In this document: one piece after another, positions 1-32,000 of the stretch
How positions within the stretch are numbered: the first letter of the stretch is position 1
Layout: the number at the start of each line of letters is the position of its first letter
Source of the DNA: Opitutales bacterium
GTDB taxonomy: Bacteria; Verrucomicrobiota; Verrucomicrobiia; Opitutales; PNEW01
Direction: 5' to 3'
Assembly: GCA_965219535.1 (NCBI GenBank)
Contig: CBDCNV010000002.1
Span: 1,740,001-1,772,000 of the forward strand
DNA length: 32,000 nt
The notes under the pieces: generated by a model
Database searches by the model: none
Told to the model about the DNA's origin: nothing
Seen by the model: only the letters and a program-made list of their open reading frames with translations
Translations under genes and position numbers: made by a program

Positions 1-1885
1 GCGCGAATCTCGCTGCGATCTACAATAATGTAGGGATGAGAGAAATAAGTATTCGCGAAGCTCATCGAGCGGTGCAGAATGATTATACTAATTACTCGGC
101 CCATCTTTTTCTTGCGAACAGTTACGATGCGCTGCGCGATCCTCGAAGATTTCAACTCCGGTTTGAAACACCGTGGGCTAATGAATTACTCTTAGCTAAT
201 CTCCTCTCCCCGGCCAGCGCGGGAACACTTTCTCAACATGTTTCTCAGCAGGAATACACCCCTCTTTTTGAGAGACAACGTTTAGGTTTAAACGCACAAA
301 GCACGTATCAAAGTCATGGAGAATTTCGCCAGCTCATTACTCAATACGGACTCTTTGGTGACACCAGTTATGCGGTAGATTTTGACTATCATACCTTTGA
401 CGGGTACCGCCTGAATAATGAATTCGATCGCATTGAAGTTTTTACACAGCTCAAGCATCAATTGACAGAGCAAGGGACAGTGTTTCTACAGTTGAAATTT
501 CAAGATTTTGATGGAGGCGATGTATCTCAGATTTGGGACAATTCTCAACTCCGACCGGATTTTCATTTCGAAGAAGAACAAATTCCGCTTGTCTTTGCGG
601 GTTATCACCACCGGTGGTCTCCGGGAATCGACACTTTATTTCTTTTTGGACGACTTACGGATGACTTAGTCAATCGAGATCTCCAAGTTCCACAACTCAT
701 TCTCAGCACTGATGAGGCAGGGGAGAGAGTTGTATTTCCATCAGCCGATATGGATTTTTTTATCGCAACGAATTGGAGATATACTCAGCAGAAATAACCC
801 AGATTTTCCAGCTCGACAAATGGACTTTTATAGGTGGACTGCGCTACCAGGATGGGGATTTTGAAGTCGAGAATCGGCTCACTGGGATTACTCTCATTCA
901 GGAACCCTTCTTTGACGATCCGCCAGCGAATTTAAAATTTAAGGAAGGTTTCAACCGAGTAAATTTATACTTATACTCACTCTGGGAGGTGTTATAAAAT
1001 TTAACAGTTACAGCCGGAGTCTCCTACGATAGTATAGATTATCCTTTAAATTTTTTAACTTCGCCTATTAGCAGTGGGCAATTGGAGGATGACCAGGTTT
1101 CACCCAAAGTCGGGATGAATTGGGACGTAAATGATCAAATAAGTATACGTGCAGCTTATAGCCAATCTCTCGGGGGATTTAGTTTTGATCAAAGTGTACG
1201 CCTCGAGCCCAGCCAGATATCTGGTTTCACCCAGGGATTTCGCTCCCTTATTTCAGAATCCGCAGTCGGTGCGGTCCCTGCGTCCGAATTTGAAGTCGCC
1301 GGTTTAGGGATCACGCTTAATATAGATGCGCAAACTTACCTCGATCTTCATGCCACGATTCGCGAAGCTGATGTTGTGCGTTTTGATGGTGTTTTCAATG
1401 ATACCGGCAGCACATTCTTCAGGCCGGGAGTAATCCGCGAGGTTCTCAATTACGAGGAGGATAATTTTACGGTTGCGTTAAACCATCTCCTCGGGGAAAT
1501 GTGGTCTCTGGGTGTGCGTTATGAATATACGCGATCTGATCTCGACCAGATTTTTGACACTATTCCCGACGCGAATTTTAATTTTCGCTCTACCTTACAT
1601 CAGCTAAATCTTTTCGCGATTATAAATCATCCCTCAGGCTGGCACGCAAAAGCAGAAGGTAGATGGGTGAATCAAGACAATCGGGGGTTTTTACCTGATT
1701 TTGGGGACGAGGACTTTTTCCAAATTGATGCTTTTTTGGGGTATCGAGCACCCGGCCAACAGTGGCAATTAACCGCGGGAGTCGTGAATTTAACGGATGA
1801 GAATTATCGACTCAATCCCCTAAATACATTTTTGGAATTTCCACGCGAAGTAGCTTTCTGGCTTAAGTTCGATTTGAATCTATAG
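1..1885 (+). pseudogene. TPR-containing outer-membrane beta-barrel-like protein, disrupted by a frameshift at the T7 tract 755-761 and an in-frame TAA at 995-997. The 5' end lies off-window.
   Basis: The frame of ORF 36..797 is open back to base 3 (..NLAAIYNNVGMREISIREAH.., TPR-like). The sense continues in the -1 frame (ORF 773..997; that frame is open from 716). After a single TAA at 995-997, the same frame stays open into ORF 1082..1885 (..LTVTAGVSYDSIDYPLNF..SPKVGMNWDV..IRAAYSQSLGG..). An alternating beta-strand pattern and the aromatic C-terminus AFWLKFDLNL suggest an OM barrel. Confidence 0.55.
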
Positions 1886-1902
1886 AGTGTTCATTTTAGG
1901 AG

Positions 1903-3888
1903 ATGAATATTTTCAAAAATCGGTGGGCTAAATATATCTGGGGTTCGGTTCTGGTTGTGGGCATTGGATTACTTTTTATCCTTCTACCTCTGGGAAATAA
2001 GTTAAGATATTTAAGCTATGATTTTTTATACCTCTTTCAAAACCAAGAACCACCCACTGATGTGGTTCTTGTTTATATGGATGAACAATCTCATCATGAA
2101 CTTGAACAGCCGTATGATAGAACATGGGACCGTCGCTTGCATGCGGAGTTACTTAATAAAATTACCGAGCAGGGAGCGCGTCTTGTCTTTTACGACATTA
2201 TTTTTGAAATGGTTAGTTCTAAACCTGAGAGCGACGCCGCACTCGCGGATGCTATTAAGAAAAATGGTTCGGTCGTTCTTGCAGGAAGTTTAACCCAGAG
2301 AAGGGAAACTCTATCCAGTCAGGAAATAATTATTCCGCCCGAAGCAAGTTTCCGACGGGCGACACGCGCCTGGGGTGTGCTGCAAATTCATGCGGTCAAC
2401 CCACGTCTGATTATAACCGGTACGCCCGACTTCGAATCAGCGACTTGGAAAGCAGCTGCAATTCTCGATCCCAGTATAAATGAACGCTTAGATAATCGAC
2501 TGAGCGAACGTTGGATAAATTATTTAGGTCCTCCCGATTCTTTTCCCTCAATCAGTTTTCATAAGGCTTACTTAGATGATCCTGAAAGTAGAGGTTTGTT
2601 TAAAGATAAAATTGTTTTTATCGGCTCAAGATATATTACGGGATTTACCGGTACCGCCAAAGACACGTTTTTCACCCCTTATTCTCTTTTGGGATTTCCC
2701 CCTGCTAATGGAATAGAGATTCATGCCAACAGCGTTATTAATCTATTAGAGGGTAATTGGTTGAACCGTCTAAACCGCGGGTCGGAATTGGCAATTGTCG
2801 CTGTCTACGGGATCTTAGTCAGTCTATTGTTAGTTTTACTCACTCCAAGAGTGGGGATCATAGTCACCCTTTTCTTAGGGTTTACGGTCGCGGTTTCATC
2901 TATTTTATTGAGTTGGCAAACCTTTACTTTTTACAGCTGGTTGGTTCCCGCTGGTGTACAGACAATGACTGCTTATGTCTGGGCCGTGGGGACAAAATAC
3001 TATCAGGAAACAAGAAGAAAGATGAGACTTAAAAAAGCGTTTTCCGCCTATCTCTCGCCGGTCATGGCTCAGCAGGTGGCGGAGAGTGATATTGATTTTG
3101 CGCCGGGTGGAGAACTTAAGGAAGTGACAATATTGTTTACCGATCTGGAAGGATTTACCACGCTTTCAGACAGTTCCAATCCCGGTGAGATATCAGAAAT
3201 ACTTAACACCTATTTTAGTCTGACTAGTAATCATGTATTACACGAAAACGGCACCATTCTTAAATATATCGGGGATGCAGTATTTGCGGTGTGGGGAGCA
3301 CCCCTTGAAGATCCGCAGCAGGCGAATAATGCGGTCAAAGCTGCGTTGGGTATGATAGAATCAACGCGGGATAAAAAAGTATACGGGCATCCCTTGCGAA
3401 CACGAATCGGTATAAGCAGTGGCAGCTGTCTGGCTGGAAACCTGGGCTCAGATTTACGATTTGATTATACGGTCATAGGCGATGAGGTCAACCTGGCCTC
3501 GCGACTGGAGGGACTGAATAAATATACGGGGACTGACATTGTGGTGTCTGAGACAACTGCGAGACAAATATCAGATTTATATAAAATGAGATTGATGGGG
3601 CGATTCCTTCTCGTGGGAAAAGAAAAGGCGGTTGAAGTTTATGAAATACTGGGAGAAAGCAATGGAAAGGAGCCAGAACAGGAGTGGCAGACAATTTATT
3701 CCGAAGGGCTTTCTCTTTTTTCCCAGAAAAAGTTTGATGAAGCGAAAAACTGTTTTCAAAAAACGATTGACATTCGACCGGAAGGAGATGGTCCCTCGGA
3801 ATTTATACTCAATCAGATTGATCAGTTATCTAATGGAAATGATTTGCCTAAAAATTGGAGTGGAGAAATTATTTTAACGGGTAAATAA
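1903..3888 (+). CDS. CHASE2 sensor domain-containing class III adenylate/guanylate cyclase with a TPR-like C-terminal tail
   Basis: It has an N-terminal TM helix (VLVVGIGLLFILLPL), a periplasmic-type region of about 270 aa, and a TM cluster (ELAIVAVYGILVSLLLVLL...). The cyclase core motifs are ILFTDLEGFTTLSD, YIGDAVFAVWGAP and DYTVIGDEVNLASRLE. AGGAG lies 5 nt upstream of the ATG. Confidence 0.9.
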   Translation: MNIFKNRWAKYIWGSVLVVGIGLLFILLPLGNKLRYLSYDFLYLFQNQEPPTDVVLVYMDEQSHHELEQPYDRTWDRRLHAELLNKITEQGARLVFYDIIFEMVSSKPESDAALADAIKKNGSVVLAGSLTQRRETLSSQEIIIPPEASFRRATRAWGVLQIHAVNPRLIITGTPDFESATWKAAAILDPSINERLDNRLSERWINYLGPPDSFPSISFHKAYLDDPESRGLFKDKIVFIGSRYITGFTGTAKDTFFTPYSLLGFPPANGIEIHANSVINLLEGNWLNRLNRGSELAIVAVYGILVSLLLVLLTPRVGIIVTLFLGFTVAVSSILLSWQTFTFYSWLVPAGVQTMTAYVWAVGTKYYQETRRKMRLKKAFSAYLSPVMAQQVAESDIDFAPGGELKEVTILFTDLEGFTTLSDSSNPGEISEILNTYFSLTSNHVLHENGTILKYIGDAVFAVWGAPLEDPQQANNAVKAALGMIESTRDKKVYGHPLRTRIGISSGSCLAGNLGSDLRFDYTVIGDEVNLASRLEGLNKYTGTDIVVSETTARQISDLYKMRLMGRFLLVGKEKAVEVYEILGESNGKEPEQEWQTIYSEGLSLFSQKKFDEAKNCFQKTIDIRPEGDGPSEFILNQIDQLSNGNDLPKNWSGEIILTGK

Positions 3889-3972
3889 TACTTAGTGTCA
3901 GCACACAAAAAACCGTCATGGGTCAGACGATGTTGAAAGTAGAATGAAATAACAGGATGAAAGGAACAGTAA

Positions 3973-4746
3973 TTGAGACGGAGTTTGATACTTGAAAAAT
4001 TAAGACGGGGCGAGTATGTGGTTATCAGCCAGTCTTGGATTATACCGCACTGGAAAATGGTAGATGTCATGGGAACGGTTGGGTTTGATGGCGTCTGGAT
4101 AGAGAATGAACACAGCGATTTTAATTATAGCGAAATTTCTCAGATGATACTGGCGGCCAGAGCGCATGATATGGATTCCATTGTACGTGTTGAACGGTGC
4201 GGCTACACGGGCATCATTAAACCTCTAGAAGCGGGGGCAACCGGATTAGTTGTGCCCCAAGTCGTGGATGGGGAGGATGCTAAATCCATTGTCCGCGATG
4301 CCAAGTACAGTCCGATGGGACTTCGAGGAGCCGGAGGAAGTACAGATTCGGTCTACGGTACCCAAGCGAGAGAAGAGTATATTGAGCAATCGATTCGCGA
4401 AACCTTTATTGCCGCACTGATCGAAAATAAAGAAGCGATCGAAGATATTGATGCGATTGCCGCGACTGAAGGTATCGATATGCTTTTATTGGGTCCAGGC
4501 GACCTATCACAAAGTTATGGAATATTCGGTCAATCTGATCATGAATTAATTATAAAAGCGACGAATGCAATGGCAGACGCCTGTGATAAACACGGTAAAT
4601 GGTGGGGCGCCCCGGTGTCGAATCGTGAACAGGCAGAAGCCATTCTCAAGCGTGGTGCGAGAATAATTCAAACAGTTAACGATCAGGAGATCATCGTCTC
4701 GGGATTCAGGAAGTTAAATGAGTCCTTTCAGGATATTAAGATTTAA
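3973..4746 (+). CDS. HpcH/HpaI-family class II (metal-dependent) 4-hydroxy-2-oxoacid/pyruvate aldolase
   Basis: Family motifs are GFDGVWIENEH, IVRVE, LEAGATGLVVPQV, KYSPMGLRG, LIENKEAIEDIDAI and LLLGPGDLS. A TTG start immediately follows an in-frame TAA, and AAGGAA lies 7 nt upstream. The start codon is the least certain part. Confidence 0.82.
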   Translation: MRRSLILEKLRRGEYVVISQSWIIPHWKMVDVMGTVGFDGVWIENEHSDFNYSEISQMILAARAHDMDSIVRVERCGYTGIIKPLEAGATGLVVPQVVDGEDAKSIVRDAKYSPMGLRGAGGSTDSVYGTQAREEYIEQSIRETFIAALIENKEAIEDIDAIAATEGIDMLLLGPGDLSQSYGIFGQSDHELIIKATNAMADACDKHGKWWGAPVSNREQAEAILKRGARIIQTVNDQEIIVSGFRKLNESFQDIKI

Positions 4747-4820
4747 GTTACACAGACAGCTGACCCATTTGGGTAGATCTGTTTTAGAATTTATTTCACC
4801 TGCGAAGCTCAGAAGTACTT

Positions 4821-6059
4821 ATGGCGAAAACCAAACTTACGGATCTGGCAGATTACGAGGCGTTTTGTGAATGGCGATTGAATGATCCTTACCCCTTGAT
4901 GCATCAACTGCGCGCCGAAGATCACGTTCATTGGAATGAGCGCATCGAAGGTTGGATGCTTACCCGTTATGATGACGTCGTAAATGGCTATCGCGACCCG
5001 CGACTAAAATCTGACCGGGCGTCGATTAATATGAAATCTCTGCCTGAACACCTGCAAAATAAATATCAAACCTTGGGGGAACATGTATCGAATTGGCTTG
5101 GCTTTACCGATGCACCTAAGCACACGCGGCTCCGCAATCTGGTGGGCAAGGCATTCACTCCCAGGGTTACTTTAAACCTGCAGCCACGTATTCAGGAAAT
5201 CACAAATAGCTTACTCGATAAGGCCGAGGAAAAAGGAAAACTGGATTTAATTGACGACTATGCTTTTCGATTACCGGCAACCGTGATTTGCGGGTTGTTG
5301 GGGATCCCCGCCGATTATCAGGATAAATTTCGTAAATATACCGAATATTTAGCCACTTTTGTCGGTAGCATGGGGCCTGAAATGATTAAAATAGCTGATC
5401 AAGCTAACGAAAGTTATAATCAACTCGCCAATTATTTCCGTGAGCTCGCGGCTGAACGACGGTGCGAGCCCAAGAATGACTTAATAAGTGTTCTGGCCAG
5501 GGTTGACGAAGACGGAGATGCGCTCGATGAAAGAGAGCTATTAGGGATGGCGGTCTTTCTCTTCGTAGCGGGACATGAGACAACAGTTTGTCTCCTCGCT
5601 AGCGGGTTTCTCCTGCTATTTCAGAATCCCAAGGAATTCGGAAAATTAAAACGTGACCCATCACTGATTGAAACTGCCGTGGAGGAGATTCTCAGGTATG
5701 AACCGCCGATATTGTTGAATACAAGATTAGCGTCGGAAGATATAAAACTCCGTGGCAAGCTCATTAAAAAAGGTCAAGCGGTGCTTCTGATGATGAGCGG
5801 CGCCAACCGGGACCCCGATCAATTTCCGGATCCGGATCGGTTCGACATATCAAGAGGGAATAATCAACACCTGGCCTTTGGATACGGACACCACGTCTGC
5901 ATCGGAGCACCCCTCGCGCGTCTAGAGGCAAAAATTGCGATCGGCTCCGCTATTAAGCGATTTCCCAACTTGCGTTTAGAGAATGAAAACTTTCAGAGTC
6001 AATGGCGCCGAAATTTGTCATTGCGCATGCTTTTAACATTGCCGGCGGTTTTAAATTAA
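4821..6059 (+). CDS. cytochrome P450 monooxygenase (bacterial soluble type)
   Basis: It carries the I-helix AGHETT, the ExxR motif EEILRYEPP, and the Cys-heme ligand loop FGYGHHVCIGAPLARLE. There is no signal peptide or TM segment. Confidence 0.93.
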   Translation: MAKTKLTDLADYEAFCEWRLNDPYPLMHQLRAEDHVHWNERIEGWMLTRYDDVVNGYRDPRLKSDRASINMKSLPEHLQNKYQTLGEHVSNWLGFTDAPKHTRLRNLVGKAFTPRVTLNLQPRIQEITNSLLDKAEEKGKLDLIDDYAFRLPATVICGLLGIPADYQDKFRKYTEYLATFVGSMGPEMIKIADQANESYNQLANYFRELAAERRCEPKNDLISVLARVDEDGDALDERELLGMAVFLFVAGHETTVCLLASGFLLLFQNPKEFGKLKRDPSLIETAVEEILRYEPPILLNTRLASEDIKLRGKLIKKGQAVLLMMSGANRDPDQFPDPDRFDISRGNNQHLAFGYGHHVCIGAPLARLEAKIAIGSAIKRFPNLRLENENFQSQWRRNLSLRMLLTLPAVLN

Positions 6060-6158
6060 ATTCCGGCTCTGATAATGTAATGTATTTACTTCACGAAGAG
6101 ATTTAAATAACCTTTGGATAGGGTGTATTAATAAAAGAGAAATCAGAGTTATCGGATA

Positions 6159-6965
6159 ATGGATACGGCAATACAATATGATATCGATCAGCATTTAGAG
6201 GAATGGAAAATAAATGGGTTTACTATTTTCGAAAACTTGATTCCTCTCGCTACGATCGACCGCATACGTAAGGCATGGATCCCGTACCGTGATGGGGAGA
6301 TCAGAAAACGAGACCCTGATCTAATAGAAAAACGCTACAATTTCAGTGTCCCCTTTAAAAAACCTTTCGTCGAACCAGAAATATTTGAGCACCCGGCAGT
6401 AGTACAATTCCTGGAAAAGGCGCTCGGACCGGATTACGTTTGGGACGAGTTTGATTCGAACACGCCTTTTCCCGGTGTCGATTACCAGGAATGGCACCGC
6501 GATACCCCCTTGCTGTTTTCTGATCTGATGACTCCCGCCTATAATATTGGTGTGAAATTTCCCCTTGTGGACACCTTTGAAGATAATGGCAGTTTTGAAG
6601 TTATCCCCTCGACACAATACTTAGCCGATTCAGCACTCTGTGAAAAAGAAATCAACGGTCGTAAGAATAAATGGTTCGACAATGTATTCGGTAGCGGTGC
6701 GGAACATACAGGTCGTTACTACCCGGTGCGTTTAAATTTAAAAAAAGGATCACTATGGATGCAAGACGGCCGTGCTTTTCATCGGGGAACACCGAACGTA
6801 TCGGATCACACACGCGATGAACTCTGTATGTCTTTCAATCGCCCCTGGTTTAATAGCCATTGGCAGCAAGAAGAAATGAAGACTGAATTTCCGCAGGATC
6901 TCTGGGACAGTCTATCTGATCATGCGCGTCATGTTTTACGTTGGCAATGGATTAAAGAAAATTAA
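6159..6965 (+). CDS. phytanoyl-CoA dioxygenase (PhyH)-family Fe(II)/2-oxoglutarate oxygenase, paralog 1
   Basis: The HxD motif is in EWHRDTP and the distal His is in AFHRGTPN. Length and layout are PhyH-like, and it is clearly paralogous to the next gene. Confidence 0.83.
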   Translation: MDTAIQYDIDQHLEEWKINGFTIFENLIPLATIDRIRKAWIPYRDGEIRKRDPDLIEKRYNFSVPFKKPFVEPEIFEHPAVVQFLEKALGPDYVWDEFDSNTPFPGVDYQEWHRDTPLLFSDLMTPAYNIGVKFPLVDTFEDNGSFEVIPSTQYLADSALCEKEINGRKNKWFDNVFGSGAEHTGRYYPVRLNLKKGSLWMQDGRAFHRGTPNVSDHTRDELCMSFNRPWFNSHWQQEEMKTEFPQDLWDSLSDHARHVLRWQWIKEN

Positions 6966-6999
6966 GTTAAATTAAGAATAAAAGCGGAAAAGAACAGCG

Positions 7000-7809
7000 A
7001 TGAGCGTAGCAACAGAGTATAATGTCGATCAGTTGGTCGAAGAATTTAAAATCAACGGTTTCGTTATCATTGAAGACCTTATTCCACAAGAAGTTCTCAA
7101 TCGGATATACGAGGCATGGATTCCGATTAGGGACCGGGAAATTGAAAGGCAGGGAGATAATCCCAACCGAGGGCCGAACCGCTATTGCATTAATATTCCA
7201 TTTGAGCATCCATTTCTGGATCCGGATATTTTCGACCATCCCTCGCTCGTAAAATTTTTTGAAAGTGTTCTTGGGACCGATTACGTTTGTGAACATTTTG
7301 ACTCGAATACACCTTTCCCCGGATCCGAATACCAAAAATGGCATCGCGATGTCGCAATGCTTTTTCCCGGATTGATGACACCGGCAATAAATGTCGCACT
7401 TAGAATTCCGCTCGTTGATGCCACTGAGGAAAATGGCAGTATAGAAGTGATTCCGTCCAGTCACTACATCGCTGATGAAGAGGTCTGTAATAAAGAAATC
7501 GAAGGGCGAAGAGGGAAGTGGTACGATAATATTTTTGGGGAGGGCCCAAATCGCAAGGGCAGTTACTACCCTGTTCGTCTCAATGTGAATCGCGGATCCA
7601 TTTGGATTTGTGATCCTCGCGTTTTTCACCGGGGAACACCAAACATTTCAGATCACTCACGTGATGAGCTCTCCATGGGATTCAGCCGCCCCTGGCTATT
7701 CAACCCCTGGCTGCACGAAAATACAGAAAAGTATTTTCCGCGCGATCTCTGGAATAGCCTCTCTGATCACGGTCGACAAGTGATGCGGTTGCAACGTGTG
7801 ATGGATTAA
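7000..7809 (+). CDS. phytanoyl-CoA dioxygenase (PhyH)-family Fe(II)/2-oxoglutarate oxygenase, paralog 2
   Basis: The HxD motif is in KWHRDVA and the distal His is in VFHRGTPN. It is colinear with 6159..6965 over its full length (FDSNTPFPG, LMTPA, PLVD, EVIPS, YYPVRLN, SDHxRDEL, LWxSLSDH shared). Confidence 0.83.
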   Translation: MSVATEYNVDQLVEEFKINGFVIIEDLIPQEVLNRIYEAWIPIRDREIERQGDNPNRGPNRYCINIPFEHPFLDPDIFDHPSLVKFFESVLGTDYVCEHFDSNTPFPGSEYQKWHRDVAMLFPGLMTPAINVALRIPLVDATEENGSIEVIPSSHYIADEEVCNKEIEGRRGKWYDNIFGEGPNRKGSYYPVRLNVNRGSIWICDPRVFHRGTPNISDHSRDELSMGFSRPWLFNPWLHENTEKYFPRDLWNSLSDHGRQVMRLQRVMD

Positions 7810-7870
7810 TTTTATATGATCAGAAATAGATCTACTATAAATTATAAATTAAACAAGGGGGGTTAAGCAT

Positions 7871-8737
7871 ATGGCATTTGGATCAGGAAAATATACCTAT
7901 GAAGTAGTAGAGGGGTGGGGACAATTACCCGATGGATGGACATGGGGTTGGATGCCCGCCGTGGCCTGTGATTCTCAGGACCGCGTGTTCGTTTATTCCC
8001 GGAGTGAACATCCCCTTGTCATATTTAACCGTGAAGGTGAATTCATCGACTCGTGGGGTGAGGATGTATTAATCGATGCGCATGGTATTTATATCGATGG
8101 CGAGGACAATGTCTACTGTATCGAGCGAGAAAATCATTGTGTTTTTAAGTTCAATAATAAAGGTGAGCTGAAAATGACAATCGGCACACCCGGTAAACCT
8201 GGGGAGAAAGATGAAGATCCCTTCAATTTACCAACTGACCTGGCTATAGCTTCTACGGGTGAAATATTTATTTCTGACGGGTACGGTAATCACCGCGTGC
8301 ATAAGTACACTGCTAATGGTGAACATTTACTTTCCTGGGGTGAGGAAGGAGATGGGCCCGGTCAATTTAATCTCTCACATAGTGTCCGTTTGGATAAAGA
8401 TGACCGCGTGTGGATCTGTGATCGTGAAAATAATCGTATCCAGATATTCGATACAGACGGTAACTTTTTGAGCGAGTGGACGGGACTTCTGCAACCGGAT
8501 ACGATTTATTTTGATCCCAATGAGGACATTCTTTATCTCGCTGAGTTGCAGCAACAGGTAAGTGTTTATACTTTAGATCGCCAACTCCTCTCCCAATGGG
8601 GTGGTGCAAAAAAAAGTGACAAGCCAGGTGAATTTAAAGCCTGTCCTCACGGTATTTGGACGGATTCACGCGGTGACTTATACGTCGGTCAGGTTCAAGT
8701 AGATGGTCAGTTACAAAAATTTGTACGGCAGGGATAG
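7871..8737 (+). CDS. NHL-repeat six-bladed beta-propeller, peptidyl-alpha-hydroxyglycine alpha-amidating lyase (PAL)-like
   Basis: Repeated NHL-type blades are present. The strings FNLPTDLAIASTGEIFISDGYGNHRVHKY and VWICDRENNRIQIFD closely resemble the PAL core as I recall it (..PTDVAV..FVSDGYCNSRI.., ..ADRENGRIQ.F). Candidate Zn histidines are in DAHGIYID, LSHSVRLD and CPHGIWTD. There is no signal peptide. Confidence 0.78.
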   Translation: MAFGSGKYTYEVVEGWGQLPDGWTWGWMPAVACDSQDRVFVYSRSEHPLVIFNREGEFIDSWGEDVLIDAHGIYIDGEDNVYCIERENHCVFKFNNKGELKMTIGTPGKPGEKDEDPFNLPTDLAIASTGEIFISDGYGNHRVHKYTANGEHLLSWGEEGDGPGQFNLSHSVRLDKDDRVWICDRENNRIQIFDTDGNFLSEWTGLLQPDTIYFDPNEDILYLAELQQQVSVYTLDRQLLSQWGGAKKSDKPGEFKACPHGIWTDSRGDLYVGQVQVDGQLQKFVRQG

Positions 8738-8752
8738 AGTGGTTAAGCGTAT

Positions 8753-8812
8753 ATGCGTAGATGCGAATATGCGTGAAAGCGATTACGCGGGAATGCGTAA
8801 AAGCAATTGCAG
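8753..8812. repeat. degenerate short tandem/direct repeats built on ATGCG(T/A)
   Basis: Three 8-nt units lie at 8753-8776 (atgcgtag/atgcgaat/atgcgtga). Two 20-nt copies lie at 8769-8788 and 8793-8812 (atgcgtGaaagcGattAcGC versus atgcgtAaaagcAattGcAG, 15/20 identical, period 24). The element sits in the convergent gap between the NHL and AKR genes. Confidence 0.45.
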
Positions 8813-8892
8813 ATTAATGATTGACGAGATTTGTCATTACGAATCTGCATCTGCCATTGAACCTTAAATACCTGACTCCTTATCCAATCCAT

Positions 8893-9819
8893 TTACCCCT
8901 GAGCTACCCATGAGCCATCGGAGTTGGCGACTTTAAAAGCGTCGCGAATTTTTGTTATGACTTCGTCAGGGAGAGGCCCCTTCTCGGCTACCGCGATGTT
9001 CGCACGCGTGTTATCGGGGTTAGTGGTTCCGATAATGGCTACATGAACACCCGGTTGGCTTATCGTAAAGCGAAGAGCAATTTCCGGCCACACTGTTTCC
9101 GGTGATCCGTCGAATCCGAGATCGGCTGGGTTGAGGTTCATTCTCTGCAAGCGCTCGGTGTAGGTTTTTGCGTAATCTTTATACATGCCCTGTTGGTCAC
9201 TCAATTTTTTCCAGGCTGCATTCGCAATGGGACGTTTTACCATCACCCCTATATTATTCTCTCTCGCTCCCGGTAAAAGACCATCAATATTGACCTGGTC
9301 GGTGATGTTGATGGACGTTTGAATGACTTTTACATCTTCAAGTGTCGCCGCATAGGCAACGGTTTCATTGTCCCCGGAATAACCGGGAAACCTGATTTTA
9401 CCCGCATCGCGAGCTTTGACCAGAGCGGCAAGGGCATCCTCTTTCTGTAAAGTCTCTAAATCACACGTGTGAAGGAGCATGACATCCAAGCGATCTGTTT
9501 TCAGGCGTTGCAAAGAGCGATCGATAGTTTTGGTGATCACGGCGGGCGACCACGCGGGATCATCAAATTCGTCAAACTCCCCCCCGCATTTACTGACGAG
9601 AATAAACTCATCACGACGATGACCTATGGTTTTACCAATCAATTCTTCAGATCCGTAATAGGAAGCAGCGGTGTCAATAAGGTTGACACCAGAATCGAGA
9701 AGAAGGTTAAGGATTTTGTCTGTTCTCGACTCTTCCGTCTCGAGCATGCCGATTGGCGCGCCCCCAAATCCCAAGGGTGTGACTTCTAAACCGGTGTTTC
9801 CAAATGCGCGTTTTTCCAT
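8893..9819 (-). CDS. aldo/keto reductase family oxidoreductase
   Basis: The N-terminus is FGNTGLEVTPLGFGGAPIG. AKR catalytic tetrad contexts are DTAASYYGSEELIG (D, Y), LVSKCG (K) and MLLHTCD (H). Confidence 0.9.
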   Translation of the reverse strand: MEKRAFGNTGLEVTPLGFGGAPIGMLETEESRTDKILNLLLDSGVNLIDTAASYYGSEELIGKTIGHRRDEFILVSKCGGEFDEFDDPAWSPAVITKTIDRSLQRLKTDRLDVMLLHTCDLETLQKEDALAALVKARDAGKIRFPGYSGDNETVAYAATLEDVKVIQTSINITDQVNIDGLLPGARENNIGVMVKRPIANAAWKKLSDQQGMYKDYAKTYTERLQRMNLNPADLGFDGSPETVWPEIALRFTISQPGVHVAIIGTTNPDNTRANIAVAEKGPLPDEVITKIRDAFKVANSDGSWVAQG

Positions 9820-10061
9820 AGCTTGTATTGATTAATACTTATGTGTTCGTTGTTGCTGACTGCTAAATCTGACAAGGTAAGTGTTCATCAACAATATTTT
9901 TATGTCAATACCTGCACCACACTTTCAATTGGTCATTGCTCAGGAGACATAACTTACGTCTTACATTTTACAGGTTATTGACCATCAGATAGACTTTCCC
10001 TGGAATGCCGTGGTTGACTTATTCAATTGACATAGCAGAACAATCCAATTGCAAACAAGCT

Positions 10062-11501
10062 ATGGCTAAAAAGCCGAATGTTCTCTTGATATGCACGGAT
10101 CACTGGAGTGGTCTCCTCACACCGCAAGCGGGGCATTCAGTGGTAATGGCGCCGACGATAGAACAACTTGGCCGCAACGGGGTGACCTTTACCAACGCCT
10201 ATTCAACATGTCCTTCCTGCATCCCGGCGCGACGCTCGCTAATGACGGGGATGACAGCTCGTTCACACGGCGACCGAATCTTTAATGAGGAACAACCGAT
10301 GCCCGATGCACCGACGATGGCGCAGTGTTTCAGGGATGGTGGATATCAGGCATATTGCGTGGGTAAATTACATGTGTATCCTCAGCGCAATCGGATCGGA
10401 TTTAATGAAGTGCTTTTGGAAGAACAGGGACGGCATCAGTTTGGAATTAAAGCAGATGATTATGAACGATTCCTTGCTCTTCAAGGATACGCCGGGATGG
10501 AATATGCCGGTGGAATGGCACATAATGATTGGCTGGCGCGCCCCTGGCATCTACCGGAATATTGTCATCCCATCAATTGGGCGGTGCGCGAGATGTCGCG
10601 CGTTATCTCTCGCCGTGATCCAGGTAAACCCGGGTTCTGGTATTTATCCTTTTCTGCACCGCATCCACCCCTTACTCCACTACAAGCTTATCTGGACCTT
10701 TATCGGGATATCGAAATGGATAAGCCGACATCGGGTAATTGGTCAATGGACGCTGAGAGTCTTCCCAATTCCCTGAGATCGCGAAATTTGGGCGCTCTCG
10801 TTAACGCGTCCTGGCAGGAGCAGTCCCTCGCAAGGCGTGCATTTTATGCGACCCTCACGCACATCGACCATCAAATCAGGTTGTTAGTCGGTATCTTGCG
10901 AGAAGAGGATATCCTGAATGATACGATAATAGTATTTACCAGTGATCATGGTCATATGGTAGGTGAGCATGGGCTTTGGGTGATGACACCCTTTTTAGAA
11001 ATGTCATCTAAAATACCGCTCATCGTTTTACCGACTGCAGGAGATAAGCGTTATCCCACCGATGCAATGGATGATAGAATTGCTGAGTTTGGTGATATCA
11101 TGCCAACCTTGCTCGCTATGTGTGGGTTACCTATTCCCGAAACAGTTGATAGTAATTCTCTCTGGAGTGATCAGCGCCGTGATTATCTTTACGGTGAACA
11201 TTTCGAAGGAGAATATGCCGCACGTATGATTCGAGCTGGACGATTCAAGCTTATATATTACGCAACGGGGAATATTGTGCAGCTTTTTGACATTGAAAAT
11301 GATCCCCGGGAAACGACAGATTTATCCAAAGATGAGCAGTATGCCAATGAGTTGGCGCGCCTTAAAGATTTATTAATTCAGAATTTATACAATGGTGACG
11401 AAGACTGGGTTCGCGACGGTGAACTTGTCGGCTTGCCGGATAGAGATTTCATTGCCCCTGATAATCGCGGGATGCTGGGTCAAAGAGGGCTGCGGTTTTG
11501 A
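10062..11501 (+). CDS. sulfatase (formylglycine-dependent arylsulfatase A family), no signal peptide
   Basis: The N-terminus is PNVLLICTDH. A formylglycine maturation motif is present in CIPARRSLMTG (CxPxRxxxxTG), and FTSDHGHMVGEHG matches the family. I prefer the ATG at 10062 (MAKKPNVLL..) over the track start at 10005, because the extra 19 aa have no signal-peptide character. Confidence 0.87.
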   Translation: MAKKPNVLLICTDHWSGLLTPQAGHSVVMAPTIEQLGRNGVTFTNAYSTCPSCIPARRSLMTGMTARSHGDRIFNEEQPMPDAPTMAQCFRDGGYQAYCVGKLHVYPQRNRIGFNEVLLEEQGRHQFGIKADDYERFLALQGYAGMEYAGGMAHNDWLARPWHLPEYCHPINWAVREMSRVISRRDPGKPGFWYLSFSAPHPPLTPLQAYLDLYRDIEMDKPTSGNWSMDAESLPNSLRSRNLGALVNASWQEQSLARRAFYATLTHIDHQIRLLVGILREEDILNDTIIVFTSDHGHMVGEHGLWVMTPFLEMSSKIPLIVLPTAGDKRYPTDAMDDRIAEFGDIMPTLLAMCGLPIPETVDSNSLWSDQRRDYLYGEHFEGEYAARMIRAGRFKLIYYATGNIVQLFDIENDPRETTDLSKDEQYANELARLKDLLIQNLYNGDEDWVRDGELVGLPDRDFIAPDNRGMLGQRGLRF

Positions 11502-11550
11502 GAGACGAGAATATGATTGTCCTTCTTCTTGGTTAAGCTAAAAGAACGAC

Positions 11551-12942
11551 ATGAGTGATAAGAATCCCTATCTAAATATCGACCGTCAAATGGTGGGTGA
11601 TATTTATACCTCAAATGAGGTGATGGATAATTTGACGGTGTTGTGTGATGATTTCGGTTCTCGTTTTCCTGGAACACCGGAAGAGCGAAAAGCAGCGGAA
11701 TTTATAGCAGAATCTTTTGACCGCTACGGTCTCAAAAATTCGCATTTAGAACCCTACCCCTACGCCGGATGGAGGCGAGGAGAAGCGACTTTGGGAATTT
11801 TGGAACCGATACAAAAAAAAATTCCCTGTATCTCATTGCCTTACTGTCCCGCTCAGGAAGTGCGAGGAGAGTTGATTTCAGTGGGTTGTGGGACACCTGC
11901 AGATTTTGAGCGGTTAGGTAATGAAATTGAAGGGCGAATTGTGCTCGCCAGCAGTGCTTCACCATCGAACCTGGGACGATGGGTGCACCGTCAGGAAAAA
12001 TATGAACGCACGGTAATTGGAAATGCTAAGGTTTTTATTTTTATCAGCGAACTCCCGGGGGTAGGGCCAGAAACAGGGAGTTTGCAGGATGATAGACCGG
12101 CACCGATACCAGGTATTTCCGTCTGCAAAGAAGATGGAGAGTTTCTCACCCGGTTAATTGAAAGAAAAGGTAAAGTAGAACTGTTGGTTCGTACCCTGGA
12201 CGTTAATGAACCGCTGACCTCGCAGAACGCGATAGCTGATCTACCCGGTAATGATAATTCAGAGGAAATGGTAGTAGTCGGATGCCACTTCGATGGCCAT
12301 GACATTTCCCAGGGCGCGCATGATCCCGCTTCAGGCATGGTCATGGTGATGGAAGCGGCACGCGCGTTATCCGCTTACACGGGGGATAAAATTAAGCGTA
12401 CGATCAGGTTTATTGGATTCAGCACGGAAGAAATTGGTCTTATCGGCTCCTACCGTTATGTGGAGTCCCATCGTGATGAGCTCGATAAGATTAGATTTTA
12501 TTTTAATCTCGATGCCGCTGGCGGACCCGGTCGCAAAGGAATTATTCTCCACAACTGGCATGATTTGGAGCCATTCTTTCGCCATGCGGGAGAAGAGATG
12601 GCTGTTGAATTACCAGTTGGACAACATGTAAATTCTTATTCAGATCACTTCCCGTTTTTTTTGGAGGGAGTTCCAACCGGAAATATGGGTGATCCGGAAA
12701 GAGGGCCGAGTGGCAGAGGATTTGGGCATACCCGCTACGATACCTTGGATAAAATTGAAACTGAAAATTTACGTGCGGGAAGCAGTGTAGCTGCACAGAT
12801 TGCATTGCGTGTTGCGAATACCGATAATTTCCCCGCATTGCGGCGGGACAAAAAAGCGGTTCAAGAGATCATAAATTCTGAACACAATTTAGAAGGCTAT
12901 AGAGTTAAATGTGAGTTGATGAAGAATAAGGTTGATTCGTAA
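11551..12942 (+). CDS. M28-family metallo-aminopeptidase with inserted PA (protease-associated) domain
   Basis: M28 zinc-ligand contexts are VVGCHFDGHD, HDPASGMVMVMEAARAL, FSTEEIGLIGS and FNLDAAG, plus a C-terminal YSDHFPF. There is no signal peptide. Confidence 0.84.
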   Translation: MSDKNPYLNIDRQMVGDIYTSNEVMDNLTVLCDDFGSRFPGTPEERKAAEFIAESFDRYGLKNSHLEPYPYAGWRRGEATLGILEPIQKKIPCISLPYCPAQEVRGELISVGCGTPADFERLGNEIEGRIVLASSASPSNLGRWVHRQEKYERTVIGNAKVFIFISELPGVGPETGSLQDDRPAPIPGISVCKEDGEFLTRLIERKGKVELLVRTLDVNEPLTSQNAIADLPGNDNSEEMVVVGCHFDGHDISQGAHDPASGMVMVMEAARALSAYTGDKIKRTIRFIGFSTEEIGLIGSYRYVESHRDELDKIRFYFNLDAAGGPGRKGIILHNWHDLEPFFRHAGEEMAVELPVGQHVNSYSDHFPFFLEGVPTGNMGDPERGPSGRGFGHTRYDTLDKIETENLRAGSSVAAQIALRVANTDNFPALRRDKKAVQEIINSEHNLEGYRVKCELMKNKVDS

Positions 12943-12944
12943 TA

Positions 12945-12976
12945 TTGGGGTGATTTGGTTGGCGATCATACCCCAA
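12945..12976 (+). terminator. possible hairpin just after the M28 peptidase stop
   Basis: ttggggtgat (12945-12954) pairs with atcataccccaa (12965-12976), giving a 7+3 bp stem with a 2-nt bulge. No clear U-tract follows, so this is weak. Confidence 0.25.
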
Positions 12977-13015
12977 AGTGCATGATAAAAATCTGCAGCT
13001 TTGACACGAGGCGAT

Positions 13016-13089
13016 TGGCTGCCCGGCAAGGGTTCGAACCTCGACTACCTGGACCAAAACCAGATGTGCTACCATTACACCACCGGGCA
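13016..13089 (-). tRNA. tRNA-Gln (anticodon UUG), CCA encoded
   Basis: The reverse complement reads TGCCCGG-TG-GTGT-AATGGTA-GCAC-A-TCTGG-TTTTGGT-CCAGG-TAGT-CGAGG-TTCGAAC-CCTTG-CCGGGCA-GCCA. This gives a 7-bp acceptor stem, D, anticodon and T arms with a GTTCGAA T-loop, and the loop TT-TTG-GT. The U1-A72 pair and G73 discriminator are typical of tRNA-Gln. Confidence 0.85.
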
Positions 13090-13224
13090 ATTCATGGAGG
13101 TATATAGGGGAGAAGATATAGCCGTCAAGACCCCTACTGAGAAAATTGCCAAATTGCTTGATATACAATAATTGCAAAGCATGGGATTGACCTCCTAGTA
13201 AAATTACGACTAGATACATTTTTT

Positions 13225-13962
13225 ATGCGAAAAAAGACTAGCGCGAACCCAAAACCTAAATATAAGCGTATAATTATTAAACTGGGCGGTGAAGGCCTGC
13301 GTAATCCTGATACCGGCGAGGCGATAGATGGAAGAGTTTTAAAAAATATCAGCTCTGAACTAAAAGAAGTTCACGCGATGGGTGTGCAGATTGGCCTTGT
13401 CGTAGGTGGGGGTAATATATTTCGCGGTTTAGCTGGAGAAAAACGGGGTGTGGACCGGACAACCGGAGATTTCATGGGCATGCTCTCTACAGTTGTTAAC
13501 GGGTTGGCCTTTATGGATTTTCTTGAAAAGCTTGGTGTTCCTGTTCGCGTTCAGAGTGCTTTGCCAATGCATGAAGTTGCTGAACCCTTTATTCTGAGAA
13601 AAGCAATAAGGCATCTCGAAAAGAGGCGGTTAGTTATTTTTGTCGGGGGCACCGGCAACCCTTATTTTTCAACAGATACGGCGGCGGCGTTACGAGCAAG
13701 TGAAATAGGCGCAGATATCATGATGAAGGCGACTAAAGTTGATGGTATCTATGATAAAGATCCTATAAAATATAAGGATGCTAAAAAGTACAACGAAATT
13801 TCATTTATCGACGCACTGAAACAGAGGTTGAATGTCATGGATTCCACGGCCTTTTCTCTTTGCCTCGACAACAAGATGCCGATTCTTATCTTCAATATGA
13901 GTAAAGCCGGTAGCATTAAAAAAGCCGTTGTCGGGAAAAAGATAGGATCTTTAATAAAATAA
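13225..13962 (+). CDS. pyrH: UMP kinase
   Basis: Motifs are IIIKLGGEGL, VVGGGNIFRG, GTGNPYFSTDTAAALRA and KVDGIYDKDP. It is adjacent to frr, the conserved pairing. Confidence 0.95.
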   Translation: MRKKTSANPKPKYKRIIIKLGGEGLRNPDTGEAIDGRVLKNISSELKEVHAMGVQIGLVVGGGNIFRGLAGEKRGVDRTTGDFMGMLSTVVNGLAFMDFLEKLGVPVRVQSALPMHEVAEPFILRKAIRHLEKRRLVIFVGGTGNPYFSTDTAAALRASEIGADIMMKATKVDGIYDKDPIKYKDAKKYNEISFIDALKQRLNVMDSTAFSLCLDNKMPILIFNMSKAGSIKKAVVGKKIGSLIK

Positions 13963-13981
13963 TCAGCATTTATAAAGTAAT

Positions 13982-14542
13982 ATGAGTCAAGATACCGTTA
14001 TTAAGCATGCTCGCGATATGATGGCCAAGGCTGTCGAGCACACGCTAAGCGAATTTAACAAACTTCATACGGGAAAAGCATCTCCCAGTATGGTGGAAAA
14101 CCTACAGGTGGATGTCTATGGTTCAAAAATGCATTTGCGCGAAGTATCTGCAGTTACTACTCCCGACCCGCGAACGATTCAGATTCAACCATGGGATAAA
14201 ACAGTTGTCAGTGACATAGAAAAATCGATTCAAAAAGCGAATTTAGGTTTTAACCCTGTAGTGAACGGCAACCTTATACGAATTCCGATTCCCGAGTTGA
14301 GTCGTGAACGCCGTCAAGAACTCACAAAAGTAGCGCACACGATGGCGGAAGAAGGACATATCAGCGTGCGTCACGCGCGTCATGATGCTCTTGAGTCGCT
14401 AAAAAAAATGAAAAAGAACAAGGAAATTTCGGAAGATGATCAAAAGCGTGCAGAAAAAGAAGTCCAGAATGACACGGATAAGCAGAATGCTGAAATCGAT
14501 CAGCACCTTGAGCATAAAGAAAAAGAATTGATGACGCTCTAA
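13982..14542 (+). CDS. frr: ribosome recycling factor
   Basis: It is 186 aa, with LHTGKASPSMVENLQVDVYG, IQPWDK, IRIPIPELSRERRQEL and a charged C-terminal helix. Confidence 0.95.
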   Translation: MSQDTVIKHARDMMAKAVEHTLSEFNKLHTGKASPSMVENLQVDVYGSKMHLREVSAVTTPDPRTIQIQPWDKTVVSDIEKSIQKANLGFNPVVNGNLIRIPIPELSRERRQELTKVAHTMAEEGHISVRHARHDALESLKKMKKNKEISEDDQKRAEKEVQNDTDKQNAEIDQHLEHKEKELMTL

Positions 14543-14631
14543 GGAGATGAAACTATAGGAAATTAAAGATCGCTCACCATAATGGGATCTGTCCTGAAAT
14601 CCGCTATCCTTTAACTGAATACCTCTTGTAA

Positions 14632-15744
14632 ATGCAGTTTCTTCTGCAAAACGCCCGGCGTGTTGTACTTAAACTCGGCTCACGCCTGCTAACTTCCGGC
14701 ATCGGAAAACTGAATGTCGATCGCATTAACGCGTTGTGTGCGCAAATTGTGTTTTTACGAAATAAAGGGGTGGAGGTTATCATTGTCAGTTCAGGTGCAA
14801 TCGCATTGGGGATGGGGAAATTAAAATTTAAAAAGCGGCCCACGGATCTCGCCACTCTTCAGGCTTGTGCGGCGATCGGACAGTCCATTCTTATCGAGAC
14901 CTGGCAGTCTGGCTTCGACCCCCATGATCTAACAGCGGCACAGTTGCTTTTAACGCGCGAAGATCTGAGGGCAAGGGAGCGTCACATAGCGGTTAAAAAC
15001 AGTTTCGATAAGCTTCTTTCCCTCGGGATCGTTCCCATTGTAAATGAAAATGATTCAGTCAGCACTGAAGAAATCAAATTTGGAGATAATGATGTGCTAT
15101 CCGCTTTAGTAGCCAGTTTAGTTAAAGCAGATATGTTAATTATTCTCGGTCTTGCTCCGGGTCTTATCGACCATAAGGGTTCAGGCAAAGTTGTGCCGGT
15201 GGTCGATAAAATTGATTCAAATATTAAAGCGATGGCTGGAGATACAAAAAGTGAAACCGCTACCGGAGGGATGCGCAGCAAGGTCGAGGCCGCGAAAATA
15301 ACGAGCCATTCAGGCTGCGGTGTTTATATTGGCAGTGGCCGTAATCCTAATGTCTTTGCCGATCTTTTGCAAGGTAAGGCTAAGGGGACTTTTTTTGTGC
15401 CGAGCAAAATTTCGCTTGCTTCAAAAAAACGATGGATTGCTTTTTTTGAACATTCTCTCGGCGCAGTGATCATTGATGCGGGTGCAAGTGATGCCTTGCG
15501 CAATGACGGTCGTAGCTTGCTCGCCAAAGGGGTGAAAGGGCATAGAGGTAAGTTTTCAGCAGGTGATATTATAACGATCGAAAACACGAAGGGAATCGCC
15601 ATTGCTAACGGGGTATCTCAATTCAGTAGTGAAGAGCTTTCAAGCATCTCAGGCAAAGATACTAAGGAGATAAAACTTAGCTATCCCAACCGTAAGCGTT
15701 ATGAAATTGTACATCGTGACAGCTTAGTCATGCTCGCCGATTAG
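14632..15744 (+). CDS. proB: glutamate 5-kinase (with C-terminal PUA domain)
   Basis: Motifs are VVLKLGSRLLT, IIVSSGAIALG, VPIVNENDSV, FGDNDVLSALVA and GGMRSKVEAAK. The PUA-like tail is GAVIIDAGA..LLAKGV..G.F..GD. No proA is adjacent. Confidence 0.93.
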   Translation: MQFLLQNARRVVLKLGSRLLTSGIGKLNVDRINALCAQIVFLRNKGVEVIIVSSGAIALGMGKLKFKKRPTDLATLQACAAIGQSILIETWQSGFDPHDLTAAQLLLTREDLRARERHIAVKNSFDKLLSLGIVPIVNENDSVSTEEIKFGDNDVLSALVASLVKADMLIILGLAPGLIDHKGSGKVVPVVDKIDSNIKAMAGDTKSETATGGMRSKVEAAKITSHSGCGVYIGSGRNPNVFADLLQGKAKGTFFVPSKISLASKKRWIAFFEHSLGAVIIDAGASDALRNDGRSLLAKGVKGHRGKFSAGDIITIENTKGIAIANGVSQFSSEELSSISGKDTKEIKLSYPNRKRYEIVHRDSLVMLAD

Positions 15745-15853
15745 AACCTGCCTTTTCAAGCGAGAGTAGGGGATTTTAGAAATCTTAAAGGTGATTTTAA
15801 TTCGCGAATATACTTTGCAATTGGTGCGGACCTTGTGATTGTTTTGATAATAA

Positions 15854-17857
15854 ATGGAATTATCGAGTTCATTCAACGAGTCACCTGCGGACTTTTCCCC
15901 CATTGATTTTCGCGCTGAATTAAATGATGAACAGTATGCAGCGGTTAGCGCTGAGCCAGGTCCGGCTTTAGTATTAGCCGGTGCCGGTTCGGGTAAGACG
16001 CGAACGCTCACCTATCGCGTGGCGTGGCTTCTCACTCACGGTGTTCATCCGGGCGAAATTATGCTCCTTACATTTACGAACAAAGCCGCTCGTGAGATGC
16101 TGAATAGGGTGGAAAATCTAACCGGTGTTGCGATGCGTAAATTCTGGGGTGGCACTTTTCACCATATTGGACAGCGAGTCCTTCGCATTCACGGAAAAGC
16201 GATTGGTTTGGAACCCCATTTCAACATCCTCGATCAGAGCGATGCAGAGTCACTTTTAAATGCGACGATTCGAGAAGATGATAAAGACTTTTTTAAAAAT
16301 AAGGATAATCCCAAAGCAAGAGTGATATCAGACATCATTAGTTTAGCACGGAACACGCTACTTCCGATTGATGAAATTATTGATAGTCGCTACAACTATT
16401 TTGAACATCTCGCCGATAAGATCAGACACTTCAACCACATTTATCAGGAGTGTAAGCTCAAACAGCAGGTAGTGGACTTCGACGACCTCCTGGATCACTG
16501 GTTGAAATTATTGCGCCAGGAGGAAGCTGTAGCTACGCAATTTCAGGAGCGGTTCAAACATATCCTTGTTGATGAATACCAGGATACCAATAAAATTCAA
16601 TCCGATCTAATTGACCTATTGGGATTAAACCACCAAATCATGGCGGTTGGAGATGATGCCCAGTGTATCTATACCTGGCGAGGGGCGAACTTTGAAAATA
16701 TAATGACATTTACTGACCGACATCCCGGTACGGTCATCCATAAAATTGAAATTAACTATCGCAGTACTCCTGAAATACTTAATCTCGCTAACGGGATTCT
16801 ATCTGCCCAACCGTTGGGAACGGGCTATCGAAAAGAACTCCGCGCGGTGCGCTCTTCAAACATGATCCCCTATGTCGTCCCTGTCATGGATGGGAGAAAA
16901 CAGGCACAATTTATTATGAAACGTATGGAGGGGCTTCTCGATCAAGGTTACCAGCTTTCAGATATGGCTGTACTCTACCGTGCCCATCACCACGCGATTG
17001 ATATGCAGATTGAGCTTTCACGGGCAAGTATCCCATTTGTCATCACGAGCGGGGTTCGATTCTTTGAGCAAGCACATATAAAGGACTTAGTTTCGCAACT
17101 GGCCTATGTCTATAACCCGCAAGACAGTTCCGCTTTCCAGCGGTTTACATGTCTTTTACCAAGGGTAGGTGAAAAAACGGCCGGCCGTCTCCATCGTCTC
17201 GTAATCGAGCAAGCGAGAGAGAAAAATATTAGTCCGATTCAGGCCTTTAATGTTGATGAAGTGATAAAAAAAGTGCCCGTCGATGCGCAGGAAGATTGGC
17301 AAGACTTAGCATACACCTTACAAGATGTGGCTGCAGCTGTTGGCAACCGAAGACCAAAGGAAATCGTAAAAATAACGATTGAAGGCTGGTACAGCAGTTA
17401 TATCCGCAATCTCTATAGCAATTGGAGCGACCGGATTGATGATCTTGAGAGTTTAGCGGGATTTGCTCATCGCTTTGATGATATGACCGAATTACTCTCC
17501 CAGCTTGTTCTTCTTAACTCGGAAATAAGTGATCGCGATGTAAATGAAGATTTCGATGCACTCCGTCTGACCACAGTACATCAGGCTAAAGGACTGGAAT
17601 TTCCCATTGTATTCGTCATCGGCTTAGCGGAAGGCCTTTTCCCTAATAAACGCGCAATGGACGAAGATAATCTGGATGAGGAGCGGCGGCTATTCTATGT
17701 AGCTATTACTCGCGCTAAGGATGAACTCTATTTGTCCTATCCCATGATAAATGAACATGGAGGCCCTTCGATGCGGTTGAACCCAAGTCGCTTTCTCGAT
17801 GAAATAGACCGCGAACATTACGAGATTCTACGCATACATGAAACAACCGATTGGTAG
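15854..17857 (+). CDS. ATP-dependent DNA helicase, UvrD/PcrA/Rep (SF1A) family
   Basis: It has Walker [12 protein letters not shown], motif [20 protein letters not shown] and [10 protein letters not shown]. At 667 aa I cannot tell by eye which paralog it is. Confidence 0.9.
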
Positions 17858-17896
17858 GAGAAGGGGTTCACCATGAATTTTAGCTCTTCCTATGCG

Positions 17897-18304
17897 TTAA
17901 GATTCGGACTTTGAATTTCGATATATAGAGGACTTGAATTTATCGGGATGAAGAGAGCCAAGGGAAACAATTTTACAGTGGGGAAATCCATCTTTTAAAC
18001 CAGGTGGTGCTTTTTGGTCGTAACCAAGTGCAATAATATCCGGATTTATTTCATTAACCACTTTTAAAAAATTCATCCCAGGATAACCCAACCTCGCGTC
18101 ATCGACAAAATCAAGTTCTTCAATTTTTTCTAAACGTTCTACTTCCTTGTGTGAGGGATATCTCCCTTTAATCTTATTTACGTTTTCATCACGAGCGACG
18201 ACAACATAAAGTTCACTTCCCAACCTCGATGCCTGCTTAAGAAAATAGAGATGGCCGGGATGTAAAAAGTCAAAAGTTCCGCAGCATAGGACACGTGTTT
18301 TCAT
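17897..18304 (-). CDS. small cytidylyltransferase-fold nucleotidyltransferase, RibL-like (archaeal-type FMN adenylyltransferase) / TagD-like
   Basis: It is 135 aa with GTFDFLHPGH (the HxGH nucleotidyltransferase motif) followed by VVVARDENV.KIKGR.P, which resembles archaeal RibL as I recall it. Confidence 0.7.
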   Translation of the reverse strand: MKTRVLCCGTFDFLHPGHLYFLKQASRLGSELYVVVARDENVNKIKGRYPSHKEVERLEKIEELDFVDDARLGYPGMNFLKVVNEINPDIIALGYDQKAPPGLKDGFPHCKIVSLGSLHPDKFKSSIYRNSKSES

Positions 18305-18345
18305 AGAGATAAAAAAATACGGTTAAGATAAATATTCGGGAATAT

Positions 18346-19128
18346 TTAGCGGTCTTTTTGAGCGACAGATTCATGCCAATGGCGAAGAAGATACCAGCTT
18401 AATACTAACACGATGGAGACGAAAATAAATCCAAGAGCACAGGCGACAATGGCGGTAGCGAAGAGTTCAGGGATTTTTAATTGTGAATTATAAACGACTA
18501 CCATGAATCCGAGTCCACCGCTGCCAGAAGCGCTGCCGGCGAATATTTCTCCGGTCAAAGCGCCTATAACGGCTAAGGAGGCCGCAATTTTCAGTCCGGT
18601 TAAAAAGTAGGGCAGCGCATAGGGGACGCGCAGGAAAAAAACTTCCTGTAGCTTGCTTGCGTTATAGAGGGTAAACAGATCGACCATATTCTTTTCAGTA
18701 GATATTAGCCCCTGCGTCGTATTGGCAACGATGGGAAAAAATCCAATCATGAAAGTTATAATCGCTACGCTGGGCAAACCGGGACCTAACCAGAGGACAA
18801 AAATAGGTACCATAACGATTACCGGAATCATTTGGAGGAACAATACCCAAGGGTAGAGTGAAGCTTTTATCCAAGGCGAAGAAGAAAGGATCAACGCAAG
18901 AGCGAAGCCAATACTGCCAGCAGAAAGAAATCCGATAACTGCGCCGACGATGGTTTCCCGAGCGGCCTTAAACAGAATATTCTTTTCCGCAAAACCGGCA
19001 CGAATAATTTCATCGGGACTGGGCAAAATATAGTGAGGGAGATCATTAGTCCATTTAATGGCATACCAGATACCAATCATAAGAAAACCAGTGATCAGAG
19101 GAAGGGCCCAATATAAACGATTATTCAT
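18346..19128 (-). CDS. ABC transporter permease, NitT/TauT (SsuC/TauC/ThiX-like) family
   Basis: It has about six TM segments, an ILPSP motif near the N-terminus and a BPD-type permease layout. It lies 3 nt downstream of the ATPase gene. Confidence 0.88.
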   Translation of the reverse strand: MNNRLYWALPLITGFLMIGIWYAIKWTNDLPHYILPSPDEIIRAGFAEKNILFKAARETIVGAVIGFLSAGSIGFALALILSSSPWIKASLYPWVLFLQMIPVIVMVPIFVLWLGPGLPSVAIITFMIGFFPIVANTTQGLISTEKNMVDLFTLYNASKLQEVFFLRVPYALPYFLTGLKIAASLAVIGALTGEIFAGSASGSGGLGFMVVVYNSQLKIPELFATAIVACALGFIFVSIVLVLSWYLLRHWHESVAQKDR

Positions 19129-19131
19129 TTA

Positions 19132-19896
19132 TTATCTCTCTACAGATCTGAGATGGTGTGAAACATCGGCTACAGCCTGTTGGTATTCTAAGGATTCTCT
19201 CAGTTCCGGTTTGCGTGGATAAGGAAAATCGATCGCGATTGTTTTATAAAGACGACCCGGGTTAGCAGAAAGTATGATGATGCGGGAGGAGAGAAAAACT
19301 GCTTCGGGGACAGAGTGAGTTACGAAAAGAGCCGTCCAATCTTCCTGCGCACGAATCGCCAATAATTCTTCATTAAGATGGTCTCGAGCCATTTCATCGA
19401 GAGCACCAAAGGGCTCATCGAGAAGTAAAATTTTCGGTGAAAGGGTGAGCGCACGCGCAATGGAAACACGCATTTGCATCCCCCCCGATAATTGTCTCGG
19501 ATAGTAATCTTTAACTGATGACAAACCGACCAATTCGATCAACCGATTTGCGATTTCATCTCGTTTACTTTTTCTCCAATGAAGCAATCGAAGCGGAACC
19601 TGTATATTATTTGTAACCGTCAACCAGGGTAGCAAGGTTGCTTCTTGAAAAATATAGGCCATATCCTCTCTCGCATTTTCCGGACTCTTGCTGTCAACTT
19701 TGAGTTCGCCTTCGGTGATAGGCGTCAACCCCGCGACCAACTTGAGGATCGTTGATTTACCACAACCACTGGGCCCGATCAGACTGACAAATTCGCTTTG
19801 AAAAATATTGAGATCGAAAGCTTCAATTACGGCTTTTCCTCGGCCATAGCTTTTCCCTACATTTTCAAATGATAGTTGGGTTGATTCTTTAATCAT
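19132..19896 (-). CDS. ABC transporter ATP-binding protein, NitT/TauT (SsuB/TauB-like) family
   Basis: It has Walker A GPSGCGKST, the signature LSGGMQMRVSIARAL, Walker B LLLDEPFGALD and the H-loop FVTHS. Confidence 0.92.
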   Translation of the reverse strand: MIKESTQLSFENVGKSYGRGKAVIEAFDLNIFQSEFVSLIGPSGCGKSTILKLVAGLTPITEGELKVDSKSPENAREDMAYIFQEATLLPWLTVTNNIQVPLRLLHWRKSKRDEIANRLIELVGLSSVKDYYPRQLSGGMQMRVSIARALTLSPKILLLDEPFGALDEMARDHLNEELLAIRAQEDWTALFVTHSVPEAVFLSSRIIILSANPGRLYKTIAIDFPYPRKPELRESLEYQQAVADVSHHLRSVER

Positions 19897-19987
19897 GATA
19901 AATTTCTGCCGCTAATGTTTGAAGGTGATCATAGTGAGGACAAGAAATAACTTGTCATCAAATGGATAATATTTAGAACCGGAAGCC

Positions 19988-20944
19988 ATGAATATTGTTG
20001 TATTAGATGGTTTTACAATGCACTTGGGTACTGAACTCTGGGATCAATTTAAAGACTTTGGAGAGTTAACCCTATACGATCGAACTGAAGATAAAGACAT
20101 CATCGATCGGGCTAAAGATGCTGAAGTAGTCCTTACAAATAAAGTTCCATTGAGCGCTGAAATCTTAGCTCAATTACCTAAGCTGCGTTTTATTGCTGTC
20201 ACTGCAACGGGTTACAATATGGTTGATATTGAAGCGGCGCGAAGTCGGAATATCCCGGTTTCCAATATTCCTATTTATGGGACCGATTCTGTCTCCCAGC
20301 ATGCGACATCTCTTATTCTTGAATTAAGCAACAACGTCGGGATGCACGACCGGTCAGTTAAAAGCGGGGAATGGAGCAGCAATGAAGATTGGACATATTG
20401 GAATAAAGATGTACTGGCCTTGAGCGGACTTACTTTGGGGATAGTCGGATATGGCCGCATCGGTCGCCTCGTTGGTGAGATTGCACATGCCTTGGGAATG
20501 AAGATTTGGGCTGCTGATGTTATTGAAGCGAATCCCCCCGATTACGAGGGATTTGCCTGGAAAAGCATAGAAGATTTGTTTGCCGGTGCCGATTTCATTA
20601 CCTTGCATTGTAATTTAACTCCGGAAAACACAGAATTTGTAAATGCCGACCTGCTCAAAACGATGAAACGAACCGCATATATCATCAACACTGCGCGCGG
20701 GCCTCTGATCAATGATCAGGATCTGGCTGATGCGCTCAATAATGGCATTATAGCGGGAGCGGGAGTAGATGTTGTCTCTCAAGAACCGATTCTCCCCGAC
20801 AATCCTCTTCTGAAAGCAGAGAATTGTATCCTCACACCGCATATTGCGTGGAGCAGTAATTTAGCCCGTGAACGCTTACTGAATAAAGCGGTGGATAATG
20901 TTCGCGCTTTCCTGGAGGGGAAGCCGGCCAATGTTGTTAATTGA
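19988..20944 (+). CDS. D-isomer-specific 2-hydroxyacid dehydrogenase (glycerate/hydroxypyruvate reductase-like)
   Basis: It has the NAD fold GIVGYGRIGRLVG, the catalytic contexts INTARGPLI, GAGVDVVSQEP and LTPHIAWSS. Confidence 0.9.
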   Translation: MNIVVLDGFTMHLGTELWDQFKDFGELTLYDRTEDKDIIDRAKDAEVVLTNKVPLSAEILAQLPKLRFIAVTATGYNMVDIEAARSRNIPVSNIPIYGTDSVSQHATSLILELSNNVGMHDRSVKSGEWSSNEDWTYWNKDVLALSGLTLGIVGYGRIGRLVGEIAHALGMKIWAADVIEANPPDYEGFAWKSIEDLFAGADFITLHCNLTPENTEFVNADLLKTMKRTAYIINTARGPLINDQDLADALNNGIIAGAGVDVVSQEPILPDNPLLKAENCILTPHIAWSSNLARERLLNKAVDNVRAFLEGKPANVVN

Positions 20945-20989
20945 TTCGCGGAAAATAAGTCTTAATAGTTTCGGGTAAATTTTAATATT

Positions 20990-21012
20990 CACGTAAGACA
21001 CTTTATTACGTG
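20990..21012 (+). other. 7-bp hairpin between the dehydrogenase and the M23 peptidase gene
   Basis: cacgtaa (20990-20996) pairs with ttacgtg (21006-21012) around a 9-nt loop. There is no U-tract, so it could be a weak terminator or an operator. Confidence 0.2.
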
Positions 21013-21034
21013 GATCTACCGCAGACGGGAATAT

Positions 21035-22060
21035 ATGAAGTTTAAGTTATGGGCTCTCATTATTTACCTGGCTGCATTTATGGGCTATGATGAGCCTTTG
21101 GAAGCAAAGCTCACTCTATTTTGGCCAATCCCTGGTTTCAATTTCACCAAGGGAAGCAATCCGGAAGACTTTGTTCAACCGACTGAATCAGGAAAGATTA
21201 ATTCGGCTTTGTTTGGCTGCGTTCGTAATGACGGCGAGCGGTTTCATGAGGGATTAGACCTCGCTCCCATCAGACGCGATCGAAAGGGTGAACCAACGGA
21301 TCCCATTCTTGCCGCAATGAATGGGCGAGTTGTTTATCTCAACCGGACGGAGGCGAATAGCAATTACGGTATATATTTAGTGCTTGAGCATCCCTCTGTT
21401 AAGCCCACGGTTTACACTTTATACGCCCATTTGCGAACCATAAAACCGGGTATAAGACTTGGGGACAAAGTAAATGCGGGCGATAAAATTGGTGTCATGG
21501 GACGTACTGCTGGAGGCTATGCAATTCCGGCTGAGCGCGCGCACCTTCATTTTGAAATTGGTCTGCGACTCAGTGATGCGTTTGATAATTGGTATAAGAG
21601 GAATAAATATTTAGAATCCAATTTCCATGGTAATTATAATGGCATAAATCTATTGGGAATTGATCCGCTCGACTTCTTTGAGAAATATAAACATCGCGAA
21701 ATTGATAGCATCTACACTTATATTAAAGCGCTACCTACAGCCTATATATTAAGAGTTTTCACTCATAAGTTTCCCGCGTTTTTACGCCTCTATCCTGAGC
21801 TTATGCAACGTCAAATACCATCCGACTCTATTGCCGGCTGGGATATTCGTTTTACCTGGTGGGGTTTACCCGTAGGTTGGACAGCCCTCAAGGCTGATAA
21901 CTTTTCTTCAATAAAAACAGGCCAAGTGCGCGTGATAAGCTATGACCGTAAAAGTTTGGAAACAAACAACTGCAGAGAGACAATTTTACTGACAGAAAAT
22001 GGTCCGGAAATAGGGGATCGATCTCGCCAGATATTGGATATTATCTTTGGTCAACCCTAG
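21035..22060 (+). CDS. secreted M23 (LytM-type) metallopeptidase with an uncharacterised C-terminal extension of about 150 aa
   Basis: It has a signal-peptide-like N-terminus MKFKLWALIIYLAAFMG and the M23 motifs HEGLDL (HxxxD) and AHLHFEIG (HxH). Residues from about 190 to 341 match no motif I recognise. Confidence 0.84.
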   Translation: MKFKLWALIIYLAAFMGYDEPLEAKLTLFWPIPGFNFTKGSNPEDFVQPTESGKINSALFGCVRNDGERFHEGLDLAPIRRDRKGEPTDPILAAMNGRVVYLNRTEANSNYGIYLVLEHPSVKPTVYTLYAHLRTIKPGIRLGDKVNAGDKIGVMGRTAGGYAIPAERAHLHFEIGLRLSDAFDNWYKRNKYLESNFHGNYNGINLLGIDPLDFFEKYKHREIDSIYTYIKALPTAYILRVFTHKFPAFLRLYPELMQRQIPSDSIAGWDIRFTWWGLPVGWTALKADNFSSIKTGQVRVISYDRKSLETNNCRETILLTENGPEIGDRSRQILDIIFGQP

Positions 22061-22065
22061 TACGA

Positions 22066-22176
22066 TTTCGGATTGCGGATTTACCTTAACGGTTTTCTCA
22101 AGCACTCTCTTTAATCGTGTGTCCTATGACTGTCTTTCGTTTGTCAATCCGCAATCGAAAATCCGCAATCCGCAAT
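22066..22176. repeat. composite inverted/direct repeat element built on AATCCGCAAT
   Basis: A perfect 14-bp inverted repeat, cggattgcggattt (22069-22082) and aaatccgcaatccg (22159-22172), is separated by 76 nt. The right arm carries three copies of aatccgcaat (22146-22155, 22160-22169, 22167-22176). It fills the convergent gap between the M23 peptidase and nadA. Confidence 0.6.
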
Positions 22177-22180
22177 TGAT

Positions 22181-23167
22181 TCAGCTCCAATCAAGCATTC
22201 GTTTGATTGGCTTATACGCCGCTTTGCGGATCTCCTCATCCAGTTCTATCTGAGGTTCGAGGCTTAAGAGGGAGTCGCGCACTTTTTCGATCGTATTCAT
22301 CTTCATGTAGCGACATTCGTTACAGGCACAACGATCGGTGGGACCGGCAACGAATGTTTTCTCGGGAACTTCTCGCTGGAGTCGATGGAGCATACCCATC
22401 TCCGTGGCCACGATAATGGTTTCCGCTGCTTGCTCCCTGGAAAAGGCAACCATCTTTTCTGTACTGCAAACTTCATCTGCCATATCACGGACCATGGTTG
22501 TGCATTCAGGATGGGCGACAACAGGAGCACCGGGAAATCTCTCTTTGAGACCTTCCAAGGTTCGTACTGTAAATAATACATGGATATAACAACTGCCCGG
22601 CCATAAGCGCATAGGGCGTCCGGTTTTATTTGCCACCCATTGGCCCAGATTCTGATCGGGGACAAAAAGAATTTCACGATCTTCAGGAACTTTATTTACT
22701 ATAGTTACCGCATTTCCGCTCGTGCAAATCACGTCACTCTGGGCCTTCACTTCAGCTGAACAATTTATATAGGCGACTACATAGAGATGAGGATTTTCTT
22801 CTTTATAAGCTCTTAACTTTTCTGCGGAGCAGGAATCAGAGAGTGAACAACCCGCCTCCAGGTCGGGTAGAATAACACGCTTGTCCGGGTTAACTATCTT
22901 AGCTGTTTCCGCCATGAAATGTACGCCACAGAAAAGGATGACATCGGCGTCTGCTTCAGCTGCTTTGTAAGATAATCCTAGAGAATCACCCACGAAATCA
23001 GCAACCTGCTGAATGGGTTCAATCTGATAATTATGGGAGAGGATGATCGCATTGCGGTCTTTTTTTAATTTTAAGATCTCCTCCTCTATTGGGGTAAAGG
23101 AATCCTTATCCCGGCCAGTGTCAGACGGGAAGATCATGGGATCAAAAGTTAACTCGGTTGTGGGCAT
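22181..23167 (-). CDS. nadA: quinolinate synthase
   Basis: It is 328 aa with ILSHNYQ, FCGVHFMAETAKI, conserved Cys contexts (EAGCSLSDSC, YINCSAEVKA, GPTDRCACNECRYMK) and the NadA three-domain layout. Confidence 0.93.
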   Translation of the reverse strand: MPTTELTFDPMIFPSDTGRDKDSFTPIEEEILKLKKDRNAIILSHNYQIEPIQQVADFVGDSLGLSYKAAEADADVILFCGVHFMAETAKIVNPDKRVILPDLEAGCSLSDSCSAEKLRAYKEENPHLYVVAYINCSAEVKAQSDVICTSGNAVTIVNKVPEDREILFVPDQNLGQWVANKTGRPMRLWPGSCYIHVLFTVRTLEGLKERFPGAPVVAHPECTTMVRDMADEVCSTEKMVAFSREQAAETIIVATEMGMLHRLQREVPEKTFVAGPTDRCACNECRYMKMNTIEKVRDSLLSLEPQIELDEEIRKAAYKPIKRMLDWS

Positions 23168-23254
23168 GGCTTATTCCTATTAAACAGGTAACTCATCATC
23201 GAGCATTTTTCAAATGTGATCACCGCTAATTTGCGGACTCGAGGATCTCATTCT

Positions 23255-23617
23255 TCAGGTTTCAATCTTATGCTCTTCGAGGATTTGTTTGAATTTTGTA
23301 TAATTATGAAGCCCCTTAAGATCCTGATCCTGCATCATCCATTTGAAATCATTGTAGCCTTTTTCGATCGCATCTTTTAAACTTCGGACCGCTTCTGTCC
23401 TGCGCTCCAGGAGCGCGTAACTACAGGCAAGATTATAGTGGGCCGTAGGGTTTTCAGGTTTGAGCCGTACCAATTTAAGGTCCAGTTTCAATCCTTTATT
23501 GTAACGTTTGCTGCGGGTATAAAGTTCTCCTAGTATCTCAATGACTTCAATATTATTGGTGTCTTTTCGCAGTATGCTCTCGAAAAATTCAATTTCGAAT
23601 TCAAATTTATCACTCAT
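23255..23617 (-). CDS. small TPR-repeat protein
   Basis: It is 120 aa with TPR-like helices (LGELYTRSKRYNKGLKLDLKLVRLKPENPTAHYNLACSYALLERRTEAV.SLKDAIEKGY). It starts 17 nt downstream of the Fur-like gene stop, on the same strand. Confidence 0.7.
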   Translation of the reverse strand: MSDKFEFEIEFFESILRKDTNNIEVIEILGELYTRSKRYNKGLKLDLKLVRLKPENPTAHYNLACSYALLERRTEAVRSLKDAIEKGYNDFKWMMQDQDLKGLHNYTKFKQILEEHKIET

Positions 23618-23634
23618 AGCGGTATTGATAGGGT

Positions 23635-24126
23635 TTATACCATGCGTTCTTCCTGGTTCTCACAGGTCTGTAGATCCTTCATCTTTAAGCAACGGGCATG
23701 TACCTGTAAGCGTTGTGTTTCCGGCTCGAGCCCTAGCTTTTCTGATACTGTGTTTCCATACCATTCTAAAAAGGGTGCATCTATCTCAAATATCTTTTCG
23801 CAATCGAGACAAACTACCTGTGCCCGTTCAGTTTTTTGACCTTTATTTGCGAGGTAAAACTTGTTGTCACGACCGACGTCGATTTCTTTAACCAGTCCGC
23901 TTTCGGTTAAAATGGGTAAAGTTCGATAAACAGTAGCGCGGGAAACTGATGGATCGATTTTTCGTGAAACATCGAGTAATTCTTCCGCTGTAAAGTGTTC
24001 CGCGTGATTGAAAGCAGCATCGAATATTGCCAGTCGCTGATTGGTGATGCGAAGGCTTCTGGTAGCAAGGAAATCTTTAAAGGTGGTCCTCGACTTATCG
24101 ACGATATCGGATTTTAGTGTATTCAA
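23635..24126 (-). CDS. Fur-family transcriptional regulator (atypical metal-sensing site)
   Basis: The winged-helix region is [37 protein letters not shown], followed by CLDC..FEI. The His-rich block that precedes CxxC in classical Fur is TERAQV here. Confidence 0.82.
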
Positions 24127-24136
24127 TGTCCAGCTT

Positions 24137-24157
24137 ATTAATAATGAGACTAATTAA
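24137..24157. promoter_or_regulatory. candidate Fur-box-like AT-rich operator in the fur/priA divergent region
   Basis: ataatgagactaatta (24141-24156) matches 13 of 16 positions of the core ATAATGATAATCATTA of the classical Fur box. It lies 11-31 nt upstream of the Fur-like start codon. Confidence 0.3.
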
Positions 24158-24232
24158 ACAATAAGATTCCTTAAATAGAGCGCAAGTCAGAACCTGAAAA
24201 TGCAATAAATATAAGCGTAGAATAATATTATT

Positions 24233-26485
24233 ATGGTAAATATGGAAAGCCGATCGGTAACTGTTGTTCCGATCACAGGGATGGACAAGGTCCTTGGCTA
24301 TAAAGTGCCAGCGGGAATGTTAGACCACGTTCAGATAGGGTCACTGGTAAGTATGCCACTTTTGCGGCGATCAGAACTTGGGATAGTGAAAAAGCTGGAG
24401 GCCCCTGGAGATTATCCTCTGAGCAAGCTCAAATACATTTCCAGCGTCGTCTATCCCAGGCCGGTCTTAACGCCAGATTTACTAAGATTAGCCGATTGGA
24501 TACAGAAATATTATGCGGTGTCTGCAGATTCGATCTTCGAAGCGATGATTCCCTCTTTTGTTAGAAAAGGAAAGGGCAGGAAAAAGCTCAGTTACATCTG
24601 CCTGAACGATGATGTTAGTCAGGAAGATTGGGAATTACTTAAGCATCGTGCTCCCAAGCAGGCAGCGATAGTTGATTTTCTAAGAAAACATCGTGATCCG
24701 CTGCCCAAATTGACCGTGCTCAAAGATTTAAAGATAGCAGTCTCAAGTTGCGCCGCTTTGATAAAAAAAGGAATGATCAAGGAGAGTTGGAAGCAAGTGG
24801 TACGCAGCGCGTACGATGATGAACTTGCATTGGGAGAAGAAGTGGCGGCATTGAATTTCGAACTCAATCCCGAACAAAATAATGCAGTCCAGGATATTAA
24901 TTCCGGAATAGAGAGGAATAAATTTCGTGTAAATTTACTTCATGGTGTAACAGGTTCGGGTAAAACTGAAGTCTATATTCAAGCGATTAAACAAACACTC
25001 AAGCTTGGAGGCGGTGTAATTTTCCTTGTTCCCGAAGTAGCCCTTACTCCGCAAACTGTTGGCCGACTTCGCTCGCGGCTGGAAAAAGAAATCGATGCTA
25101 ATATCGTAGTCTGGCATAGTCACCTCTCCGATGGAGAGAGACTCGACGCCTGGCACGCGCTTGCCAATGGCGAAGCCCGAGTCGTGGTTGGCGCGCGATC
25201 GGCAATTTTTACACCTATTGATAAACTGCGTCTCATCATTGTCGATGAGGAACACGAACCGGCATATAAACAGGAAGAGACACCGCGTTATCACGGGCGA
25301 GACGTTGCCGTGTATCGTGCTAAATTAAACAATGCTACTTGTATTTTAGGTTCTGCCACACCTGCACTAGAGTCTCTCTATAATGTTAAGATGGGGAAAT
25401 ATCATCTTAACCGATTAACAAAGCGCGTTGATGATCAAAAGCTCCCCTTCATACATGTCATCGATATGAAGCGGGAAATCATTAATGGCAAAGGTTCAAT
25501 GACACTGTCCAGACTCCTTGCAGAAAAGATGCGTGAACGCTATGAAAAAGGAGAACAGTCCATTATCTTCATCAATCGCCGCGGCTATTCCCGAAGTATG
25601 TTCTGCCCCGACTGCGGGTACGTCGTGATGTGTGGAAATTGCAGCGTTCCGCTAATTTACCATCGAACGGATAATAGCATACGCTGTCACCTCTGCGGAG
25701 ATACGGCAATTGCACCTCGAGAGTGTCCAGAATGCCATTCATTTAAAATCCGCTGGCGAGGGCAAGGGACACAGAAAGTTGAAGATATCGTGCAGAAATT
25801 ACTTCCTCAGGCACGGATTACACGCATGGATGCAGATACGATGCGAAAAAAAAACCTATTCCGTAAAATATTCACGGATTTTCGTAAGGGGGACATAGAC
25901 GTTCTCGTGGGGACACAGATGATTGCTAAAGGATTAGATTTTCCCAATGTGACCTTAGTTGGATTGATCGATGCCGACTTATCTCTTCACATTCCGGATT
26001 TCCGGGCCAGTGAAAGAACATTTCAACTTTTAGTGCAGGTGGCAGGTCGTTCCGGTCGCGGGGACCGCTCGGGTGAAGTAGTCGTGCAGAGTTATCTTCC
26101 TCATAGTGAGCCAATACAGTTTGCCCGTCAGTCAGACTTTGATGGATTTAATACCGAGGAATTAAATCATCGACGTGAATTTCACTATCCACCATTCCGT
26201 CATCTCATTCATCACCTATTTCGTGGAACAAACCCTGAAAAGGTAGCATTCTATGCTGAACATTGGGTGAGATATGTCGAAGAAAAGATGGAAGGAAAAA
26301 TTGAAATCAGAGGGCCGGCGCCATCACCAATTGAAAAAGTAAAAAACCATTATCGGTTCCAGGTTTGGTACTTCATAACGAATGTTCCTCAAATTGTTCC
26401 ACGACTGCGAGCACTGCGCGATGAATTTAAAATGGACCCCGATGTGATCGATGTTATTGATGTTGATCCCGTTCATTTAATATAG
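24233..26485 (+). CDS. priA: primosomal protein N' (replication restart helicase)
   Basis: It has Walker A GVTGSGKTEVY, DEEH in IIVDEEHE, and the Cys-rich zinc region CPDCGYVVMCGNCSVPLIYH..CHLCG..CPECHS. An alternative ATG lies at 24242. Confidence 0.93.
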   Translation: MVNMESRSVTVVPITGMDKVLGYKVPAGMLDHVQIGSLVSMPLLRRSELGIVKKLEAPGDYPLSKLKYISSVVYPRPVLTPDLLRLADWIQKYYAVSADSIFEAMIPSFVRKGKGRKKLSYICLNDDVSQEDWELLKHRAPKQAAIVDFLRKHRDPLPKLTVLKDLKIAVSSCAALIKKGMIKESWKQVVRSAYDDELALGEEVAALNFELNPEQNNAVQDINSGIERNKFRVNLLHGVTGSGKTEVYIQAIKQTLKLGGGVIFLVPEVALTPQTVGRLRSRLEKEIDANIVVWHSHLSDGERLDAWHALANGEARVVVGARSAIFTPIDKLRLIIVDEEHEPAYKQEETPRYHGRDVAVYRAKLNNATCILGSATPALESLYNVKMGKYHLNRLTKRVDDQKLPFIHVIDMKREIINGKGSMTLSRLLAEKMRERYEKGEQSIIFINRRGYSRSMFCPDCGYVVMCGNCSVPLIYHRTDNSIRCHLCGDTAIAPRECPECHSFKIRWRGQGTQKVEDIVQKLLPQARITRMDADTMRKKNLFRKIFTDFRKGDIDVLVGTQMIAKGLDFPNVTLVGLIDADLSLHIPDFRASERTFQLLVQVAGRSGRGDRSGEVVVQSYLPHSEPIQFARQSDFDGFNTEELNHRREFHYPPFRHLIHHLFRGTNPEKVAFYAEHWVRYVEEKMEGKIEIRGPAPSPIEKVKNHYRFQVWYFITNVPQIVPRLRALRDEFKMDPDVIDVIDVDPVHLI

Positions 26486-26571
26486 ATATAAACCGTATAA
26501 GCCAGTGGTGGAACGGGCGGCCTGGCCGCGGTAACCTTACACGGCACAGTGAGGGCTCGCTTGTTAGGGTA

Positions 26572-26979
26572 ATGAGACATACAATGATAAAAAAAATCGA
26601 TCATCTTCAGCTTGCGATGCCCCCTGGGGCCGAGGTAAAAGCGCGCTTGTTTTATTCCGGTATTTTAGACATGTCAGAAGTTGAAAAACCGAAACCACTG
26701 GCATCTCGAGGCGGTTGTTGGTTTCAAATTAATAATGTCATTCTTCATATGGGTGTGGAAAAAGAATTTACGCCGGCTAAAAAGGCGCACCCTGCATTTT
26801 GTGTTGAGGAGATAGATGAACTGTCAGTAAAACTTCAGGAGAAAGGTTATCCTGTTGAATGGGATAATGCTTTACCTCACATAAAGAGATTTTATACGCA
26901 TGATCCTTTTGGCAATCGGATTGAGTTTATGGCTGATGGTGATGGGTTCAGTCAAAATGATTGGAACGAAAATCCATAA
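26572..26979 (+). CDS. VOC (glyoxalase/bleomycin-resistance/dioxygenase) family protein
   Basis: It is 135 aa with IDHLQLAMP at the N-terminus, HPAFCVE, and the C-terminal DPFGNRIEF typical of the VOC fold. An alternative start lies at 26584. Confidence 0.72.
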   Translation: MRHTMIKKIDHLQLAMPPGAEVKARLFYSGILDMSEVEKPKPLASRGGCWFQINNVILHMGVEKEFTPAKKAHPAFCVEEIDELSVKLQEKGYPVEWDNALPHIKRFYTHDPFGNRIEFMADGDGFSQNDWNENP

Positions 26980-27133
26980 ATTAAATTATAAACGACCAGC
27001 AGGTGTCGTCTCTTTATCGAAGTGATTAGCGGGAGCCCGAGGGAATCACTGGATTTTAAGCTCGAAATTGATCCTTGTGCTGATTTACTAAGAGTTGACG
27101 AAACATAAAGGTTATCTATTTCAGGTCTAGTCA

Positions 27134-27550
27134 GTGAATATCGTTGAATCCATCAAACAGTTTTTCCGACAGCGCGATTTAGGACTTTTCCTTTTACGCG
27201 TAGTAGTGGGTGTCATCATGATCATTCATGGTGTTCCCAAATTTTTAGGCGGGACGGAGACATTGAAAGAAGTCGGTTCCGCAATGGCCAATCTAGGTGT
27301 GACTTATGCCCCTGTATTTTGGGGTTTTATGGCCGCCTTTTCAGAGGTCCTGGGCGGTTTGCTTTTGATTGTGGGTTTTCTCTTTCGGCCAGCTTGTTTT
27401 TTCCTGGGTTTTACAATGGTCATTGCCACTTTATTAAATTATTCAATCGAAAGTAGTTTTGGAAGTGTAGCCCATCCACTCACAATGACCTTCCTCTTTT
27501 TCAGTTTTATGTTTATTGGGCCCGGTCGTTTCAGCGTGCAGAAAGAGTGA
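27134..27550 (+). CDS. DoxX-family integral membrane protein
   Basis: It is 138 aa with four predicted TM helices and LLRVVVGVIMIIHGVPKF near the N-terminus, as in DoxX proteins. It has a GTG start. Confidence 0.78.
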   Translation: MNIVESIKQFFRQRDLGLFLLRVVVGVIMIIHGVPKFLGGTETLKEVGSAMANLGVTYAPVFWGFMAAFSEVLGGLLLIVGFLFRPACFFLGFTMVIATLLNYSIESSFGSVAHPLTMTFLFFSFMFIGPGRFSVQKE

Positions 27551-27620
27551 TAAACGCTCCTTAGCTATTATTGTTAAATATCCGCTAATATTAATGTAAG
27601 GTTGGAGTAGAATTTTATAT

Positions 27621-27746
27621 TCTCTTCGTCTTCGTCTGCCGCCGCGTCTTCGTCCTCTTTTTCTATATAGGTGAATAATTACTGTTTAAATATTTAGAAA
27701 ATATCCACTAGGGACAAAGAGGAAGAGGCTGACGAAGACGAAGAGA
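27621..27746. repeat. long-range inverted duplication (GA/TC-rich arms, AT-rich centre)
   Basis: A perfect 16-bp inverted repeat, tctcttcgtcttcgtc (27621-27636) and gacgaagacgaagaga (27731-27746), is present. The arms extend inward with indels (cctcttt at 27654-27660 pairs with aaagagg at 27717-27723). It lies in the convergent gap between DoxX and the T2SS-F-like gene. Confidence 0.6.
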
Positions 27747-27801
27747 CAGACGATGAGAATGCGCCTCCTCACGTCTCGCAGTGACCCACGCTCCACAGTT
27801 A

Positions 27802-28776
27802 TTAATCCATGAAATCGTAAATGAATTTAAAATATTGCGCGTAGTAGCCGACTACCTTGATCGCAATAAATATCGCCAGGAGGAGAAAAAGCAATTTGGG
27901 GTACCAAAAGCTGACGACGGCGAGTCGGCGATTGGCCTTTTCTTGAAATTGATACGTCAGGGTAGCAAGGACCGTGTCCAGTTGGCCGGTTTTCTCTCCA
28001 TTTTTATAGAGAGATATAAATTCAAAAGGAAATATCCTGCTTGTTTCGAGGATAGATCCGGGCGGCTTACCGTTTTTAATTTCCTGAGAAACGTTCAAGG
28101 AAAATTTAGTGAGCGCAGGATCCCCAGAGACAAGCCCCGAGCCATACCAGGCATCGTCCATCGGTGCACCCGCGTTAATAAAGGCTTCGAGGGCAAAAGA
28201 AAAATCGGCGATGGCTTGAGCTTTACGGTAACTGCGCAAACCCGGAACAATTCCCATGATCCACCTAATGATAGGATTTCTTTTTTTAACAAGAACTATA
28301 AACCCGCTTAAGAGAAACCAAAAGGGTAGGATAACGGGAATGAGAGCTGAAAAGTAACGATCCAGGTTCATACTGGTTCCCGTTTCCACATCGAATTCCA
28401 TTAGGTTGAGAACGGGGAATAAAAATATTCCCAAATGCAATACTGCAAGCGGATAAATCGAGGCCAATATAGCTTTTGATATATTTTCTGCAGTCTGCAG
28501 ATGTTTCTCGTTAAGTTTATGCATTGTTTCAGGCAGACGGCCGCTCGATCCTGCTGCAGACAGTAAATAACGATCGGTTTGCGGTAGCCATGGCGGGACA
28601 TTCTTGAGCATATCATCGATCGCGAATCCCGCGGTAATATTATCGGCCATTGTCATCGTATCTCTTCGCGGAGGTCCTCCAGCCATGCGTAAAGCTTCGG
28701 ACAGATTTATACCGGCTTCTAAACTATGCGCCATTTGTAGATACCAGGAAGCCAACTTTTTATGAGATACGGCCAT
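27802..28776 (-). CDS. type II secretion system F (GspF/PilC)-family inner-membrane platform protein, short form
   Basis: Two T2SS-F-type repeats are present: LQMAHSLEAGINLSEALRMA...SSGRLPETMHKL and FSFALEAFINAGAPMDDAW...IKNGKPPGSILETSRIFPFEFISLYKNGEKTGQLDTVLATL. Hydrophobic segments follow each repeat. Confidence 0.8.
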   Translation of the reverse strand: MAVSHKKLASWYLQMAHSLEAGINLSEALRMAGGPPRRDTMTMADNITAGFAIDDMLKNVPPWLPQTDRYLLSAAGSSGRLPETMHKLNEKHLQTAENISKAILASIYPLAVLHLGIFLFPVLNLMEFDVETGTSMNLDRYFSALIPVILPFWFLLSGFIVLVKKRNPIIRWIMGIVPGLRSYRKAQAIADFSFALEAFINAGAPMDDAWYGSGLVSGDPALTKFSLNVSQEIKNGKPPGSILETSRIFPFEFISLYKNGEKTGQLDTVLATLTYQFQEKANRRLAVVSFWYPKLLFLLLAIFIAIKVVGYYAQYFKFIYDFMD

Positions 28777-29109
28777 ATCAGTGGGTAAATTTTTAAATTG
28801 ATTTCAGCGGCAGCTGCCGTATGTGGGGGATAATTAAGGTCTTGACCGTTATCTTCATATGATGCGATCCCACTCTTCGACTTATCGAATTAACTTTTAA
28901 GGATGGTACTTATTGTCGGCAGCCTATCGTGGTCTTAGAGGAGAGGCAAGGTTCTTTAAGTCAATAAAGACGATATTTCCAGTATTGGATGCTCTATGTA
29001 AGAGGTTAATTTCTCCTTCAGGGTAATTATGAAATGTTTTTTAATTTTTATGGTTAAGAAGCTCGACAGAAGCAGTCCCTTTACCTAGTGGTAAGCGTTA
29101 TCCACTTGA

Positions 29110-29790
29110 ATGAAGGTAGCTGTAGTTCAGTTTCCCGGATCGAATTGTGATTGGGATGCATATTATGCATGTTCCCGAAGTCTAGGCCTGAACACAGAAA
29201 TGGTGTGGCACAAGTCGACCAACTTTGGCGATGCAAAAGCAGTAATAATCCCGGGCGGGTTTTCTTTTGGCGATTATCTTCGGTGCGGCGCAATCGCGCG
29301 GTTCTCCCCGATAGTCAATGCACTAATCCCTTATGCTGAAAATGGTGGAATTGTCATTGGTATTTGTAATGGCTTTCAGATTCTGTGTGAGGCTGGTTTG
29401 TTGCCGGGAGCGCTCATTCGTAATAACTGCCTGGAGTTTCGATGCATGTCTGTGGACCTGGCAGTTGAAAATTCAACAAGTGAATTTAATCGCGATATAC
29501 TGGGAGCGCGTCTGCGTCTACCCATTGCACATGGAGAAGGTAATTATCGTATCGATGCTGAAGGCAAGGCGGAAATCGAAGCGAATAATCAGGTCCTTTT
29601 TCGTTATAGTGAACCCTCGGGTAACCCTAACGGTGCGATGGGTGATATTGCGGGTATTCGCAATCGAGCGGGCAATGTATTTGGCATGATGCCTCATCCG
29701 GAGAGAGCAGTGGAAAAATTTCATCCTTCAAGTGATGGGATAAAAGTCTTGAAATCTGTTCTCGCCTCAAATCTTATTCACGCTCAATGA
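29110..29790 (+). CDS. purQ: phosphoribosylformylglycinamidine synthase, glutaminase subunit
   Basis: It has the N-terminus MKVAVVQFPGSNCDWD, the nucleophile context GICNGFQIL and the triad end MMPHPER. Confidence 0.93.
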   Translation: MKVAVVQFPGSNCDWDAYYACSRSLGLNTEMVWHKSTNFGDAKAVIIPGGFSFGDYLRCGAIARFSPIVNALIPYAENGGIVIGICNGFQILCEAGLLPGALIRNNCLEFRCMSVDLAVENSTSEFNRDILGARLRLPIAHGEGNYRIDAEGKAEIEANNQVLFRYSEPSGNPNGAMGDIAGIRNRAGNVFGMMPHPERAVEKFHPSSDGIKVLKSVLASNLIHAQ

Positions 29791-29885
29791 GAAATCTTAT
29801 ATTTCTACCAATACCCAAAATGAATTTTATGCTAAAATGGATGCTGAAATTTACTGTGTTTACGCCATTTGATCAATAATGTGCT

Positions 29886-32000
29886 ATGCCAGTTTCCACC
29901 ATGGTGCTTACTAACCCCGATCCAGCACTGAATCTTCTCGTTACTCCTGATGATGTTGAAGAATTAGGGCTGCTGCCCGAGGAGTATGAGAAGATCCAGA
30001 AAATCCTCGGGCGCGATCCCAATATTACCGAGCTGGGTGTTTTCAGTGTTATGTGGTCGGAGCATTGTTCCTATAAAAATTCCAAACGTCTCCTCAGTTC
30101 TTTCCCTACTGAAAAGTCAGATCATGATGCCCCTCACCAGGTCCTGGTAAAAGCAGGTGAGGAAAATGCCGGGGTTATCGATATCGGTGACGGGTGGGCT
30201 ATTTGTTTTAAAATTGAATCACATAACCACCCGAGCGCCGTTGAACCGTTTGAAGGTGCAGCCACGGGGGTAGGGGGGATTATCAGAGATATATTCACGA
30301 TGGGTGCGCGGCCCGTCCTGCTCACCAATTCCCTGCGCTTTGGTGAAATAGATTCCCCTCCCGTCAAGAGCCTTATACGGGGTGTTGTGCAGGGTATAGC
30401 TCATTATGGAAATTGTATAGGAATTCCCAATGTGGGCGGAGATGTCTATTTTGACTCCTGTTATGAGGGTAACCCGCTGGTCAATGCGCTCTGCCTGGGA
30501 ATAGTGCGGCACGATCAAATTAAACGCGGGGCGGCAGTGGGCATAGGTAACCCAGTTTACTATGTCGGTCCTGCAACAGGCCGCGATGGGCTTGGAGGCG
30601 CCAGCTTCGCCTCAAAGGAACTCTCAGAAGAGAGCGCGGCGGATCGCCCTTCAGTTCAGAAAGGTGATCCCTTCATGGAAAAACTGCTATTGGAAGCCTG
30701 TCTGGAAATGATGGCCGTTCCCGGGCTGGTCGTTGGCATTCAGGATATGGGTGCAGCCGGATTAACCTGCTCCAGTTGTGAAACCGCAAGCCGCGGAAAC
30801 TCTGGATTGGAAATTGACCTCGACCGTGTTCCGCAGCGAGAGACCGGGATGAACTCCTATGAAATCTTACTTTCAGAAAGCCAGGAGCGGATGCTGGTTA
30901 TCGCGCAGGAGGGACGAGAAGCCGAATTAGAAACCATTTTTAAAAAGTGGGATTTACCGGCAGTGGTTATTGGTAAAGTGACCGAAGGAGAGGATCTGGA
31001 ATTAATACAGAACAATGGTCCAATTGCGAGAATACCTGCCAAGGCACTTGCTGACGATGCCCCGGTTTATAACCGTGAATTTAAAGAACCGGGCTATCTC
31101 CATGAAACACAAAACTGGGATGAGACAAAATTGCCTGACCTCGATGACGCTGGCGCTCAAAAGACGTTACCTCTTTTGCTGTCTGTGCCGACCATCGCCC
31201 ACAAAGACTGGATATGGAGACAGTATGATCACATGGTTATGACAAGCACGGTTGTAGGCCCGGGAAGTGATGCGGCGATCGTCAGGTTGCGACTGGGCGA
31301 GGACCTGGAAAAAATTATAGCCATAGCTAACGATTGCAACAACCGATACTGTTACCTGAATCCTTATCGAGGAGGACAGATTGCGATCGCTGAATCCATT
31401 CGCAATCTTACCTGTAGTGGAGCCCGACCACTTGCAATGACCAATTGCCTTAATTTTGGTAACCCTTACAAGCCGGAAGTATTTTACATGTTAAAAGAAT
31501 GTGTGCGGGGTCTGGTCGATGCCTGTACATTCTTTGACCTGCCGGTTGTGGGAGGCAATGTAAGTCTATACAATGAAAACCAGGATGGTGCTATCGACCC
31601 AACACCGGTTGTTTCCGTTGCTGGAATTGTCGATAACAAGGAGATGATTACGACACAAAATATAAAAAATGGAGACGAAACGATCATTCTACTCGGAGGG
31701 CTCTGTGACGAGATTGGCGGCAGTTATTATTTAAAAGAAATTCACGATTTAAAGACCGGTGAGGCACCCATGCCTGATCTTGCGGCAGAAGCGCGGATTA
31801 ACTCCCTTCTCTTATCGCTTATCAAAGACAGGCAGGTCGTTGCCGCGCATGATATTTCCGAAGGTGGACTCCTCGTTGCTCTCGCTGAAATGCTTTTTGC
31901 TCAAGAGCAAACCTTTGGAGCAAAATTGGATATGGCGTGGAAAACAGAGACGTTTCGTTTTGATGCACAACTTTTCGGTGAAAGTCAGGGAAGAGTCCTT
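29886..32000 (+). CDS. purL: phosphoribosylformylglycinamidine synthase subunit PurL (3' end off-window)
   Basis: This ORF is missing from the ORF track because no stop occurs before the window end. My own translation from the ATG at 29886 gives MPVSTMVLTNPDPALNLLVTPDDVEELGLLPEEYEKIQKILGRDPNITELGVFSVMWSEHCSYKNSK and, later, IDIGDGWAICFKIESHNHPSAVEPFEGAATGVGGIIRDIFTMGARP, both classic PurL strings. The frame ends exactly on a codon boundary at 32000. Confidence 0.92.
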   Translation, partial: MPVSTMVLTNPDPALNLLVTPDDVEELGLLPEEYEKIQKILGRDPNITELGVFSVMWSEHCSYKNSKRLLSSFPTEKSDHDAPHQVLVKAGEENAGVIDIGDGWAICFKIESHNHPSAVEPFEGAATGVGGIIRDIFTMGARPVLLTNSLRFGEIDSPPVKSLIRGVVQGIAHYGNCIGIPNVGGDVYFDSCYEGNPLVNALCLGIVRHDQIKRGAAVGIGNPVYYVGPATGRDGLGGASFASKELSEESAADRPSVQKGDPFMEKLLLEACLEMMAVPGLVVGIQDMGAAGLTCSSCETASRGNSGLEIDLDRVPQRETGMNSYEILLSESQERMLVIAQEGREAELETIFKKWDLPAVVIGKVTEGEDLELIQNNGPIARIPAKALADDAPVYNREFKEPGYLHETQNWDETKLPDLDDAGAQKTLPLLLSVPTIAHKDWIWRQYDHMVMTSTVVGPGSDAAIVRLRLGEDLEKIIAIANDCNNRYCYLNPYRGGQIAIAESIRNLTCSGARPLAMTNCLNFGNPYKPEVFYMLKECVRGLVDACTFFDLPVVGGNVSLYNENQDGAIDPTPVVSVAGIVDNKEMITTQNIKNGDETIILLGGLCDEIGGSYYLKEIHDLKTGEAPMPDLAAEARINSLLLSLIKDRQVVAAHDISEGGLLVALAEMLFAQEQTFGAKLDMAWKTETFRFDAQLFGESQGRVL

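Follow-up and report, generated by a model that had tools for sequence, protein, structure and literature searches.

The window, i.e. the 32,000 nucleotides of a marine Opitutales genome analysed here, contains five enzyme genes arranged in one row on the + strand (3973 to 8737), in the order HpcH aldolase, P450, PhyH1, PhyH2 and PAL-like NHL propeller. All five are genuine genes, probably transcribed together, and as a possible explanation we tentatively favour a clade-restricted juxtaposition of two separable parts rather than one conserved pathway. Since only very close relatives have the intact row, its members being dispersed elsewhere, we regard it as a local patchwork of oxidative enzymes and not as a demonstrated new pathway. 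The row and its surroundings comprise the following features:

1903..3888, + strand: CHASE2 adenylate/guanylate cyclase (Pfam CHASE2, Guanylate_cyc, TPR)
3973..4746, + strand: HpcH aldolase (Pfam HpcH_HpaI, PF03328, 88.7 bits, cutoff 25)
4821..6059, + strand: cytochrome P450 (Pfam p450, 127 bits, cutoff 22.8)
6159..6965, + strand: PhyH1 (Pfam PhyH, 53 bits, cutoff 22)
7000..7809, + strand: PhyH2 (Pfam PhyH, 74 bits, cutoff 22)
7871..8737, + strand: PAL-like NHL propeller (Pfam NHL, 75 bits, cutoff 20)
8745..8797, no strand: degenerate 8/16-nt tandem repeat (TRF)
8893..9819, - strand: aldo-keto reductase, AKR (Pfam Aldo_ket_red, 128 bits, cutoff 24)
10005-11501: sulfatase gene

Five same-strand genes in sequence are not unusual per se. 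The open reading frames lie exactly where an earlier, sequence-only reading of this DNA had placed them, its five family assignments were borne out by Pfam profile matches, each above its curated cutoff, and the measured gaps (74, 99, 34 and 61 nt, 5' to 3') agree with the spacing of 34-99 nt that it had given. In line with its claim that signal peptides and transmembrane segments are missing, none of the five proteins showed an N-terminal hydrophobic stretch or a transmembrane-grade segment according to Kyte-Doolittle values (maximum 19-residue mean 0.69-1.71, the upper value belonging to the I-helix region of the P450), and all five are predicted to be cytoplasmic. No PHM-like gene, transporter or NRPS/PKS gene was found within the window; a ferredoxin or ferredoxin reductase, a sugar-acid dehydratase, sugar transporter or kinase, and a precursor peptide, amidase or N-acylglycine-related gene were likewise not encoded there. 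The statement that a regulator is absent holds for the gaps only, since the cyclase gene, located on the same strand, ends 84 nt upstream of the row. Its product, hydrophobic at the N-terminus, combines a membrane CHASE2 sensor with an adenylate/guanylate cyclase and TPR in one fusion protein, and with this gene so close the 5' boundary of the row is arbitrary. The 84-nt spacer harbors a hairpin on the minus strand (3931-3912), and no terminator-like site was detected on the + strand between 3973 and 8737. At the other end, the convergent AKR gene (308 aa) is separated from the NHL gene by a spacer with a repeat of period 16 (3.3 copies, consensus AAGCGAATATGCGTGA), the core of which is kept in four related loci.

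The full row was found only in close relatives, namely L001 and L094 (93-99% amino acid identity) and L089 (81-91%), and wherever it is intact, the cyclase, AKR, sulfatase and M28 genes on its flanks show equal synteny. Because the gene order is kept only where the flanks are equally kept, this synteny carries little functional weight; synteny of the cyclase gene extends over L001, L081, L089, L094 and L095, and that of the AKR gene over L001, L094, L089 (two copies) and L081. The most informative locus is L081 (80-88% amino acid identity), which lacks HpcH, P450 and PhyH1, carries a duplicate of PhyH2 in the place of PhyH1 and retains NHL together with the convergent AKR, with the order PhyH-PhyH-NHL preserved. 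This suggests that the row consists of two separable parts. The previous proposal that the five genes form one functional module was not supported. Part A would comprise the HpcH aldolase, the P450 and PhyH1, missing from this one sister genome; part B, kept by all clade relatives, would comprise PhyH2 and the PAL-like zinc propeller together with the AKR that converges on them (PhyH2-NHL-AKR in 5/5 loci).

The propeller, zinc and calcium features of PAL have been described (PMC10303134). The NHL protein of the row (288 aa) is a six-bladed NHL beta-propeller with 4562 relatives at E ≤ 1e-20, and its designation as PAL-like stood up: it matches PAL (3fvz) with an E value of 2.7e-25 in phmmer, and its AF2 model (pLDDT 93.7) matches 3fvz in Foldseek with a TMq of 0.83 at 25% identity, both the highest among the matches listed. 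Across 19 orthologs that represent several phyla, the residues H71, H170, H260, Y138, R185 and R189 do not vary, the three histidines occupying one repeat position on blades 2, 4 and 6. In fold and invariant residues the protein is truly PAL-like, and it is probably a Zn(His)3 enzyme. H71, Y138, H170 and R185 may be the counterparts of His585, Tyr654, His690 and Arg706 of rat PAL, assuming that the 329-residue chain of 3fvz represents residues 492-820. This equivalence is derived from coordinate arithmetic and not from a printed alignment or superposition; in the HMMER alignment of residues 48-197 with 71-227 of the PAL chain the offset widens from 23 to 30, as would be expected if these residues correspond. 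Database names diverge, some relatives being called 'peptidyl-alpha-hydroxyglycine alpha-amidating lyase family protein' at NCBI and orthologs 'sugar lactone lactonase YvrE' at JGI.

According to its sequence, the HpcH protein (257 aa, TTG start) is assigned to the class II (metal-dependent) pyruvate aldolases of the HpcH/HpaI family, with the motif residues R72, E151 and D177 intact. In the PDB it is matched best by 3qz6 and by 2-dehydro-3-deoxyglucarate/galactarate aldolases, with E values between 1e-30 and 1e-25, and it scores far under the cutoffs of the HpaI, GarL and RhmA equivalog models (e.g. 119.6 vs 368.8). The P450 (412 aa) is predicted to be a soluble class I bacterial enzyme of the CYP107/PksS/BioI-like type, with PksS, CYP267B1 and BioI as top PDB matches (E about 1e-80) and with an intact Cys-ligand loop (FGYGHHVC360IG) and I-helix motif (AGHETT). 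PhyH1 (268 aa; H113-x-D115...H208) and PhyH2 (269 aa; H115, D117, H210), which are 54% identical, both retain the metal-binding triad and are predicted Fe(II)/2-oxoglutarate dioxygenases of the PhyH family. PhyH2 in particular appears KanJ-like, as kanamycin B dioxygenase KanJ is its closest solved relative (E 3e-20, HxD and HRG motifs aligned), and its relatives at E ≤ 1e-10 number only 114 among 5.8 billion proteins. KanJ hydroxylates beside an amine, which yields a ketone that is subsequently reduced by the NADPH reductase KanK (PMC5533434), while PHYHD1, another enzyme of the family, strips O-methyl groups off ribose (PMC12709175).

Part A's P450 and a PhyH1-like partner recur in other phyla alongside an AKR or SDR. 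Orthologs of the P450 (51-57% identity) adjoin AKR/SDR and PhyH genes in three other genomes: in L091 an opposite-strand PhyH is followed by the P450 and, after a 10-nt gap, an AKR; in L093 the P450 is separated by 2 nt from an AKR, with six PhyH genes within 17 kb; and in L090 the order is SDR-P450-SDR-PhyH, the PhyH being 43% identical to PhyH1. The combination of P450, AKR/SDR and PhyH thus recurs at the family level. In L091 and L093, the AKRs located 2-10 nt 3' of the P450 are 32-33% identical to that of the row. PhyH2 orthologs at 65-74% identity reside in loci devoid of NHL, P450 and HpcH.

As a working mechanism, the KanJ-like dioxygenases and the P450 would hydroxylate a C-H beside N or O in a scavenged small molecule, and the resulting hemiaminal or hemiacetal would give a carbonyl compound either spontaneously or, should a stable carbinolamide or alpha-hydroxy acid derivative have formed as the intermediate, by means of the PAL-like lyase. 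The carbonyl product may then be reduced by the AKR, following the KanJ/KanK logic, or alternatively be joined to pyruvate, or relieved of it, by the class II aldolase. Several observations stand against this explanation: spacers of 34-99 nt are not tight coupling, the P450 has no nearby redox partner, the AKRs are just 27-33% identical between lineages, the PhyH proteins encoded beside the P450 in L091 and L093 fall into other subfamilies, and NHL and PhyH are adjacent in only one of 63 other loci.

We surveyed the surroundings of the NHL orthologs with HMMs and phmmer in 79 other loci, each from a different genome (1287 ORFs). Neither method matched a P450 or, clearly, an HpcH protein in any of them, and PhyH-family ORFs (10/1287) were about as frequent as the background for PhyH-rich Poribacteria; the orthologs are therefore largely scattered, contrary to the neighbourhood conservation that the five-gene proposal had called for. 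A PhyH gene as immediate operonic neighbour of NHL is absent in 62/63 other loci, and the sole exception (L021, 31-nt gap) corresponds about to chance expectation in PhyH-rich Poribacteria. This weighs against a copper-independent amidation or N-dealkylation operon, in which PhyH or P450 would hydroxylate an N-acylglycine or peptide at its C-alpha, the lyase would release an amide and glyoxylate, and the latter would pass to HpcH and AKR. The families, the PAL likeness with its His/Tyr/Arg signature and alignment offset, and the absence of PHM remain valid, and the PhyH-PhyH-NHL order in L081, a PhyH1-like pair that L088 has beside genes for GGT, a PF03417 acyltransferase and DAO, and potential glyoxylate sinks next to NHL elsewhere (glycerate 2-kinase and ThDP enzymes with partial similarity to glyoxylate carboligase) point in the same direction. 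However, the unity of the five genes is confined to a narrow clade and dispensed with in L081, the window holds none of the substrate-related genes named above, and to our knowledge no PhyH-family enzyme produces peptidyl-alpha-hydroxyglycine, so that we consider such an operon very unlikely.

Across phyla, NHL is accompanied by enzymes that handle carbonyl compounds, namely Zn-ADH, a glucose-1-dehydrogenase-like SDR, AKR, ThDP enzymes, glycerate 2-kinase and a protein resembling Mo aldehyde oxidoreductases; these neighbours would fit an enzyme releasing or consuming an aldehyde or 2-oxo acid. A rather unlikely reading is oxidative catabolism of sugars or sugar acids, with NHL as lactonase/hydrolase, HpcH as 2-keto-3-deoxy-sugar-acid aldolase and AKR as sugar dehydrogenase/aldehyde reductase, after PhyH and P450 have stripped substituents (amine, methyl ether) off the sugar. 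It is consistent with the neighbours of NHL in four phyla, among which are a glucose-1-dehydrogenase-type SDR (231.9 bits, cutoff 215), MR/MLE sugar-acid dehydratases (314 bits with the L-talarate/galactarate dehydratase model), UxuA, a Mo enzyme resembling glyceraldehyde dehydrogenase, and glycerate 2-kinase; in 28/63 loci a gene of this kind is at most four genes away from NHL. The closest solved relatives of HpcH, which also include the 2-keto-3-deoxy sugar aldolase YfaU, the sugar substituents that serve KanJ and PHYHD1 as substrates, the YvrE label, the sulfatase gene and the ThuA, GFO_IDH_MocA, 3-keto-disaccharide hydrolase, GH32, BNR, sulfatase and MR/MLE genes around PhyH2 and P450 orthologs add to it, as do the marine carbohydrate-demethylating P450s with partner dehydrogenases (PMC6292453, PMC10033563). 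Against it, the window lacks a sugar-acid dehydratase, sugar transporter and kinase, the SGL match of NHL spans just 31 residues, no carbohydrate demethylase is among the best 60 PDB matches of the row P450, and the translational coupling between NHL and a ThDP enzyme in L099 (4-nt overlap, seen for one ThDP gene) is at odds with a lactonase function. Moreover, SMP30/PON-type propeller lactonases use a carboxylate/Asn metal site and not a His triad. It is unlikely, too, that the five are independent accessory enzymes with substrates of their own, chance neighbours in one Opitutales lineage around a stand-alone, widely conserved NHL. The surroundings of NHL do vary over the 63 loci, no single partner reaching a quarter, and in Poribacteria the gene lies between GlnE and glutamate dehydrogenase/PdxJ; the row differs among close relatives, its flanks are as syntenic as itself, and separate promoters could fit in the spacers. 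The recurrence of P450 beside AKR/SDR and PhyH genes, seen in three further genomes and in two of them at 2-10 nt gaps, the invariable PhyH2-NHL-AKR set of the clade and the lack of an internal terminator-like site argue for some linkage.

Among known systems, non-phosphorylative sugar oxidation such as the L-rhamnose pathway LRA1-4 employs an SDR dehydrogenase, a lactonase, an MR/MLE dehydratase and an HpcH-family aldolase. The row shares the aldolase, and NHL orthologs adjoin the Lra1-like SDR, MR/MLE and UxuA dehydratases and glycerate 2-kinase, whereas the window has no dehydratase, the propeller is of the NHL/PAL type and not SMP30- or amidohydrolase-type, and the canonical pathway has no place for three oxygenases. 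With the carbohydrate-demethylating systems of marine bacteria (6-O-methyl-D-galactose demethylase, redox partners and alcohol dehydrogenases) the row has in common a soluble P450 beside dehydrogenase/reductase genes and a polysaccharide-degrader context with a sulfatase next door, but its P450 groups with PksS, CYP267, BioI and CYP107 types and has no adjacent ferredoxin or reductase partner genes. In sponge-associated Poribacteria, PhyH has been reported as the commonest Pfam family, its function mostly unknown (Kamke et al., PMC3909097); relatives of PhyH1 and PhyH2 form tandem arrays there and in other large MAGs (up to six per 17 kb), in contrast to only two copies in this Opitutales window. 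KanJ/KanK, an oxidative deamination by an Fe/2OG enzyme followed by NADPH-dependent keto reduction (PMC5533434), resembles the row in the nearest solved relative of PhyH2 and in the reductase gene that the clade always has nearby, though the row lies outside any aminoglycoside cluster, has two paralogous PhyH copies and is accompanied by an opposite-strand AKR. Animal PAM (copper monooxygenase PHM plus PAL; PDB 3fvz/3fw0), finally, shares with the row NHL the six-bladed propeller, histidines on alternate blades like the zinc ligands of PAL, and a Tyr and an Arg where PAL has its catalytic base and carboxylate-binding Arg. Unlike PAL, the row protein is prokaryotic, stands alone, is predicted to be cytoplasmic and is neither fused to nor located beside a PHM-like copper enzyme, and its orthologs elsewhere keep company with dehydrogenases, ThDP enzymes and glycerate kinase.

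The row of five genes at 3973-8737 stands as the sequence-only reading had described it, with five open reading frames on the + strand whose products all score well over the curated cutoffs of the named Pfam families.

Genes of the row and its immediate flanks (window positions).
1903-3888, + strand, membrane protein with CHASE2 sensor, adenylate/guanylate cyclase and TPR, 84 nt upstream of the row
3973-4746, + strand, HpcH_HpaI gene (HpcH), Pfam 88.7 bits against a cutoff of 25
4821-6059, + strand, p450 gene (P450), Pfam 127 bits
6159-6965, + strand, PhyH gene (PhyH1), Pfam 53 bits against a cutoff of 22
7000-7809, + strand, PhyH gene (PhyH2), Pfam 74 bits against a cutoff of 22
7871-8737, + strand, NHL gene, Pfam NHL 75 bits
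8893-9819, − strand, Aldo_ket_red gene (AKR), Pfam, convergent on the row

The intergenic gaps amount to 74, 99, 34 and 61 nt, a simple scan found no terminator-like site on the + strand within the row, and in none of the five products did we see a hydrophobic N-terminus or a segment of transmembrane grade. Among the scanned ORFs of the 32-kb window we found no ferredoxin, transporter, NRPS/PKS or PHM-like gene; the remaining genes are housekeeping genes (UMP kinase, frr, proB, uvrD, nadA, priA, fur). While the earlier description of the row holds, it had omitted the CHASE2-cyclase gene located 84 nt upstream, which accompanies the row in every relative and may serve the downstream enzymes as a signalling unit. 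The cyclase gene is syntenic in all relatives, where genes for FecR and a TonB-like protein are located upstream of it, and its spacer to the HpcH gene contains a hairpin at 3912-3931. Upstream of the cyclase, the gene for a TonB-dependent-receptor-like outer-membrane protein occupies two reading frames of the window (3-761 and 755-1882), but one in the related locus L001 (1777-3996), and the related locus L089 has it as a 750-aa gene; the split reflects either a frameshifted pseudogene or an indel in the assembly.

The closest genome is the Opitutales MAG OY829953.1, with proteins 96-99% identical throughout and the same gene order, and the JGI marine metagenome contig L094 is as close to the window. 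We did not adopt a sponge-symbiont origin of the window: its nearest genome is this Opitutales MAG, and marine metagenome contigs carry close relatives too. An intact row was present only in L001, L094 and L089 (81-99% aa identity). In L089 (81-91%), the gene order is FecR, TonB-like, CHASE2 cyclase, full row, AKR, second AKR, sulfatase and M28 peptidase; since the flanks match too, the conservation of this locus represents whole-region synteny. Two partial contigs (L095, L096) carry the HpcH-P450 pair only. The row is broken in the related locus L081 (80-88%), which reads cyclase, PhyH2-like, PhyH2, NHL and convergent AKR, lacks HpcH, P450 and PhyH1, and has a PhyH2 duplicate at the position of PhyH1.

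Past these relatives no co-localisation of the five orthologs was observed. A pattern scan for NHL relatives in 185,579 species genomes yielded at least 597 loci, of which the best 80 were examined. In 79 of these (L001 left out; 1287 ORFs) there was no match to P450 and none to HpcH by HMM or phmmer, apart from two weak tblastn matches to HpcH of 28% identity, and only 10 ORFs, mostly from Poribacteria, belonged to the PhyH family. The HpcH-based scan of JGI metagenome contigs returned five loci only, all of them close relatives or uninformative, and around P450 orthologs of 51-57% identity the full row is absent. Orthologs of PhyH2 with 65-74% identity (six loci, L082-L087) adjoin other PhyH, AKR, ThuA, GFO_IDH_MocA or methyltransferase genes, with no NHL, P450 or HpcH gene nearby. 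Beyond close relatives the five genes are therefore not a conserved unit as the sequence-only reading had proposed: the orthologs are largely scattered, which that reading itself had named as evidence against it. The PhyH2-NHL pair and the convergent AKR gene are always retained inside the clade. From the loss in L081 and the recurrence pattern we conclude that the row splits into a dispensable part (HpcH, P450, PhyH1) and a second part comprising PhyH2, NHL and AKR.

The convergent NHL/AKR spacer (8738-8892) harbors a degenerate 8/16-nt tandem repeat at 8745-8797 (consensus AAGCGAATATGCGTGA, 3.3 copies), the core of which is kept in L001, L094, L089 and L081. The spacer of L001, L094 and L081 exceeds that of the window by ~72 nt. 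The repeat could be a regulatory or a terminator element.

The NHL protein belongs to a large family (4562 proteins at E<=1e-20), whose members are 60-80% identical between Caldilineaceae, Poribacteria, Latescibacterota and others, and some of which are labelled by NCBI as 'peptidyl-alpha-hydroxyglycine alpha-amidating lyase family protein'. Its AF2 model (pLDDT 93.7, pTM 0.91) comprises 24-25 strands in six blades, i.e. the six-bladed NHL beta-propeller fold of PAL (EC 4.3.2.5), and matched PAL 3fvz in Foldseek with E 7e-19, TMq 0.83 and 25% identity. Among the PDB matches listed, 3fvz was top in TM-score and identity, while non-enzymatic TRIM-type NHL domains were similar by E-value; in PDB searches with the family profile, N- and C-terminal fragments and a C-terminal profile, repeat-rich TRIM and Pizza propellers outranked PAL among the matches listed. 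The predicted model hence supports a PAL-like fold (TM 0.83 to 3fvz), in agreement with the label 'PAL-like' given before. PAL acts downstream of the copper monooxygenase PHM in the secretory pathway and splits N-acyl-alpha-hydroxyglycine into an amide and glyoxylate, a reaction that for the NHL protein would be putative. The PHM partner and the secretory-pathway setting were not found, as there is no PHM-like gene among the scanned window ORFs and no signal peptide or transmembrane segment.

Three histidines (H71, H170, H260) are invariant in 19 orthologs and occupy the same position on the innermost strands of blades 2, 4 and 6 (strands 70-75, 169-174 and 258-264), the equivalent residues of blades 1, 3 and 5 being A30, T122 and D210. 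The His position of the 'PHG' motif aligns with the engineered His of the designed Zn-binding propeller Pizza6-SH, and Y138, R185 and R189 are likewise invariant in the 19 orthologs. In rat PAL, we take His585, His690 and His786, on alternate blades, to be the zinc ligands, Tyr654 to be catalytic and Arg706 (Arg703 in human PAL) to bind the substrate carboxylate. The spacings H71-Y138, Y138-H170 and H170-R185 are 67, 32 and 15 in the NHL protein compared to 69, 36 and 16 in PAL, and the summed difference of 7 equals the growth of the offset in the HMMER alignment to 3fvz, which rises from 23 (query residue 48) to 30 (query residue 197). By this coordinate arithmetic, H71/Y138/H170/R185 are consistent with His585/Tyr654/His690/Arg706 of PAL, and we grade a PAL-like active site as probable. 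The propeller, zinc, calcium and active-site Arg of PAL are documented, and the exchange Arg703Gln abolished human PAL activity (PMC10303134). Our search of the literature on bacterial PAL-like proteins returned nothing usable.

The immediate neighbours of NHL orthologs elsewhere vary and include a Zn-dependent alcohol dehydrogenase, a glucose-1-dehydrogenase-type SDR, AKR, a Mo aldehyde/xanthine-oxidoreductase-like enzyme, glycerate 2-kinase, MR/MLE and UxuA sugar-acid dehydratases and ThDP enzymes; their common theme is carbonyl chemistry. Such a carbonyl-type gene is located within four genes of NHL in 28 of 63 loci and is the immediate neighbour in 18 of them. At L099/L100 (9001-13408), an NHL ortholog of 80% identity overlaps a split ThDP enzyme (TPP_enzyme_N and TPP_enzyme_C genes) by 4 nt, followed by a molybdopterin oxidoreductase. 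These neighbours fit a PAL-type release of an aldehyde or 2-oxo acid (e.g. glyoxylate) and a lactonase in sugar oxidation alike. A ThDP enzyme (NCBIfam PRK06154) also adjoins NHL in three Dehalococcoidia loci (L055, L064, L072). In the Poribacteria loci L024-L034 and L040, NHL always has GlnE (by eye glutamine synthetase adenylyltransferase-like) on one side and glutamate dehydrogenase plus PdxJ on the other, a nitrogen-metabolism setting that may or may not be meaningful. In three Caldilineaceae loci (L003, L006, L007; about 10980-12950), a gene pair encoding about 441-457 aa and ~213 aa, which by its sequence looks like an AAA-ATPase/RloB-type pair, forms an insertion between NHL and the glycerate kinase gene, which NHL directly adjoins in sister genomes (L004, L005, L009).

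Both dioxygenases possess the HxD...H triad (H113/D115/H208 in PhyH1, H115/D117/H210 in PhyH2), followed in both by R-G with the 2OG-binding Arg, and neither reached an NCBIfam equivalog. By a wide margin the closest solved structure to PhyH2 is KanJ (E 3e-20; next match E 2e-5), with which its iron and 2OG motifs aligned. At this similarity PhyH2 is a relative of KanJ, not an ortholog, and the KanK-paired aminoglycoside 2'-deamination of KanJ is not indicated here, with aminoglycoside biosynthesis genes absent from the window. KanJ hydroxylates an amine-bearing carbon to give a ketone, which is reduced by the NADPH reductase KanK (PMC5533434), and the PhyH-family protein PHYHD1 oxidatively demethylates 2'-O-methyl nucleosides (PMC12709175); both reactions are heteroatom-adjacent hydroxylations on a sugar ring. 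The KanJ-like subfamily of PhyH2 is rare (114 proteins at E<=1e-10 among 5.8 billion).

A 'PhyH pair plus AKR' as conserved orthologous core was rejected: the second PhyH and the AKR of L082-L085 are not detectably orthologous to the window genes, and the recurrence of PhyH with AKR therefore holds at the family level only. We likewise rejected a PhyH gene directly upstream of NHL in one Poribacteria locus (L021) as support for a PhyH-NHL coupling, since PhyH accounts for ~2% of all Poribacteria genes (PMC3909097) and this adjacency is about at chance level. Three of the PhyH2-ortholog loci (L082, L084, L085; about 600-5500) encode tandem 533-aa proteins with a PhyH domain fused to HEAT repeats, an architecture unfamiliar to us; additional PhyH genes, an FMO-like gene and IS elements are located nearby. 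On a Poribacteria contig (L088, 69-6163), a PhyH1-like pair (64% identity) adjoins a gamma-glutamyltranspeptidase, a PF03417 (AAT) acyltransferase/hydrolase and a DAO-type FAD oxidase, which is an amide/amino-acid setting in contrast to the sugar-type settings at other loci.

The P450 has a class I bacterial domain with the Cys-ligand loop FGYGHHVC360IG (FxxGxxxCxG) and the I-helix acid-alcohol pair (AGHETT), and relatives in the PDB at E about 1e-80; the annotated ORFs of the 32-kb window include no ferredoxin or ferredoxin reductase partner gene. In three of the four genomes examined, its orthologs (51-57% identity) are grouped with carbonyl reductase and PhyH genes. The order is SDR-P450-SDR-PhyH in L090, the PhyH being 43% identical to PhyH1; in L091 an opposite-strand PhyH is followed by P450 and, after a 10-nt gap, AKR; and in L093 P450 is followed after 2 nt by AKR, among six PhyH genes. 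HpcH is a class II aldolase with a TIM-barrel HpcH_HpaI domain, of which 227 residues align to 3qz6. R72, E151 and D177 sit in the conserved vRv, iE and GPxDLs motifs, which we take, from HpaI, to hold the catalytic Arg and the Glu/Asp metal ligands. Its scores are below the cutoffs of the HpaI/GarL/RhmA equivalogs (119.6 vs 368.8, 110.6 vs 393, 105.1 vs 406.8 and 72.2 vs 441).

We tentatively regard the row as a clade-restricted juxtaposition of two oxidative sub-modules, a possible reading that builds on the observed gene structure, families, motifs and conservation pattern, from which we infer all reaction steps and the substrate. A hydroxylation adjacent to N or O would be followed by collapse of the hydroxylated intermediate to a carbonyl, which would then enter reduction or aldol chemistry. 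Sugar or sugar-acid catabolism, with NHL as lactonase and HpcH as keto-deoxy-sugar-acid aldolase, draws support from the nearest structures of HpcH, from the carbohydrate-type neighbourhoods around NHL, PhyH2 and P450 orthologs and from the precedent of carbohydrate-active marine P450s. It is weakened by the missing dehydratase here and by the His-triad site of the NHL protein, and we rate it as somewhat unlikely. That the five genes are functionally unlinked we consider unlikely.

A pairing of PhyH2 with the PAL-like zinc propeller as a copper-independent, cytoplasmic bacterial counterpart of animal PHM/PAL appears quite improbable; here PhyH2 would act on an N-substituted glycine or related amide by hydroxylating its alpha-carbon, and the propeller lyase would release glyoxylate to the neighbouring aldolase or reductase. 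In a broader form of this reading, the large prokaryotic PAL-like family, with thousands of proteins and 60-80% identity between phyla, would consist of C-N lyases that release glyoxylate or an aldehyde. The specific five-gene amidation-type operon of the sequence-only reading we hold to be highly improbable. Were the row a true pathway, it would show bacteria performing copper-independent oxidative C-N cleavage of the amidation type; the comparative data give no support for it as a conserved unit of this kind.

Of more interest than the row itself are the PAL-like propellers, a very widespread, unusually conserved orphan family consistently beside aldehyde- or 2-oxo-acid-handling enzymes, and the rare KanJ-like PhyH subfamily, which forms tandem arrays in marine and sponge-associated bacteria, where the PhyH expansion has been unexplained since 2014. 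The combination of P450, AKR/SDR and PhyH, which recurs between phyla, is also worth knowing, and a few recombinant enzymes would suffice for a direct test of each of the three. Compared with KanJ/KanK, PHM/PAL, carbohydrate-demethylating P450 systems and the LRA-type sugar-acid route, the row matched none of these pathways, and we found no evidence that its arrangement is a pathway; each of its five proteins is an uncharacterised member of a known enzyme family, and the way they are arranged is lineage-specific.
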